Assembly (NCBI GenBank): GCA_963676565.1
Contig: OY781089.1
Coordinates: forward strand, 832,001-896,000
Length of the DNA stretch: 64,000 nt
DNA from: Halarcobacter sp.
Lineage (GTDB): Bacteria > Campylobacterota > Campylobacteria > Campylobacterales > Arcobacteraceae
Direction of reading: 5' to 3'
Shown: positions 1 through 64,000 of the stretch, piece by piece
How positions within the stretch are numbered: the stretch's first letter is position 1
Layout: the number at the start of each line of letters is the position of its first letter
Made by a program: the position numbers and the translations under genes
The notes under the pieces: model-generated
Told to the model about the DNA's origin: nothing
Database searches by the model: none
What the model saw: only the letters and a program-made list of their open reading frames with translations

Positions 1-1
1 T

Positions 2-2701
2 TTAATTATCAATCTAACTGATAAAGCTTTCTCAAATGAAGTTCAAGCACTTATGGGAGCTGTTTCATATAGTTCATTAAATGATTACTTTATTAATACA
101 ACTAGAACTATTAATATGGAAATCAATGATGGTGGAAATGGTGGAACAGCTACTGCTGCATTAAGTTCAAAAGATGCAATAGTAGAAATCACTCCAGTAA
201 ATGACTTACCTGTTATTGATACTGGTGAAACAAAATTTGAAATGGAAAAAGTATTAGGTTCTACAACAGTTGGAACTAGTGAGGATGGAAGTTTATACTT
301 AACTGGAATCTCATTTAGTGATGTTGATGAAACTAGTGATGTTACAGTTGTATTAAAAACAACAGATACAACAACTCAAACTGATACTATGAGTATCTCA
401 AATGGAACTATAAGTGCAGGTGAAACATTCACTTGGGGAGATGGTTCTAACTCTGTAACTGTTACTGCAGCAGCAGGTGATTCAGCTGATAGTATCGCTC
501 AAAAGTTAGTTGATGAAATAAACAATGACTCAAATTTAAATGGTGCTTATACAGCTTCTATATCAGGTAATTATGATGGAAAATTTAGTGTTTCTGCACT
601 TGATATAGATAATATGTTTACAAGTACAGTTAGTGATAGTTCAACAAACACAGATATGACAGCTCAAACTACACAAGAGGTTTATGGATTATTAACAGTT
701 AAGACAGGAGTTACAAATGGAGTAACTGATATAACTGGAAATGGAACTAAGAGTGTAACTTTAGTTGGAACTTTAGCTGAGATTAACACTACACTTGCTC
801 AAAGCGATGGATTAAAATTTGTTGCAGGAAATGGAAATGATGTAGTAACTCCAGGAGTTAACTTCTTAAGCATGAGTATTACAGATAGCCAAAGTGGAAG
901 TGAAAGCTTCAATAAAGAAGTTGTAGTTTTACCAGCTGTTCCAAATAGTTATAGTCAAAATATAACTTTAGAAGAGGATGGTTTTGCAACATTTGATCTT
1001 GGAAGTTTAATTACTGATATTAATGATAATAGTGGTTACTATACATTTGGATTAGTGGGAGAAGCAGGTGAAACAGAAGAGCTTCAAGATGGATCTATTA
1101 ATATTTTAAATCTTGGAACTATTTCTTCAACTCCTACAGTTATTACAAATGGTAATGGTGATGAGATTGGATTTAACCTTGATAATGGAACTTTAATTTT
1201 AGAAAATGATGGGGTTTTAGGTTCTGATTTTGCTAAGTTTACATTTACACCAAATGAGAACTGGAATGGAACAGAAGTAATCTATTATCAATATACTTCA
1301 GGTGATGGAAAAACTGGACCTGTTTCAAAAATCCTTTTATATACAGGTGCAGTAAATGATGCTCCTGAGATTACATCTGGTGATATATTAAATGTAGATG
1401 AAGATACTTCAATCTCATTTGATAGTGCAAATGGAACTAGAATAGTAATTGATGATTTAGATGTAACAAGTGAAGAATTAGAAGTTACTTTAGATGTGAC
1501 AAATGGTAAAGTTACATTAAATGATACAACTGGTGTTAGTATTTTAGAAGGAACAGATTCAAATGCACATATAAAAATTAGAGGTTTATTAACTGATTTA
1601 CAAAATGCTTTAGACAATATGTCTTATCAAGGTAATCAAGACTTTTATGGAAATGATTCATTAAAAATTGAAGTAAATGATAAAGGAAATATTGGAGCAG
1701 CTGGTAATGCATTAGTTACAACTAAAACGATTGATATTACAGTTAATCCAGTAAATGATGCTCCTATTAAATTTTCTGATGAAAATCTTGATACAGAACT
1801 TAATTTTGGTGATGAATATTCTCAAGATATATCTTACATGTTTAGTGATGTTGAAGATAGTAAATGGGATATGGATTTTATTGCAACAGGATTGCCTTAC
1901 GGGATAACATTAGATCCAAGAAGTGGGTTAATTAGTGGTAGAGCATTATCTTCAGGAGTTTATACTGTAGTTGTTACAGCATATGATACAGGTACGCCTG
2001 TTTTATCTGCACCAAGTAAAACTTTTGAGATGTTAGTAATTGCACCTCCAGCTCCAGAAGCACCTGCAGAAGACACTTTGGTTAATAAAACTCAAAATGA
2101 CGAAGCTGATGAAGGTCAAAATGGATTTGGTAATGGTCAAAATCAAGAAGGTGACAATAATGGAGATGATGGTAATCTTGAGATTACAAGAACAGAACTT
2201 ACTTCTATAGTAAGAGATGGTGGACAAGACCAACCTACTGTTGTATCTGCTGGATTTACTGTTGATGTATCTGATAGTGGGCAAATTAGATACAATGATG
2301 AATCCAACCAAGCTTTTGAAACTGTAGGATTAGTTGTTGAAAGAATGGAAATTATTCAAGACCAAATTGAAATTGAAGTTATTGATACAAAAGCTGGTCA
2401 AAAATATATTGCTACATTAGCTGATGGAAATGCTTTACCTCCTTCTTTATCTTTTGACCCAAATACAGGTGTAATCAAAGGAACTTTACCTGCTGGTGTA
2501 GAAGAACTTGAAATTAGTATCAGAGCTTTATCTGATGATGGAACAACAAGAATCCTTAATATTAAAATTGATATTAATGAGTTAAAAGAAAAAGCTAAAA
2601 CAAACGCTGAAGCAGAGTTCGATACATTAAAAAATCAATTCAAGGCAGAAAGTTATAAAATGACTGAATATGGAAGTTATGTAACTTCACTTTTTAGTTA
2701 A
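2..2701 (+). CDS. C-terminal part of a giant Ig-like/cadherin-like repeat surface protein (adhesin); 5' end lies outside the window
   Basis: The frame is open from base 2 (tta att atc ... ctt atg), so the ATG at 53 is internal. It has repeated cadherin/tandem-95-like boundaries (TPVNDLP, GAVNDAP, NPVNDAP) and putative Ig (He_PIG-like) motifs GLPYGITLDPRSGLISG and LPPSLSFDPNTGVIKGT. Composition is acidic and T/D/G-rich. Confidence 0.85.
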   Translation, partial: LIINLTDKAFSNEVQALMGAVSYSSLNDYFINTTRTINMEINDGGNGGTATAALSSKDAIVEITPVNDLPVIDTGETKFEMEKVLGSTTVGTSEDGSLYLTGISFSDVDETSDVTVVLKTTDTTTQTDTMSISNGTISAGETFTWGDGSNSVTVTAAAGDSADSIAQKLVDEINNDSNLNGAYTASISGNYDGKFSVSALDIDNMFTSTVSDSSTNTDMTAQTTQEVYGLLTVKTGVTNGVTDITGNGTKSVTLVGTLAEINTTLAQSDGLKFVAGNGNDVVTPGVNFLSMSITDSQSGSESFNKEVVVLPAVPNSYSQNITLEEDGFATFDLGSLITDINDNSGYYTFGLVGEAGETEELQDGSINILNLGTISSTPTVITNGNGDEIGFNLDNGTLILENDGVLGSDFAKFTFTPNENWNGTEVIYYQYTSGDGKTGPVSKILLYTGAVNDAPEITSGDILNVDEDTSISFDSANGTRIVIDDLDVTSEELEVTLDVTNGKVTLNDTTGVSILEGTDSNAHIKIRGLLTDLQNALDNMSYQGNQDFYGNDSLKIEVNDKGNIGAAGNALVTTKTIDITVNPVNDAPIKFSDENLDTELNFGDEYSQDISYMFSDVEDSKWDMDFIATGLPYGITLDPRSGLISGRALSSGVYTVVVTAYDTGTPVLSAPSKTFEMLVIAPPAPEAPAEDTLVNKTQNDEADEGQNGFGNGQNQEGDNNGDDGNLEITRTELTSIVRDGGQDQPTVVSAGFTVDVSDSGQIRYNDESNQAFETVGLVVERMEIIQDQIEIEVIDTKAGQKYIATLADGNALPPSLSFDPNTGVIKGTLPAGVEELEISIRALSDDGTTRILNIKIDINELKEKAKTNAEAEFDTLKNQFKAESYKMTEYGSYVTSLFS

Positions 2702-2712
2702 TCTTTTTAATA

Positions 2713-2743
2713 AACCAATAAAGAAAAAATTTCTTTATTGGTT
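2713..2743 (+). terminator. Stem-loop after the adhesin gene (probable intrinsic terminator)
   Basis: aaccaataaagaaa-aaa-tttctttattggtt, a perfect 14-bp inverted repeat starting 12 nt after the stop codon; the U-tract is weak. Confidence 0.6.
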
Positions 2744-2866
2744 CTCTCAAACTATTCTTTAATAAAATTTATATAAATAATAAAAATATATTTATAAATG
2801 ATACCCTTGTAATACTATATTTATGTAAAGTAAAAAATAAAATAATGACTTAAATAAGGAAAAGAT

Positions 2867-4213
2867 TTGAGTAATGATATTTCAAAATTATTACAGTATG
2901 AACATAATTTAAGAGAATGTGATAATGAAAAAGAATTATATTATTCAATTGTAAATCAAACTAGAGAATTAGTTGATTATGAACAAGCAATTTTATTTAC
3001 TGTTGATTTAAGTAGAAAGCCTAAAGTTATTGGGATTTCTGATATTGTAACTGTAGATAATACTTCACCTTTTGTTCAGTTTATGCAAGATTTACTAAAA
3101 GATATATTGTCTAAATATTCTGATGATGAATTAAGATTAATAGATATAAATAATGATTTAGAGGAAGGTTTAAAAACTCAACTAAGAGAATATTCTCCCT
3201 CAAATCTAGTTTATATTCCATTGAAAATTATTAAAAATAGTATTGAAATAGAATATTTTTTAATTTTAACAAAAAATAAAATTTATGAAGATAAAGAATT
3301 AGAAATATTAAAATATATATCTTCTTCAATAAAATATTCTTTGTTTGCTATGAGTAGAGACTCTCTTTTAACAAAGTTAAAAAACTACAATTTTAAAAGT
3401 AGCTATTTTTTATATGGACTAGCTATTATCGTTCTAGCAATGTTTATTCCTGTAAAGATGAATGTTATAGCACCATGTACAATTGAACCTAAAAATCCAT
3501 TTATTGTTACTTCTCCAATTGAGGGAGTTGTTAAAGATATAAAAGTAAATTCAAATGATTATGTAAAAGATAACAAATATTTAGTAAAACTAGAAGATAT
3601 TGATTTAAAAAACTCTTACGAAGTTGCACAAAGAAGACTTGATACTATAAAAGCTGAATTATATAGTGCAAAGCAAGCAAGTTTTTATGATGTTGATAAA
3701 AAAAGTCAAATAAAAAGATTAGAAGAAGAAGTTAAACTAAATGAAGCAGAAGTTGAATATGCAAAATCCTTATTAGATAAAACAGATATTTATTCAAAAA
3801 AAGAAGGAATTGTAATCATTGACAATCCAAATGAATGGAAAGGTAAACCAGTTGTTACTGGTGAAAAAATACTTTCAATTGCAAATCCAAAAAATGTTGA
3901 GATTGATATTATGCTTTCTGTTCATGATGCATTATTTTTAAAAGAAGATGCAGATGTTTCAATCTTTCTTGATAATAGAGTTTTTGAATCATGGAAAGCA
4001 AAAGTAACTAATATCTCATATAAACCAGAATTGACTCCAGAAAATAGTGTTGTTTACAAAATTAATGCAGAGTTTATTGATTTATCACAAAACAATGAGA
4101 TTCCAAAAATTGGTCTTAGAGGTACTGCAAAAATCTATTCAGAAAAAGTCACCTTGTTTTTTTATTTATTTAGAAAACCTATAACTAGTTTAAGACAAAT
4201 GTTAGCGTGGTAA
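2867..4213 (+). CDS. HlyD-like membrane fusion protein with N-terminal GAF-like domain
   Basis: TTG start behind an AAGGA RBS. About 170 aa soluble N-domain, one TM (YFLYGLAIIVLAMFIPV), lipoyl half-motifs (VTSPIEGVVKDIKV; IYSKKEGIV), a coiled coil, and the C-terminal IGLRGTAKI typical of MFPs. Confidence 0.75.
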   Translation: MSNDISKLLQYEHNLRECDNEKELYYSIVNQTRELVDYEQAILFTVDLSRKPKVIGISDIVTVDNTSPFVQFMQDLLKDILSKYSDDELRLIDINNDLEEGLKTQLREYSPSNLVYIPLKIIKNSIEIEYFLILTKNKIYEDKELEILKYISSSIKYSLFAMSRDSLLTKLKNYNFKSSYFLYGLAIIVLAMFIPVKMNVIAPCTIEPKNPFIVTSPIEGVVKDIKVNSNDYVKDNKYLVKLEDIDLKNSYEVAQRRLDTIKAELYSAKQASFYDVDKKSQIKRLEEEVKLNEAEVEYAKSLLDKTDIYSKKEGIVIIDNPNEWKGKPVVTGEKILSIANPKNVEIDIMLSVHDALFLKEDADVSIFLDNRVFESWKAKVTNISYKPELTPENSVVYKINAEFIDLSQNNEIPKIGLRGTAKIYSEKVTLFFYLFRKPITSLRQMLAW

Positions 4214-4217
4214 AATA

Positions 4218-6350
4218 ATGTTTGGTGCACAAGAACAAGAAATAACTCTTCCTAAAATAAGAGAAGATATAAAACTTATGGATAGTGAACCAGCTGAAGA
4301 TGGTACTAAACAATGGATGCTTTTTGACCCTATTCAAAACAAATATTTTATAATAGGAATAGATACTTTTGATTTAATAAACCTATGGGAAGATGGAATC
4401 TCAAGCACAGATTTTTTACAGAAATTAGAAAAAAATGATTATGAATTAGATGAAGAAGGTTTAAGTACTTTTATTAATTTTTTAAATAACTCTGGTCTTT
4501 CAAAAAGTAAAGATGCAAATGATGCAAAAAAATTGTATGAACAAAAGCAAAAAGCTAAACAGTCCCCTTTTAAATGGTTGATTCACAATTATCTATTTAT
4601 AAAAATACCAATTTTTAAACCAGATAAATGGCTTACTAAGAACTATAATAAAATAGATTTTATGTATTCAAAAATTTGGAATTATTTAATACTTACTATA
4701 GGTTTAATAGGGATATTACTTGTTATTCAAGATTGGGAAAACTTTTCATCTACTTTTATGTATTTGTTTTCAAGTGAAGGGATGATGTATTATTTCTTAT
4801 CTTTAGTTTTTGTAAAAAGTTTTCATGAATTAGGTCATGCTTTTACAGCAAAAAGATATGGGTGTAAAATACCATCAATGGGTGTTGCATTTTTAGTAAT
4901 GTTCCCTGTTTTATATACTGATACAACAAATGCTTATGCTTTAAAATCAAAATATATGAGATTAAGAATTGCCTTAGCTGGAATGAAAGTTGAAATTTAT
5001 TTAGCTATGATAGCAACTTTTTTATGGTCATTTTTACCAGAGGGTCCTTTAAAAAGTATAGCCTTTATTATTGCAACAACTAGCTGGATTACTTCTCTTT
5101 TAGTTAATATCTCTCCATTTCTTAGGTTCGACGGTTATTATGTTTTATCAGATTGGACAAATACAAAAAATTTACAACCAAGATCCTTTGCAATGGCAAA
5201 ATGGTTTGTAAGAAAATATATCTTTGGTTTAGAAGAAGTTGAACCTGAAAATATGTCTATTTCTAGAAAAAGATTTTTTATAATCTATGCGATAGGTACC
5301 TGGATTTATAGATTCTTTTTATTTTTAAGTATTGCTTTTTTAGTTTACTATTTTGCATTTAAAGTTTTAGGAATAATACTTTTTCTAGTTGAGATTATTT
5401 GGTTTATATTTATGCCAGTATTTAAAGAATTGAAATATTGGTTTGAAAAAAGATCACAGGTTAGTTTTAACAAAAGAAATATCGTCTCTTTAGTTGTGGC
5501 TAGTTTAATACTTTTTGCTTTATTGGTTCCTTGGAGTAGTAAAGTTTATATGCCTGCTGTTCTAGTAGCTGAAGACTTAACGGATATATATAGTCCTAAA
5601 AATGGCTTTATTAAAGATATTTTTGTAAAAAATGCTCAAATAGTAAAAAAAGGTGATTTATTATTAGAAATAGAATCTGAAGAATTAGACTTTAATATTA
5701 AAAAAGTAAAAAAAGAACTTGAAATCTTAAATATTGATTTAAATAAAATTAATGTAAATAAAGACTTATTAAACAACAGATTTGTCCTTGAAGAAAATTT
5801 TTCTAAAATGAAAAAAGAGTTAGAAGGTTTATATAAATTAAGAGACTCTCTTAAATTAAAAGCACCTTTTTCAGGCACTATTTATTTTAATGATGATTTT
5901 AAAATAAAACAATATGTAAATAAAAAAGAAGCAATCTTAACTATATATAATAATAGAAGTTCAAAAGTTGTGGGCTTTTGTGAAGATGTAGATTATCAAT
6001 ATTTGAATGAATACAGTAATGGTAAGTTTATATCCAATATCCCAAATGTAGATACAATAGAAGTTTTTATGGACAAAGTATCAAATATCTCTTTAGTAAA
6101 TTTAGAATATGAAGAATTAAGTTCAGTTTATGGTGGAAAGATTGCAACTAGACAATCACAAGAGAAAAATCAAAAAGCCTTAGTCAGTGAAAAAGCCTAC
6201 TTTAAAGTAGAGGCAAAGATTGAAAACTTAGATATTAATTTTAAAACAAGAGTTGTAGGTGAGCTTATAGTTGAATCTGAAAAATCAAGTTTCGTAACTA
6301 AAATTTGGAAGAAATTATATAATGTTTTAGTAAGAGAAAGTAGTTTTTAA
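4218..6350 (+). CDS. Site-2 protease (peptidase M50) fused to a HlyD-like membrane fusion domain
   Basis: HExxH zinc motif (FHELGHA) and NxxPxxxxDG motif (NISPFLRFDGYY) within multiple TM segments. The C-terminal part has lipoyl halves (IYSPKNGFIKDI; LKAPFSGTI) flanking a coiled coil. Confidence 0.85.
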   Translation: MFGAQEQEITLPKIREDIKLMDSEPAEDGTKQWMLFDPIQNKYFIIGIDTFDLINLWEDGISSTDFLQKLEKNDYELDEEGLSTFINFLNNSGLSKSKDANDAKKLYEQKQKAKQSPFKWLIHNYLFIKIPIFKPDKWLTKNYNKIDFMYSKIWNYLILTIGLIGILLVIQDWENFSSTFMYLFSSEGMMYYFLSLVFVKSFHELGHAFTAKRYGCKIPSMGVAFLVMFPVLYTDTTNAYALKSKYMRLRIALAGMKVEIYLAMIATFLWSFLPEGPLKSIAFIIATTSWITSLLVNISPFLRFDGYYVLSDWTNTKNLQPRSFAMAKWFVRKYIFGLEEVEPENMSISRKRFFIIYAIGTWIYRFFLFLSIAFLVYYFAFKVLGIILFLVEIIWFIFMPVFKELKYWFEKRSQVSFNKRNIVSLVVASLILFALLVPWSSKVYMPAVLVAEDLTDIYSPKNGFIKDIFVKNAQIVKKGDLLLEIESEELDFNIKKVKKELEILNIDLNKINVNKDLLNNRFVLEENFSKMKKELEGLYKLRDSLKLKAPFSGTIYFNDDFKIKQYVNKKEAILTIYNNRSSKVVGFCEDVDYQYLNEYSNGKFISNIPNVDTIEVFMDKVSNISLVNLEYEELSSVYGGKIATRQSQEKNQKALVSEKAYFKVEAKIENLDINFKTRVVGELIVESEKSSFVTKIWKKLYNVLVRESSF

Positions 6351-6352
6351 AA

Positions 6353-7036
6353 CTACTTTTCTAATCTAGAATTTTTTTCTTCAATCCCAGATAAACCAAA
6401 TCTTCTAGCTATCTCTTGTTTAATTTGGTCTGGATTTATATTTTTAGAAGCAAGGGCAACCATACAGTGATAAACTAAATCAGCAGCTTCATAAACTATC
6501 TCTTCTTTGTCATCATCTTTTACTGCAAAGGTAAATTCTCCAGCTTCTTCAACAATCTTTTTAAGCATAGAGTTTTGTTTACCATTTAAAAGTTTTGCTG
6601 TGTATGATTTTGTTGGGTCATCATTTTTTCTTGACTCTATTACATGGTAAAGGTTATCAATAACTCCATATGCTGATGTTGTATCTATCTCTACTTCTGA
6701 TGTTGTTTCTTTTGTTTCTAAGTTTGTAAAGAAACATGATTTTCTTCCTGTATGACAAGCAACACCAGTTTGCTCAACTTTTAATAAAAGTGTATCATTA
6801 TCACAATCAATTAAAATATCTTTTACATCTTGAATATGTCCAGAGCTTTCACCTTTTTTCCAGATTCTTTGTTTAGTTCTAGAAAAATAGTGAGCTTGTT
6901 TTGTTTTTATTGTTAAATCTAAAGCTTCTTTATCCATATATGCCATCATCAATACTTCATTTGTACTTGAATCTTGTGTTATTACTGGAACCATGCCATC
7001 AACTTTTTCCCAGTTTATTAATTCACTATTTGTCAT
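6353..7036 (-). CDS. hisIE: Bifunctional phosphoribosyl-AMP cyclohydrolase / phosphoribosyl-ATP pyrophosphatase
   Basis: WKKGESSGH, DCDNDTLL, ACHTGRKSCF, SYTAKLL, KKIVEEAGE, EAADLVYH. Confidence 0.96.
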   Translation of the reverse strand: MTNSELINWEKVDGMVPVITQDSSTNEVLMMAYMDKEALDLTIKTKQAHYFSRTKQRIWKKGESSGHIQDVKDILIDCDNDTLLLKVEQTGVACHTGRKSCFFTNLETKETTSEVEIDTTSAYGVIDNLYHVIESRKNDDPTKSYTAKLLNGKQNSMLKKIVEEAGEFTFAVKDDDKEEIVYEAADLVYHCMVALASKNINPDQIKQEIARRFGLSGIEEKNSRLEK

Positions 7037-7044
7037 TTTTTACC

Positions 7045-7299
7045 TTAAAATTTTGATCCAATATTGATATTTACATTATCAATTGTTTTAGTTTCTTTAT
7101 TTACACCAACATCCCCATCAATTTCAAGTTTCTTTTTTCTTTTTTGTTTCTGTTTTACTTGGGGAACTTCATTTAAAAGATTTTCTTTCTTTTCATAATA
7201 CTCTTTTGTTTTTTCAAGTTTAATTGTATCATCAATAATAATTTCATCTTGCGAGTATGTTATGTTTAAGAGTATTAGAAAAAGAAATAGGGGTTTCAT
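7045..7299 (-). CDS. Small hypothetical exported protein
   Basis: Signal-peptide-like N-terminus (MKPLFLFLILLNITYSQ); sits in tandem with its neighbours; C-terminal beta-strand ending in F. Confidence 0.55.
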   Translation of the reverse strand: MKPLFLFLILLNITYSQDEIIIDDTIKLEKTKEYYEKKENLLNEVPQVKQKQKRKKKLEIDGDVGVNKETKTIDNVNINIGSKF

Positions 7300-7311
7300 A
7301 GAAATAGCTTT

Positions 7312-7340
7312 TCAATAAGAGTGAAATTCACTCTTATTGA
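7312..7340 (-). terminator. Palindrome overlapping the SPFH gene stop codon
   Basis: tcaataagagtgaa-a-ttcactcttattga, a perfect 14-bp inverted repeat. Confidence 0.5.
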
Positions 7341-8428
7341 TTATTAATTACAGTATCTCTTGTTTTACTTTTAGTATCAACCCAGATATTTGGAGTTGAA
7401 CCACCAGGAGTTAAGAAAATTTTAGCATCTTTATTTTCTCTAAGTGCTTCGTTAAATTTACCTTGAACTTGAATTTGTTGCATTTGAAGTAATTCACCAG
7501 TTAAAGATTTTGCAATCTCTTTATTTGCTGCTGCTTGTGCTTTAGCTTCAATTGTTACAGCATCAGCTCTACCTTGTGCTTCAATTCTGTTTTTGTCAGC
7601 TTCACCTTGCGCAAGTGCAGCTTTTTTCTCAGCTTCTTGTTTAGCTCTTTCAACTTCATATCTAACTCTTTGAGCTTCTTGATTTGCTATTTGAACTCTT
7701 TCAATTTGATCTTTGATTTTTTCTGGAAGAACAATCTCTCTTAATTGAACAGATTCAACAGAAACAGGTTTGCTTGCAAGTGATTCAATTTGAGTTCTAA
7801 TACCATTTTCAATCATTGTTGCAATTTCATTTCTTCTTGTTGGTAACTCTTCAGCGTTAAATCCACCTACAACATTTCTTACAATATTTCTAACAACCGG
7901 GTTAACAATTTTATCTTCCCATGCTGGTCCCCATGTAGCAATTGTTAATGGAGCACCATCAGCAGTTAGTCTATATTGAACAGTTAATTCAATAGAAACT
8001 GGTAAACCCCTAGCATCAAGAATATTAATTGCTGGGTTACTTCTAATACTTTGGTCAAAACCATTACTTGTTTCAACAGAAGCATAATTCATAAGTCTAA
8101 CTTTTGTATCTACAACTGTAACTTTTTGGTATCCTGGTAGAATGAAGTGAAAACCTGGTCTTAATGGTTGCTCTTCATATTTACCTAATGTTTGTTTAAT
8201 ACCAACATTACCTGACTCAATTGTCATAAATGGTTTTGTTATAAATAAAATAGCAAAAATAATTACAATAGCGTAAATAAATCCTGCCTTTTTACCAAAA
8301 CTTTTGAAGAATTCTGGCGGCTCAAAAGGTGGTTGATAATTTCCTCCACCACCATTTCCACCAGATCCATTACCATTACTTTTGTTTTGCTGTTGTCTAT
8401 TTTTAAAATAGTCGTTATCAATTGGCAT
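7334..8428 (-). CDS. SPFH/band 7/prohibitin family membrane protein
   Basis: Gly/Pro-rich N-terminus, one TM, PGFHFILP, band-7 core, and an AE/AQ-rich coiled coil (EAEKKAALAQGEAD). Confidence 0.9.
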   Translation of the reverse strand: MPIDNDYFKNRQQQNKSNGNGSGGNGGGGNYQPPFEPPEFFKSFGKKAGFIYAIVIIFAILFITKPFMTIESGNVGIKQTLGKYEEQPLRPGFHFILPGYQKVTVVDTKVRLMNYASVETSNGFDQSIRSNPAINILDARGLPVSIELTVQYRLTADGAPLTIATWGPAWEDKIVNPVVRNIVRNVVGGFNAEELPTRRNEIATMIENGIRTQIESLASKPVSVESVQLREIVLPEKIKDQIERVQIANQEAQRVRYEVERAKQEAEKKAALAQGEADKNRIEAQGRADAVTIEAKAQAAANKEIAKSLTGELLQMQQIQVQGKFNEALRENKDAKIFLTPGGSTPNIWVDTKSKTRDTVINNQ

Positions 8429-8450
8429 ATTTACTACCCTTTTTTATTTT

Positions 8451-9371
8451 TTAGTTTACGTAAGTTAAATACTTAACATACTTTTCATTTTTACCTTGAA
8501 CTACATCAAAGTAAGCCTTTTGAAGTGCTTCAGTTACGCTACCTCTTTCTCCTGCTCCAATAATTCTACAATCAACTTCTCTAATTGGAGTTACTTCTAC
8601 AGCAGTTCCAGTGAAGAATGCTTCATCTGCAATATAAATCTCTTCTCTTGTAATTCTTCTTCTAACAACTTCATAACCCATATCTTTTGCAATATCAATT
8701 ACAGTTGCTTGTGTAATTGATTCTAATGAGTTATCATTTGGTGGAGTAATAATAACTCCATCTCTTACAATAAAGAAACAAGCACCAGAAGCTTCTGCAA
8801 TATAACCTTGGTCATCTCTTAATAAAGCTTCATCATAACCAGCTTCAACTGCTTCAAATTTTGCCATTTGAGAGTTTAAATAGTTAGCAACCGCTTTTGC
8901 TTTTCCCATACCTGAAGTATTAGGAGTTCTTGTCATAGATGAAATTTTTACTCTAACACCTTTTTTCATACCCTCTTCACCAAGATATGCTCCCCATTCC
9001 CATGCAGAAATCGAAACTTGTGCAGGAGCATCTTTGTGATAAAGTCCCATAACTCCATAACCAAGATATACTAAAGGTCTAATATAAGCACCTTCAAATA
9101 ACTCATTTTTTTGTAATAATTCAACTTGAGCATCATTTAACTCTTTTGCTGAAAAAGGAACATCAATTAAAGTCATTTTAGAAGAATTTAAAAGTCTTTT
9201 TGTGTGTTCTTCTAATTTGAAAATTGCACATCTTCCATCATGAGTTTTATAAGCTTTTGTACCTTCAATTGCACCATTACCATAGTGTAATGTGTGGCTT
9301 AATACATGAACTTTTGCTTCATGCCAATCAACAAATTTCCCATCCATCCAGATGTATTTTGCTTCAGTCAT
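8451..9371 (-). CDS. ilvE: Branched-chain amino acid aminotransferase
   Basis: LHYGNGAIEG, YIRPL, KAKAVANY (PLP lysine), LESIT, FFTGTAVEVTPI. Start moved to MTEAKY (ATG at 9371, AGGA RBS upstream) because the ORF-track extension overlaps the divergent gene. Confidence 0.95.
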   Translation of the reverse strand: MTEAKYIWMDGKFVDWHEAKVHVLSHTLHYGNGAIEGTKAYKTHDGRCAIFKLEEHTKRLLNSSKMTLIDVPFSAKELNDAQVELLQKNELFEGAYIRPLVYLGYGVMGLYHKDAPAQVSISAWEWGAYLGEEGMKKGVRVKISSMTRTPNTSGMGKAKAVANYLNSQMAKFEAVEAGYDEALLRDDQGYIAEASGACFFIVRDGVIITPPNDNSLESITQATVIDIAKDMGYEVVRRRITREEIYIADEAFFTGTAVEVTPIREVDCRIIGAGERGSVTEALQKAYFDVVQGKNEKYVKYLTYVN

Positions 9372-9640
9372 TTTTATAATCCTATATATCGTTTGAAATT
9401 TAGCAGATAGTCTATCTAAGGTTTTATTAAAGTTTAGTGAGATAAAAGATTTATATAATTTGTAATAAGAGTTTTTTATATATGGTCTATTAATATTCCA
9501 CCAAAATAAATAAGAAAGTGAAAAAGAGTAACTTGTTACTCTCTTTAGGATTTGCTTCTTTAAAGGGAATTTACTTCCCTTGGTAAAAGAAGTAATAAAT
9601 ATGTGGTCCCTAAAAAATGGGACATTTTTTAGGAGATTAG

Positions 9641-10237
9641 ATGAGCCAACAAGAGTTTTGGAATAGTAAATTTTCAAGGGAAGGTTTTTTATATGGCTTA
9701 AAACCAAATGGTTTTATAGCTTCAAAAATCAAATCATTTCCAAAAGATGCAAAGGTTTTATGTTTAGGTGAGGGTGAAGGAAGAAATGCAATCTTTCTAG
9801 CAAGAAGAGGTTTTGATGTAACAGCAATTGATGCTTCTGATGTGGGGCTTGATAAACTAAAACAAAGAGCAAAAGAAGAAAACCTTGAGATAAAAACAAT
9901 ATGTATGGACTTAAATCATTGGGAAGATGATTCAAAATATGATGTAATAGTTGCTTCATTTTTGCATATGTATAAAAAAGATAGAGATAAATTGTTTGAA
10001 AAAATCGATGACTGTTTAAATGTTGATGGTTTATTTGTAGGGGAGTTTTTCTCTCAAAAACAAATATCTTATAGTAGTGGTGGACCAAAAGATTTAGACC
10101 TTTTATACACAGTTGAAGATTTTAAATCACATTACACTTTTAGTGATGGAGAAGTTAAAGAACAAATTACAATTTTAGATGAGGGTAAAGGTCACCAAGG
10201 TGAGGCTTGTGTGATAAGGGTATTTTTAGAAAAATAG
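9641..10237 (+). CDS. Class I SAM-dependent methyltransferase (TehB-like)
   Basis: VLCLGEGEGRNAIFLA motif I, AIDAS, SSGGPK; AGGAG RBS. Confidence 0.88.
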   Translation: MSQQEFWNSKFSREGFLYGLKPNGFIASKIKSFPKDAKVLCLGEGEGRNAIFLARRGFDVTAIDASDVGLDKLKQRAKEENLEIKTICMDLNHWEDDSKYDVIVASFLHMYKKDRDKLFEKIDDCLNVDGLFVGEFFSQKQISYSSGGPKDLDLLYTVEDFKSHYTFSDGEVKEQITILDEGKGHQGEACVIRVFLEK

Positions 10238-10327
10238 CCTAAGCCCCCTTTACAAAATTTTAATCTAATTTTAAATATACTATAGACCTTTTACAATAAC
10301 AAATTTAATAAAATTTAAGAAGACTTA

Positions 10328-13300
10328 ATGACAGAAAAAATAAAAAAATTAATTGAAGAAAAAGTTTTAATTATCGATGGAGCTATGGGTACACAGCTTC
10401 AACTTGCAGATATCAAAAATGAAGAATGGCAATATGAAGGGAATGATTTAGAAGGTTGTAATGAACTTTTAAATTTAACTGCTCCACATATTCTTGAAAC
10501 TATTCATGATAATTATGCCAAAGCAGGTGCAAATTTTTTAACTACAAATACTTTTGGTTCAATGCCCTGGGTTTTAGATGAGTATGGAATACCTGAAACT
10601 TCTTATGAATTATCAAAATTAGGTGCTCAAATTGCCAACAAGTCTAAAGAAAAATATAGCACTCCTGAAGATCCAAAATTTGTATTTGGTTCAATAGGTC
10701 CAGGAACAAAACTTCCATCATTGGGACATATAAAATATGATGAGATGTTTGAAGGGTATAAAATCATGGCTAAGGGTTTAGCTGATGGTGGGACAGATGT
10801 ATTTTTATTAGAAACTTGTCAAGATCCATTACAAATAAAAGCTGCCCTACATGCTTTAAATGAAGTAGCTCCTCATATACCTATTATGGTAAGTGTTACT
10901 ATTGAGATGTCAGGAACTATGTTAATTGGAACTGATGCCATGACAATTGCAGCTATATTAGAGCCTTTTAATATTTTATCTTTAGGATTTAACTGTGGAA
11001 CTGGGCCAAAACAAGTTCATAAACATGTTAAAGCTTTAAGTGAAGTTTGTAAATTCCCAATCTCTGTTCATGCAAATGCAGGACTTCCTCAAAATAGAGG
11101 TGGACAAACTTATTATCCAATGGGACCAGATGAGTTTACAAAATTACAAAAAGAGTTTCTTGAGATAAATGGAGTTAGTTTTTTAGGTGGTTGTTGTGGT
11201 ACAACACCTGAACATATTAAGGCTTTAAGTCAAGGTGTTAAAGGGATTAAACCTTTAAAACCTTGTGGATTTTTAAAAGCATCATTAGCTTCACTATTTA
11301 ATGTTGTTCCTTTAAAACAAGACCCAGCACCTTTATTAATTGGTGAGAGATCAAATGCAACTGGATCTAAAGCCTTTAGAGAGCTTCTAAAAGCAAATGA
11401 TTATGAAGGAACACTTTCAGTTGGTCAACAGCAAGTAAGAGCTGGTGCTCATGTTATTGATGTAAGTGTTGGTTTTGCTGGACGTGATGAAACTGGTGAT
11501 ATGGATAAAGTGGTTGAGCTTTATTCTCAAAAAGTTTCACTACCACTTATGCCCGATTCTACTCAAGTTCCAGCACTAGAAGCTGCCTTAAAACAAATTG
11601 GTGGACGATGTATAATCAACTCAGTAAACCTTGAAGATGGGGAAGAGAAGTTTGATATAGTTTGTAAGTTGGCTAAAAAATTTGGAGCTGCACTTGTTTG
11701 TTTAGTTATTGATGAAGTTGGAATGGCAAAAACAAAAGAGCGTAAGCTTGAAATTGCTGAAAGAATCTATGACTTATGTGTAAATAGGCATGGCTTTAAA
11801 GGTGAAGATTTAGTATTTGATATGCTTACCTTTACAATTGGTTCAGGTGATGATGAATATAGAACAGCAGGAATTGAGACACTTGAAGCTATTAGGGAAT
11901 TTCAAATAAGACATCCAGAAGTTGGAACAACTTTAGGACTTTCAAATATCTCATTTGGATTATCTGTAAATGCAAGAATATATTTAAATTCTATCTATTT
12001 AGACCATTGTGTAAAAGCTGGATTAACATCTGCTATTGTAAATGTTAAACATATCTTGCCATTAAATAAAATTAGTGAAGATGATAAAAAAGCTTGTGAT
12101 GATTTAATTTTTAATAACCAAGAAAACGGTGACCCATTATTTAAATTTATTGAACATTTTTCAAATGTTGCTGATATGGAAGAGCAAAGTGATGAAGAGT
12201 ATCAAAAACTTGAACCAATTGATAAAGTTAAAAAACTTTTACTTGATGGTGATAAAGATAGAATGCTTCCACTTGTGGATGAATTAAGACACACAGTTAA
12301 TCCTGAAATTATTGTAAATGAATGGTTGATTGATGGAATGAAAGTTATTGGAGAGCTATTTGGAAGTGGACAAATGCAATTACCATTTGTACTTCAAAGT
12401 GCTGAAACAATGAAAGCAACAGTTGATGCTTTAAACCCATATTTACCAAAAGAGGAAAAAGCTAGTGAAACAGTTTTAGTTTTAGGAACTGTTAAAGGTG
12501 ATGTTCACGATGTTGGTAAAAACTTAGTTGATATTATTCTTTCGAATAATGGATTTAAAGTTATAAATATTGGTATTAAAGCTGATTTAAACGATTTTAT
12601 AATAGCTGTACGTGAACATAAAGCCCAAGCAATTGGAATGAGTGGCTTACTTGTAAAATCAACTGCTGTTATGAAAGAAAATTTAGAAACACTTCAAAAA
12701 GAGGGGATTGATATCCCTGTACTTTTAGGTGGAGCTGCACTTACAAAAAGTTTTGTAAACGATTATTGTAGACCAATTTATGATGGACCAATTTTTTATT
12801 GTAGAGATGCCTTTGATGGTGTTGTTTCTATGCAAAGAATCGAAAGTGGAGAGCTTGATAATACAGCACTTGCAGCAGATTTAGTAGATGATGAAGAGAT
12901 TGCCAAAAAAGAAGAGGCTGAAGTAAAAATCGATGAAGCGGATGTAGTTTTACCAGAACCAGGAACTTTTACATTCCCTCCATTATGGGGAAGAGTTGCT
13001 TTATATGGAGATTCTGTAGATCAAGATTTAATTTATAAATGGATAAACCATAGGGTTTTATTTAGACAAAGATGGGGATATAAAAGGGGTAAACAAGACT
13101 CACAAGAATTTTTAGAACATGAAGAAAATGTTGTGAAACCACTTTATGAAAAATTAAAAGATGAATTTTTTGAAAAGAAACTTTTTGACCCAATTGCTAT
13201 TTATGCATATTATCCATGTATTTCAAAGGAGAATAAACTTTATATTTTCTCTCCTGAATATGCCTTCCATAGTGAAAAGGAAGCAAAAAATATTCCACCA

Positions 13301-13798
13301 CTTGAAAAAGCAATCAAAGTTATGGAGTTTCCTAGACAAAAGAAAAAACCACATAGATGTATAGCTGATTTCTTTGCAAATGATAGATTAGATGTAGTTG
13401 CATTTTCATTTGCAAGTGCAGGGATGAAGTTAAGTCCATATGAGGCAGAGCTTTATAAAGAAAGTAAATTTACAGAATATTATCAAGTTCATGGATTAGG
13501 AGTTGAGTTAGCTGAAGCTTTAGCTGAGGTTATTCACAAACAAGTTAGACTTGATTTGGATATAGTTCCAAAAGAGGGAAATACTTTACATGATGTTCAA
13601 ATGAAACAATATGTAGGGTGTAGATATTCCCCTGGATATGCAGCTTGTCCAGATTTAGAACAAAGTAGGGATATGTTTGATTTATTAAATCCTGAAGAGT
13701 TTGGGATAGAGTTAAGTGAGACTTTCCAGATTCATCCGGAGCAATCTACGTGTGCTATAATAGTTCCTCATCACAAAGCTAACTATTACAATATTTAA
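10328..13798 (+). CDS. metH: Cobalamin-dependent methionine synthase
   Basis: DGAMGT, GGCCGT (Zn), IGERSNATGS pterin domain, GDVHDVGKN B12-binding motif, RYSPGYAACP reactivation domain. Confidence 0.97.
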   Translation: MTEKIKKLIEEKVLIIDGAMGTQLQLADIKNEEWQYEGNDLEGCNELLNLTAPHILETIHDNYAKAGANFLTTNTFGSMPWVLDEYGIPETSYELSKLGAQIANKSKEKYSTPEDPKFVFGSIGPGTKLPSLGHIKYDEMFEGYKIMAKGLADGGTDVFLLETCQDPLQIKAALHALNEVAPHIPIMVSVTIEMSGTMLIGTDAMTIAAILEPFNILSLGFNCGTGPKQVHKHVKALSEVCKFPISVHANAGLPQNRGGQTYYPMGPDEFTKLQKEFLEINGVSFLGGCCGTTPEHIKALSQGVKGIKPLKPCGFLKASLASLFNVVPLKQDPAPLLIGERSNATGSKAFRELLKANDYEGTLSVGQQQVRAGAHVIDVSVGFAGRDETGDMDKVVELYSQKVSLPLMPDSTQVPALEAALKQIGGRCIINSVNLEDGEEKFDIVCKLAKKFGAALVCLVIDEVGMAKTKERKLEIAERIYDLCVNRHGFKGEDLVFDMLTFTIGSGDDEYRTAGIETLEAIREFQIRHPEVGTTLGLSNISFGLSVNARIYLNSIYLDHCVKAGLTSAIVNVKHILPLNKISEDDKKACDDLIFNNQENGDPLFKFIEHFSNVADMEEQSDEEYQKLEPIDKVKKLLLDGDKDRMLPLVDELRHTVNPEIIVNEWLIDGMKVIGELFGSGQMQLPFVLQSAETMKATVDALNPYLPKEEKASETVLVLGTVKGDVHDVGKNLVDIILSNNGFKVINIGIKADLNDFIIAVREHKAQAIGMSGLLVKSTAVMKENLETLQKEGIDIPVLLGGAALTKSFVNDYCRPIYDGPIFYCRDAFDGVVSMQRIESGELDNTALAADLVDDEEIAKKEEAEVKIDEADVVLPEPGTFTFPPLWGRVALYGDSVDQDLIYKWINHRVLFRQRWGYKRGKQDSQEFLEHEENVVKPLYEKLKDEFFEKKLFDPIAIYAYYPCISKENKLYIFSPEYAFHSEKEAKNIPPLEKAIKVMEFPRQKKKPHRCIADFFANDRLDVVAFSFASAGMKLSPYEAELYKESKFTEYYQVHGLGVELAEALAEVIHKQVRLDLDIVPKEGNTLHDVQMKQYVGCRYSPGYAACPDLEQSRDMFDLLNPEEFGIELSETFQIHPEQSTCAIIVPHHKANYYNI

Positions 13799-13904
13799 AA
13801 AATCATTTTAGTACGAGTATTTTTATCCAATTTCTGTGGTGGTATTTAGAATTTTAAATACCGCCTTGACCTTGAACAAAACTTCCTACACTACAACGAT
13901 TTTT
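13798..13904. repeat. Imperfect ~105-bp palindromic element (ERIC/MITE-like)
   Basis: The left arm aaaaatcattttagtacgagtatttttatccaatttc pairs imperfectly with the right arm (reverse complement aaaaatcgttgtagtgtaggaagttttgttcaaggtc). Central stem ggtggtatttag/ttaaataccgcc. GC-richer than other spacers. Only one copy in this window. Confidence 0.55.
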
Positions 13905-13939
13905 GAGTAATTTAAAAATTAAAATAATATCGAGAATAT

Positions 13940-14791
13940 ATGAACAACAATAAAAAAGGTATTATAATCACCGCTTTAGGTGTTTTACTAATGAGTTTTG
14001 AGTCTTTATTTATAAAGCTAACTTCCATCTCTGCTTTTACTTTTTCTTTTTATCTTGGAATATTTATGTTTATTTCAATGGTTTTCTTACTAATAATAAA
14101 ACAAAGAGATGTCATAAAAGAAGTTGCCAAAACATCTTTTTATATCTTTCTTTTATGTGGAATATTAATGGGTAGTGCAAATATCTTTTTTATTTGGGCG
14201 ATAAAAAGTACAACTGCTGCAAATGTTGTACTTATAATAGGAACAGGAGCTTTATTTACATCTTTTTTCGCATATTTATTTTATAGGGAAAAAATAAAAT
14301 TGAATGTTCTTATTTCATCATTTTTTCTATTTATTGGTCTTTTTATAATCTTTAATGATAAGCTAGGAATGGGTAATTTAAAGGGTAATCTTTTGGCTCT
14401 CTTATGCACAATGACCTTTTCTTTGTCTTTTGTTTTAATGTCAAAATATACTAGAATAAATAGAATAGCAATGACAGCAATGACTGGAATATCATTGGCT
14501 ACAATAGCTTATTTTGTAAGTGACACAATTAGCATAGACTTTTATAATCTTTTGGTAGTAGGAGCAATGGGATTAATTATAACTCCATTTTCAAGGGTTT
14601 TAATATTTACTGGAACAAAATTTATAAATGCTAGTGAAGTAAGTCTTTTAATGATTATTGAAACAGTTATGGGACCTATTTGGGTTTGGATGGTTTTAAA
14701 TGAAGTACCAAGTTCTTATACTTTTATAGGTGGGAGTATTATTTTATTAACTTTAGTATTAAATTCAATGTATATCATGAGAAAGGGATAG
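13940..14791 (+). CDS. DMT/EamA family transporter
   Basis: About 10 TM segments in two repeats; ASEVSLLMIIETVMGPIWVW...EVP...IGG. Confidence 0.88.
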   Translation: MNNNKKGIIITALGVLLMSFESLFIKLTSISAFTFSFYLGIFMFISMVFLLIIKQRDVIKEVAKTSFYIFLLCGILMGSANIFFIWAIKSTTAANVVLIIGTGALFTSFFAYLFYREKIKLNVLISSFFLFIGLFIIFNDKLGMGNLKGNLLALLCTMTFSLSFVLMSKYTRINRIAMTAMTGISLATIAYFVSDTISIDFYNLLVVGAMGLIITPFSRVLIFTGTKFINASEVSLLMIIETVMGPIWVWMVLNEVPSSYTFIGGSIILLTLVLNSMYIMRKG

Positions 14792-15373
14792 TTTTAATTG
14801 TTTATCATGATATTTACTAAGTAAAATTAATGCAACAATAGCTCCTAGTAGTGCCAACCCCATATCGCTTTGTGTATCCCAAACATAACCTTGAGTTCCT
14901 AAAAAAGCTTCGGCATCTTCACCACTTAATAATGCCACCCACCACTCTATTAGTTCATAAAAAGCAGAAAAACCTAAGCAAAAACAAACTATAAAAAAAT
15001 CTCTCCATTTTGCTAATGGAATGATATTTTTTCGTATAAGTATCTCCCTTGCAACCATTGCTGGAATAAAACCTTGAGCAAAGTGTCCTACTTTGTCATA
15101 ATTGTTTCTATCTTGATTAAAAACCTCTTTTATTAAATCGAAAAAAGGAACTTGGGCATAGGTATAGTGGCCACCAATCATAAGTATAATGCAATGCACT
15201 AAAATAAGAGAATAAACTAGTGTTGTTAATTTAAAATTTTTGTATGTAATCACCAGGATAACTATTCCAATAATTGCTGGCAAAACTTCTAAAAACCAAG
15301 TAAATTGATCTTTTGGATTAATCCCTGACCATAATAAAAAAGAAAAAAATATTAATAAATATAAATACTTCAT
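14765..15373 (-). CDS. DUF2238/YjdF-like inner membrane protein
   Basis: GGHYTYAQVP, RNNYDKVGHFAQG, YELIEW, FLGTQGYVWDTQSDM. Confidence 0.85.
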   Translation of the reverse strand: MKYLYLLIFFSFLLWSGINPKDQFTWFLEVLPAIIGIVILVITYKNFKLTTLVYSLILVHCIILMIGGHYTYAQVPFFDLIKEVFNQDRNNYDKVGHFAQGFIPAMVAREILIRKNIIPLAKWRDFFIVCFCLGFSAFYELIEWWVALLSGEDAEAFLGTQGYVWDTQSDMGLALLGAIVALILLSKYHDKQLKLSLSHDIH

Positions 15374-15461
15374 AAAATATTCTACTCTTTTTAATATTTG
15401 AATTAACTCATTGTTATCTATTTTTTGATAAAATCTTACTACTTAAATAAGGAACTTTGTA

Positions 15462-15959
15462 ATGGAAAAAGAAAAAACACTTACTGATAAGATAATCAAT
15501 TACATTTATATACTTTCAAAACAACCAATTTTACTAAGAGATTTACTTGAAGCAAATAGACAATTTAATGAAGGTATGCATGTTGACCCTGCGAAGTTAG
15601 GATTCAGATTAAAGCTTGGACGAGCTTATTTAGTATATATCTTGATTGTACTAGCTATTTTAGTTCCAATTTCAACAATCTTACATTATCCTTTAGCAAA
15701 TATTGATCCACATATTTCTATTTTAGGGGCAATGATTATTACTGCTATAATCTTTATGGGATTTAACTTTTTTAGATCTAAAATGAGAGATATAATTTCA
15801 TACAGACAAATTAAAAAATCTTGGCAATTAAGATTTCCATACTTCCCTTATCATGAATATAATAAAAAAATTGAAGAGATTTATTTACAAGCATTAAAAA
15901 ATGAAGTTTCAAAAAAAGATTTAGAAAAATATATCTTAGATAATCTAGTAGAAGATTAA
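15462..15959 (+). CDS. Hypothetical two-TM membrane protein
   Basis: AAGGA RBS and two hydrophobic segments; no recognised catalytic motif. Confidence 0.65.
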   Translation: MEKEKTLTDKIINYIYILSKQPILLRDLLEANRQFNEGMHVDPAKLGFRLKLGRAYLVYILIVLAILVPISTILHYPLANIDPHISILGAMIITAIIFMGFNFFRSKMRDIISYRQIKKSWQLRFPYFPYHEYNKKIEEIYLQALKNEVSKKDLEKYILDNLVED

Positions 15960-16032
15960 AAGAATTAAAGTTAACTTTTCAAAATAAGTAAAAAACAAGT
16001 ACAATATAAAATCCCATAAAAAATGGATTTTT

Positions 16033-17112
16033 ATGAAGTTTGAAAAGTTTGAAACAGGAAACCATTTCTCAATAGGAATAGAGTTAGAATTAAGAATATT
16101 AGATAAATTCACTTTATCTCCTAAGGATGAATTCGACTATTTTTACTCAAATCTTGATGAAAAATTCAAGGCAAATATTGCAAAAGAATTTTTAGGTTCT
16201 ATGATAGAGATTAACACTCCCATTTTCCACTATGAAAAAGATTTAATTGAATATCTTAAAAATATAATCAGTGAACTTTCACTTTTAGCTTCAAAAAAAT
16301 CTCTATGTTTACAAACAAGTGGAACTTATGCACAAAAAAGTGAAGAGTTTAATGTTAGCAATAATAAAAGATACGAAAAAATTTATGATGAACATAAGAT
16401 TTTATTAGATAATTTTTCTATTTGTGGAACCCATGTTCATGTAGGTTTTGAAAATTTTGATAAGGCTTTAAAAGCTTATAATTACTCAATCTATTATTTA
16501 CCTCTTTTTTTAGCATTAAGTGCTTCTTCTTTATATTACAATGGGATAGATACAGGTATCCATTCATATAGAACAAAGATTTTCTCAAGATTACCAAAGG
16601 CTTCTATTCCAGAATATTTTGATAATTATGAACAGATGAATCACTTATATCAATTATTGAAAAAATCAAATGTAATTGATTCTACAAAAGATATTTGGTG
16701 GGATGTTAGAATTCAGCCCCATTTTAAAACAGTTGAATTTAGAATCTGTGATGCAGTCAATGATTTTGAAAGATTAGAGCTTATAATAAAACTTTTTAGA
16801 GTGATGTGTCAATTATCACAGTTTTTCGATTTTGAAAAAATTCCAATGCAAATATTAAAACAAAACATGTGGAGTGCCACAAGATATTCAATGGATGGAG
16901 AGATAGTCGATGCCAATGGAAAAGTTAAAAAAATAAGAGATGAATTAAAAGATTTACTAAATAAAGCTTTTAGTAAAAATTTGATTGATAAGAGTTTTTT
17001 AGAGAAAGCCAAAACTCTAATAGAAAAAGAATCTATCTCAAAAAAGATGGAAAATTTATATAAAAGAACAAATAGTTTAAAAGAAGTAGAAAGGTTAGGT
17101 GTATTTGAATGA
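16033..17112 (+). CDS. YbdK/GCS2-family carboxylate-amine (gamma-glutamyl) ligase
   Basis: SIGIELEL, MIEINT, CGTHVHVG, WWDVRIQPHFKTVEFRICD. Confidence 0.88.
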   Translation: MKFEKFETGNHFSIGIELELRILDKFTLSPKDEFDYFYSNLDEKFKANIAKEFLGSMIEINTPIFHYEKDLIEYLKNIISELSLLASKKSLCLQTSGTYAQKSEEFNVSNNKRYEKIYDEHKILLDNFSICGTHVHVGFENFDKALKAYNYSIYYLPLFLALSASSLYYNGIDTGIHSYRTKIFSRLPKASIPEYFDNYEQMNHLYQLLKKSNVIDSTKDIWWDVRIQPHFKTVEFRICDAVNDFERLELIIKLFRVMCQLSQFFDFEKIPMQILKQNMWSATRYSMDGEIVDANGKVKKIRDELKDLLNKAFSKNLIDKSFLEKAKTLIEKESISKKMENLYKRTNSLKEVERLGVFE

Positions 17113-18626
17113 AAGGTGTAGTAGCAGCTGGAGATAAAAATTCTGCTCAAGCAGGAGCTGATATTTTAAAAGAGGGTGGAAATGCTTATGATGCAGCTTT
17201 AGCTGTAATGTTAGCTGCTCCAATTTGCGAACCATTATTTACAAGTTTAGGGGGCGGAGGCTTTTTATTAGGTTTAGAAGATGGTAAGAAGCCTGAACTT
17301 TATGATTTCTTTGTGGAAGTTCCAAAAAAAAGATTGGAAGAACCAGAGTTTTATCCTATATATGTTGATTTTGGTGCGGCTGTTCAAGAGTTTCATATAG
17401 GCGCTGGTAGTGTTGCAATTCCAGGTTTAATAAAAGGGATTGAAAAAGTTCATCAAGAAAAATGTACATTACCTCTTAGTAAAATTATAGAACCAGCAGT
17501 AAAGTATGCAAGAGAAGGTATCTATTTATCTAGTATGCAAGCAAGTTTTGTAAAATTACTAGAACCAATTTTTACATCAACAAAATCATCTATGGATGTA
17601 TATGGAATTGATGATAAGAACTTAATAGATGAAACACATTTATTCAAAAATCCTCAATATGCAGACTTCTTAGAAGCTTTTGCAAAAGAGGGAGCAAGAC
17701 TTTTTTATGAAGGGGAAGTTGCTCGTGAAATTGAAAAAATATCAAAAGAAAATGATGGACTTATTTATAAAGAGGATTTAAAAAACTATGAGGTTATAAA
17801 AAGAAATCCAATAGATTTTAAATACAAAGATTATGAAATCGTTACGAATCCACCACCAAGTGGAGGGGGAATATTAATTGCCTTTACATTGAAACTTCTT
17901 GAACAATATGATTTAAAAGATTTTAGAAGTTATGAGTATGTAAAAGGTTTAATAGAAAGTTTTAATACAACAAGTGATTTTAGGCGTGAACATGTTGATG
18001 AGTTTTTACACGATGAAAAATTAAAAGAGATATTATTTAATGATAGACTAATAAAAAATTACTGTACAACAATGAATAGTAGACTTAACCTTTGGGGAAA
18101 TACAACCCATTTATCTGTTATTGATGAGAAAGGGAATGCCGTTTCTGTTACAACTACAAATGGTGAAGGAAGTGGTCATGTGATACCAAGTTCTGGAATC
18201 ATGCTTAATAATATGATGGGGGAAGAAGACTTAAATCCCCATGGATGGTTTGCTTGGGATGAGGGGATTAGATTACCATCTATGATGGCACCCACAGCTG
18301 TTTTAAAAGATGGACACCCTGAATTAATACTTGGAAGTGCGGGAAGTAATAGAATACGTTCAGCAATTACTTCAACCATAATCAATAATCTTGAATATGG
18401 AATGAATCTTGATAAAAGTATCAATTCCCCTAGAATTCATTTTGAAAAAGGGGTTGTTTGTGTGGAACCAAGTTTAGATATTGCCATTAGAAATGAATTA
18501 GAAAAACATTATAAACTTCAATATTTTGACTCTTTAAATATTTTCTTTGGTGGTGTACAGGCCGTCAATGGGAACCTTGAAGGTGGGTGCGATAGTAGAC
18601 GAGGAGCTTTTGTAATAAAAACATAA
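17109..18626 (+). CDS. ggt: Gamma-glutamyltransferase family protein, no signal peptide
   Basis: GGNAYDAA, LGGGGF, NPPPSGGG, autoprocessing N-TTHLSVID, LNNMMGE, PSMMAP, GSAGSNRI; ATGA overlap with the upstream gene. Confidence 0.9.
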   Translation: MKGVVAAGDKNSAQAGADILKEGGNAYDAALAVMLAAPICEPLFTSLGGGGFLLGLEDGKKPELYDFFVEVPKKRLEEPEFYPIYVDFGAAVQEFHIGAGSVAIPGLIKGIEKVHQEKCTLPLSKIIEPAVKYAREGIYLSSMQASFVKLLEPIFTSTKSSMDVYGIDDKNLIDETHLFKNPQYADFLEAFAKEGARLFYEGEVAREIEKISKENDGLIYKEDLKNYEVIKRNPIDFKYKDYEIVTNPPPSGGGILIAFTLKLLEQYDLKDFRSYEYVKGLIESFNTTSDFRREHVDEFLHDEKLKEILFNDRLIKNYCTTMNSRLNLWGNTTHLSVIDEKGNAVSVTTTNGEGSGHVIPSSGIMLNNMMGEEDLNPHGWFAWDEGIRLPSMMAPTAVLKDGHPELILGSAGSNRIRSAITSTIINNLEYGMNLDKSINSPRIHFEKGVVCVEPSLDIAIRNELEKHYKLQYFDSLNIFFGGVQAVNGNLEGGCDSRRGAFVIKT

Positions 18627-18642
18627 TAAGAAAATAACTATT

Positions 18643-18675
18643 TGAGACAATACTGAGACATTCTTCTGTTACAAT
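18643..18675 (+). promoter_or_regulatory. Tandem 11-bp-period operator (TGAGACA x2) plus extended -10 (TGtTACAAT) upstream of the hemerythrin gene
   Basis: tgagac at 18643 and 18654, then exactly 10 bp, then TACAAT at 18670; same geometry as the Pho boxes in this window. Confidence 0.55.
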
Positions 18676-18706
18676 GATAATTGTTAGTTCTAGGGGGAGG
18701 TGTTTT

Positions 18707-19528
18707 ATGAATGCAAGACTTGATAGTTGCTTCATCTCAATATGGAGTAATGCCTATTCAATAGGCGATGCAAAAATTGATGCTGAGCATCAAAAACTTT
18801 TTGATATTGCAAATGAGTTAAATGTATGCTCAACAAAAGAGCATTTAACAGTTATTTTAAAAGAACTAATTAAATATACAAAATTCCATTTTGCAAATGA
18901 AGAGAGGTTTATGAGAGAATTAAATTTCTCAAAACTATCTCAACACAAAATCTTACATAAAAACTTAGTCAATGCGTTAAATGAGGTTTTAAAAAAGATT
19001 AGTAATCAAGATGTTGAAGAAACAATTTCCCAATTAACTATATTAGTAAATAAAAATATTCTACAACATATTTTAATAGAAGATAAGAAAGTACACCATG
19101 AAATTAAACCAAGGGAACATTTAAGAGAAAGGTTTAAATGGAATATAGAGTATCAATTAAAAAATCAATTATTAGATGAAGAGCATGAAGGATTATTTGA
19201 TATAGCTTTAAAATCTTTAAATTATCATGGAACTAATATAAAAACACATGTAAAAATCACAATCAATGAATTATATGAATATATGAAAACTCACTTTGTT
19301 CATGAAGAAGAGTATTTAGTTCAAATTGGCTATCCATTATTTGAAGAGCATAGGGCAATTCATGAAAATATTATTGATCAAATGAATGGTTTTATCAAAA
19401 AATTGCCAACTCTATCAATAATTGATTTTGAAAAAAAATTAATTGAATATATGGATATTTGGTTGATTAATCATATCTTATATGAAGATAGGAAAATTAT
19501 TGATTTTGTTCAAAGGAATAAAGTTTAG
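18707..19528 (+). CDS. Two-domain bacteriohemerythrin
   Basis: Two full ligand sets: EHQKL/HFANEE/HKILH/HILIED and EHEGL/HFVHEE/HRAIH/HILYED. Start at ATG 18707 behind GGGGGAGG. Confidence 0.9.
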   Translation: MNARLDSCFISIWSNAYSIGDAKIDAEHQKLFDIANELNVCSTKEHLTVILKELIKYTKFHFANEERFMRELNFSKLSQHKILHKNLVNALNEVLKKISNQDVEETISQLTILVNKNILQHILIEDKKVHHEIKPREHLRERFKWNIEYQLKNQLLDEEHEGLFDIALKSLNYHGTNIKTHVKITINELYEYMKTHFVHEEEYLVQIGYPLFEEHRAIHENIIDQMNGFIKKLPTLSIIDFEKKLIEYMDIWLINHILYEDRKIIDFVQRNKV

Positions 19529-20330
19529 GAAAATTAATTTCTAAATGAAGTTCTAAAAATTTAGTCAAAGCGCAAACCAATGCTTTGGCACACCTTTGTC
19601 TATTCTCTTTTGTGTCTCTACAATTTACATAGGGAAATTCTATTTGAATACCACTAATATTTCTTTTATCTAAAGAGCCATGTAGATATGTATTGTAAGC
19701 TCCTTCATAATAATTATTATCAGCCGCATATGGAAGTTTAACTGATGGGACTGAATCAAAGCCTAAGTTTGTCATCAAACTTCCCATAGAAGATGGTCCT
19801 TTTAATTGATCAATAAAAGATTGTTTTGAAAATTTAGCTAGGTTTTTTATACTTGATTGTTCTTGGTATTCTTTTAGTTGTGTTTCGTGTAGATTTAAAA
19901 CTGAATTATCAAGCATATATCCAAACTCTAGATAATTGTGAGGATGAGATTGTCCATGGATATCAATATAAATCCCTTTTCCAAAATTTTTTTCAACTTC
20001 ATTTTTAGAAAATTTAATTAAATTGTGAAAGGTATCATATATTTTTGATGCTTTCTTATCCTCAAAGGCTTCTATCTTTTTTCTATTTAAATCTATTTTT
20101 TCCCTTGAAATAGAAGCAATTATTGCATAAGGCGTTTCCCCTAAAGTTTTTTCAAACTCTTTAATTATCTCTAATGTTAACTCTTTTGTAAAATCATCTT
20201 TCTCAAAAACACCAGATGTTCTTGTTTTTATTTCATTTGGAAGTTTGTCTCCACCATGGGGAGCGGATAGAATAATTGGAAGAGTTCCTTCATAAAATTC
20301 TATATAATCTTGTGTATTAGAATTAATCAT
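19497..20330 (-). CDS. N-formylglutamate amidohydrolase-like metallohydrolase
   Basis: ILSAPHGG, ISREKIDLNR, IDIHGQSH, IQIEFP. Confidence 0.7.
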   Translation of the reverse strand: MINSNTQDYIEFYEGTLPIILSAPHGGDKLPNEIKTRTSGVFEKDDFTKELTLEIIKEFEKTLGETPYAIIASISREKIDLNRKKIEAFEDKKASKIYDTFHNLIKFSKNEVEKNFGKGIYIDIHGQSHPHNYLEFGYMLDNSVLNLHETQLKEYQEQSSIKNLAKFSKQSFIDQLKGPSSMGSLMTNLGFDSVPSVKLPYAADNNYYEGAYNTYLHGSLDKRNISGIQIEFPYVNCRDTKENRQRCAKALVCALTKFLELHLEINFPKLYSFEQNQ

Positions 20331-21054
20331 ATATAGCTTTTGCTTCTTTATTTCTTTGTCTTTTTAGTTGCATATCAATATATTTTCCATCAATATCTTT
20401 TTTAGTTTTCAATGCTAATGTTTGTTTCTTTTTTTCAGGTGGCTTTATCTCATAAATCTCAAAGCCTGCTTCATTTAAGGATAATCTAACAGAAGTTGCA
20501 ATGGAGTAGGTACTTAAAACGCAATCTTTAGAACTAATTTTATATATATCTTTAAAATACTCTACACTCCATAACTCACGATTAACTTCAGAACTAAAAG
20601 CATCTTGATAGATAATATCTATTGAATCAAGTGTTTTAATATATTCTCTTGCATCACCAACAAAAAGCTCTATTTTTATATTTTCATCTTCATATTTAAA
20701 GTTTTTTGATAATTCAAAAACTATATGTTTGATATCATCAAACTCTCTTGGATAATCAAATTCTATAAGTGATTTTATCAAATCCAAATCAAGCTCTGGT
20801 GAGAAAATTTCAAGTTGAATATCTAAAGAGTTTTTTCTAATATAATATATTGTACTTAAAGTGTTGTATCCTAAACCAAAACAAATATCAAGTATTTTTA
20901 GCTTTGATTTATTTTTATGATAATCAAATGTAGGGATTATATGTTTTATTAAAGACTCTTTGATAGCTCCTGTTTTTATATCATGAAAATGTTGTTTATA
21001 CTTTTTTGAATATAAAGTATTTGAGCCATCATTAGTCTTAACAAATCTATCCAT
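20323..21054 (-). CDS. Stand-alone MnmC N-terminal (MnmD-like) tRNA methyltransferase
   Basis: TNDGSNTLYS, DICFGLGYN, GDAR, YQDAFS...ELWS. Confidence 0.82.
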   Translation of the reverse strand: MDRFVKTNDGSNTLYSKKYKQHFHDIKTGAIKESLIKHIIPTFDYHKNKSKLKILDICFGLGYNTLSTIYYIRKNSLDIQLEIFSPELDLDLIKSLIEFDYPREFDDIKHIVFELSKNFKYEDENIKIELFVGDAREYIKTLDSIDIIYQDAFSSEVNRELWSVEYFKDIYKISSKDCVLSTYSIATSVRLSLNEAGFEIYEIKPPEKKKQTLALKTKKDIDGKYIDMQLKRQRNKEAKAIYD

Positions 21055-21065
21055 ATGTTAAATTA

Positions 21066-21581
21066 TTAACAACCTAGTGATTTTAGTTTTTCTTCTGGTA
21101 AAAAAAGTTCTTTGTTTGACATTACACCAATATCACTATTAATGATATCTTGAGCTATTTGTTTAGCCTCTTCAAGTGAATGCATTTTATAAGTACCACA
21201 TTGGTATTCGTTTAATTCTGGTATATCATTTTGAGATTCAACTTTTAAAACATCTTCCATTGAAAGTTTCCAAGCTTTTGCAACCTCTTCTTCTGAAGGG
21301 TTTCCTAATAAACTCATATAAAAACCTGTTCTACAACCCATTGGAGATACATCAATAATTTCAACTGAATCTGAATTTAAATGTTCTCTAATAAAACCTG
21401 CAAAAAGGTGCTCTAAAGTATGAATACCTTTTTCACCTAACATTTTTTCATTTGGAACACAAAATCTTAAATCAAATACAGTAATAATATCACCTGAAGG
21501 AGACTTCATAGTTTTTGCAACTCTCACTGCTGGAGCTGGCATTATAGTATGGTCTACTCTAAAACTGTCTAATAATGGCAT
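21066..21581 (-). CDS. luxS: S-ribosylhomocysteine lyase (AI-2 synthase)
   Basis: [33 protein letters not shown]. Confidence 0.97.
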
Positions 21582-21632
21582 GATTTATCCTTAATTTTTT
21601 TGTGATTTTATCGAAAATTTTTTTCTATGTGC

Positions 21633-22175
21633 TTAAATTCCATAAGTAACTAAAAGTTTAGAGTTTCCTATTTTAATATCTTTTATAAAACTTCCTAAAA
21701 TAGAATCTTCTGGTACTTTATAAACAGGGTATTCTTTAAAGATTTTATTTACAAGTGGCTCCATTGTAACTATGAAAGTGTTTGAAAATTGTTCACTCAT
21801 TTTTAGTTTTCCAAAATGAAAATCTTCAATTTTTATATTTTTTAAGTAAATAGAAGAAACATCTTTTCTAAATTCTGGCTCACCACTTATTATAAAAGAG
21901 CCCTTTATTGGATTTGTAAATAGGGTTTTTAAACCTAAATTAATACCAACTTTTACACGGTTTTTCACCTTATGCATTTTAATTGTAGGCTTGTTAAGTA
22001 TAAGTGAACCAAATACTAGATTTTTTTCAAAAGGGAATGATTCTTTAAAAGATTGTGAAAGTTCATATTCTGAAACTTTCAATACCAATCCTTCTTTTGA
22101 TAGATTATTTACACATCCTGAAAGTAGAAAAATTATAAAAAAAGCCTTTAAAATAAGAGTAAATGTGTATTTCAT
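21633..22175 (-). CDS. DUF1439/YceB-like lipoprotein
   Basis: Lipobox LLSGC, FPFEK, C-terminal PVYK; the start is uncertain (22175 or 22181). Confidence 0.6.
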   Translation of the reverse strand: MKYTFTLILKAFFIIFLLSGCVNNLSKEGLVLKVSEYELSQSFKESFPFEKNLVFGSLILNKPTIKMHKVKNRVKVGINLGLKTLFTNPIKGSFIISGEPEFRKDVSSIYLKNIKIEDFHFGKLKMSEQFSNTFIVTMEPLVNKIFKEYPVYKVPEDSILGSFIKDIKIGNSKLLVTYGI

Positions 22176-22374
22176 GTTCATATTTATTATAAATCCTTTA
22201 GCTAAGTTTGATATTCTATAGTATAATGGATTAATTTACAATGCATTTTAAATAATAATAAAAATAACTTCTTATATTTAGATAATAATTTTATGAAATC
22301 TTGATATTAGTAATATAAGTTAAAGTTATTTTGACATATAATTGAATCTTAATTCATAAATAATAAGAGGGGAG

Positions 22375-24648
22375 ATGAAAATGTTGGGGAATATTTCTAT
22401 AAAAATGAAGCTTATTATTTCATTTACAATTATCGCATTATTGGTTGTACTTTCTTCTATAACAAGTATTTTCGATTTATCTAAGAGTTCAAAGGGTTTT
22501 CAAAGTTACAAAGGTAGTGTTCAAAATAGTTTATATTTTATACAAATAGAAGAAGAGGTACTAATTCTTAATAATAATCTAAAAAGCTATTTAAATAATC
22601 CAAAAAAAGAAGAAATTGATAAGTTTGCGAAACACTATAAAAATGTTGAAAATTTAATTAATGAAGCTAAGAAAAATAGTAATGAAATTCAAAAACAACA
22701 ACTTTCTTTAATTACTAAAAAATTAGATAGTTATAAAACTAATTTTGATACTTTAATATCATTCATGGAAAAAACCGATGAAATTTATGCAAAAAATTTA
22801 TCAGTAAATGGAAAGAGTATTGAAGAGTTACTTAGTTCTATAATGCTTACCTCTGAAATTGATGAAAAATATGAAGTCTCAGTTCAAGCAGGTTATGCAA
22901 TTAGATTTATGTTATTAGCAAGACTATATACGATGAAGTTTATAGATACAAGTTCTAAAAATGACGTAAAAGAGATAAATAAAGAGTTTGACTATCTTTT
23001 AGAACAATTATCTGACTTAGATGATTTAATAGAAAATGAGATAAGAAAAAATAAGTTGAACCAAATTAGTAAACTTATCCCTTTGTATAAAAATGGAGTT
23101 GATGAGATTGTAAAAATTATCAATGAAAGAGATAAACTAATTTTAGAAAATGATATTTTAGAAAATGATATTGAAAAAGTGATCGAAAAGTTAAAAATTC
23201 AAAGTGAAAAAGCACAGAATTTGATGGGAGAAGAAGTAAGTAGTTTAAATGAAGGGATAAAAAATAAAACAATTATTATTGGACTAATTGTATTGATTTT
23301 AGTAATCTCTTTTTCAATTACAATAGCAAAGGGAATTACAAGTAGTTTAGAAGGTTTGAATAATGGGATATTAAACTTGCTAAATAGTAATGATACCTCT
23401 TCAAGAGTTGAAGTTAAAAATAAAGATGAAATTTCAAAAATTGCACAAAACTTTAATAATTACCTTGAATCTATAGAAAAAGGATTAAATGAGGATGCAA
23501 AAGTAATTGAAGATGTTAAAAGAGTTGTATTTTTAGTAAAAGAGGGTAAAGTAAATCAAGAGGTAAAAATAAAATCTAATAACAAAAATTTAAATGAATT
23601 AAGGGTTTTATTTAATGAGATGTTAGAGGTTTTAAGCTCAAAAATTTCTAATGATATAAATAAGATAGAAAAGGCTTTAGAAACCTATTCAAAACTTGAT
23701 TTTAGACATAGAATTGATAATGCAAATGCAAAAGTTGAAGTTGGATTAAACCAACTTGCAAACACAATAAATGAGATGTTAGTAGAAAATAGAACAAATG
23801 GACTGACGATTGAAGATAGTGCAAAAAAAGTTGTTGAAAATGTTAGAATTGTTAGTAGTGCTTCCAATAATGCAGCGGCATCTATTGAGGAGACTGCAAG
23901 TGCTTTAGATGAAATAACAGCAACAATAACAACTAATACTCAAAATATATTAAAAATGGCAAATTTTGCAAAGGAACTATCAAATTCTGCAAAAGAGGGT
24001 AAAGAATATGCAGGGAAAACTGCTTCCTCTATGGATGAGATTAATGATGAGGTAAATGGTATAAATGATGCTATTTCAGTAATTGATCAAATTGCCTTTC
24101 AAACAAATATCCTTTCACTTAATGCTGCTGTTGAAGCAGCTACTGCTGGAGAAGCAGGTAAAGGTTTTGCTGTTGTAGCTCAAGAAGTTAGAAATCTTGC
24201 AAACAGAAGTGCCCAAGCAGCTAATCAAATAAAAAGATTAGTTGAATCTGCAACAAATAAAGCAAATATTGGTAAAGATGTATCTTCACAAATGATAAGT
24301 GGATATGAAATTTTAACTGAAAATGTTTCTAAGACACTGGAACTTATAGTTGAAGTTGAAGGGGCATTTAAAGAGCAGAAAGATGGAATTGAGCAAATAA
24401 ATTCTGCTATTAATAATCTTGATTCACAAATCCAAAAAAATGCATCTATTGCAAGTCAAACTGAAGAAGTAGCAAATGTTAGTGAAAAAGTTGCTTCTAT
24501 AATTTTAGAAAATGCAAATGCAAAAGAGTTTATTGGAAAAGATAGTTCAGAAAAAAGAAAAAATCTTATTGATACAAAATTTGAAGGTGTTGAAAAAAGA
24601 GCTTTAGAAAAAAGAATTAAAAATGAAGATGATTGGGAAAGTTTTTAG
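22375..24648 (+). CDS. Methyl-accepting chemotaxis protein with a large helical periplasmic sensor
   Basis: Two TMs, HAMP ([12 protein letters not shown]), signalling core [38 protein letters not shown]-terminal DWESF. Confidence 0.95.
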
Positions 24649-24654
24649 ACTTTC

Positions 24655-25014
24655 CTAAAAGTTAAGGTGCTTTCTTACCATTTTTTTGTAAGCTTTCATA
24701 TGTACCTTTAACATGTTTGGCATAATCTCCTCTTTACAAGCATGAACGATATTTGCAAACTCAGGTTTTGAAAAAATTGTATCTCTATCTCTAGCTAAAA
24801 AAATCAATCTATTCATATCATCATTTAGTTGGATATCTTCTCTATCACAAATAGCATCATATACAAAAAAGAAAGTTTTTCTATCTTCATGGGTCATTTG
24901 ACAAGAGTCATCTAACATTTTTAAAGCAAGTTTTGCTGCATATTCAATCTCTATTGGTTCAAAATTGTGGCTAAGTGCCCAATTGTAAGCTTTTTTATTT
25001 ATATCCATTTGCAT
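24655..25014 (-). CDS. Hypothetical protein
   Basis: AAGGA RBS and a protein-like helical composition; family not recognised. Confidence 0.65.
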   Translation of the reverse strand: MQMDINKKAYNWALSHNFEPIEIEYAAKLALKMLDDSCQMTHEDRKTFFFVYDAICDREDIQLNDDMNRLIFLARDRDTIFSKPEFANIVHACKEEIMPNMLKVHMKAYKKMVRKHLNF

Positions 25015-25047
25015 ATCCTTTATAAAAAGTATGCAATATTTGTACCA

Positions 25048-25428
25048 TTATTCCTTTGGAATATTGTCTAAGAGATTGTTTAGATATTTAGTAGTAACTG
25101 TTTTTTGATAAAAAACATAAATTATAACTAGAATTACTCCTATTCCGTAGGTAAATAAAATCCCTGTTACAACAAGAATAACTAGTATCCAAACATGAAG
25201 TAATTCACCAAAAATATTTAAGGAGATGCATCTTTTTGATTTTTCAATATCAATGTTTAAATCATAGGTAAGGAGCGAGCTTTTAGGTTTAAACCCTTTA
25301 AAGAATAAGGCGTTATCACTAATTGTTGAATCTTTACTAAAAGGAGTTAGCTTATTTTCTAAATAGTTTATAACTTCATCTTTTTGGGTTTGTATATCTT
25401 TTTTTATTTGAATATCAAAAAGTCCCAT
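25048..25428 (-). CDS. Hypothetical membrane protein
   Basis: AAGGA RBS and a C-terminal hydrophobic hairpin. Confidence 0.6.
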   Translation of the reverse strand: MGLFDIQIKKDIQTQKDEVINYLENKLTPFSKDSTISDNALFFKGFKPKSSLLTYDLNIDIEKSKRCISLNIFGELLHVWILVILVVTGILFTYGIGVILVIIYVFYQKTVTTKYLNNLLDNIPKE

Positions 25429-25531
25429 CTTTTTCCTTAAAATATTTCAATAAGTATAACAAGAGTTGATGATTTTATCTATAAATTTATGTTTATAAAA
25501 TATACAGGTGTATAATGAGTTGTTTTAGATT

Positions 25532-25558
25532 AAACAAAGGAGTTTAACTCCTTTGTTT
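25532..25558 (-). terminator. Intrinsic terminator of the PFOR gene
   Basis: aaacaaaggagtt-t-aactcctttgttt just past the stop codon. Confidence 0.7.
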
Positions 25559-25565
25559 GGTTTTA

Positions 25566-28500
25566 TTAAGCGTCTTGACCTTCTATTTCATCTGAATAAT
25601 CAGCTGCTGCCATTCTAGTTAATTGTCTATATCTGTATTGAGCTTCTTTTTTATTTTGTTCTAATAAGAAATCAGCTTTTTCTGGATTTAACTTTTTAAG
25701 AGATCTATATCTATTTTCTCTTAATAGGAACTCTTCATATTTATCCCAATTTGGTTTTTTACCAGAAATTTTGATTGGGTTTTTACCCTCTTCAATTTTT
25801 CTTGGGTCAAAAGTATAAATTGGCCAATATCCACAATCTGTAGCCATTTGCCCTTGGTCAACTGATTTCATCAATCCACCTTGAATACCGTGAGCAATAC
25901 AAGGAGAGTATGCAATAATTAATGATGGTCCATCGTACTCTTCTGCTTCTTTCATAGCTTGTACAGCTTGTTTTTGAGAAGCTCTTGAGTTGATTTGTGC
26001 AACAAAAATATTTCCATAAGTCATAGAGATATAACCTAAGTCTTTTTTCTTGTTTGGTTTACCATCATTAGTAAAGTCTGCAATTGAACCAGTTCTAGCT
26101 GATTTAGAAGATTGTCCACCAGTATTTGAGTAAACTTCTGTATCAACTACAAGCATATTAACATTTTCACCAGTAGCTAATACATGGTCAACACCACCAT
26201 AACCGATGTCATAAGCCCATCCGTCTCCACCGATGATCCATTGTGATTTTCTTACTATGTATTTTTTAAGAGATAATAACTCTTTAACACCTGGTAAGTC
26301 TACATTTTGCTCTAACTGTGGAACTAATTTATCTCTAATTTCTTGAGTCATTTTTCCATTTGATCTATTTGCTAACCACTCTTTATATAATGCTTTAAGT
26401 GGATTAGATGCCGTTTCCATAGTCTCTTCCATGATTCTACCAATTCTGTTTCTGATAGTTTCATTTGCTGCATGCATACCATAACCAAACTCTGCGGCAT
26501 CTTCAAATAATGAGTTTGCCCATGCTGGTCCTTCACCTTTTGCATTTTTAGTAAATGGTGTTGATGGAGCTGATGCTGAATAAATAGAAGTACATCCTGT
26601 AGCATTAGAAATCATCATTCTATCACCAAATAATTGAGTAGCTAATGTAATATATGGTGTTTCACCACAACCTGGACATGCAGAGTGGAATTCAAATAAT
26701 GGCTGTGCAAATTGTGAACCTTGAACAGTGTCTGCTTTTACAAGGTGGTCTTTATATGTTACATCATTAAATAGGTAATCAGCATTTTCTTGTTCATTAT
26801 TCCCATCTTCAACTTCATATGGAACCATTTTAAGAGATTTTTCATTTGTTGGACAAATGTCAACACAAACGTTACATCCTGTACAGTCCATAATTGAAAC
26901 TTGGATTTTATATTTTAATCCTTGATCTTTAGTTCCTTTTGCTTTTGCATCAAGTGAGTGAGTTTTTACACCCTCAGGAGCTTTTTCAAATTCTGCTTCA
27001 TCAAGTAAGAAAGGTCTAATTACAGCATGTGGACACTCAAATGCACATTGATTACATTGAATACAAGTATCTTCATTCCATTGAGGAACCATAGTTGCAA
27101 TTGATCTTTTTTCAAACTTAGTAGAACCATTTTCAAATGTTCCACCTTCCATTCCCATGTTTACAATTGTTGAAACTGGAATCTCATCACCTTTAGCTGC
27201 ATTAACAACTTTTGCAAAGTTTTCAACATATTCTGTACCTTTATATGCTGAATTTACAACTAATGCACCACCATCAAGATTTGACCACTCTTCTAATACT
27301 GGAACTTGCTCTAATCCCGCTTCACCAGAATCAATTGCTAAGTAGTTCATTTTAACAATCTCTTCACCTTTGTTTCCATATGCTTTTTCAGCATATTGTT
27401 TCATATATGTTTTAGCTTCTTCATAAGGAATAATATCAGCAAGTTTAAAGAATGCTGCTTGCATGATTGTATTTGTTCTAGTCCCAAGTCCAATATCCCT
27501 TGCAATTTTTGTTGCGTTGATGATATAAAAATTGATTTTTTTATCTGCTAATAGTTTCTTAACTCTATCAGGGATTCTTTGTTGAACCTCTTCAACTGAA
27601 TAAATTGAATTAAGTAAGAATGTTCCACCATCTTTTAATTTATCAATAACTTCATATTGTTCTAAGTAAACCTCTTTTGAACATGCAACAAATCCAGGAT
27701 TTGATACAAGGTATGTTGATCTAATAGGGTTTTTACTAAATCTTAGATGCGATCTTGTATATCCACCAGATTTTTTAGAATCATATGCAAAATATGCTTG
27801 TGCATATAAATCAGTTTTATCTCCAATAATTTTTACTGAGTTTTTATTAGCCCCAACTGTACCATCCGCACCAAGACCATAGAATAGACACTCATTTACT
27901 TCTTCTACCACTGATACATTTTCACCAACATCAATTGATGTATTAGTTACATCATCAATAATACCAACAGTAAATCTATCTTTAGGTGTTTGTGATGCTA
28001 AGTTATCATATAAAGCAATAATTTGTGCAGGAGGAACATCTTTTGAAGATAAACCATATCTACCACCAATAATTTTTGGTTGCTTATCTGTTCCATAAAA
28101 TACTGATTTTACATCTAGGTATAATGGTTCACCAAGAGAACCTGGTTCTTTTGTTCTATCAATTACACAAATTCTTTCAACAGAATCTGGAAGAACATCC
28201 ATAAAATATTTAGTTGAGAATGGTCTATAAAGATGAACAGTAAGAAGTCCTACTTTTCTTCCTTCAACTTTTGTTAAATAATCAATAGTCTCTTTAATAG
28301 TTTCTGTTACAGAACCCATAGCAATAATAATATCAGTTGCTTCGCTATCTCCATAATAAGTAAATGGAGCATAATTTCTTCCAGTTACCTTTGAAATTTC
28401 TTGCATATAATCATTTACAATATCAGGCACTGCATCATAAAATTTATTACATGCTTCTCTACCTTGGAAATAGATATCATCATTTTGTGCAGTACCTCTT

Positions 28501-29144
28501 GTAACAGGTGATTCTGGATTTAAAGAAGTATCTCTAAACTTTTGAACTGCATCATAATCAATTAATTTATCAAATACATCATAATCCATTACTTCAACTT
28601 TGTTAATCTCATGTGAAGTTCTAAATCCATCAAAGAAGTGTAAGAAAGGTACTCTTCCTTTAATTGCTGCAAGGTGAGCAACCCCACCAATATCCATAAC
28701 TTCTTGAACTGAACCAGTTGCAAGCATAGCAAAACCAGTTGCTCTTGCACTCATTACATCTTGATGATCTCCAAAAATTGAAAGTGCATGAGCAGCTAAA
28801 GCTCTAGCAGATACATGAATTACACCAGGTAGTAATTGACCAGCAACTTTATACATATTTGGTATTTTTAATAATAATCCTTGAGATGCTGTGTAGGTAG
28901 TTGTCAAAGCACCTGCTTGTAATGATCCATGAAATGTACCTGCAGCTCCTGCTTCAGACTGCATTTCAATAACTTTTACTGTAGAACCAAAAAGGTTTTT
29001 CTTACCTTGTGTAGCCCACTTTTCAGTGTTATCACCCATTTGAGAAGAAGGTGTAATAGGATAAACCCCAGCTACTTCAGTGAACGCATATGATACATAT
29101 GCAGCCGCTTCATTTCCATCCATAGTTGCAAATTGTTTTGACAT
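25566..29144 (-). CDS. nifJ: Pyruvate:ferredoxin/flavodoxin oxidoreductase, single-chain NifJ type
   Basis: YPITPSS, MQSEAGAAG, GLGADGTVG, two CxxCxxCxxxCP motifs, ACPGCGE, GGDGWAYDIG (TPP). Confidence 0.96.
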   Translation of the reverse strand: MSKQFATMDGNEAAAYVSYAFTEVAGVYPITPSSQMGDNTEKWATQGKKNLFGSTVKVIEMQSEAGAAGTFHGSLQAGALTTTYTASQGLLLKIPNMYKVAGQLLPGVIHVSARALAAHALSIFGDHQDVMSARATGFAMLATGSVQEVMDIGGVAHLAAIKGRVPFLHFFDGFRTSHEINKVEVMDYDVFDKLIDYDAVQKFRDTSLNPESPVTRGTAQNDDIYFQGREACNKFYDAVPDIVNDYMQEISKVTGRNYAPFTYYGDSEATDIIIAMGSVTETIKETIDYLTKVEGRKVGLLTVHLYRPFSTKYFMDVLPDSVERICVIDRTKEPGSLGEPLYLDVKSVFYGTDKQPKIIGGRYGLSSKDVPPAQIIALYDNLASQTPKDRFTVGIIDDVTNTSIDVGENVSVVEEVNECLFYGLGADGTVGANKNSVKIIGDKTDLYAQAYFAYDSKKSGGYTRSHLRFSKNPIRSTYLVSNPGFVACSKEVYLEQYEVIDKLKDGGTFLLNSIYSVEEVQQRIPDRVKKLLADKKINFYIINATKIARDIGLGTRTNTIMQAAFFKLADIIPYEEAKTYMKQYAEKAYGNKGEEIVKMNYLAIDSGEAGLEQVPVLEEWSNLDGGALVVNSAYKGTEYVENFAKVVNAAKGDEIPVSTIVNMGMEGGTFENGSTKFEKRSIATMVPQWNEDTCIQCNQCAFECPHAVIRPFLLDEAEFEKAPEGVKTHSLDAKAKGTKDQGLKYKIQVSIMDCTGCNVCVDICPTNEKSLKMVPYEVEDGNNEQENADYLFNDVTYKDHLVKADTVQGSQFAQPLFEFHSACPGCGETPYITLATQLFGDRMMISNATGCTSIYSASAPSTPFTKNAKGEGPAWANSLFEDAAEFGYGMHAANETIRNRIGRIMEETMETASNPLKALYKEWLANRSNGKMTQEIRDKLVPQLEQNVDLPGVKELLSLKKYIVRKSQWIIGGDGWAYDIGYGGVDHVLATGENVNMLVVDTEVYSNTGGQSSKSARTGSIADFTNDGKPNKKKDLGYISMTYGNIFVAQINSRASQKQAVQAMKEAEEYDGPSLIIAYSPCIAHGIQGGLMKSVDQGQMATDCGYWPIYTFDPRKIEEGKNPIKISGKKPNWDKYEEFLLRENRYRSLKKLNPEKADFLLEQNKKEAQYRYRQLTRMAAADYSDEIEGQDA

Positions 29145-29293
29145 AAACTATCCTTATCAATTGTTTTTATTGTTCATACTAATTAAAATAAACTTAGACT
29201 ATCTTGAATATTACTCTAAATAAGCTTAGATTAATTAATTTTAAGAATTATTTAAAGCAATTTTGCTAATTCTAAGTTTAATTAAAATGTATG

Positions 29294-29340
29294 ATAAACA
29301 TATGACAATTAAAAGTCCCATTTTATGGTCATATGTTTAT
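29294..29340. promoter_or_regulatory. 13-bp perfect inverted repeat upstream of PFOR
   Basis: ataaacatatgac-N21-gtcatatgtttat; terminator or operator role unresolved. Confidence 0.4.
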
Positions 29341-29382
29341 TATTATGATAAGTGTATAGAAAGTATATAATATAAGAACAGA

Positions 29383-30036
29383 TTATAGTTTTGTATGTTC
29401 TTTAATAAGTTTGACTGCATCAAGTGTGTTTTTAGCTATATAGGGTGTATGCTTCTTAAGAATTGATTCTTCTCCATAACCACATAAAACTCCTACACTT
29501 TTAATCCCTGCAGAGTTTGCAGCGATTAAATCAAGTTCAGTATCACCTACCATCCAAACATTTGAGCTTTTATCTATATTCATTAATTCTAGAGTTTTAT
29601 TTATTGGCTCAGGATGAGGTTTTGGGTTTTGAACATCTTCTCTACCTGTTAAATATTCAAAATAATGCATAACTTCCATATGCTCTAAGAGTTCTTTTGA
29701 GTAAGAACCTGTTTTTGTTGTAACCACTGAAAGTCTCGCAAAGGTACTTGCAAATTGTAAACTCTCTTTTGCATTTTCTAAAAGTTCAGTCTGTTGTTTT
29801 GAAATCACCTTATATCTTTTTTTATAAGTATCAACAAAGTCCCAAACAAAATTTTCTTTAATACCAAGTTCTAAATACATAATATCAAGGGGGTAACCAA
29901 TTAAAGATTTGATATCTTCATCAGTCCCTTTAAAATCGTAGTTCATCTGTTTAAATGAGTGTTGAAAAGTTGATAAAATGGCATCCGTTGAATCAATTAG
30001 GGTACCATCTAAATCAAATAATATAATATTCTTCAA
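29383..30036 (-). CDS. HAD-family hydrolase (phosphoglycolate phosphatase-like)
   Basis: FDLDGTLIDS, KPHPEP, MVGDTELD; TTG start with AAGG RBS. Confidence 0.9.
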   Translation of the reverse strand: MKNIILFDLDGTLIDSTDAILSTFQHSFKQMNYDFKGTDEDIKSLIGYPLDIMYLELGIKENFVWDFVDTYKKRYKVISKQQTELLENAKESLQFASTFARLSVVTTKTGSYSKELLEHMEVMHYFEYLTGREDVQNPKPHPEPINKTLELMNIDKSSNVWMVGDTELDLIAANSAGIKSVGVLCGYGEESILKKHTPYIAKNTLDAVKLIKEHTKL

Positions 30037-30074
30037 AATTTACCTTTAAATTTAATAGAAAATATTATAGTGTT

Positions 30075-31574
30075 TTAGGGTTTAATCCAATCTTTTTGGT
30101 TATGCATTATCCCTATAACAGAGGGCTCTATATTTTTTATTTGTGAGTTAACAACGGAGATAGAATTTGGAATATATAAAAATAAATATGGTAAATCGTC
30201 TGCGATAGTAGAATAAATCTCTTTATATATTTTTGCAAACTTCTCTCTATTTACTGTACCAGCACCTTTATCGATAAGAGCATCAATTTTTTTATTTCTA
30301 TACCCAACTAGGTTAAATCTACCTAGTTTATCAGAATTACTATGCCATAGGGCATATGCATCGGGCATCAGTGTAGTATTCCATCCAAGTAAAATCGCTT
30401 CAAATTTTCTAGGGGTTACAATTGTATTTAAAAATGCTTGCCATTCCATAACTCTAATATTCATATTAATATTAGCTTTTTTTAATTGGTATTGAAGTAT
30501 TTGAGCTGCATTTGCTCTAATTGGATTTCCTGTGTTTGTTATAACTTCAAAACTAAAAGGGTTATTTTCATCATAACCTAACTCTTTTAGTAGTTTTTTT
30601 GCCTTTTTTAAATCATATCTATAGGGTTTAAACTTTTCATCAAATACAAAAGAAGAGGGAGCAAATGGACCATCACATATCTCTCCATGTCCAAAATATA
30701 AAATATCAATCATCTCTTTTCTATTTGTTGCATATGCTATTGCTTGTCTTAATTTTTTATTTTGAAATTTTTTATCTCTTAAATTAAATCCAAGATAAGA
30801 GTATGCAAGGGAAGGTTGTTCTATGATTTTAAAATTCTTTTTAAACTTCTCATTTATTTGTCTTTCATATTGTAAGGGAGTTAAGCCACCTACATCTAGT
30901 TTTCTTTGTTTTAAAAATAAAAAAGAGGTATTAGTATCAGGAATAAATTTATATAGTATTTTATCAATTTTAGGACGTCCCTCAAAATAATCATCATTAG
31001 CAACAAGTTCAATATCTGCATTATTTTTAAACTCTTTTAATTTGTATGGACCTGTCCCTATTGGTTTTTTATTAAATTTTGAAGTCATAAGGTTTTTTTC
31101 ATCTTTTAAGATATGTTCAGGTAGAAGACTAACCATCCAAGTAACCAAGGCTTTAAAATATGGTTTTTTAAATATTATTTCTACTGTGTATTTATCTAAA
31201 GCTTTAACACTTTCTACCTCATTAAAGTTTGACCTAAAGCTAACATATACTTTTGGGTCAATAATCTTTTCATAGGTGAAGATTACATCTTTTGAAGTTA
31301 CTTCAACTCCATCATGCCAAAGCACACCTTTTTTTATTTTTATTATTAGTTTTGTAGGTGTTTCAAATTTATATGAACTAGCTAAATCAACTGTTGGATT
31401 TCCATCTTTGTCATACTTAAGAAGTCCATTAAAAATCCATTGACTAATTTGTGAACTTGCACTATCACTTGATAAAATAGGATTTATTCTACTTGGACTT
31501 GAACCCATACTTAGGTTTAAAGTCGAAGATAGTAAAACATTAAAAAAAAGGCTAAATAGTAAAAGAAATTTCAT
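30075..31574 (-). CDS. ABC transporter family 5 (peptide/nickel) substrate-binding protein
   Basis: Signal peptide, WHDGVEVTSKDVIFT, PIGTGPYKL, LRQAIAYA, DLPYLFLY. Confidence 0.9.
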   Translation of the reverse strand: MKFLLLFSLFFNVLLSSTLNLSMGSSPSRINPILSSDSASSQISQWIFNGLLKYDKDGNPTVDLASSYKFETPTKLIIKIKKGVLWHDGVEVTSKDVIFTYEKIIDPKVYVSFRSNFNEVESVKALDKYTVEIIFKKPYFKALVTWMVSLLPEHILKDEKNLMTSKFNKKPIGTGPYKLKEFKNNADIELVANDDYFEGRPKIDKILYKFIPDTNTSFLFLKQRKLDVGGLTPLQYERQINEKFKKNFKIIEQPSLAYSYLGFNLRDKKFQNKKLRQAIAYATNRKEMIDILYFGHGEICDGPFAPSSFVFDEKFKPYRYDLKKAKKLLKELGYDENNPFSFEVITNTGNPIRANAAQILQYQLKKANINMNIRVMEWQAFLNTIVTPRKFEAILLGWNTTLMPDAYALWHSNSDKLGRFNLVGYRNKKIDALIDKGAGTVNREKFAKIYKEIYSTIADDLPYLFLYIPNSISVVNSQIKNIEPSVIGIMHNQKDWIKP

Positions 31575-31609
31575 GGAATAATTTTAGTGGTTTTTTAATA
31601 AAAAACACT

Positions 31610-34354
31610 TCAAATTGGAAGTATAATTTTGAAACAAGCTCCTTTATATAATTTATTATTATGGGTAAACTCTTCATTTGAAACAATTATTTTACCTTTA
31701 AAATGTTTTGTAATAATTTGATTTGTCATATAAAGACCGATTCCCGTTCCCTGCGATTGGTGTTTTGTTGTAAAATATGGTTCAAATATTTTATCTATGA
31801 TTTTTTCTTCTATTCCAATTGCATTATCTTTAATTGTTAATATATAGGCGTCTCTTTCTTTAATTAAATTTATAAAAACTAGTTTTTCTTTTTTTCCACA
31901 ATTTTGATATGCATCCTTGGCATTATTTAAAATATTTAAGATTGCTTGAATAAATACATTTTCATTACAAACCATAGATGCATCTTCCATATTTATAATT
32001 GTTGTAATGTTATTGCTTTTATAAGAATCTTTTACTAAAGATAAGCTGGCTTCTAAAGAATTTTTTAAATTGATATTTGTTTTATTTTTTGTATCTTTTG
32101 CAAAAAAGTTCCTAAAGTCATCAATAGTACTTGAAAGATATTGTGCTTGATTGTTTATTGAATCCATTGTTTTATCAAAATCTTCATCATTAAAGACATT
32201 TAGTTCTTTTTTAAGTTTTGCTCCTGTTGCTAAAGTAGAGATTGCAGATAAAGGTTGTCTCCATTGGTGAGATATGTTCCCAAGCATCTCTCCCATTGAG
32301 GCTATCTTTGACTGTTGGTACATTATTTCTTGATTTCTAATTTGATTTGTAATATCTGTTAAGTAACCAATAAAATTAATGATTTCACCATCTGCATTTT
32401 TTTTAGTAACAGTATAATTTAAAACCCATTTTATTTCATTATTTCTTGTAATTATTCTATATGGTTCGAGTCTGAAATAATCTAAGTTTTTCTTAATTGC
32501 ATTATCAATCTCTTTTGAAACTCTTTTTTTATCATTTTCATAGATGCAATCTATATAGTTTATATCCTTTGAGATGAAGTTCTTAACCGAATATGATAAA
32601 AGTTTTTCTACACTTTTTGAAACATAATCAACACTCCATAATGAATCATTTCTCCAGTTAAATAGTACAGAATCTCCTTTATCGAATAAAGATAATAAAG
32701 TTTTTTGATTCGAACTTAAATCTTGTGCTAAAGTATTTAATTTTTTTAGCTCTTCCTCTCTTTTTTTTCTTTGCGTAATGTCAAAACCTATTCCTAAAAT
32801 CCCTATGATATTACCATCTTGATCTTTTATTGCTTGTTTTGATGTTTCAAGAAGATGTTTTTCTTTTGTTTCTTTATATTCAAGAAGTTCTTCATTTATA
32901 CTTATTTTTGAAGAAGACATAGCCTTCATATCATTTTCTCTAAAAAAATCTGCTAACTTTTTATCAACAAAATCATAATCTGTTTTGCCTATAATTTCTT
33001 CCTTTTTTGCACCAAAGAGTTTTTCAAACTCTTTATTACATGTTATATAAACTCCATTTTTATCCTTTAACCAGATTAATTGGGGAATGGCACTAATTAT
33101 ATTTTTATTTAGAATCTCACTATTTTTTAACTTAATTTCATATTGTTTTCTTAGTGATATATCTTTTATAGACCAGAGGATACCTTTATCTAAATCAGGA
33201 GGTGTATTATTATCAAGAGCTTTGCAACTAAGTTCGCACCATATATGTAAACCATCAATTTTTTTTAGTGGATAATCGCAAGTGAAAGTTTTTCCTTGTT
33301 CAATTATATTTAAATATTTTTCTCCAAATTCATGATAATGTTTTTCTGATATGTGTAGTTTTTTTGCTTTTAAACCTACCATTTCTTCTTGAGTCTGAAA
33401 GCCAAATATTTTTGCAGAAGTTCGATTAGATCTTATAAAAACTCGATCTTTTGACATATATGATAAAGCGACAGAAGAGTTTTCAAATATATTTTCTAGT
33501 TCTTCTTTTGATTCTTTCAATTCATTTATATTTTGATGTTTTTCAATTGCTATTGAAGTAATGTTTGCATATGAATTAATTAATTGAATTTCAAATTTAT
33601 TTGGAGTTTTTGGGACATTGTTATAGATAGCAAAAGTTCCTAGAACCTTTTTATTAGACGAAAATATAGGTTCAGACCAACATGATGCAAGGGTAGCCTT
33701 TTTTGCAAGTTCTTTATATGCAGCCCAATTTTCGTGTACACTTATATCTTCAACTATTACCCTTTTTCTATTAAAAGCAGCACTACCACAAGAGCCAATT
33801 TTATCACCAATCTTTACACCATGAATAGCCTCATTGTAAAATTTTGGTAAAGAGGGAGCCGCACCATTTAAAAGATGCTTTCCTTCTTTATCTAGTATTA
33901 AAATAGAACACTTTACATTTTCCATTCGGTTTTGTGCAAAGCTTACAATTTTATTTAGGGTTTTATCCAAAGATTTCTCAATTGCAATATATTCTAAAAG
34001 TTTTTCATTGTCTTCATAAAGTATATTCTTTTCTTGTTCTATTGTATTATCATCAATATAAACAAGAATTTCATCTTCATTAAAAAAAGTAAAAATTATC
34101 TTGTAATATTTAATACTTTTATTCGTTTGTATTTTTGATATTATCTTTTTATTTTCTTTTATTTGTTTTTTCTCAATTGAAAAAAAATCAAAAAAATTTA
34201 TATTTTTTGATATAAATTCTTTACTGAAATCTAAGCTTTTAAAAGAGGTGTTGTATTTTTTTATTTTTCCACTTTTAAAATCAATTAAAGCAATAGAATA
34301 GGGCATTAAATCAAATGCTGTAAAGTTATTTTTTTCTGTGATATTTTCAATCAT
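31610..34354 (-). CDS. Cytoplasmic PAS/GAF sensor histidine kinase (orphan)
   Basis: GAF (GSCGSAAF, CWSEPI), several PAS/PAC repeats, H-box ISHQWRQPL, N-box NILNNAKDA, FEPYFTTK, GTGIGLY; no TM. Start placed at ATG 34354 rather than TTG 34369. Confidence 0.9.
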   Translation of the reverse strand: MIENITEKNNFTAFDLMPYSIALIDFKSGKIKKYNTSFKSLDFSKEFISKNINFFDFFSIEKKQIKENKKIISKIQTNKSIKYYKIIFTFFNEDEILVYIDDNTIEQEKNILYEDNEKLLEYIAIEKSLDKTLNKIVSFAQNRMENVKCSILILDKEGKHLLNGAAPSLPKFYNEAIHGVKIGDKIGSCGSAAFNRKRVIVEDISVHENWAAYKELAKKATLASCWSEPIFSSNKKVLGTFAIYNNVPKTPNKFEIQLINSYANITSIAIEKHQNINELKESKEELENIFENSSVALSYMSKDRVFIRSNRTSAKIFGFQTQEEMVGLKAKKLHISEKHYHEFGEKYLNIIEQGKTFTCDYPLKKIDGLHIWCELSCKALDNNTPPDLDKGILWSIKDISLRKQYEIKLKNSEILNKNIISAIPQLIWLKDKNGVYITCNKEFEKLFGAKKEEIIGKTDYDFVDKKLADFFRENDMKAMSSSKISINEELLEYKETKEKHLLETSKQAIKDQDGNIIGILGIGFDITQRKKREEELKKLNTLAQDLSSNQKTLLSLFDKGDSVLFNWRNDSLWSVDYVSKSVEKLLSYSVKNFISKDINYIDCIYENDKKRVSKEIDNAIKKNLDYFRLEPYRIITRNNEIKWVLNYTVTKKNADGEIINFIGYLTDITNQIRNQEIMYQQSKIASMGEMLGNISHQWRQPLSAISTLATGAKLKKELNVFNDEDFDKTMDSINNQAQYLSSTIDDFRNFFAKDTKNKTNINLKNSLEASLSLVKDSYKSNNITTIINMEDASMVCNENVFIQAILNILNNAKDAYQNCGKKEKLVFINLIKERDAYILTIKDNAIGIEEKIIDKIFEPYFTTKHQSQGTGIGLYMTNQIITKHFKGKIIVSNEEFTHNNKLYKGACFKIILPI

Positions 34355-34463
34355 ATTGTAATTATACAAGAAAAAGTTGAATAAATAAATGGCATATATT
34401 GAATGTTATATATTTAAGTTAAAAATAAGAATAGTCTAGTGTGTACTAGATTTTTTAAGAAAT

Positions 34464-34493
34464 AAAAAAAGGAGCAACAATTGTTGCTCCTTT
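34464..34493 (-). terminator. Intrinsic terminator of rplM-rpsI
   Basis: aaaggagcaacaattgttgctccttt palindrome, with an A-run giving a U-tract on the minus strand. Confidence 0.8.
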
Positions 34494-34535
34494 GATAATC
34501 GTATATATTTGTATATAAAATTTTGAATTTGCAGA

Positions 34536-34925
34536 TTATCTTTTTGAGAACTGAGTTGATTTTCTCGCTTTTTTCTTTCCGTATTTTTTTCTTTCAACAG
34601 ATCTAGCATCTCTTGTTAGTAAACCATAAGGTTTTAATACAGCTCTAAATTGCTCATCATAAGCAACTAATGCTCTAGAAATACCATGTCTAACAGCGTC
34701 AGCTTGTGCAGAATATCCTCCACCTAAAGTTTGAACAACTACATTTACTGAAGTTTCTTGTTTAGCAACTTCAAGTGGCTGAGTAACTCTTTTTTTAACT
34801 GCTTCATGTCCACCTAACCATGCGTCTAAAGATAGACCATTGATTGTAAGTTGACCATTTCCATTTTCTAACCATACTTTAGCGATGGCAGATTTTCTTC
34901 TTCCTGTTGCATATACTTTTGCCAT
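34536..34925 (-). CDS. rpsI: 30S ribosomal protein S9
   Basis: [27 protein letters not shown]. Confidence 0.98.
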
Positions 34926-34930
34926 TAGTC

Positions 34931-35350
34931 TTATCCTTTAATTTGCGCAGAGTGTGGGTGTTCTGAACCTGCGTATACTTTTAATTTTTTTAACATCTCT
35001 TTACCAAGTTTTGTTTTTGGTAACATTCCTCTAGTTGCTAATTTGAATAGTTTTTCAGGATTGTTTACTAGCATGTCAGACATTTTGTGTGTTTTAGTAC
35101 TTCCAAAGTATCCTGAGTGCGTAAAGTAATTTTTGTCTTCTAATTTAGCACCAGTAAATTTAGCTTTTGATGCATTGATAATTACTACAAAGTCTCCACA
35201 ATCTACGTGAGGAGTGAATGTAGGTTTGTGTTTACCTCTTAGAAGTGTAGCAACTTCAGTAATAATTCTACCAAATACTTTATCTGTTGCGTCAATTACT
35301 ACCCAATCTCTTTCGATTTCGTTGGCTTTAGCCATTTTAGTAAATTTCAT
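34931..35350 (-). CDS. rplM: 50S ribosomal protein L13
   Basis: [27 protein letters not shown]. Confidence 0.98.
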
Positions 35351-35426
35351 CTATTTTCTCCGATTTTGTTAATGAGGTGGAATAATAGTGTAGTGATGCT
35401 TAATATTTACTTAAATTAAGTGTAAT

Positions 35427-36803
35427 TTAATATTTTATTATGAATTCTGAACCTTCAAGAGGTTTACTTTTAATTTCTAAGTCAAATTGGTGTAGTTTTA
35501 GTATAGATGTAACAATAAAAAGTCCTAATCCTAAAGAGTTGTTCCAACCATTTTCAGAGACTCTATAAAACTTTTGATTAATTTTATTTAAATCAGTTTC
35601 ATTGATACCAATACCTCTATCAATAACACTTATAGTAGAGTTTTCAATTTTGATTACCACTTCATCCTCTGAATATTTTAAAGCATTTTCAACAAGGTTA
35701 CTTAAAGCTAATGTGAAAAGGGTTTCATCTACATGAAGTTTTTTATCTTCTCCAATTATTGATATCTCTCTATCTTTATATTTTTCATTTAAATCAGAAA
35801 TAATCTCTTTAGCAATCTCTTTAATAGAACATTCAGTTGTTATAACTTGTTGTTTGCCTTCCTCAAGTTTTAGTGTTAGTCGCAATTTATCAATAATTTT
35901 TGACATTTTTACACCATTGTTTTGAATCTTTCTAAGAAATTTTTCTTTCATTGCTTTAGGTAATTCATCATCATTTAAAATAGTTTCAGTGTATCCTGAA
36001 ATAATTGCAATAGGGTTTTTAAATTCATGGGATAAAGCAGAGATAATCTCATCTTTTTGCCTATTGGCAATTTTTAGTTTTGCAGTTTGTTTAGCCTTTT
36101 GTTTCTCTCTTTTAGATAGTTTGCTAGCAACTTTATTTAAAAGTCTTGTTATTTTGTTAAATTCTTCAGAAAATTCAGATTGTATCTCTTTTGTTGGTTT
36201 TTTATTACTCATGTCAATTAAAAATTGTAAAATTGAATTTGTTTCATCTTTAATTTTAATACTTACAAAATAGGTGAAAATCAAAGCAACAATTATAAAA
36301 GCAGTAATAAAAGCAATAATTTGATAACTCAAAGAAGCAAAGTTTTCTTGTATCTTTTTTGTGTAATCTGCAAGTCTTATATAATATATATTATCATCAA
36401 TTGCAATCTTTTTTGCTACATATAAAAGTTCTTCATTTACTGTTGTAGAAAACCTAATGATTTTCCCATAACCATCATATTTTGCATGAATTATCTCAAA
36501 TCTTTTAGAGTGGTTTTCCATTATGCTTTTATCTTTATCGCTATCTGCAATAACAGTTCCATTTTCGTCAATAATTGTAATCCTGAGACCTGTTTTTGCT
36601 TTAAATGTTTTAACTATATAGTTTATATTATCTAAGGAGTGAATTGCAAATGAGATTGAATCTATATTTTGTGAAAGGTTCTTTTCAATTTGATCTAGAT
36701 AGATATTCTTTGACCAATAATAAGTGGTGGTACTTAAAATAAGAAGTAAAAAAATAAATATTATAAGGAAAGTTCTAAAAAAAAGTTGATGAAGTTTTAA
36801 CAA
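35427..36803 (-). CDS. phoR: Sensor histidine kinase, PhoR-like by context
   Basis: Two TMs, MENHSKRFEI periplasmic motif, SHEFKNP, NLVENALKYS, GLGLFIV; follows pst-phoU-RR. Confidence 0.75.
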   Translation of the reverse strand: MLKLHQLFFRTFLIIFIFLLLILSTTTYYWSKNIYLDQIEKNLSQNIDSISFAIHSLDNINYIVKTFKAKTGLRITIIDENGTVIADSDKDKSIMENHSKRFEIIHAKYDGYGKIIRFSTTVNEELLYVAKKIAIDDNIYYIRLADYTKKIQENFASLSYQIIAFITAFIIVALIFTYFVSIKIKDETNSILQFLIDMSNKKPTKEIQSEFSEEFNKITRLLNKVASKLSKREKQKAKQTAKLKIANRQKDEIISALSHEFKNPIAIISGYTETILNDDELPKAMKEKFLRKIQNNGVKMSKIIDKLRLTLKLEEGKQQVITTECSIKEIAKEIISDLNEKYKDREISIIGEDKKLHVDETLFTLALSNLVENALKYSEDEVVIKIENSTISVIDRGIGINETDLNKINQKFYRVSENGWNNSLGLGLFIVTSILKLHQFDLEIKSKPLEGSEFIIKY

Positions 36804-37471
36804 AATAGGTAACCTTCTCCTCTAACTGATTTAATATATTCTTTTTTATTTTCTGGGTCTATTTTAGCTTTTAATCTCTTAATTGCAACATTAACAGTTT
36901 TTAATTTCTTATCATATGAGTCTTCCCATACAGCTTCAAGTAGATGTTCTCTACTCATTAGAATATCTCTATTTTTTATAAATTCTAAAAGTAAATCGTG
37001 TTCAAGATGAGTTAGATCTACTTCATCTTGATCTATATAAAATTTCTTTTTTGCTGCTTTATAAACTATATCACGAACTTTTATTACATCTAAATCTTTA
37101 GTAGTTCTTCTAATAACTGCTTTAATTCTTGCAACTATCTCTTTTACATTGAAAGGTTTTGTAATATAATCATCAGCAAAAGATTCAAAACCTTCTAGAA
37201 TATCTTCATCTTTATCTTTTGCTGTTAGATATATTACTGGGGTTGTATAACCTTTCTTTTTTATATCATTTATGAAACTAGTACCATCAATTCCTGGAAG
37301 ATTTCTATCCATGATGATTAAATCTATGGTTTCTTCATCTAATACTTTTTCAAGTTTTTCATTTACACTTAAAAAGCCAATAGTCTCAAAGCCCTCCTTT
37401 TGTAAACTATATTCAAGAAGTTCTAAAATATCCTCTTCATCTTCCACTATTAGTATTAGTTTGTCATTCAT
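36797..37471 (-). CDS. phoB: OmpR-family response regulator, PhoB-like by context
   Basis: VEDEED, IMDRNLP, ADDYITKPF, winged-helix SVRGEGY. Confidence 0.78.
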   Translation of the reverse strand: MNDKLILIVEDEEDILELLEYSLQKEGFETIGFLSVNEKLEKVLDEETIDLIIMDRNLPGIDGTSFINDIKKKGYTTPVIYLTAKDKDEDILEGFESFADDYITKPFNVKEIVARIKAVIRRTTKDLDVIKVRDIVYKAAKKKFYIDQDEVDLTHLEHDLLLEFIKNRDILMSREHLLEAVWEDSYDKKLKTVNVAIKRLKAKIDPENKKEYIKSVRGEGYLFC

Positions 37472-37530
37472 CTTTTCTCTTTGTAAGTTGATATAGTATT
37501 TTATTGCATAAAACTTAAAAAAGAAATTTT

Positions 37531-38199
37531 TTAAGCTTGTTCAATTATACCACCAACTTCCGCAAAAACTAATAGATTAGATATTGATGCTGCTCTATCT
37601 GCAACTTTTTCTAATCTTCTTAAACTACTTAATACTTCAAAATAATCTTTTGAAAGTTCAATATTTTCAGATGCAAGTTTAAAGATGTTTTTCTCAACCA
37701 TTGCATATAAATCATCAGTTTTACTCTCTTCTACAGTGACATTTTTGTATCCAAGTTCAACCTCTTTGTCATTTTCTTCTTTTACTAAATTTACTGCAGT
37801 CTCAAGTGCATTATTTGATGCTTTTAATAATGGGATTGCATATTCTAAAATTGTATGTTGGTCTAACTCTTCATTAAATGATTTTTTAAATGTTTTAACA
37901 AATGACTTAGAGTTTGTTCCTGCTCTTAAAAGTTCATTTGTAACTTTTAAAAATGAAACCATCTCCCTTAAATCTCTTGCTTCTGGTGAATATAAAGCTA
38001 AAGTTTTAACAATTAAGTTATCAATTTCATTTGCTTTTATTGATAAAGACTTAATCGAAAGACTTACATCTTTTAACATAGATAAATCGTTTTCTTTTAA
38101 TGCAGATAAAGAGATTTTATTTGCATGAACAATCTCTTCTCCCATTGAATAGATTTCATTTTTTATTGTTTCAATATTTTCTTTGTATGGTTTTAACAT
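37531..38199 (-). CDS. phoU: Phosphate signalling protein PhoU
   Basis: PEARDLR and RLEKVADRA repeats; abuts pstB. Confidence 0.85.
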   Translation of the reverse strand: MLKPYKENIETIKNEIYSMGEEIVHANKISLSALKENDLSMLKDVSLSIKSLSIKANEIDNLIVKTLALYSPEARDLREMVSFLKVTNELLRAGTNSKSFVKTFKKSFNEELDQHTILEYAIPLLKASNNALETAVNLVKEENDKEVELGYKNVTVEESKTDDLYAMVEKNIFKLASENIELSKDYFEVLSSLRRLEKVADRAASISNLLVFAEVGGIIEQA

Positions 38200-38969
38200 T
38201 ACCCAAACCTTCCTGTAATATAATCTTCTGTTTTCTTATTAGATGGATTAACAAAAATTGTTTCTGTCTCATCATATTCAATTAGTTTCCCAAGGTGGAA
38301 AAATGCTGTATAATCAGCAACTCTAGCTGCTTGTTGCATATTATGTGTAACTGTAATAATTGTATATTTCTTTTTAAGTTCTAACATCAATGCTTCAATC
38401 TTTTCAGTTGAAATTGGATCAAGTGCAGAAGTTGGTTCATCCATTAAGATAACTTCTGGTTTAACTGCAATTGTTCTTGCAATACATAATCTTTGTTGCT
38501 GACCACCTGAAAGTGAAGTTCCAGGATCAGTTAATTTATTTTTAACCTCTTCCCAAAGTCCAGCATCCCTTAGTGATTTTTCTACTAATTCATCACAAGC
38601 TTTTCCTTTTTTTACTAATCCATGTTTTAAAGGAGCATAAGCTACATTGTCATATATAGATTTAGGGAATGGATTTGGTTGTTGAAATACCATACCAATC
38701 CTTTTTCTTACTGAAACTTCATCAACATCTTTATCATAAACATTTTTCTCGTCAATTATAACAGAACCGTCAATTTTTACAATTGAGATTAAGTCATTCA
38801 TTCTATTTAGACATCTTAAAAATGTAGATTTACCACATCCAGATGGTCCAATCAATGCTGTGATTTTATTCTCATATAATGGTACACTAATTCCATGAAG
38901 TGCGTGGTTTTCTCCATACCAAAGATTTAAATCTTTTACGTCTACTTTTACGTTATTATCTTTTGCCAT
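38199..38969 (-). CDS. pstB: Phosphate ABC transporter ATPase
   Basis: [52 protein letters not shown]; start at MAKDNN. Confidence 0.96.
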
Positions 38970-38989
38970 TTTTATTTTTTCCTTAATTT

Positions 38990-40177
38990 TTACCATTTTA
39001 CTTCATATTTCTTTCTAAGATAAATTGCTAATGAATTTAGCGAAATTAAAATTGTTAACAACACCATAATACCTGCGGCTGTTTTTTCAATATACATTCT
39101 TTCAGGCATACCAGCCCATGTAAATAATTGTGCAGGCATAACTGTTGCAGCTTCAAAAATTGAACCTGGTGCATCAGGGATAAATGCAATCATACCAATA
39201 ATAATTAATGGTGCAGTTTCACCCATAGCTTGTGCTAAACCAATAATTGAACCTGTCAAAATTCCTGGGAAAGCTAAAGGTAATACATGGTCTCTTGTAA
39301 CTTCAATTTTTGTAAGTCCTAAACCATATCCTGCTTGTCTAATTGAATCAGGAACTGCTCTTAATGCTGCTCTTGAACTAACTATGATAATTGGTAAAGT
39401 CATAAGAGCTAATGTTAAACCACCAACTAAAGGTGAAGACCTTGGTAAACCAAATAGATTAATGAAAATAGCAAGACCAAGAAGACCAAATAGAATTGAT
39501 GGTATTGCTGCTAAGTTGTTAATGTTTACCTCAATAGTTTGGGTAAATTTATTGTCTTCTGCAAACTCTTCAAGATAAACTGCTGTCATAACTCCAATAG
39601 GAAAGGCAAATAACATTGTTATAATTAATGTTAGAATAGAACCAATAATCGCAGAGTTTAAACCAGCAAATTCAGGTGTTTTTGAATCTCCGTTTTTAAA
39701 GAAAATCTCATTAAATTTCAACTGGGCAGTTCCATCTTGTTTCATTTGGTCAATAAGTTTTTGATCTTTTGAATTAAGTTTATAGTAGTGACCTTTTAAA
39801 TATTGGTCAACATTATCATCCGCAATTACCCATGTTTTGATAGTTTTACCAATTAATTCAGGATTTTTTTCCATCTCCATTGGGATAGTTCTTAAAAATG
39901 ATCTTGAAACAACTCTTACATATTTTCTATCAACAGCTTTTCTATAATTTTTCTTTGTCACTTCTGAATAAGTTACATCAACTTGTAAATAAGCTTGTTG
40001 AAAAGCAGGAGAGCCTTTTGATATAATATCAAATAAAAAGAAAGCAAGAAATGCCATAGTAAAAACTAAAGAAGAGATAGTAAAAGTTTTGAATCTTTTT
40101 GAGCTTCTATGTCTTGCATTTAATGTAGGATCATAAAAAGGATTGTCTTTTTTATTTTTTTTATTTCTTTTAATCAT
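38990..40177 (-). CDS. pstA: Phosphate ABC transporter permease
   Basis: [22 protein letters not shown]. Confidence 0.94.
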
Positions 40178-41103
40178 AATGTATTCACTTTATATTTTTC
40201 TTTAAATTTTCTAATCATCATTAATGAAACAATATTTAGAGCTAGCGTTACAATAAATAAAACTAGTCCTAGGGCAAATGCAACTAATGTTTCAGGTGAA
40301 TTGAACGCTTGGTCACCTACAAGTGCATCTACAATTCTAACTGTTACTGTTGTCATATCCTCAAGCGGATTAATTGATAGGTTTGGTCTTAACCCTGCTG
40401 CCATTACAACAATCATTGTTTCACCAATAGCTTTTGAAAAACCTAATAAACAAGCTGAAATAATTCCTGGTAATGCAGATGGTAAAACAATATCTTTGAT
40501 AGTTTCACCTTGTGTCATTCCAAGACCAAATGCAGCTTTTCTTTGAGAATCTGGAACTGCTCTAATAACATCATCAGATAATGATGAGATAACAGGAATA
40601 ATCATAATACCCATTACAACACCAGATGCTAATGCAGAGTTAAAAGTGGCTTCTAAACCAAATAATGCAGCAACTTTTACTACAAATGGAGCAACTGTAA
40701 TGGCTGCAAAGAAACCATATACAACTGTTGGAATACCAGCTAAAATCTCTAATATTGGTTTTAAATAGTCTCTTGTTTTATTTGATGCATACTCACTCAT
40801 AAAAACAGCAGAACCAAGACCAATTGGAATAGCAACTGTAAGTGCAATAATTGTAATCATCATTGTACCAGCAAAAATAGGTATTGCACCAAACTGACTT
40901 CCAACTTGTCCCGGAGACCAAACAGTCCCTGTTAGAAAGTACCAGAAGCTTCTAAGTTTAAAAAACTCAATTGCTTCAAAAAGAATTGAAAAAAGAATAC
41001 CAAAAGTAGTTAGAATAGAAATAGTTGATGCAACTATTAATGCTAACTTAATTATTTTCTCTTTCATTTCATTTGATTTATTTTTTGATTCAAAAGAATG
41101 CAA
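40174..41103 (-). CDS. pstC: Phosphate ABC transporter permease
   Basis: LAGIPTVVYGFF, AIGETMIV; TTG start with AAGG RBS. Confidence 0.94.
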   Translation of the reverse strand: MHSFESKNKSNEMKEKIIKLALIVASTISILTTFGILFSILFEAIEFFKLRSFWYFLTGTVWSPGQVGSQFGAIPIFAGTMMITIIALTVAIPIGLGSAVFMSEYASNKTRDYLKPILEILAGIPTVVYGFFAAITVAPFVVKVAALFGLEATFNSALASGVVMGIMIIPVISSLSDDVIRAVPDSQRKAAFGLGMTQGETIKDIVLPSALPGIISACLLGFSKAIGETMIVVMAAGLRPNLSINPLEDMTTVTVRIVDALVGDQAFNSPETLVAFALGLVLFIVTLALNIVSLMMIRKFKEKYKVNTL

Positions 41104-41135
41104 GTCGTACCTTTATTTAATGAAATTTTGTACGA

Positions 41136-41169
41136 ATTTTATACAGTTTAGGTTACAGGTAAGTTACAT
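41136..41169 (-). promoter_or_regulatory. Pho box plus -10 for pstCAB-phoU
   Basis: Minus strand aTGTAAC-ttac-cTGTAAC (11-bp period), then 10 bp, then TAAAAT; matches the PhoB box layout CTGTCAT-N4-CTGTCAY-N10-(-10). Confidence 0.7.
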
Positions 41170-42885
41170 CCTAATTGAAATACCATAAGGAACATTGCAA
41201 AGCTTAGATTGTTTTTTGATTTTTCCTAAATTTTCATTAAACGTTTCTTCCGATGATTTCTCACAAATTTCTATAATGGCTGCACTAATACCAAGTAGAT
41301 TAAAATTTCTTTCAACACCAAATCTATCTTTTGCAATAATATATTTTCTGTCTAAATCCTCTTTTGTATATAGACTTGAAACATTTACTTCAAAGCTTTC
41401 AGTGAGAAACTTTATGACTTCATATACTTCTTCATAAGTTTTATCAATAAAGCCTATAAAGAAATCATCACCACCTATATGTGCGACAAAGTCTTCATTT
41501 GAAATTGTTTTTTGAAGAAGCTCAGAAAAAATCAATATTGCTCTATCCCCTTGTCTAAATCCATATTTATCATTAAAGGGTTTAAAATCATTAAAATCAA
41601 AATAAACAATATGGGCATTAAGTTTTTCACTAAATATTGTATGCAGATAAATTTCAATCTGTTTATTCCCTGGTAGTTTTGTTAGTGGATTTTGGTTTTG
41701 TGCAATCTCCAAGTTTCTTTTATATGAAAGTGATAAAAGGTTATTAAGACTAATAAAACCAAAATATTTATTTTCTTTTGTAACAAAAATACCTTTTGCA
41801 TCATTCATCATATGAAATATTTCAAGTGCTTTATCAATTCCCCATTTTATATCAATTTGGGGAACAGGTTTTATAAAATGTTTTAACTTTGCTCTAAAGG
41901 CATCATTTTTAGCTAATGCTAATCCATACTGTGAGTAAGATATCCTTTTTATATCAACTTCATAGATAGCACCTAAAATATTTAAATTTTTATCAATTAT
42001 AGGAACAAAGGTATTTTGTGTATGCTCTTTGAAGTATATAAAAAGGTCATGTAAAGAGGAGTCATCTGTTATTGGTTCTATTTGTTCAATGTATGATTTA
42101 TCAATTTTATCATTATTGATTAGTCTTTTATCCTCTTTTATAAATTCAAGTTTTGAATAGCTCTTTTTTATTTCATTTATCTTCAGAGTTGGTTTTGCAA
42201 CAAGATACCCTTGAATAAAATCTATTTTTAGATCTTTACAAGTATAATATTCAGAAATATTTTCAACACCTTCTGCTATAACCTTTATTCCCATAATATG
42301 TGCCATATCTACTAAAGAAGCGCAAAAAAGTTTTTTCTTATGGTCTGAATTAATATTTTGTATAAAAAATTTATCAATTTTTATAAAGTTAGTGTCAGAG
42401 ATATAAAGTAAATGAAGGCCTGAAATACCAGTACCAAAATCATCAATTGCAATACTATAACCATATTCTTTATAGGTATTTATTATATCTATAAAAAGTT
42501 TTTGGTCATCAAATTTAAAGTGTTCTGTTAGTTCAAAACACATTTTGTCTGTATCTATATTAAGTTTTTTTAAAAGTTCTAATGTTGTTCCAATTTTAAA
42601 ATCTTTTACAGTAAAAAATCTATTGTCTACATTGTAAAATAGTTTTAAATCTTTAATTCCTATTGCTTTGTATTTTTTTAATGCTTTTTCTCTTAAGATA
42701 TTATCTATTTCAAATAACATATCTTTTTTATATATGTAATCAAAAAAATCTGAGATTTCATTAAATCCTAGTTGTTGTGTATTTCTAATAAGTGCCTCAA
42801 CCGCAAAAGTTTTTCCTGAGTATGTATTAATAATTGGTTGAAAAGCAAAATCTAGCTTATCAATTCTTGCTAGTATATTTTTCAT
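41164..42885 (-). CDS. EAL-CBS-GGDEF cyclic-di-GMP turnover protein
   Basis: AFQPI, VEALIR, IDDFGTG, KIDKFF, AEGVE, QGY; central CBS-like pair; NPLTKLPGN, FKPFNDKYG, GGDDF. Confidence 0.9.
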   Translation of the reverse strand: MKNILARIDKLDFAFQPIINTYSGKTFAVEALIRNTQQLGFNEISDFFDYIYKKDMLFEIDNILREKALKKYKAIGIKDLKLFYNVDNRFFTVKDFKIGTTLELLKKLNIDTDKMCFELTEHFKFDDQKLFIDIINTYKEYGYSIAIDDFGTGISGLHLLYISDTNFIKIDKFFIQNINSDHKKKLFCASLVDMAHIMGIKVIAEGVENISEYYTCKDLKIDFIQGYLVAKPTLKINEIKKSYSKLEFIKEDKRLINNDKIDKSYIEQIEPITDDSSLHDLFIYFKEHTQNTFVPIIDKNLNILGAIYEVDIKRISYSQYGLALAKNDAFRAKLKHFIKPVPQIDIKWGIDKALEIFHMMNDAKGIFVTKENKYFGFISLNNLLSLSYKRNLEIAQNQNPLTKLPGNKQIEIYLHTIFSEKLNAHIVYFDFNDFKPFNDKYGFRQGDRAILIFSELLQKTISNEDFVAHIGGDDFFIGFIDKTYEEVYEVIKFLTESFEVNVSSLYTKEDLDRKYIIAKDRFGVERNFNLLGISAAIIEICEKSSEETFNENLGKIKKQSKLCNVPYGISIRM

Positions 42886-42907
42886 AAAACATCCAAATTG
42901 AAGAGAT

Positions 42908-42937
42908 AAAAAAAGAGAAGGCCTTAACCTTCTCTTT
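42908..42937 (-). terminator. Terminator or mRNA-stabilising hairpin after pstS
   Basis: aaagagaagg-N6-ccttctcttt followed by a U-run on the minus strand. Confidence 0.7.
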
Positions 42938-42959
42938 AAAAGTGAGAGTTATTATTTAA

Positions 42960-44012
42960 TTAGTGTTTTTTTAAATCATCTAAAGTTAATTTTTTTCCTG
43001 CAGTAACAGATTTTCTTAACTCAGCTCTTTGTGCATCTGGTAAAGCAATTAATCCAATTTCAGCTAAGATTCCCTCAGAACCAATCATATTCTCAGACAT
43101 GAACATATTTACATATTCGTTCATTGCTGGAACATCTTTTTTATGAGAGTTTTTAGTATAGAAGAATAATGATCTAGCAATTGGATATTTACCAGCTGCA
43201 ATTGTTTCTGGGTTTGGTTGAACACCATTTACAGAAGCACCAACTAATTTGTCATCATTTTCCATTAAGAAAGAGTATCCAAAGATTCCGAATGCATTTT
43301 TGTTTTTAGTTAATTTTTGAACAATAATGTTATCATTTTCACCTGATGGTACATAAACACCGTCAGTTCTTATTACAGAGTATTTTTTATATTTTTTGTT
43401 AGCTTTTTTATCAGCTTCGTAAAGGTCAGTATATACTGCCATTTTTTTGAATGTACCTTGCATTACCATCTCTTCGAAAGCATCTCTAGTCCCAGAAGAT
43501 TTTGGTGGTCCATAAACAATAATTTCTCTATTTGGTAAAGAAGCATCAATTTGATTCCAAGTTTTATATGGGTTTTTAACTAATGATTTACCATCTTTTG
43601 AAGGTACTTCTTCTGCAACTGCTAAAGCTAATTGAGCTTTAGTTACAGCAAATGCACCATTTGATTTATCTTGAGCAAATGCAATACCATCATAACCAAT
43701 AACAGCTTCAGTAATATCAGTAACACCATTTTTTTCACATAATGCAAACTCTTTAGCTTTCATTCTTCTTGAAGCATTTGTGATATCTGGAGTATTTAAA
43801 TCATTTCCAGCACAAAATAATTTCATACCACCACCTGAACCAGTTGATTCAACTACAGGAGTTGGGAATTTAGTTGTTGCACCTAATTCTTCAGCAACAG
43901 CAGAAGAGAATGGGTATACTGTAGATGAACCTACGATTTTGATTTGATCTCTAGCAGAAAGAGAAACAGTTAAAGCTGCAGATGCTAATAAAGCAATTGA
44001 CGTTTTTTTCAT
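42960..44012 (-). CDS. pstS: Phosphate-binding periplasmic protein
   Basis: Signal peptide, GSSTVYP, STGSGGG, NASR, SGTRDAF, YPIARSLFFY. Confidence 0.95.
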   Translation of the reverse strand: MKKTSIALLASAALTVSLSARDQIKIVGSSTVYPFSSAVAEELGATTKFPTPVVESTGSGGGMKLFCAGNDLNTPDITNASRRMKAKEFALCEKNGVTDITEAVIGYDGIAFAQDKSNGAFAVTKAQLALAVAEEVPSKDGKSLVKNPYKTWNQIDASLPNREIIVYGPPKSSGTRDAFEEMVMQGTFKKMAVYTDLYEADKKANKKYKKYSVIRTDGVYVPSGENDNIIVQKLTKNKNAFGIFGYSFLMENDDKLVGASVNGVQPNPETIAAGKYPIARSLFFYTKNSHKKDVPAMNEYVNMFMSENMIGSEGILAEIGLIALPDAQRAELRKSVTAGKKLTLDDLKKH

Positions 44013-44046
44013 TGTGAATGTCTCCGTAAATAAAATTTATGGTGAA

Positions 44047-44080
44047 AGTTTAATCATTTCCGATTACATTTTGGTGACAC
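44047..44080 (-). promoter_or_regulatory. Pho box plus -10 for pstS
   Basis: Minus strand gTGTCAC-caaa-aTGTAAT, then 10 bp, then TAAACT. Confidence 0.7.
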
Positions 44081-44181
44081 CTCTAGCTTAAATTCTTTAA
44101 ATACCTATAAATAGAGCTTTGTGGATTTTTTGATTTTAGTTTAGGATTATTTTATTAATGTTTTAAAAGAAGTAAATGGGA

Positions 44182-45249
44182 TTATAACCCATTTGCTTCT
44201 ATAAGTCTAGCTTGATAGTCAGTAATTAATGGGTCAATGATTTCATCAAAAAGCCCATCATTCATAATTGCATCTAATCTATATAGTGTTAAGTTAATTC
44301 TGTGGTCTGAGACTCTTCCTTGTGGATAATTATATGTTCTAATTCTTCCACTTCTATCTCCAGTACCAACTTGCTCTTTTCTATCAGCTCCCTCTTTTTG
44401 CATTTTTTCTTGCAGTTCTAGGTCATAAAGTCTAGCTTTTAAAACTTTCATAGCTTTATCTTTATTTTTGTGCTGAGATTTTTGATCTTGGTTTGTAACA
44501 ACAATACCTGACGGAATATGAGTAATTCTAACAGCAGAGTCTGTTGTATTTACAGATTGACCACCATTACCACTTGCTCTCATTACATCAATTTTTAAAT
44601 CATTTGGATTGATATCTATTTCTACATCATCAACTTCTGGCATAACTGCAACAGTAATAGCTGATGTATGAACTCTTCCCTGAGATTCAGTAGCGGGTAC
44701 TCTTTGAACTCTATGGGTACCACCTTCAAATTTTAACTTTGAATAAACATGGTCACCTTTAAATAAAGCTACAATCTCTTTAAACCCACCAGCTTCACTC
44801 TCACTTTGGTTCATAAGTTCTACTTTCCAACCATTTGATTCTGCATATCTTAAGTAGGCTCTAAAAAGGTCACCAACAAAAATTGCAGCTTCATCTCCAC
44901 CAGTTCCTGCTCTTAGTTCTAAATAGATATTTTTATCATCATTAGGATCTTTTGGAATCATCAAAAATTTGATATCTTCTGCAATTTCAGGTAGTTTTTG
45001 TTCAAGCTCTTTTAGCTCTTCTTTGGCTAGTTCAGCTAACTCGTCATCATCAAGCATCATTTTATTATCTTCAATATCTTCTAAAGTTTTTATATACTCT
45101 TTAGCCTTGTTCACAATTGGTTCAATACTTGATTGTTCTTTTGAAAGTTCTGTCATCCTTTTTATATCAGATATGATATCAGGAGAGATTAACAATTGGT
45201 TAATCTCCTCATATCTGTCTATAAAAGGCTGTAATTTATCTTGTAGCAT
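44182..45249 (-). CDS. prfA: Peptide chain release factor 1
   Basis: PAT anticodon motif (RVPATE), [11 protein letters not shown]. Confidence 0.97.
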
Positions 45250-45298
45250 ATTTGTTTAAATTTATTTGTTATAGACTAATTAATATTAAAAAATAAAA

Positions 45299-45559
45299 TT
45301 ATATAGCATTAACTTTTGTTTGCAGTCTAGAAACTTTTCTTGCTGCAGTACCTTTTTTTAGGATACCTTTAGAAACACAGTGGTGAATGTATTTGTTTGC
45401 AGCTTTCATTGCTTCGCTTGCTTTTTCTTTATCAGCACCTTCAACTGCAGATAATACATCTTTTGTTACGTTTTTAATTCTAGTTTTATAGAATCTGTTT
45501 CTTTCAGTTCTAACTTTAGTTTGTCTAGCTCTTTTCTCAGCAGATTTGTGATTTGCCAT
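45299..45559 (-). CDS. rpsT: 30S ribosomal protein S20
   Basis: [10 protein letters not shown]...AARKVSRL. Confidence 0.97.
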
Positions 45560-45666
45560 TATTTTTTAACCTCTTTATAAAATTTTTAAGGGTAGAATAA
45601 TATCTAATTTTCTTTAAAATTGACTTAAAATAAGCAAAATTTAATAAAAAACATAGAAGGACTTTT

Positions 45667-47001
45667 ATGAAACTGTTTGGAACAGATGGAGTTAGAGGTA
45701 AAGCAGGGGACTTTTTAGACGCTATTACTGTATTAAAGTTAGCAAAAGCGGCGGGTATTTATTTTAGAAAGAATTCAAGTACAAAAAGAATACTTGTTGG
45801 TAAAGATACCAGAAAAAGTGGTTATATGATTGAAAATGCTCTAGTTAGTGGCTTAACATCTGTTGGGTACAATGTAATTCAAATTGGTCCTATGCCAACA
45901 CCTGCAATTGCATATTTAACAGAATCTATGAGATGTGATGCTGGAATTATGATTAGTGCATCCCACAATCCTTATGAAGATAATGGTATTAAGTTTTTTG
46001 ATAATCATGGTGATAAATTAGGAACAGATGCTGAAAAAGAGATTGAAAATATTTTTAAATGTGATGAAACCTTAATGAGTGAACAAGTTACAGGAAGAAA
46101 TATTGGCTCATCAAAAAGAATTGATGATGTTATTGGAAGATATATTGTATCTATTAAAAGCACTTTTCCTCAAGATTTATCTTTGGCAAATATGAGAATA
46201 GTATTAGACTGCGCCAATGGGGCAGCATATAAAGTAGCTCCTACTATATTAGATGAGTTAGGTGCAGAGGTTATTACAATTAATGATAAACCAAATGGAT
46301 ACAATATTAATGATAATTGCGGAGCTCTACATCCAGAAAATGTTGGAAAACTAGTTAGAGAATATAGAGCTGATTTGGGAATCGCTTTAGATGGTGATGC
46401 AGATAGATTAGTTGTAGTTGATGAAAATGGTGAAGTTATAGATGGAGATAAACTTTTAGGGGCTTTAACTTTATTTTTGAAAAATGAGGGGCAACTTAAA
46501 GGTGATGCTTGTGTGGCTACTGTTATGTCAAACAAAGCATTAGAAGATTTTTTAAATTCTCATGGGTTAAATCTACTTAGATCAAACGTTGGGGATAAAA
46601 ATGTATTAGAACTTATGAAAAAAGATGATATCAATTTTGGTGGGGAACAAAGTGGACATATAATTTTTGCAGATGCTGCAAAAACTGGTGATGGACTTGC
46701 TTCTGCACTCCAAGTTTTAGCACTTATTATTAGAAGTGGTAAAAAAGCTAGTGAGGTTTTAAACCCATTTGATTTATATCCACAAACTTTAGTTAATCTA
46801 AATGTAAGTGAGAAAAAGCCATTAAATAAAATTGAAGGCTTAGAAGAATTACTTCAATCAATTAGAGATAAAGGGATTAGAGATTTAATTAGATATTCTG
46901 GAACAGAAAATAAAATAAGACTTCTTTTAGAAGGGAAAAATCAAAAAGATGTGGCTGAATCTATGAAGGAATTAGAGGCATTTATAAAAAAAGCATTATA
47001 A
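45667..47001 (+). CDS. glmM: Phosphoglucosamine mutase
   Basis: [34 protein letters not shown]. Confidence 0.96.
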
Positions 47002-47004
47002 AAG

Positions 47005-47469
47005 ATGGAAAAAAAATTAAAAATTAGTTTTACTATATTTACATGTATATTTATTTTTGATCAAATTATAAAATACGGTTTTGCAAATTATGATTGGAAT
47101 ATTGAAGGTCCTTATATGTCTTTGCAATTAGCATATAACTATGGGGTAGCTTTTTCAATGTTTTCTTTCCTTGATGGATATTTAAAGTATATTCAATTGG
47201 GCTTGGTATTAATTGGTTTAATTTATTTATATATAAATAAAGATGTATTTATACAGTATTATATTCCAATTGCATTATTGTTTGCAGGTGGTTTATCAAA
47301 TATTTTAGATAGATTTACTTATGGTGGAGTTGTTGATTATTTTTATTGGCATTACGGTTTTGAATTTGCGATTTTTAATATTGCAGATGTAATTATAAAT
47401 TTAAGCATTGCTATAATTATTTATATACAAATAAAACAAGCTAGATTAGAGAAAAAAAGCAAAGTTTAA
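47005..47469 (+). CDS. lspA: Lipoprotein signal peptidase II
   Basis: DQIIK, NYGVAFS, NILDR, GVVDY, FNIADV. Confidence 0.95.
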   Translation: MEKKLKISFTIFTCIFIFDQIIKYGFANYDWNIEGPYMSLQLAYNYGVAFSMFSFLDGYLKYIQLGLVLIGLIYLYINKDVFIQYYIPIALLFAGGLSNILDRFTYGGVVDYFYWHYGFEFAIFNIADVIINLSIAIIIYIQIKQARLEKKSKV

Positions 47470-47535
47470 ACTCTTAAAAAAAAATTAGCTATAATCCAAG
47501 GCTAAAAGAAAAAGAAAAATTAAAAGTAGGTATTT

Positions 47536-48816
47536 ATGGGTCAGACTATTACGGAAAAAATTTTTAGTGAACATGTAGGAAAAGAAGTATTTGCAGGAGA
47601 GATTGTAAGAAGTCCAATTGATATGGTAATTGGAAATGATATTACAACTCCAATCTCAATTAGAGCATTTGAAGAGGGTGGCTTTGAAAAATTAGCAAAT
47701 CCAGAAGGGTTTGCAATTGTTCTTGACCACTTTATTCCAGCAAAAGATATTGCATCGGCTAATCAAGCAAAAATCTCAAGAGATTTTGCTATGAAACATG
47801 ATTTAAAATATTTCTTCGATGAAAAAGATATGGGTATTGAACATGCACTTTTACCTGAAAAAGGGTTAGTATTACCTGGTGATGTAATTATTGGTGCAGA
47901 TTCACATACTTGTACACATGGTGGACTAGGTGCATTCTCAACTGGTATGGGAAGTACTGATATCTCATTTGGTATGATTACAGGTGGAAACTGGTTTAAA
48001 GTTCCAGAATCTATTAAAGTTGTAATGACTGGAAAACCATCAGAGTTTGTATCTGGAAAAGATATTATTCTTGAGGTTATCAGACAATTAGGTGTTGATG
48101 GAGCTTTATACCAAGCTTTAGAATTTACGGGGGATACTGTTAAACATTTAAGTATGGATGATAGATTCTCTATTTGTAATATGGCTATTGAAGCTGGAGC
48201 TAAAAATGGTATCTTTGCATATGATGAAACAACTGAAGAGTTTTTAAAGAAAACTGCTGAAGCAAATGGTGGATTAAGAGCAGAGCCTAAAATTCATTAT
48301 TCTGATGAAGATGCAATATATACAAAGGTTATTGAAATCAATGTTGCGGAACTTGAACCAGTAATTGCATATCCATTTTTACCAGATAATGGACATTCTG
48401 TTTCTCAAGCAGTAAAAGATAACATTAGAGTAGACCAAGTATTTATTGGATCATGTACAAATGGTAGATTAAGTGATTTTAAAATCGCAGCTGAGATTTT
48501 AGAAGGTAAAAAAGTTGCACGTCATGTAAGAATGATTTTAACTCCAGGTACTCAAAAAATCCTAAGAGATGCAACAAAAGCAGGTTATATTGATACTTTA
48601 GTTGACGCTGGTGCAGTTGTATCAAATCCAACTTGTGGAGCATGTTTAGGTGGATACATGGGAATCTTAGGTGATAATGAGGTTTGTATCTCTACAACAA
48701 ATAGAAACTTTGTTGGTAGAATGGGAAGTAGATCATCTAAAATTTATTTAGCTAATAGTGCAGTTGCAGCAGCAAGTGCAATCTCTGGTTATATTACTGA
48801 CCCAAAAAGTATCTAA
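47536..48816 (+). CDS. leuC: 3-isopropylmalate dehydratase large subunit (LeuC type 2)
   Basis: DSHTCTHG, GSCTNGR, CGACLG, STTNRNFVGRMG. Confidence 0.9.
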   Translation: MGQTITEKIFSEHVGKEVFAGEIVRSPIDMVIGNDITTPISIRAFEEGGFEKLANPEGFAIVLDHFIPAKDIASANQAKISRDFAMKHDLKYFFDEKDMGIEHALLPEKGLVLPGDVIIGADSHTCTHGGLGAFSTGMGSTDISFGMITGGNWFKVPESIKVVMTGKPSEFVSGKDIILEVIRQLGVDGALYQALEFTGDTVKHLSMDDRFSICNMAIEAGAKNGIFAYDETTEEFLKKTAEANGGLRAEPKIHYSDEDAIYTKVIEINVAELEPVIAYPFLPDNGHSVSQAVKDNIRVDQVFIGSCTNGRLSDFKIAAEILEGKKVARHVRMILTPGTQKILRDATKAGYIDTLVDAGAVVSNPTCGACLGGYMGILGDNEVCISTTNRNFVGRMGSRSSKIYLANSAVAAASAISGYITDPKSI

Positions 48817-48818
48817 TT

Positions 48819-49385
48819 ATGTTTAATTTGCCATGCGTAATTTTATGCGGTGGTAAAAGTTCAAGAATGGGAGAAGACAAAGCTCTTCTTCCATTTTCTA
48901 CTTCTAAAACTCTTACAGAATATCAATACAAAAAATTAAAACCTTACTTCAAAGAGGTATATCTATCATCAAAAACTGAAAAGTTTAGTTTTGATAATAA
49001 ATTAATTTTAGATAAAGAAAAAGAGTATTCTCCTATAGTTGCTTTAAAATCAATATTTGAATTTTTTAAAGATGAAAGTAAACTATTTATTATAACAGTG
49101 GATACCCCACTTGTAGAAATCTCAACAATAGAAAAATTGATAAGTAAATCAAAAGATTATGATATAACCCTTGCAAAAACAGTAAATAGAGAACATAATC
49201 TGTGTGGAGTGTTTTCCACAAAAGCTATAATTGAAGTTGAAAACATGCTAAAAAACGACATCCATAAAGTTGGTTACCTTCTAAAAAAAATGGATACTAC
49301 TTTTATAGAATTTGAAAATGAGGATGAATTTATAAACCTTAATAATAAAGAAGAATATTATAAGGCAAAATCAATTATAAGCTAA
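48819..49385 (+). CDS. mobA: Molybdenum cofactor guanylyltransferase
   Basis: LCGGKSSRMGEDKA, VDTP, FINLN. Confidence 0.9.
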   Translation: MFNLPCVILCGGKSSRMGEDKALLPFSTSKTLTEYQYKKLKPYFKEVYLSSKTEKFSFDNKLILDKEKEYSPIVALKSIFEFFKDESKLFIITVDTPLVEISTIEKLISKSKDYDITLAKTVNREHNLCGVFSTKAIIEVENMLKNDIHKVGYLLKKMDTTFIEFENEDEFINLNNKEEYYKAKSIIS

Positions 49386-49483
49386 AGTAATAATTATAAT
49401 TTATTTATTCAGCATAATTTAAGTTTATTATTATCAAACATTTGGTATCTTAATGAATACAATTTAAATTAAGGACTTTTATA

Positions 49484-50968
49484 ATGGGAAATAATGAGGA
49501 GCTAAAAAAAGCACTTGACATTCTAGATAGTGAGCTTAAAAAGAAAGGGATATCTAGAAGAGACGCACTTAAACTTGCTGGACTTGGTTCAGCTTCGTTT
49601 TTAATGGGAAATACAACTGAAGTTGAGGCAGCAACAATTGCACAAGCTAGTGAAGCAAAAGGTAAAATAGTAATTGTTGGTGGTGGACTAGCTGGTATTG
49701 CAACTGCTGCAAAACTTTCAAATAACTTATCAAATCCAGATATTACTGTTATTGAACCAAATCCAATTTCTGTTTCGTATCAACCTGGACAAACATTAGT
49801 TGCAGCTGGGGTATGGGAAAAATCAGACATTGTTTATAATACTAAAGATTTTGTTCCAAGTGGTGTTAAAATGATTAAGGATAAAGTTGCAGAGTTTGAC
49901 CCTGAAGCAAATAAGGTAAAAACTGAAGGTGGACAAGAGATTTCATATGACTTTTTAGTTGTTGCAACAGGTTTAGTACTTGATTATGGAAAAATTAAAG
50001 GTTTAGAAGGTGTTGGTTATTCTGCAGAAGCAAATGAAACAGTATCTCAAAAAGTTGGTAAAAATGGAGTTCATTCAATCTATTATGCCGATGGAGCTGT
50101 TAATACTTGGAAAGGTATGCAAGAGTTTATTTCTGAAGCAAAATCTGGTAAAAAAGTAAAAGGTTTATTTACTCACCCAAATACTCCAATTAAATGTGGT
50201 GGAGCTCCAAAGAAAATTATGTATTTAACTGATGCGAGATTAAGAGAAGCTGGAGTAAGGGATAATGCAGAATTATATTTTTATCCAAATGGTGGAAAAA
50301 TGTTTGGTGTTCCAGAATATCATGAAGCGATTGTAAAACAATTTGAAGCAAGAGATATGAAATGGGAATACAAAAACAATCTTGTTGAAATTGATGTTAA
50401 TAAAAAAATTGCAACTTTTGAAAAAAAATGGTTAGAAAAAGGTGCATACGACGAGATTATTGAAGATTATGAGATGATTCCTATGGCTAAAAAAATTGAA
50501 AGAGAATATGACTTTATTCATATTACTCCTCCAATGAGAGCACCAGATGCTGTTAAAAATTCTTCTTTAGCATGGCAAAGAGGTAGTGCTGCAAAAGGTG
50601 GATGGGTAGAACTTGATAAAGAGACTTTACAACATACAAGATATCCAAATGTATTTGGTCTTGGAGATGTTGCTGGTATTGCTATGGGAAAAACTGGTGG
50701 TAGTGCAAGAAAACAATATGCAGTATTAGTAGATAACTTAATTGCTGCAATGGAAGGTAAAGAGATGACTTCTAAATATGCAGGTTATACTGTATGTCCA
50801 TTAATTACTGGAATTGGTACAGTTATGTTAGCTGAATTTAATTGGACAGCAAAACCAACTCCATCATTTCCTCTAGACCCAACAGTTGAAAGATATATTT
50901 GGTGGTTATTAAAAGTTTATGCACTTAAACCTATGACTGTTTATGGAATGTTATCTGGACGAGCATAA
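49484..50968 (+). CDS. sqr: Tat-exported sulfide:quinone oxidoreductase-like flavoprotein (type II-like)
   Basis: Twin-arginine SRRDALK, GGGLAG FAD motif, YQPGQTLV, catalytic Cys pair IKCGGAPKK and YTVCPLITG. Confidence 0.8.
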   Translation: MGNNEELKKALDILDSELKKKGISRRDALKLAGLGSASFLMGNTTEVEAATIAQASEAKGKIVIVGGGLAGIATAAKLSNNLSNPDITVIEPNPISVSYQPGQTLVAAGVWEKSDIVYNTKDFVPSGVKMIKDKVAEFDPEANKVKTEGGQEISYDFLVVATGLVLDYGKIKGLEGVGYSAEANETVSQKVGKNGVHSIYYADGAVNTWKGMQEFISEAKSGKKVKGLFTHPNTPIKCGGAPKKIMYLTDARLREAGVRDNAELYFYPNGGKMFGVPEYHEAIVKQFEARDMKWEYKNNLVEIDVNKKIATFEKKWLEKGAYDEIIEDYEMIPMAKKIEREYDFIHITPPMRAPDAVKNSSLAWQRGSAAKGGWVELDKETLQHTRYPNVFGLGDVAGIAMGKTGGSARKQYAVLVDNLIAAMEGKEMTSKYAGYTVCPLITGIGTVMLAEFNWTAKPTPSFPLDPTVERYIWWLLKVYALKPMTVYGMLSGRA

Positions 50969-50979
50969 AAGAGTAAAAA

Positions 50980-51549
50980 TTGAAAAAATTTTTAATTAGT
51001 GGTTTGATTTTATCAATTAGCCTTTGTAGTTTTGCACAAGAATTTTCAAAAGACAATGCTCAAAAGTTAGCTCATGATTTAATAAAAGAGTATAACTCTA
51101 CATTAAAAAAAGAATTAAAAGATTCAAAAAGAGCTAATAAATTAGAAGGTATGGTTAATTACTGTATCAATGATTCTAAATTGGTTGCAAAAAAACTTAA
51201 TGATAAATATGGTCCAAAAGTTTCTGTAAAAAGAATAAGTCTTAATAACAGAAATGAAAAAGCTAAAGCTAATGAAAGTGAAGAAAAGATTTTAAAAGCA
51301 TTTGAACTAATTGCAAAATCTGATGCTTATCAGCCAGATGAGATTGTCCAAATTGTTGATGATAACACTTTTAAAGTTTATTCACCTATTACTATGAATA
51401 GTAGAGACTGTAAAAAATGTCATGGGGTTGAAAAGAAAGTTGATAAAAAATCAAAAGATAGATTCTTCGAGATTTATAAAAATAACAATGCTTATGGATA
51501 TAAAAGTGGAGATGTAAGAGGTGCAGTGGTTGTCACCATCTTAAAATAG
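50980..51549 (+). CDS. Periplasmic monoheme c protein (DUF3365/Tll0287-like)
   Basis: Signal peptide, KRISLNNRN, CKKCHG, GYKSGDVRGA. Confidence 0.8.
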   Translation: MKKFLISGLILSISLCSFAQEFSKDNAQKLAHDLIKEYNSTLKKELKDSKRANKLEGMVNYCINDSKLVAKKLNDKYGPKVSVKRISLNNRNEKAKANESEEKILKAFELIAKSDAYQPDEIVQIVDDNTFKVYSPITMNSRDCKKCHGVEKKVDKKSKDRFFEIYKNNNAYGYKSGDVRGAVVVTILK

Positions 51550-51565
51550 GGGAAAGGGATTTATT

Positions 51566-52228
51566 ATGGAAATTAAAAAAACAATTTTTTTAGGCTTTTT
51601 AGCAAGTTTAATAACTATCAGTGCTAGTGCTGCTGAAAAAAAATATACAAATGCAGAGATTTATACAAAAATGTGTTCAAAATGTCATGGTGTTTATGGG
51701 GAAGGAAATCCTGCAAAAAAAGGACCTGCTTTAAACGATATGACAGCTCATGAACTAGAGATAAGTCTTTTTGATCTAAAATCTGGGGGTTTAAATCAAT
51801 CATCAGGAACTGACCATGATGTAATGGCGCACAATATGAAAAAAATTATTGAAAAGGGTATGGATTATAAACCAAATGCAATGGCCGAATATATTTTTGT
51901 TGCCTTTAATCCAGAAGCAAAATACTTTAAAATTGATAATGCAAAAAAATCATATACAATTTCAGAAATTTATACAAAAATGTGTTCTAAGTGTCATGGT
52001 GTAAATGGAGAAGGTAATCCTGCTAAAAAAGGTCCAGCATTAAATGATATGAGTGCCCATGAAATAGAAATGGAACTTTATAATATTCAAAATGGTGGAG
52101 CAGATCAATCTTCAGGAACTGATCATGAAGTTATGGAACATAATCAGAAAAAGATTGAGCAAAAAGGTATGGAATATACTCCAAAAGAGATGGCAGAATA
52201 TATAGAAAGTAAATTTTATACTAAATAA
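51566..52228 (+). CDS. Periplasmic diheme cytochrome c built from a tandem domain duplication
   Basis: Signal peptide, two CSKCH motifs, each followed by GPAL and a distal Met candidate. Confidence 0.88.
   Translation: MEIKKTIFLGFLASLITISASAAEKKYTNAEIYTKMCSKCHGVYGEGNPAKKGPALNDMTAHELEISLFDLKSGGLNQSSGTDHDVMAHNMKKIIEKGMDYKPNAMAEYIFVAFNPEAKYFKIDNAKKSYTISEIYTKMCSKCHGVNGEGNPAKKGPALNDMSAHEIEMELYNIQNGGADQSSGTDHEVMEHNQKKIEQKGMEYTPKEMAEYIESKFYTK
51644..52204 (+). repeat. Intragenic tandem duplication (units 51644-51895 and 51953-52204)
   Basis: Two ungapped 84-codon units offset by 309 nt; 61 of 84 residues identical by hand count. Confidence 0.9.
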
Positions 52229-52275
52229 GTAAAGGGAGTTTCTCTTTACTTATTATTTGAAAATAAGGGAAGGTA

Positions 52276-52503
52276 TTGGTAAATTTAAAAAAAGAGATTA
52301 CAATCTATATTGTTTTATTTATAGTCTCATCATTAGTTTTTCATAATAGTGTTTGGTTTTCTCATCCAATTGAGCATATAAGTGCTCTTTTTTCTCAGGG
52401 GATGCCTTACCATCCTTTCTTGTACACATTTTTAATCTATTTGGCACTTGGTATTATAAGACTTATTTTTGCACTTATAAAAAAAATATTCAAAAGAGGG
52501 TGA
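52276..52503 (+). CDS. Small two-TM membrane protein
   Basis: TTG start after GGGAAGG; two hydrophobic helices with His residues (FHN, HPIEH, YHP). Confidence 0.6.
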   Translation: MVNLKKEITIYIVLFIVSSLVFHNSVWFSHPIEHISALFSQGMPYHPFLYTFLIYLALGIIRLIFALIKKIFKRG

Positions 52504-52552
52504 TTTTTTTAGTTGACTTATTTGAATGAACAATCATTATATTGGATAAAAG

Positions 52553-53674
52553 ATGAATAAAGAAAATAAAACATATGTATGGTCTTTTTTGGGAAGACTT
52601 AGCCATTGGCTACTAGTTGTGTCTTTTTTTGCATCTTTTATCACCTCTTTTTATGAAAATCTTTTAACTTTACATGTTACTTTTGGAATTATTGCTTTAG
52701 GGATGTTTATTAAAAAAATTGTATGGGGATTGATAGGTCCAAAATATGCAAGATGGAGTGATTACCATTTTGCCTTTAGTGATTTAAAGCTTTATTTTGT
52801 AGAAAAAGTTAAAAATAGATATAGACAAATACAAGCAGGACATAACCCTGCTTCTTCATGGTTTGCTTTTTTAGTCACATGGATTGGTATTATTTGTTGT
52901 CTACTTGGACTTGTTTTATATGGAGTTCAAGAAGGAAATGGAATTTTTTATTTTATGAATAATACATATTACATATATATGGAAGAGTTTTTTACTATTC
53001 ATGAAGTTCTATCATATATATTATTAGTAATGATACTTACTCATATAACTGGAGTATTAATTGAACAATTTTATCATAAAACATCTATGCTCTTTGCCAT
53101 GATAACTGGATATAAGAAATCAAAGGGTGAAGATATTAAACCAACATTTAGTATGAAGTTTTATGGCTCTATATATATTGTATTTGTTTTAGCTTTAGCA
53201 TCGTATACATATTATATACCTAATAACTTTTTAGTAAAAAGTAAATTTGAGAAGATTGATTACAAAAAATTACATGCTGATTTTCAATTTGAGTGTTCTG
53301 ATTGCCATAATTTAATTCCACCATTTTTATTGCCAAAGGAATCTTGGAAAAATTTGATGGCAAATCAAGAAGATCATTTTGAAGAGGATTTAGAGTTAGA
53401 TAACTCAATGGTAAAATCAATAGAAAAATTTTTAATAATAAATTCTTCAGAAACATCAACAAGAGAATCTTCATATAAAATAACTAAAGAATTAGCTGAT
53501 TCCAAAAAATTTATTATAACAAAAACTGATTATTGGAAGGAAACGCATAAAAATATTCCTGAAGAAGTTTTTAAAAGTGACACAATAGAAACAAAGTCCA
53601 ACTGTGTCGCATGTCATAAAGATTTTGAAAAGGGAATTCTTTCTGACTCAAAAATTACATTTTTATCAAAATAG
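52553..53674 (+). CDS. Cytochrome b fused to a diheme cytochrome c (DHC) domain
   Basis: RLSHW, GHNP and further TM His ligands, AMITG; C-terminal CSDCH, HF, W..TH, CVACH. Confidence 0.85.
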   Translation: MNKENKTYVWSFLGRLSHWLLVVSFFASFITSFYENLLTLHVTFGIIALGMFIKKIVWGLIGPKYARWSDYHFAFSDLKLYFVEKVKNRYRQIQAGHNPASSWFAFLVTWIGIICCLLGLVLYGVQEGNGIFYFMNNTYYIYMEEFFTIHEVLSYILLVMILTHITGVLIEQFYHKTSMLFAMITGYKKSKGEDIKPTFSMKFYGSIYIVFVLALASYTYYIPNNFLVKSKFEKIDYKKLHADFQFECSDCHNLIPPFLLPKESWKNLMANQEDHFEEDLELDNSMVKSIEKFLIINSSETSTRESSYKITKELADSKKFIITKTDYWKETHKNIPEEVFKSDTIETKSNCVACHKDFEKGILSDSKITFLSK

Positions 53675-53842
53675 CACTTATTTTGATAACTTATTCTTAT
53701 AATACAAGAAAAAAATCAAAAAATCTTATAAATTTAGTGAATATTCATTCAAGAATAAGAATAATTTATCAATTATCATGTTAAAATTATACAGTTAATA
53801 TAAAATAATAAGTAAATATTAATAATAAAGAGGAGAGAGAAA

Positions 53843-56290
53843 ATGCAAGTTGAGATTTCAAGAAGAAAATTTCTTCAAGGTACAGTTGCCTTATCAGTTG
53901 TAGCTGCATCAACTTCTGCACTTTCAAGTACAAAAACACATGAAGATAAAAAAACATTAGGTACAACAAAAGTTTCTAATGAAAAAGGACTAAAATTAGT
54001 TCCAACTTTATGTGAAATGTGTGTTAATAAGTGTGCTGCTTATGCAAGAGTAGAAAATGGAGTAGTAACTAAACTAGATCCTAATCCACACTTTCCAAAA
54101 TCAAAAAACATGCTTTGTGCTAGGGGAAATGCAGGAATACAAGCTTTATATGACCCAGATAGATTAAAATATCCGCTCATTCGAACTGGTGAAAGAGGTG
54201 ATGGTAAATATAAAAGAGTTACATGGGATGAAGCTTATACTTATATAACCCAAAAGATGACAAAAATCTTAGATGAAGAAGAAGATAATAGATCATGTAT
54301 TGGTTATTGTGCCGGTGAAGGTATGGCAGAGCATACTTTTAAAACATTTATGTCTGACAAAATAGGTTCAACAAACTTTGTAAACCACGCATCAATCTGT
54401 ATTCAAACAGCCGTATCAGGTTATGCCCTTACAATTGGTGGATATGGACAAGCAGATTTAGAAAATGCAAAATATGTAATTATGGCTGGAGCTAATAGAG
54501 CCGAAGCTTTTATCACCCCAGATACTATGGATATTTTTAAAAGAACAAGAGGTAAAGGTGTAAAATTAACTGTTGTTGATCCTAGATTCTCTAATACTGC
54601 AATCCATGCAGATACATATTTAGCAATTAAACCAGGTACAGATTTAGCATTTGTTTTAGCTTTAACTTACCATGTAATTAAATATGAATTATATAATAGA
54701 ACTTATGTAAAAAATAACTTCTCAAATTTCGATAAATATAAAGAGCACGTATTAAGTAGTAATTATACTCCTGAGTGGGCTGAAGAGATTACTGGAGTTC
54801 CAGCGTATGAAATTAAAAAAGTTGCAGAAGAGTTTATGGCAAATGCTCCTCAATCAATATATTATCAAGGTAGAAGGTCAACTTGGGCGGGGAATGATTT
54901 CCAACTAAGACGTGCTCAAGCAATTTTCTCTGCACTTGGTGGAGGTATTGATGTTAAAGGTGGAATTGTATTTGGTAAAAAACTTCCTTTAGATTCACAT
55001 GGAACAAATGCTCCAATGTATGCAAATGCATTAGGAAGAATTGAAAAAGATGCTGCTGCTGTAATTGGTGGTTCTGGTTCTTGGATTGCTTGGAGAAATA
55101 AAATTTTAGAAGGTAAATCTCCATATCCTATTAGAGCATTTTTTATTTATAAACAAAATCCAATGTTATCAGTTCCAAATACAGAAAAAACTAAAAAGCT
55201 ATTAGAAAAAATGGATTTAGTTGTAGCTATTGATACTATGCCAAGTGATACAGCAATGATGGCAGATGTTATTTTACCTGAGTGTACATATTTAGAAAGA
55301 GAAGACCCAATAAAATCTTTTGCTGGTGTTGAACCATCTATTGCACTTAGAAAAGCTGCCGTTAAACCAATGTATGAAACTAAACCAGTTTTAGAGATTG
55401 TAAGAGGTTTAGCTGAAAAATTATCACGTCCTTTATGGGAAATAACAAAAAAATATGATGAAGATATTCAAGATGAACTTGATGGAATGTCTAAAGAAGA
55501 GATTGAAGAATATTATAAAGAAAATGGTTTTTATCTAGCAGATGTTTACCATCATACCCAAGAACAAATAAATAAAGATATGTTTGTTCCAAAATATGGT
55601 GAAAAAGCATGGAATATCTTAAGGGAAAAAGGTGTTTATTATCCTAAGTTCTCAGAGAGTTTCAAAAAACTTGATAATAATAGTTTCCAATACTACAATG
55701 AAAAAGACAAACTTTATACAGTTGTAAAACTTGAAGATGATTCAGATCATGAAGCGATTGATACTTGTATTAATCCAAAAGATATAGCAGAAGTAAAAAG
55801 ATTATTTAAAACACCAAGTAAAAAAATTGAGTGTTATTTAGGGAATATGGCAAAAAAAGGTGTAGACCCAATGCCAATATGGAAAGATGAACTTGTTAAA
55901 AAAGTTCCAAAAGGAAAATTTAAATTTATTTGTGGAAGACATGCTCAGTTTACTCAAAATGCTACACAAAATAATGTAATGCTTCTAGAGCTTATGCCAG
56001 AAAATTATGTTTGGATAAATGATAAAGAAGCTGAAGAATTAGGTATAAAACATGGAGATTTAGTTCAAATCACAAGTAGTATAGGAATTGTAAAATTGAA
56101 AGCATTTCCAACAAATAAAATTATACCAGAAACAATTTTTTATGTTCATGGATTTGGTGCACAATCAAAAGCTTTAACATTTGGATACAGAAATGGAGCT
56201 AGTTGTAATCAAATAATTGAAGATGATATAGAACCTGTATTCGGTAGTGCAATTATGCATGAAACTATTGTTACAGTAACAAAGGCTTAA
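53843..56290 (+). CDS. psrA: Polysulfide/thiosulfate reductase-type molybdopterin subunit
   Basis: Tat SRRKFLQ, CEMCVNKC...C [4Fe-4S], HASIC Cys Mo-ligand candidate, ADVILPECTYLER; followed by B and NrfD-type subunits. Confidence 0.75.
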   Translation: MQVEISRRKFLQGTVALSVVAASTSALSSTKTHEDKKTLGTTKVSNEKGLKLVPTLCEMCVNKCAAYARVENGVVTKLDPNPHFPKSKNMLCARGNAGIQALYDPDRLKYPLIRTGERGDGKYKRVTWDEAYTYITQKMTKILDEEEDNRSCIGYCAGEGMAEHTFKTFMSDKIGSTNFVNHASICIQTAVSGYALTIGGYGQADLENAKYVIMAGANRAEAFITPDTMDIFKRTRGKGVKLTVVDPRFSNTAIHADTYLAIKPGTDLAFVLALTYHVIKYELYNRTYVKNNFSNFDKYKEHVLSSNYTPEWAEEITGVPAYEIKKVAEEFMANAPQSIYYQGRRSTWAGNDFQLRRAQAIFSALGGGIDVKGGIVFGKKLPLDSHGTNAPMYANALGRIEKDAAAVIGGSGSWIAWRNKILEGKSPYPIRAFFIYKQNPMLSVPNTEKTKKLLEKMDLVVAIDTMPSDTAMMADVILPECTYLEREDPIKSFAGVEPSIALRKAAVKPMYETKPVLEIVRGLAEKLSRPLWEITKKYDEDIQDELDGMSKEEIEEYYKENGFYLADVYHHTQEQINKDMFVPKYGEKAWNILREKGVYYPKFSESFKKLDNNSFQYYNEKDKLYTVVKLEDDSDHEAIDTCINPKDIAEVKRLFKTPSKKIECYLGNMAKKGVDPMPIWKDELVKKVPKGKFKFICGRHAQFTQNATQNNVMLLELMPENYVWINDKEAEELGIKHGDLVQITSSIGIVKLKAFPTNKIIPETIFYVHGFGAQSKALTFGYRNGASCNQIIEDDIEPVFGSAIMHETIVTVTKA

Positions 56291-56292
56291 CT

Positions 56293-56946
56293 ATGAATTA
56301 TGCAATGGCGTTAGATTACCAAAACTGTATTAATTGTAAAGCTTGTGAGACAGCTTGTAAAGAAGAAAATGGTGTTCAACTAGGAGCAGATAAACAAAGA
56401 ATTTGGGTAGGAATTGTTGAAGGATCAATTTTTGATAAACCTTTTGTAAATTTATACCCATCTCAATGTAATCACTGTGTAGATGCACCATGTGTTAGTG
56501 TTTGTCCAACATTTGCAAGCCATATTATTGAAGGTGGGATTGTAAAAGTAGATGCTGACAAATGTATTTTATGTAAAGGTTGTATGGAAGCATGTCCTTA
56601 TGATGCTAGATTTGTTGATGATACAAAATTAGCTGTGGATAAATGTACTTTCTGTGACCATAGAATTGAAGAAACTGGGACAACAGCATGCCAAGCAACA
56701 TGCCCTACAAATGTTAGGATGTTTGGTGACTTAGATGATGAAAATAGTGATTTAGTAAAACTTCTGAAAAAAGAAAGATTTTTCTTCCAAAAAGAGGATG
56801 CTGGAACTTTACCAAAATTGTTCTATATTGTTCCAAGAACTGATAACTATGCAAGACAAAGTATCTCTCATGATACAAAAATATATACTTGGGACAGCTT
56901 TCAAACAGAGTTTTACCAACGAAGTTTAAAGAATAAAAGGAGCTAA
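56293..56946 (+). CDS. psrB: 4x[4Fe-4S] electron transfer subunit (PsrB/NrfC-like)
   Basis: CINCKACETAC, CNHCVDAPCVSVCP, CILCKGCMEACP, CTFC...CQATCP. Confidence 0.8.
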   Translation: MNYAMALDYQNCINCKACETACKEENGVQLGADKQRIWVGIVEGSIFDKPFVNLYPSQCNHCVDAPCVSVCPTFASHIIEGGIVKVDADKCILCKGCMEACPYDARFVDDTKLAVDKCTFCDHRIEETGTTACQATCPTNVRMFGDLDDENSDLVKLLKKERFFFQKEDAGTLPKLFYIVPRTDNYARQSISHDTKIYTWDSFQTEFYQRSLKNKRS

Positions 56947-56948
56947 CA

Positions 56949-58211
56949 ATGGAAAAATATACTATTGCAGGGCTTGAAATTAATAAGGTGTCATTCAAAG
57001 AACTTTTCTTTAATAAAACAATGTTTATTGCATATATCTTAATTGCTATTGCCATTGTTGGTGTTATAGAAATTTTTGAATTAAGATATTTTTCTGAAGT
57101 TGCAACTGCTCACTCTTTAGGTGTGGAACCTATTACTGACGAACTAAGACATGCTATGAGAAATGCAATATTTGGTGATGTGGGTGAGATTAGTAGAGAA
57201 AACCCATGGACTCTTTTCATTGCAAACTATATGTACATGATTTATACTGGAAGTGGAGTGATTTTTTTAGTTGCTTTAGCAGAACTATTAAATTTCAAAG
57301 TAGTTGAAAAAGTAGCTGCATCATTTATGGTAGTTGGTTTAGCAATGGTTTTTGCAGGATTATTTACTATCGCTACAGACTTAAATTTATTAAATATGCA
57401 CTGGATGTTTTTAAGTCCAAACGTAAATACTGGTATGTGGTTGATGTTACCTTTATACTTGACATATATACCTTTTGTTATGTTTGAAATATACTTAATT
57501 TTAACAAATAAAAGAGAATTAGCAAAAAAATTAGCATTTCCAATTCTAATTATGAGTATTGGTGTTGACTTAGTAGAATATTATATACAAGCAAAACTGT
57601 TTTCTATGAATACAGCAAGACATTTATGGACTGAGTTTCCAGCTTTGATGTTCTATTTTATTATCTCTGCATTCGTATCATCTTTAGGGATAATGGGAGT
57701 ACTTACTTATTTAGTTCATAGAAATAAAAGTGGATATCAAAAACTAATGGCTTTAATTAGAAAAGCTATGTTATTTTTTATATTTTTATTGGCAATATAT
57801 GAAGTAATTGGGTATTTAATTATAGACAAAGATTGGGCATTTATTATATTATTTGGTGAATTTAGGTTATTATATTTTGGTGGATATATTTTATTTACTC
57901 TTGTTTTACCATTCTTATTATTATTTAGAATATTAAAACATTATATCCTTCCTGCTTGTATTTCAGCAATCATTGGAGGTTTTATAGGTAGATATTTATT
58001 TGTCTATGGTGGTAATGCAAACCCAATGTCAGACAGGTTTGGTGTAGGTTATGAAAAATATAATTTTTATGATATTTCAACAAATTTTAATTATGTGCCA
58101 CCACATTTAGGTGAGATTTTAATTGTTATTGGCTCTATTGGTATTATTATAGCAGCTTACAAATTATTAGATACATTATTTTCAATTAATAAAGAAAGAG
58201 AATTACATTAA
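56949..58211 (+). CDS. psrC: NrfD/PsrC-family membrane anchor
   Basis: About 10 TMs, PWTLFIANYMY, ARHLW, GRYLFVYGG. Confidence 0.75.
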   Translation: MEKYTIAGLEINKVSFKELFFNKTMFIAYILIAIAIVGVIEIFELRYFSEVATAHSLGVEPITDELRHAMRNAIFGDVGEISRENPWTLFIANYMYMIYTGSGVIFLVALAELLNFKVVEKVAASFMVVGLAMVFAGLFTIATDLNLLNMHWMFLSPNVNTGMWLMLPLYLTYIPFVMFEIYLILTNKRELAKKLAFPILIMSIGVDLVEYYIQAKLFSMNTARHLWTEFPALMFYFIISAFVSSLGIMGVLTYLVHRNKSGYQKLMALIRKAMLFFIFLLAIYEVIGYLIIDKDWAFIILFGEFRLLYFGGYILFTLVLPFLLLFRILKHYILPACISAIIGGFIGRYLFVYGGNANPMSDRFGVGYEKYNFYDISTNFNYVPPHLGEILIVIGSIGIIIAAYKLLDTLFSINKERELH

Positions 58212-58224
58212 TAAGGAGAAAAAA

Positions 58225-59409
58225 ATGAAATTAATTCTAAAAAGTTTAGTAGTGGTTGGATTACTAGCTACAGGTGTGTTTGCAAACGACCCAGGGGCTT
58301 TAACAAAGCCTAGTGCAAAAGTTCAGGCAATGATTGATAAATTCAATCTTAAAGTTGTAGACTTTAAATATGTTAAAGCAAGACTTGGAAAAGGAACAAG
58401 AAATACGGCTAAAATAATTTTAGTTGATGCTAGACCAGCAAAAAAATATATGGGTGGAACAATTCCTAGCTCAATTAATATCCCAGATACTGATTATGCA
58501 AATTATATTGGACAATTAAAAGATACTCCAAAAAATAAAGAGATTGTAGTTTATTGTGGTGGATGGAAATGTGGTAAATCTCCAAAAGTTGCAAATATGC
58601 TTAAAAAAGATGGATTTACAAATGTTAAATTATATCAAGCAGGTGAGCCTGAGTGGAGTAAATTAAATTATAGAGAAGTTGGGCTTCCAGTTATTAAAGC
58701 TGTTCAAGCTAAAAATAGTGGTGTTATTATTGATGCTAGACCATTTGCAAAATATTTACAAGAAACAATTCCTGGAGCAATTGCTATTCCAGATACTCAA
58801 GTTGAAGAGTTAAAAGGAAGATTTCCTGTAAATCATAGTGAAAAAATTATCACTTTCTGTGGTGGATTTAAATGTGCGAAATCTCATAAAATTGCTAAAA
58901 AATTAATCTCTATGGGATATAGTGATGTAAATGTATATGCTGCAGGTATGCCAGAATGGAAAAAAGCTGGATTAGCTACAACTAAATCAGCTTCTACAGC
59001 TAAAGCACCTATTAAAGCAGAAGGTGCAAAGTTTTCTAAAAATGGTGCTAAATTAAGTATTGACGAAGGTGGAGTTGATGGTGAATGGTTCTATGCTTTA
59101 TATAAAGATGGGAAATTACCAGAGTATATTCAAATTGTTGATATTAGAGATGCTGTAGAGTACAAAGAAGGTCATTTAAAAGGGGCTATTAATGTACCTG
59201 CTGAAAAAGCAAGTGCCAAAGATTTTTATGAAAAATTACCAAAAGGTAAAACTTTAGTATTCCATTGTAGTGCAGGTGGTAGATCTGTGGAAGCTTGGCA
59301 AAAATTACAAGGTGCAAAATACGATGTTTCTGAGATTTTCTATTTTGATGCAAATATAGATTGTAAAGGAACTGAGTGTAAAGTTGAGGTTAATGAACCT
59401 ATTGGTTAA
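58225..59409 (+). CDS. Periplasmic triple-domain rhodanese/sulfurtransferase
   Basis: Sec signal; three DxR..(Y)..G.I.GA repeats with loops YCGGWKC, FCGGFKC and HCSAGGRS. Confidence 0.88.
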   Translation: MKLILKSLVVVGLLATGVFANDPGALTKPSAKVQAMIDKFNLKVVDFKYVKARLGKGTRNTAKIILVDARPAKKYMGGTIPSSINIPDTDYANYIGQLKDTPKNKEIVVYCGGWKCGKSPKVANMLKKDGFTNVKLYQAGEPEWSKLNYREVGLPVIKAVQAKNSGVIIDARPFAKYLQETIPGAIAIPDTQVEELKGRFPVNHSEKIITFCGGFKCAKSHKIAKKLISMGYSDVNVYAAGMPEWKKAGLATTKSASTAKAPIKAEGAKFSKNGAKLSIDEGGVDGEWFYALYKDGKLPEYIQIVDIRDAVEYKEGHLKGAINVPAEKASAKDFYEKLPKGKTLVFHCSAGGRSVEAWQKLQGAKYDVSEIFYFDANIDCKGTECKVEVNEPIG

Positions 59410-59430
59410 TTATTAATATTTTACTTATTT

Positions 59431-59509
59431 AAAAAGGGAAGAGTTTAGACTTTTCCCTTTTTTTATTTTTTGTCATAAAAAAAGGCTGAAGTAAAACTTC
59501 AACCCTTTT
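59431..59509. terminator. Back-to-back terminators for the sulfur cluster (+) and rplT (-)
   Basis: aaaaagggaagagt-tta-gacttttcccttttttt and aaaaaaaggctgaagt-aaa-acttcaaccctttt. Confidence 0.75.
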
Positions 59510-59534
59510 AATTATTATTGCAAATTTATATAAA

Positions 59535-59894
59535 TTATGCTGCTAATGCTTCTTTAGCTTTTGCCACTAAAGATGAAAAACCTTCAGCATCATTGATAGC
59601 CATATCAGCTAAGATTTTTCTATCAAGTTCAATGTTAGCTAATTTTAAACCGTTCATGAATCTTGAATAGTTAATATCATTTAATCTACAAGCAGCATTG
59701 ATTCTAACGATCCAAAGCTTTCTAATATCTCTTTTTTTCTGTCTTCTATCTCTGTAAGCATATACTAATGAATGCTCTAATTGTTCTTTTGCTTTTCTAA
59801 AGTGTTTTCTTCTTCCTGAGAAAAATCCTCTAGCTTGCTTTAAAACTTTTTTGTGTCTTCTTCTTCTAACTACACCAGTTTTTACTCTAGGCAT
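59535..59894 (-). CDS. rplT: 50S ribosomal protein L20
   Basis: [31 protein letters not shown]. Confidence 0.98.
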
Positions 59895-59980
59895 ATCGTT
59901 TCCTTTCTTTACTCTATTTGTTTAATAGGTGTCAACTTCTTTGGTTGAACTTGTCCACTTTTTAGGTGGAGGGACTAAAA
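59895..59980 (-). promoter_or_regulatory. Structured rpmI-rplT intergenic RNA (candidate ribosomal protein leader)
   Basis: Three consecutive hairpins on the coding strand (tccac/gtgga, tcaac/gttga, ctatt/aatag) ending just before the AAGGA RBS. Confidence 0.4.
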
Positions 59981-59999
59981 ATTAAGTTTTTTTACTTAA

Positions 60000-60197
60000 T
60001 TACGCTTTGTTTAACATTAATTTAACTCTACCAGCATCAGTGCTAGCAACAGTTTGTGGTCCTCTAAGATTTCTTTTTCTCTTTTGAGACATTTTTGTTA
60101 AGATGTGGCTTCTAAAAGCTGATCCTCTTTTGATAGAACCATTCTTTTTTACTTTAAATCTTTTTAAAGCTCCACTGTTAGATTTCATCTTTGGCAT
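60000..60197 (-). CDS. rpmI: 50S ribosomal protein L35
   Basis: MPKMKS...KRFK...SHILTK. Confidence 0.97.
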
Positions 60198-60320
60198 CGT
60201 ACAGTTCCTTTCTTATAAATTTGCATTTTCAATTAATTTAAATATTGAAAAAGTTTGAGATTTTACTTAAAAATTGCTTTAATTAAGTTTAAGTGAATAA
60301 TCAATAAGTGAGTGAGTGTT

Positions 60321-60352
60321 AAGAAAAAGAGAGAGTAGATTCTCTTTTTCTT
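60321..60352 (-). terminator. Terminator after thrS-infC
   Basis: aagaaaaagaga-N8-tctctttttctt. Confidence 0.65.
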
Positions 60353-60354
60353 AT

Positions 60355-60891
60355 TTAGTTTTTGCTGTGTTCACCTTTTGGTGTAACATACATATTTACA
60401 AATCTTCCTTCTTGTTTAGGAGCAGCTTCTCTTTGTCCATACTCTTCTAGCATAGGCCATACTCTTTCAAGTACTTCTGCACCAGCTTCAGGATGAGCCA
60501 TTTCTCGACCCTTTAGAAAAACTCTACATTTTACATGATAACCTTTCTCAAGGAATTCAATTGCATGTTTAACTTTATAGTTGATATCATTTTCTGCAAT
60601 TTTAACAGAGAATTTAACCTCTTTAACAACAATGATTTTTTGTTTTTTCTTAGCTTCTTTTTGTTTCTTTTCTTGTTGGTATTTAAATTTACCATAATCC
60701 ATAATTTTAGCAACTGGTGGTTTTCCATCAGGAGCAATAAGAACTAAGTCTAAGCCTAAGTCATCTGCAGTTTGTTGTGCATCTCTTGTTGAAATAATAC
60801 CATAGTTAGTACCATCATCCCCCATACATCTCACTTCACTTGCAGTAATGTTTTCATTCATTATTGCTTCTTGTTTTTTCCCTCTACTCAA
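60355..60891 (-). CDS. infC: Translation initiation factor IF-3
   Basis: [36 protein letters not shown] start overlapping the thrS stop. Confidence 0.97.
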
Positions 60892-62696
60892 ATTTTGCTC
60901 CCATTATTTATATCATTTAACATTTTTATGAACTCATCTTTGCTCATATTTGATTGCTCTCTTTTTCTTCTATCTCTAAGAGCTACAGTTTTATTTTCAA
61001 CCTCTTCATCTCCAAGAACTAAAATCATAGGTACTCTTTTTTTCTCTGCCATTCTAATTCTTTTATTTAATGATTCATTCATATCAAAAACTTCTGAATC
61101 AATATCATCATAAAGTAATTCTTTTTGAATCTGCTTTGCATACTCAACATGTGTATCTGCAATTGGTACAATTATTACTTGTGTAGGTGCAATTACAAAT
61201 GGGAACTCTCCAGCTGTATGTTCTGTTAAAATTCCAATAAATCTTTCAAAAGATCCAAGAATTGCTCTGTGAATCATAACTGGTTGTTCTTTTTCACCTT
61301 TGTCATTGATATATTCCATCTCAAAAGATGTTGGTAAGTTCATATCAACTTGAACAGTACCACATTGCCATTTTCTACCAATAGCATCTAAGATTTTAAT
61401 ATCAATTTTCGGACCATAAAATGCTCCACCACCTTCATCAATTCCATATTCCAAACCTTCTGAATCAAGTGCATTCATAATAGCCTTTGTTGTTGTTTCC
61501 CAGAACTCATCTGAGCCAATAGCTTTTTTAGGTTTTGTTGAAACTTCCATTTCATATTTGAAATCAAATAGTTTCATTAATGAATCAACAAATTCAAGTA
61601 CATCAATAATAACATCTTTTACTTGTGAAGGTAAACAGAAAATATGTGCATCATCTTGAGTAAACTCTCTTACCCTAAACAACCCATGCATTGCTCCACT
61701 TAATTCATGTCTATGAACAACACCATATTCAAAAAATTTCTTTGGTAAGTCTTTATATGATACTAGGTCATTTTTATAAATTTGAATATGACCAACACAG
61801 TTCATAGGTTTGATACCATACTCTTGCTCATCAATAGTAGTGAAATACATATTTTCTTTATAGTTTGCATAGTGACCAGATTTAACCCATTGATTTGCTT
61901 TTAAAATCTCTGGACCACGTACTGGCTCATAACCTCTTACTCTATGCGCTTTATAAAGAAGTTTCTCAAGTTTTCCTCTCAGTCTTGCCCCATTTGGAAG
62001 CCATAAAGGAAGTCCTGCTCCTATATCTTCATTAAACGTAAATAGTTCAAGTTCTGTTCCAAGTTTTCTATGATCTCTTTTTTTAGCTTCTTCAAGCATT
62101 CTTATATAGTCATTTAGCTCTTTTTTATCAAAGAAAGCAATACCATAGATTCTAGTAATCATTTCATTTTCTTCATCACCACCAAGATATGCTCCAGCAA
62201 CTCGTGTAAGTTTAAAAGCTCGAATCATTCTCGTATTTGGTAAATGAGGTCCTCTACATAGGTCTTCAAAGTCACCTTGTTTGTAAACCGTTAGTGTATC
62301 ATCAGTAATATTTTTTAATACAGCTTGTTTTAATTCATCATTAGCAAACTTATTTTCAATCTCTTCTCTAGACTCTTGAAATCTTTCAATAGGAAGTTTT
62401 CTATTTGCAATCTCTTTCATCTTCTTTTCAATGGTTGGAAGATCTTCATCTGAGATTTTCGAATCTACTTTAAAATCGTAATAGAACCCTTCTTTTACAA
62501 CAGGCCCTACAAAGAATTTTGCTTCAGGGTATAACTCTTTGATAGCTTGCGCCATCATGTGAGCACATGAGTGTCTGAGAATCTCAAGAGACTCAGGCGA
62601 ATTATCAGCTTTAATTTCATCACCAGTGATGTTTAAAGCTTCAGCAGTCTGAAGGTCATATATATTCCCTTCACTTAAAACACCAATTTGTTCCAA
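60888..62696 (-). CDS. thrS: Threonine--tRNA ligase
   Basis: [55 protein letters not shown] start. Confidence 0.97.
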
Positions 62697-62806
62697 TAAT
62701 TTCCTTTTTTTAGTTTATTTTTCGTAAATTTGCTACATTTTATCTTAAATGAACTTAAATTTATTCTTAAGTGTTATTTTTCAATATATTTTTGATAGAA
62801 TTAATT

Positions 62807-63319
62807 ATGATTTTAAATTTATCTAAAATAAAAACAGAGAGCTTATTATTGTTTTGTAAAGATTTAATTGCATCTTATAAAGATAAAGATGAAGTTATTT
62901 TTGAAATTGATGAAGATATAAATAATTATATTAATGATATTTCAAATGAGATGTATAAACAAATAGAAAAATGTACTTTCCCAAATGAACATTATATAAA
63001 TAATAGAAACCATTATAGAATTAAGGCTGTTTTACAAGGATATAACTTTATTAATAAAAGAGTTTCAAAAGAGCTTGAAAATGGAAAGCTATTTAATCCT
63101 GCAATGTTATATTTTTCAATGCTTGCAGTTTGGTTTAAAGAATTAGATAAAGAATCAAAATCAAAAGAATATATCTACTTTACAATATATCCATATGCAA
63201 ATGTTTACGACAAACTATTACTTAATATAAAAGATGAAAAATTTAAAAGATTAAATATTGAAATGATAGAGTTAGCCGAAAAAGTTGTTTTTGACTTAGA
63301 TAAGGTTTCTTTTAGATAA
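62807..63319 (+). CDS. Hypothetical protein
   Basis: Long open frame with protein-like composition; ATG 62807 preferred over GTG 62771. Confidence 0.65.
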   Translation: MILNLSKIKTESLLLFCKDLIASYKDKDEVIFEIDEDINNYINDISNEMYKQIEKCTFPNEHYINNRNHYRIKAVLQGYNFINKRVSKELENGKLFNPAMLYFSMLAVWFKELDKESKSKEYIYFTIYPYANVYDKLLLNIKDEKFKRLNIEMIELAEKVVFDLDKVSFR

Positions 63320-63326
63320 AAGATAA

Positions 63327-63357
63327 ATAAAAAGAGGAAAACCTCTTTTTATTTTTT
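63327..63357. terminator. Bidirectional terminator between convergent genes
   Basis: ataaaaagagg-aaaa-cctctttttat with flanking A/T runs. Confidence 0.7.
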
Positions 63358-63365
63358 ATAAATTC

Positions 63366-63998
63366 TTAGAATTTATATCTTACGTAAGCTCTGATGTCAG
63401 TTGCTTCTGTAACTGCTCCTGCAACAGTATTTACATCCTGTGGAGTTCCATCTGCACCAAAGAAAGAATTAGAACCTGTATAATCATAATTTATATTAGT
63501 ATAGCTTAAGCCCCAAGATAATGCATTGTTGATTTTTTGATTTCTATAAATCTCCCATGCTGTACCTCTTGCTGCAATTTTACTTCCTGCATATGTATCT
63601 TCACCATAAGTCATAGATCTCCAGTATTTAGAACCCTTGTTCCACTCAACTCCAATTCTAGCTGAATTAGGAGAAATAGGGCATGGTGCATTAATCCCTA
63701 TCCAATATGAATGACCTGTTTCAGAATCAGTTGAACCTAACATTCCTCCTGGAACATTTGCATTTGGATCAGTCTTCGACATTGCATATGATGCAAATAT
63801 TGTAGTATCATCTAAATAATCAGATATACCATCTCCTATACCATAAGCTTTAAAAAGAATAGTTGCATAATCAATATCTCCCACTGATTTAAAAGAAGGT
63901 ATTGCCATTTGCATTGCATATGCATTTGCAGCTGTAGGTGTAGTCATATATGTTTGGTATGCTGTATTAAATGAAGTTAATGAGGCACCATCAAATCC
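63366..63998 (-). CDS. C-terminal part of a DUF3373-like outer membrane beta-barrel protein (5' end outside the window)
   Basis: Frame open to the window edge; GSKYWRSMTYGEDT, GSKIAARG, and a terminal beta-signal (YVRYKF). Confidence 0.7.
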   Translation of the reverse strand, partial: GFDGASLTSFNTAYQTYMTTPTAANAYAMQMAIPSFKSVGDIDYATILFKAYGIGDGISDYLDDTTIFASYAMSKTDPNANVPGGMLGSTDSETGHSYWIGINAPCPISPNSARIGVEWNKGSKYWRSMTYGEDTYAGSKIAARGTAWEIYRNQKINNALSWGLSYTNINYDYTGSNSFFGADGTPQDVNTVAGAVTEATDIRAYVRYKF

Positions 63999-64000
63999 AA

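Follow-up and report, generated by a model that had tools for sequence, protein, structure and literature searches.

The classical type I secretion signal is C-terminal, is not cleaved and usually follows RTX nonapeptide repeats. Other systems act on an N-terminal leader: in passages of PMC10028931, the daptide peptidase MpaP is described as having an RRE N-terminal to a site-2 protease and as removing the leader, and part of PMC10885120 presents the M50 protease EpeP as thought to cleave and export its peptide. Every tripartite pump described so far works with an inner-membrane transporter that is energised and of the ABC, RND or MFS type (PMC8277102). For giant proteins of the Omnitrophota, truncated SecA motors without the scaffold and wing domains have been proposed as exporters, as set out in part of a preprint (bioRxiv 10.1101/2023.11.21.568195).

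The window analysed here, a 64-kb stretch of Halarcobacter DNA, contains the 3' half of a five-gene cluster and opens inside the gene for a giant protein of 5,115 residues. The gene order is lipoprotein TolC-like channel, short periplasmic adaptor, giant, GAF-like adaptor and a fusion of an RRE-like domain, an M50 protease and a periplasmic adaptor (Table 1). Judged from sequences and structural models, the cluster is, on balance, probably a leader-dependent, TolC-coupled export and processing machine dedicated to the giant. The original prediction for this window had described an adhesin, a GAF-like+MFP gene and an M50+MFP fusion, the latter two separated by 4 nt, with a convergent hisIE at the end, and all of these were recovered at the same positions. 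It had also proposed looking upstream for a TolC and a third MFP, and there an OEP/TolC-like gene and an RND_mfp adaptor gene are indeed present. All three adaptor genes exceed a curated cut-off, that of HlyD_3 for the two in the window and that of RND_mfp for the short one. The claimed absence of a Walker A or ABC signature extends to the whole cluster, none of whose five proteins contains Walker A or LSGGQ.

Table 1. Features of the cluster and its downstream neighbor, with positions in the window or on the contig
Feature	Position	Strand	Evidence or remark
OEP/TolC-like gene, lipoprotein-type, 655 aa	816643-818610 (contig)		OEP E 1.2e-32
Short adaptor, 241 aa, signal peptide	818619-819344 (contig)		RND_mfp 116 bits, cut-off 94.9
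Whole giant gene, LEPR-XLL/DUF4347 repeat protein, 5,115 aa	G000:C1:819354-834701 = locus L002:354-15701		ORF traced upstream
Last 899 aa of the giant and stop codon	window 2..2701	+	First 12.6 kb of the gene upstream of the window
C-terminal tail of the giant, last 28 aa EFDTLKNQFKAESYKMTEYGSYVTSLFS, with [LF]xxQ[LIFVM] motif	window 2615..2698	+	
Perfect 14-bp stem, 3-nt loop	window 2713..2743	+	RNA fold
Adaptor 2, 448 aa	window 2867..4213	+	HlyD_3, HlyD_D23
Three-part fusion, 710 aa: RRE-like domain, M50/site-2-protease membrane core, periplasmic adaptor	window 4218..6350	+	Pfam, NCBIfam, fold
RRE/PqqD-like winged-helix domain of the fusion, residues 10-97	window 4245..4508	+	Domain model
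M50 membrane core of the fusion, residues ~136-436, ~7 TM helices	window 4623..5525	+	PF02163
HELGH of the fusion, residues 203-207	window 4824-4838	+	
Periplasmic adaptor part of the fusion, residues 440-710: lipoyl, short alpha-hairpin (488-544), beta-barrel	window 5535..6347	+	Foldseek, VIA
hisIE, convergent	window 6353-7036	-	Begins 2 nt past the M50 gene

The giant lacks Sec, Tat and RTX signals alike. Its basic N-terminus is followed by a conserved ALEPRILFDGAA leader, and the N-terminal sequence MAKRRSQKRKPLISALEPRILFDGAA matches the LEPR-8K family NF012209 (17.2 bits, cut-off 17, residues 15-32 of 5,115). Members of this LEPR-XLL family are very large proteins that begin with a LEPRxLL motif of roughly 24 aa. 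The protein contains one cysteine and no hydrophobic segment, and the statement that no RTX array is evident, made from the tail, applies to its entire length (0 GGxGxD). DUF4347 had been suggested for the adhesin N-terminus and is found there, with PF14252 over its cut-off at residues 72-218 (158.9 bits, E 1.2e-46). The rest of the protein comprises two Laminin_G_3 stretches and cadherin-like, Big_9 and C-type lectin (Lectin_C) domains, with He_PIG Ig-like domains detected by Pfam in the tail.

The leader motif begins the neighboring giants in 30 loci, and its residues L16, E17, R19 and D23 are invariant in all 27 aligned giants, this one and 26 others. The variant of the leader follows the clade of the fusion, with FDGAA in the near clade and LSADL in a distant one, and the Halarcobacter genome encodes exactly one leader-bearing protein and exactly one module. 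The C-terminal tail of the giant is a candidate second recognition element: of the 37 giants beside the module, 23 have the motif [LF]xxQ[LIFVM] among their final 50 residues, compared with 44 of 1,501 internal 50-aa windows of the same proteins. DUF4347 was rejected as a marker of the system, given that DUF4347 giants also exist in two Campylobacterota genomes that lack the fusion. In one of these, G245, the locus of the giant has neither LEPR leader nor module, and such occurrences indicate that the domain is not tied to the system.

The fusion exceeds the Pfam cut-offs for both Peptidase_M50 (PF02163; 34.1 bits, cut-off 27.2) and HlyD_3 (36.3 bits, cut-off 22.2), and its family amounts to 3,376 clusters at 50% identity (E <=1e-30). 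The third zinc ligand of site-2 proteases is the Asp of an NxxPxxxxDG motif in a later membrane helix than the HExxH, present in the M50 core as N297, P300 and D305, and the HELGH sits inside a predicted helix (186-213). All 27 diverse homologues retain H203, E204, H207, N297, P300 and D305, and G306 is nearly invariant. Among named NCBIfam families, the daptide leader peptidase NF041824 comes closest, with 138.2 bits, far below its equivalog cut-off of 300; by this score, the protein is a relative of that family and not a member. NHLP and bacteriocin adaptor families give weak NCBIfam matches. The model of the full fusion (pLDDT 84.4) matches adaptors (Z 13-14.7), RseP (Z 8.9) and the lasso B1 RRE (Z 8.5) in fold, with the match to Aquifex RseP comprising 160 aa over model residues 187-382 (rmsd 3.5). 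For the adaptor part, the best Foldseek match is MacA (E 2.6e-13), followed by AcrA, EmrA and MexA, and the VIA matches include a MacA-MexA chimera (Z 14.7) and EmrA (Z 14.2).

The N-domain of the fusion, predicted to be cytoplasmic, was modelled alone because a Foldseek search with the model of all 710 aa found adaptors and nothing else. Its model has a pLDDT of ~90 over residues 10-97 and consists of three strands (19-22, 33-37 and 42-46) and then three helices (48-55, 63-72 and 79-91). In a VIA-align search of 48,161 chains, the top four matches were lasso B1 with leader (Z 8.4, rmsd 2.9, 82 aa), TbiB1 with leader (8.2), TigE (7.7) and PqqD (7.6), values of ~8 being rated by the tool as middling. 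We take 14 of the top 22 rows, some by their titles, to be RRE-bearing RiPP enzymes. Foldseek places the same RRE proteins at the top (E 0.05-0.2, prob 0.95-0.99). Among 19 N-domains, no PqqD family match was detected in Pfam at E <=10, and a profile search found no relevant PDB chain. Glycoside hydrolase 57 chains (E 0.14, profile against PDB sequences) and scattered single Pfam matches at E <=10 were rejected as chance. As modelled, the domain has the fold of a RiPP recognition element, i.e. of a leader-peptide binder.

When fusion residues 1-440 are modelled together with the leader (80 aa), the resulting complex lends weak support to binding of the giant's leader by the RRE-like domain. 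Its ipSAE is 0.49 (runs 0.49, 0.42 and 0.50), for which the verdict of the tool is 'weak support'; of 157 solved complexes, 116 attain the ipSAE mark, as do 2 of 215 mismatches, and only 18 of those 157 complexes, together with both mismatches, attain it at 0.60 or below. The best control gave 0.01. Contacts agree between the runs in at least 42%, the pLDDT of the partner is at least 37, and no interface is given.

Adaptor 2 passes the Pfam cut-offs for HlyD_3 (42.2 bits) and HlyD_D23 (33.4 bits), and its predicted layout is a cytoplasmic GAF-like N-domain (~1-175), one TM segment (~176-202) and a periplasmic HlyD-type adaptor. The label 'GAF-like', which the original prediction had given to this protein, is weakly supported: PF01590 matches 4 of 21 homologues (best 1.1e-4), GAF_2 (PF13185) matches 2 of 21, and the language-model look-alikes include GAF clusters at 0.91-0.92, whereas the 448-aa protein itself has no GAF match in Pfam at E <=1. 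Between the giant and the two downstream genes, 12 nt past the stop codon, lies a stem without a T-run, whose predicted fold of -14.2 kcal/mol (z -6.6) was equalled in 0 of 200 shuffles. This stem may be a transcript-end or attenuator hairpin. No RNA sequencing run was listed as containing the sequence, and four RNA runs with the same species label as DNA runs that contain it gave 0 reads on window 1-7100, a result that says nothing about expression.

The arrangement recurs in 80 related loci from Campylobacterota, Alpha-, Beta- and Gammaproteobacteria, Nitrospirota, Planctomycetota and Desulfobacterota, and this recurrence across phyla takes it far beyond chance. A homologue of the GAF adaptor immediately precedes the M50 fusion in 67 of the 70 loci with enough flank; the short adaptor is present in 57 of 67 loci and the OMF in 43 of 60. 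When a giant is counted as an ORF of at least 1,000 aa, or of at least 600 aa if cut by an edge, one stands beside the module in 31 of the 33 loci with at least 9 kb on both sides. Among 400 Gammaproteobacteria, 53 have the fusion. A DNA pattern for the leader matches 15 of the 400, all 15 of which have the fusion, with the leader within 20 kb of it on the same contig in 9; a reversed control pattern matched 8 genomes, none with the fusion. These observations support a tight linkage of module and giants. The module was found in only 2 of 301 sampled Campylobacterota genomes, a rarity that marks it as accessory, and it probably moves horizontally.

The original prediction held that the M50 protein replaces the ABC component as the inner-membrane partner, cleaves the adhesin to release it, or both, and it regarded a dedicated ABC exporter next to the adhesin 5' end as evidence to the contrary. 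No ABC exporter is present within 20 kb upstream or 6 kb downstream. The nearest ABC gene encodes a 243-aa NBD on the opposite strand, accompanied by a BPD_transp_1 permease and thiamine genes, and this gene set is an importer. The survey of M50-MFP fusion neighborhoods that had been proposed gives the same picture, with an exporter ABC membrane domain in 0 of the 80 related loci and no ABC NBD whatever in 63 of them; a SecA-like ORF was likewise found in 0 of 80. The ORFs between module and giant in 12 loci (encoding a sulfotransferase, tail-collar domain, glycosyltransferase, HDOD, LuxR, IalB and further cadherin ORFs) include no transporter or ATPase, and, as they are variable, a conserved extra gene was rejected as the energy source. 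In distant fusion clades, a truncated SecA-like ATPase of 655-771 aa is encoded directly downstream of the M50 fusion in 10 of 24 loci, and an ABC protein is present in 1 of 24. The cluster thus has no ABC partner, as replacement by the M50 protein would have it, but the SecA-like and ABC genes of the distant clades argue that a motor is probably still needed and that the M50 domain does not take its place unaided. The module alone is probably insufficient, and here a motor would have to act in trans. The cluster does combine TolC and adaptors with an M50 membrane protein. Since the fusion has an RRE-like domain and the giant a conserved LEPR leader, the M50 protein would be more than a substitute for the ABC, and the likely cleavage target is that N-terminal leader and not a site in the adhesin body.

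In the mechanism that we propose, the cytoplasmic RRE-like domain of the fusion would bind the LEPR leader, and the moderately hydrophobic, Pro/Gly-containing stretch of the leader would reach the intramembrane HExxH/NPDG site and be cut there. Such cutting is suggested by the conservation of the catalytic residues and by the existence of RRE-fused M50 leader peptidases in RiPP pathways. By analogy with their families, the three adaptors, of which two are anchored in the inner membrane and the third is soluble, would bridge to the TolC-like channel, and the unfolded, nearly Cys-free, acidic chain would leave the cell directly, with no intermediate in the periplasm. No gene of the cluster supplies energy, and transport would have to be driven by a motor acting in trans or by folding outside the cell. 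Housekeeping SecA, which the Halarcobacter genome encodes once and at full length, would be a speculative but obvious candidate for the motor because the distant clades carry their truncated SecA-like gene at the same position. It may also be speculated that the GAF-like domain gates the system on a small ligand. A stronger form of this proposal, to which we give slightly less than even weight, is that the cluster represents an undescribed secretion pathway for giant surface proteins, in which the RRE, a domain not known to date outside the biosynthesis of small peptides (RiPPs), reads the LEPR leader in the cytoplasm, the M50 protease cuts it, and the three adaptors and TolC form a duct without ABC, RND or MFS, the motor being SecA in trans or dispensable.

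It is rather unlikely that a canonical type I system exports the giant in trans and that the local genes anchor, trim or release it in the manner of LapG/LapD, with the RRE holding the N-terminus until the protease frees it. Four complete canonical type I systems are encoded elsewhere in the Halarcobacter genome, one of them beside its own 2,782-aa protein, but each has its own adaptor and channel and no orphan ABC protein is left over. A module without a motor would fit export in trans, as would the conserved C-terminal tail of the giants, which is where type I signals are located; the giant nevertheless contains no RTX nonapeptides. Regulated release would be well served by an adaptor with a GAF-like sensor, yet a mere release device has no need of its own TolC-like channel and three adaptors. 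In addition, two streamlined alphaproteobacterial genomes of 1.3 Mb and unstated completeness that have the module and a giant show one ABC_membrane ORF each, of 580 aa.

The M50 fusion could also serve regulated intramembrane proteolysis, with cleavage of the leader freeing a small N-terminal peptide or altering the adaptor complex so as to report envelope or adhesion status, and with export following another route. We consider this very unlikely. Site-2 proteases classically act in signalling, the M50 catalytic residues are conserved and a GAF-like sensor domain is encoded next door, but the related loci show no sigma factor, anti-sigma factor or other regulator as a conserved neighbor of the module. 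In addition, the protease is fused to a TolC-type adaptor and strictly linked with giants and a TolC-like gene, which speaks for transport. That the module serves an unrelated small peptide or metabolite, with the giant an incidental neighbor, is scarcely credible: RRE-M50 proteins are otherwise known from RiPP pathways, and the weak NHLP and bacteriocin adaptor matches would agree with such cargo, but a giant accompanies nearly every fully flanked locus, every leader-positive genome has the fusion, and no short precursor or modifying enzyme was found to be conserved in the related loci.

In the literature outside subscription journals, no account was found of the RRE-M50-adaptor fusion or of its link to LEPR giants. 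There, publications on DUF4347 contain nothing on secretion machinery, LEPR-XLL receives mentions only, and a review of site-2 proteases (PMC10202637) mentions neither HlyD nor secretion systems; where M50 is paired with HlyD and type I secretion, the 'M50' matches that were checked are residue or DOI strings. The new elements are the RRE fold in the M50 fusion, the recurrence of the fusion beside giants across phyla, its co-occurrence with the leader and the common C-terminal tail motif. LEPR-XLL giants are common in genomes, and some are 20,000-36,000 residues long. If the module is indeed an export and processing machine, it would account for the arrival of a large class of megaproteins at the surface, it would provide a tripartite envelope system with a protease, not a pump, as inner-membrane partner, and it would extend leader recognition by RREs beyond small peptides to bacterial proteins of the largest size. 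Comparing the clades that have no motor, a SecA-like gene or an ABC would then amount to a natural experiment on what energises such transport.

Several described systems share features with the cluster. The distant M50-fusion clades resemble the Omnitrophota giants in carrying a SecA-like gene, whereas the clade of the window has none nearby. In the MacAB-TolC, AcrAB-TolC and EmrAB-TolC pumps, the adaptor parts have their closest counterparts (MacA, AcrA and EmrA), and the channel here is a lipoprotein OMF; unlike those pumps, the cluster encodes no energised inner-membrane transporter. The type I adhesin systems (LapA-LapEBC, SiiE-SiiCDF and HlyBD-TolC) likewise encode a TolC-family channel and HlyD-family adaptors with a giant, and their substrates are likewise acidic, Cys-poor and repeat-rich, with a conserved C-terminal tail and no Sec signal. 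However, the present system has no ABC protein in the cluster or exporter-type ABC in the 80 related loci, no RTX repeats, three adaptors instead of one, an N-terminal leader on its substrate and an RRE-M50 protease as the inner-membrane partner. PCATs, too, recognise and cut an N-terminal leader by means of a protease within the export apparatus, which in Gram-negatives works with an adaptor and TolC, but that protease is a cytoplasmic C39 cysteine protease and the cargo is a peptide, in contrast to the membrane M50 metalloprotease with RRE, the absence of an ABC domain and the cargo of thousands of residues here. Intramembrane removal of a leader by an M50 protease would be shared with MpaP/DapP (NF041824) and with the RiPP proteases EpeP/YydH and TglG, and the RRE fusion is shared with MpaP. 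The daptide leader is ELExMEAP, whereas the motif of the giant is LEPRxxFDGAA; the neighbors are a TolC-like channel, adaptors and a giant instead of RiPP-modifying enzymes; and, unlike the daptide and RiPP proteases, the fusion in the window has an additional C-terminal periplasmic adaptor.

The original prediction described a giant repeat protein, two adaptors and an M50 protease with neither an ATPase nor RTX repeats, and a reading of the whole cluster, up- and downstream sequence included, bears this out. Five genes lie on one strand in the order outer-membrane factor (OMF, the TolC-like channel), short adaptor, giant, GAF-adaptor and M50 fusion; a motif scan of the five proteins detected neither Walker A nor LSGGQ in any of them. 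The TolC-like gene and third adaptor that had been guessed to lie upstream are both present, as is the DUF4347 domain expected near the N-terminus of the giant. The TolC-like protein carries about 150 additional C-terminal residues with SH3_3-like repeats, which are uncommon in outer-membrane factors. On the 5' side of the channel gene is an Mrp/NUBPL ATPase gene, and the opposite strand carries thiamine genes and an importer-type ABC set.

Positions of features in the window, in its genome and in related loci (G000, source genome; other G numbers, other genomes; C, contig; L, fetched locus)
Feature	Position	Strand	Size	Remarks
OEP/TolC-like protein (OMF)	G000:C1:816643-818610 (L001:17643-19610)	+	655 aa	Lipoprotein signal LAGC; C-terminal SH3_3 region
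Short adaptor		+	241 aa	8 nt past OMF gene; cleavable signal peptide; RND_mfp 116 bits (cut-off 94.9)
Giant	G000:C1:819354-834701; end at window 2-2701	+	5,115 aa	9 nt past short adaptor
Tail motif site of giant	window 2615-2698
Hairpin	window 2713-2743		14-bp stem	Perfect stem, 12 nt past giant stop codon, without T-run; -14.2 kcal/mol, z -6.6
GAF-adaptor	window 2867-4213	+	448 aa	165 nt past giant; cytoplasmic N-domain and one TM segment
M50 fusion	window 4218-6350	+	710 aa	4 nt past GAF-adaptor
hisIE				Convergent, 2 nt beyond M50 fusion; closes cluster
ORF without family	window 7045-7299	-	84 aa	Between hisIE and SPFH/Band-7 gene
ilvE ORF	window 8451-9707	-		About 110 surplus N-terminal residues as listed; true start probably later, since family match begins only at residue 113
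Canonical type I locus L003	G000:C1: ~266-284 kb
Canonical type I locus L004	G000:C1: 1897-1915 kb
Canonical type I locus L005	G000:C1: 2971-2990 kb			Adjoins 2,782-aa DUF5801 protein
Canonical type I locus L115	G000:C1: 557-567 kb
DUF4347 protein, L086	G245:C10:172001-192000 (locus)		2,031 aa
Distant locus with ABC protein, L092	G433:C2:75001-95000 (locus)
GAF-adaptor, Marinomonas rhodophyticola	L013:8653-9988			Broken over several frames
M50 fusion, Marinomonas rhodophyticola	L013:9992-12102			Broken over several frames

The window spans G000:C1:832001-896000; its genome is a single contig of 3.34 Mb with 28% G+C, and the closest relatives of the window's proteins are from Arcobacter and Aliarcobacter. 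Across window 2500-6350, the two adaptor/protease genes have a G+C content of 24-26%, as against 32% for the giant. The fusion was found in only two of 301 Campylobacterota genomes, this one and G131, with identical five-gene order in both; this rarity in the phylum sample and the low G+C are consistent with horizontal acquisition. DUF4347 occurs in four of the 301, including two further genomes that have no fusion. One of these, G245, encodes a DUF4347 protein that begins directly with the domain and has no LEPR leader, and the domain is thus separable from the system. Within the cluster, the hairpin that follows the giant may determine how abundant the giant's mRNA is relative to that of the adaptor/protease genes behind it.

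The giant contains no GGxGxD repeat, a single cysteine and 10% aspartate, and lacks both a hydrophobic segment and a Sec-like h-region. Its N-terminus reads MAKRRSQKRKPLISALEPRILFDGAA..., in which residues 15-32 pass the NCBIfam LEPR-XLL model NF012209 (17.2 bits against a cut-off of 17), followed by DUF4347 at residues 72-218. This leader motif opens the large neighbouring protein at 30 of 80 related loci, and exactly one leader-bearing ORF is present in the window's own genome. Leader residues L16, E17, R19 and D23 are invariant in all 27 aligned sequences (27 of 31, with L028, L043, L046 and L081 left out as near-duplicates), and are followed by a variable acidic or Gln-rich linker. The other end is also conserved: [LF]xxQ[LIFVM] lies 20-49 residues from the C-terminus in 23 of 37 module-linked giants (the window's own and those in L006-L087), against 2.9% (44 of 1,501) of 50-aa windows taken from the interior of these proteins, and in close relatives is followed by YGxxLxxL. 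This tail motif may serve as an additional signal for export or anchoring.

The M50 fusion belongs to a large family, with 11,307 clusters at 50% identity detected at E<=1e-3 and 3,376 at E<=1e-30; the top 150 members are, with few exceptions, full length (700-720 aa). In an alignment of 27 diverse, hand-picked members, H203, E204 and H207 of HExxH and N297, P300 and D305 of NxxPxxxxDG are invariant, and the protease is probably active because these residues are preserved. The AlphaFold model (pLDDT 84.4) comprises an N-domain at residues 10-97 with three strands and then three helices, about seven TM helices at 136-436 and a periplasmic adaptor at 440-710. The best named NCBIfam match is the daptide leader peptidase (138 bits, well below the cut-off of 300), itself described as a site-2 protease with a fused RRE (PMC10028931).

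Sequence searches with the N-domain found no RRE kin; its strand/helix topology pointed to an RRE, after which it was modelled on its own. The best Foldseek rows were TbiB1 with leader, PqqD, lasso B1 with leader, CteB, TigE and LynD, at E values of 0.05-0.8 (probability <=0.99) and with none at E<=0.001. An independent fold search of 48,161 chains was led by lasso B1 (Z 8.4, rmsd 2.9, 82 aa), TbiB1 (8.2), TigE (7.7) and PqqD (7.6), a Z of about 8 being middling, and continued with TbtB, MibB, MadB, the PbtF RRE, ThcOx, CteB, LynD, MccB, NisB and McbBCD. The N-domain is read as an RRE because the credible rows consist almost entirely of leader-binding domains. A fold search with the full model returned adaptors at Z 13-14.7, RseP at 8.9 (residues 187-382) and lasso B1 at 8.5. 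Fusion residues 1-440 were also modelled with residues 1-80 of the giant, each supplied as an alignment. The three ipSAE values were 0.49, 0.42 and 0.50, compared with 0.01 for the best control, with at least 42% of contacts agreeing between runs, a partner pLDDT of at least 37 and a verdict of 'weak support'. Of 157 solved complexes 116 reach the mark used, as do 2 of 215 mismatches; counting just those that reach it at 0.60 or less leaves 18 of the solved complexes and both mismatches. The model raises the odds of leader binding a little.

An alignment-based scan of GTDB species genomes gave 600 pattern matches and 550 confirmed relatives, of which the best 80 loci were kept, including representatives from Colwellia, Aliarcobacter, Sulfurimonas, Pelagibacteraceae, Nitrospira, Scalindua, Desulfovibrio, Methylomonas, Marinomonas, Pseudomonas, Cupriavidus and Phytobacter. 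Neighbours were identified by phmmer, using the window's own proteins against six-frame ORFs. Among these best 80 of 550, the GAF-adaptor is directly upstream of the fusion at 67 of 70 loci with at least 1.5 kb of flank; where the flank reaches 2.6 kb, the short adaptor occurs at 57 of 67 loci, and where it reaches 4.5 kb, the OMF occurs at 43 of 60. Some of the missing short adaptors and OMFs are explained by an intervening giant, which, as in the window locus, pushes both past the 10-kb flank. At the Cupriavidus locus, an edge-cut upstream giant begins with the leader, just outside the locus. In four Pseudomonas loci (L067, L069, L081 and L085), module and giant are separated by a phage-tail-collar-domain protein, together with a sulfotransferase in two of them (L067, L069) and, in L081, with a PMT_2 glycosyltransferase; these genes may modify the giant. 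The Marinomonas rhodophyticola module, with both genes frame-broken, is probably decaying.

The association of leader and fusion is also plain among the Gammaproteobacteria examined. The fusion was detected in 53 of 400 scored genomes at E<=1e-60 (including G574 and G419, both flagged unpublished), and a degenerate DNA pattern of 30 bases representing LExRxx[LF]D[GA]A matched 15 of the 400, all within those 53. In nine of the 15 the pattern is on the same contig and within 20 kb of the fusion. A reversed control pattern matched eight genomes, none with the fusion. No P value is attached, since related genomes are not independent.

The survey of fusion neighbourhoods that the original prediction called for found no ABC exporter membrane domain at any of the 80 near loci; an ABC nucleotide-binding domain of any kind occurs at 17, in varying positions and mostly on the opposite strand. 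No SecA-like ORF was found at the 80 either, 62 of which have at least 2.5 kb downstream, and the variable genes between module and giant at 12 loci include no transporter. A different picture came from 24 more distant gammaproteobacterial loci, whose fusions match the window's protein at E 1e-34 to 1e-97. At ten of these (L089, L090, L093, L094, L098, L103, L105, L107, L108 and L109), a SecA-like ORF of 655-771 aa is directly downstream of the fusion, matching SecA residues ~31-613 in the two for which match ranges were read. A single locus of the 24, L092, has an ABC protein, in the order short adaptor, adaptor, OMF, 843-aa protein, M50 fusion and 634-aa ABC protein. The 843-aa protein begins MRKLEQRVVLDAAAV, with the leader LEQRVVLDAA, and would be a small leader-bearing substrate with a putative ABC partner. 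At seven others the giants begin with a DUF4347-type N-terminus and no motor is present; five of these seven carry a LEPR/LERR...SAD variant of the leader. This second dialect (LEPRLLLSADL or LERRLLYSAD, in L095, L097, L099, L100 and L104) is tied to a separate fusion clade, which suggests that leader and reader co-diversify. The window therefore falls in a clade lacking a motor, within a broader family whose motors are gained and lost. This we take to indicate that energy input is important and that the window's clade must draw it from elsewhere.

Leader-dependent export and processing of the giant is the best reading of this locus, and is favoured with modest confidence. The components with their conservation and linkage, the N-domain fold and the conserved catalytic residues are demonstrated; on this reading the leader would be bound and cleaved, and the giant would pass through the adaptor/TolC duct, with a separate energy source and possible gating by the GAF domain. 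That this is a distinct secretion pathway is proposed tentatively. The original interpretation, in which the M50 protein takes the place of the ABC component and/or cleaves the adhesin, is partly supported, as to the missing ABC in a type I-like scaffold; the distribution of motors does not demonstrate that the M50 domain is a pump.

The genome also contains one SecA and six ABC_membrane ORFs: four belong to complete type I loci, each equipped with its own adaptor and channel, one is MsbA-like and one is a 588-aa exporter. A canonical type I system might export the giant, leaving the module as an anchoring and release device, and this is unlikely; two 1.3-Mb alphaproteobacterial genomes of unstated completeness, each with the module and a giant of more than 2,600 aa, have a single 580-aa ABC_membrane ORF apiece. 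At the L004 type I locus, a PAS domain forms the N-terminus of the adaptor and the channel carries a SPOR domain; adaptors with sensor domains thus occur more than once in this genome. Signalling by intramembrane proteolysis is quite improbable as the role of the module. An ORF of at least 1,000 aa, or an edge-cut ORF of at least 600 aa, lies beside the module at 31 of 33 loci with at least 9 kb on both sides (L070 and L077 being the exceptions), and unrelated small cargo is the most improbable of these alternatives. Together with leader-dependent export and processing, these alternatives do not take up the whole of the probability.

No description of an RRE-M50-adaptor fusion, or of a machinery serving LEPR-XLL proteins, turned up in the literature searched. 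The abstract of a Chemical Reviews article on tripartite systems names ABC, RND and MFS transporters as the sole inner-membrane partners, and the one match to 'M50' in its text, as retrieved, is the residue M507 (PMC8277102). In a 2026 bioRxiv preprint, two LEPRxLL giants of Chlorobium chlorochromatii are reported to flank a TolC-like gene, to be expressed and to reach the partner cell, and M50 is not mentioned in the accessible part of that preprint. Truncated SecA-like domains have been proposed as exporters of giant proteins in Omnitrophota (bioRxiv 10.1101/2023.11.21.568195), and EpeP is thought to both cleave and export its own peptide, according to a review of RiPP proteases (PMC10885120). 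The locus has the same scaffold as a classical type I system, but falls outside that class because it has no ABC transporter; the logic of leader cleavage is common to the locus and the PCATs. We rate it as an unstudied and widespread variant of the tripartite, TolC-dependent kind.
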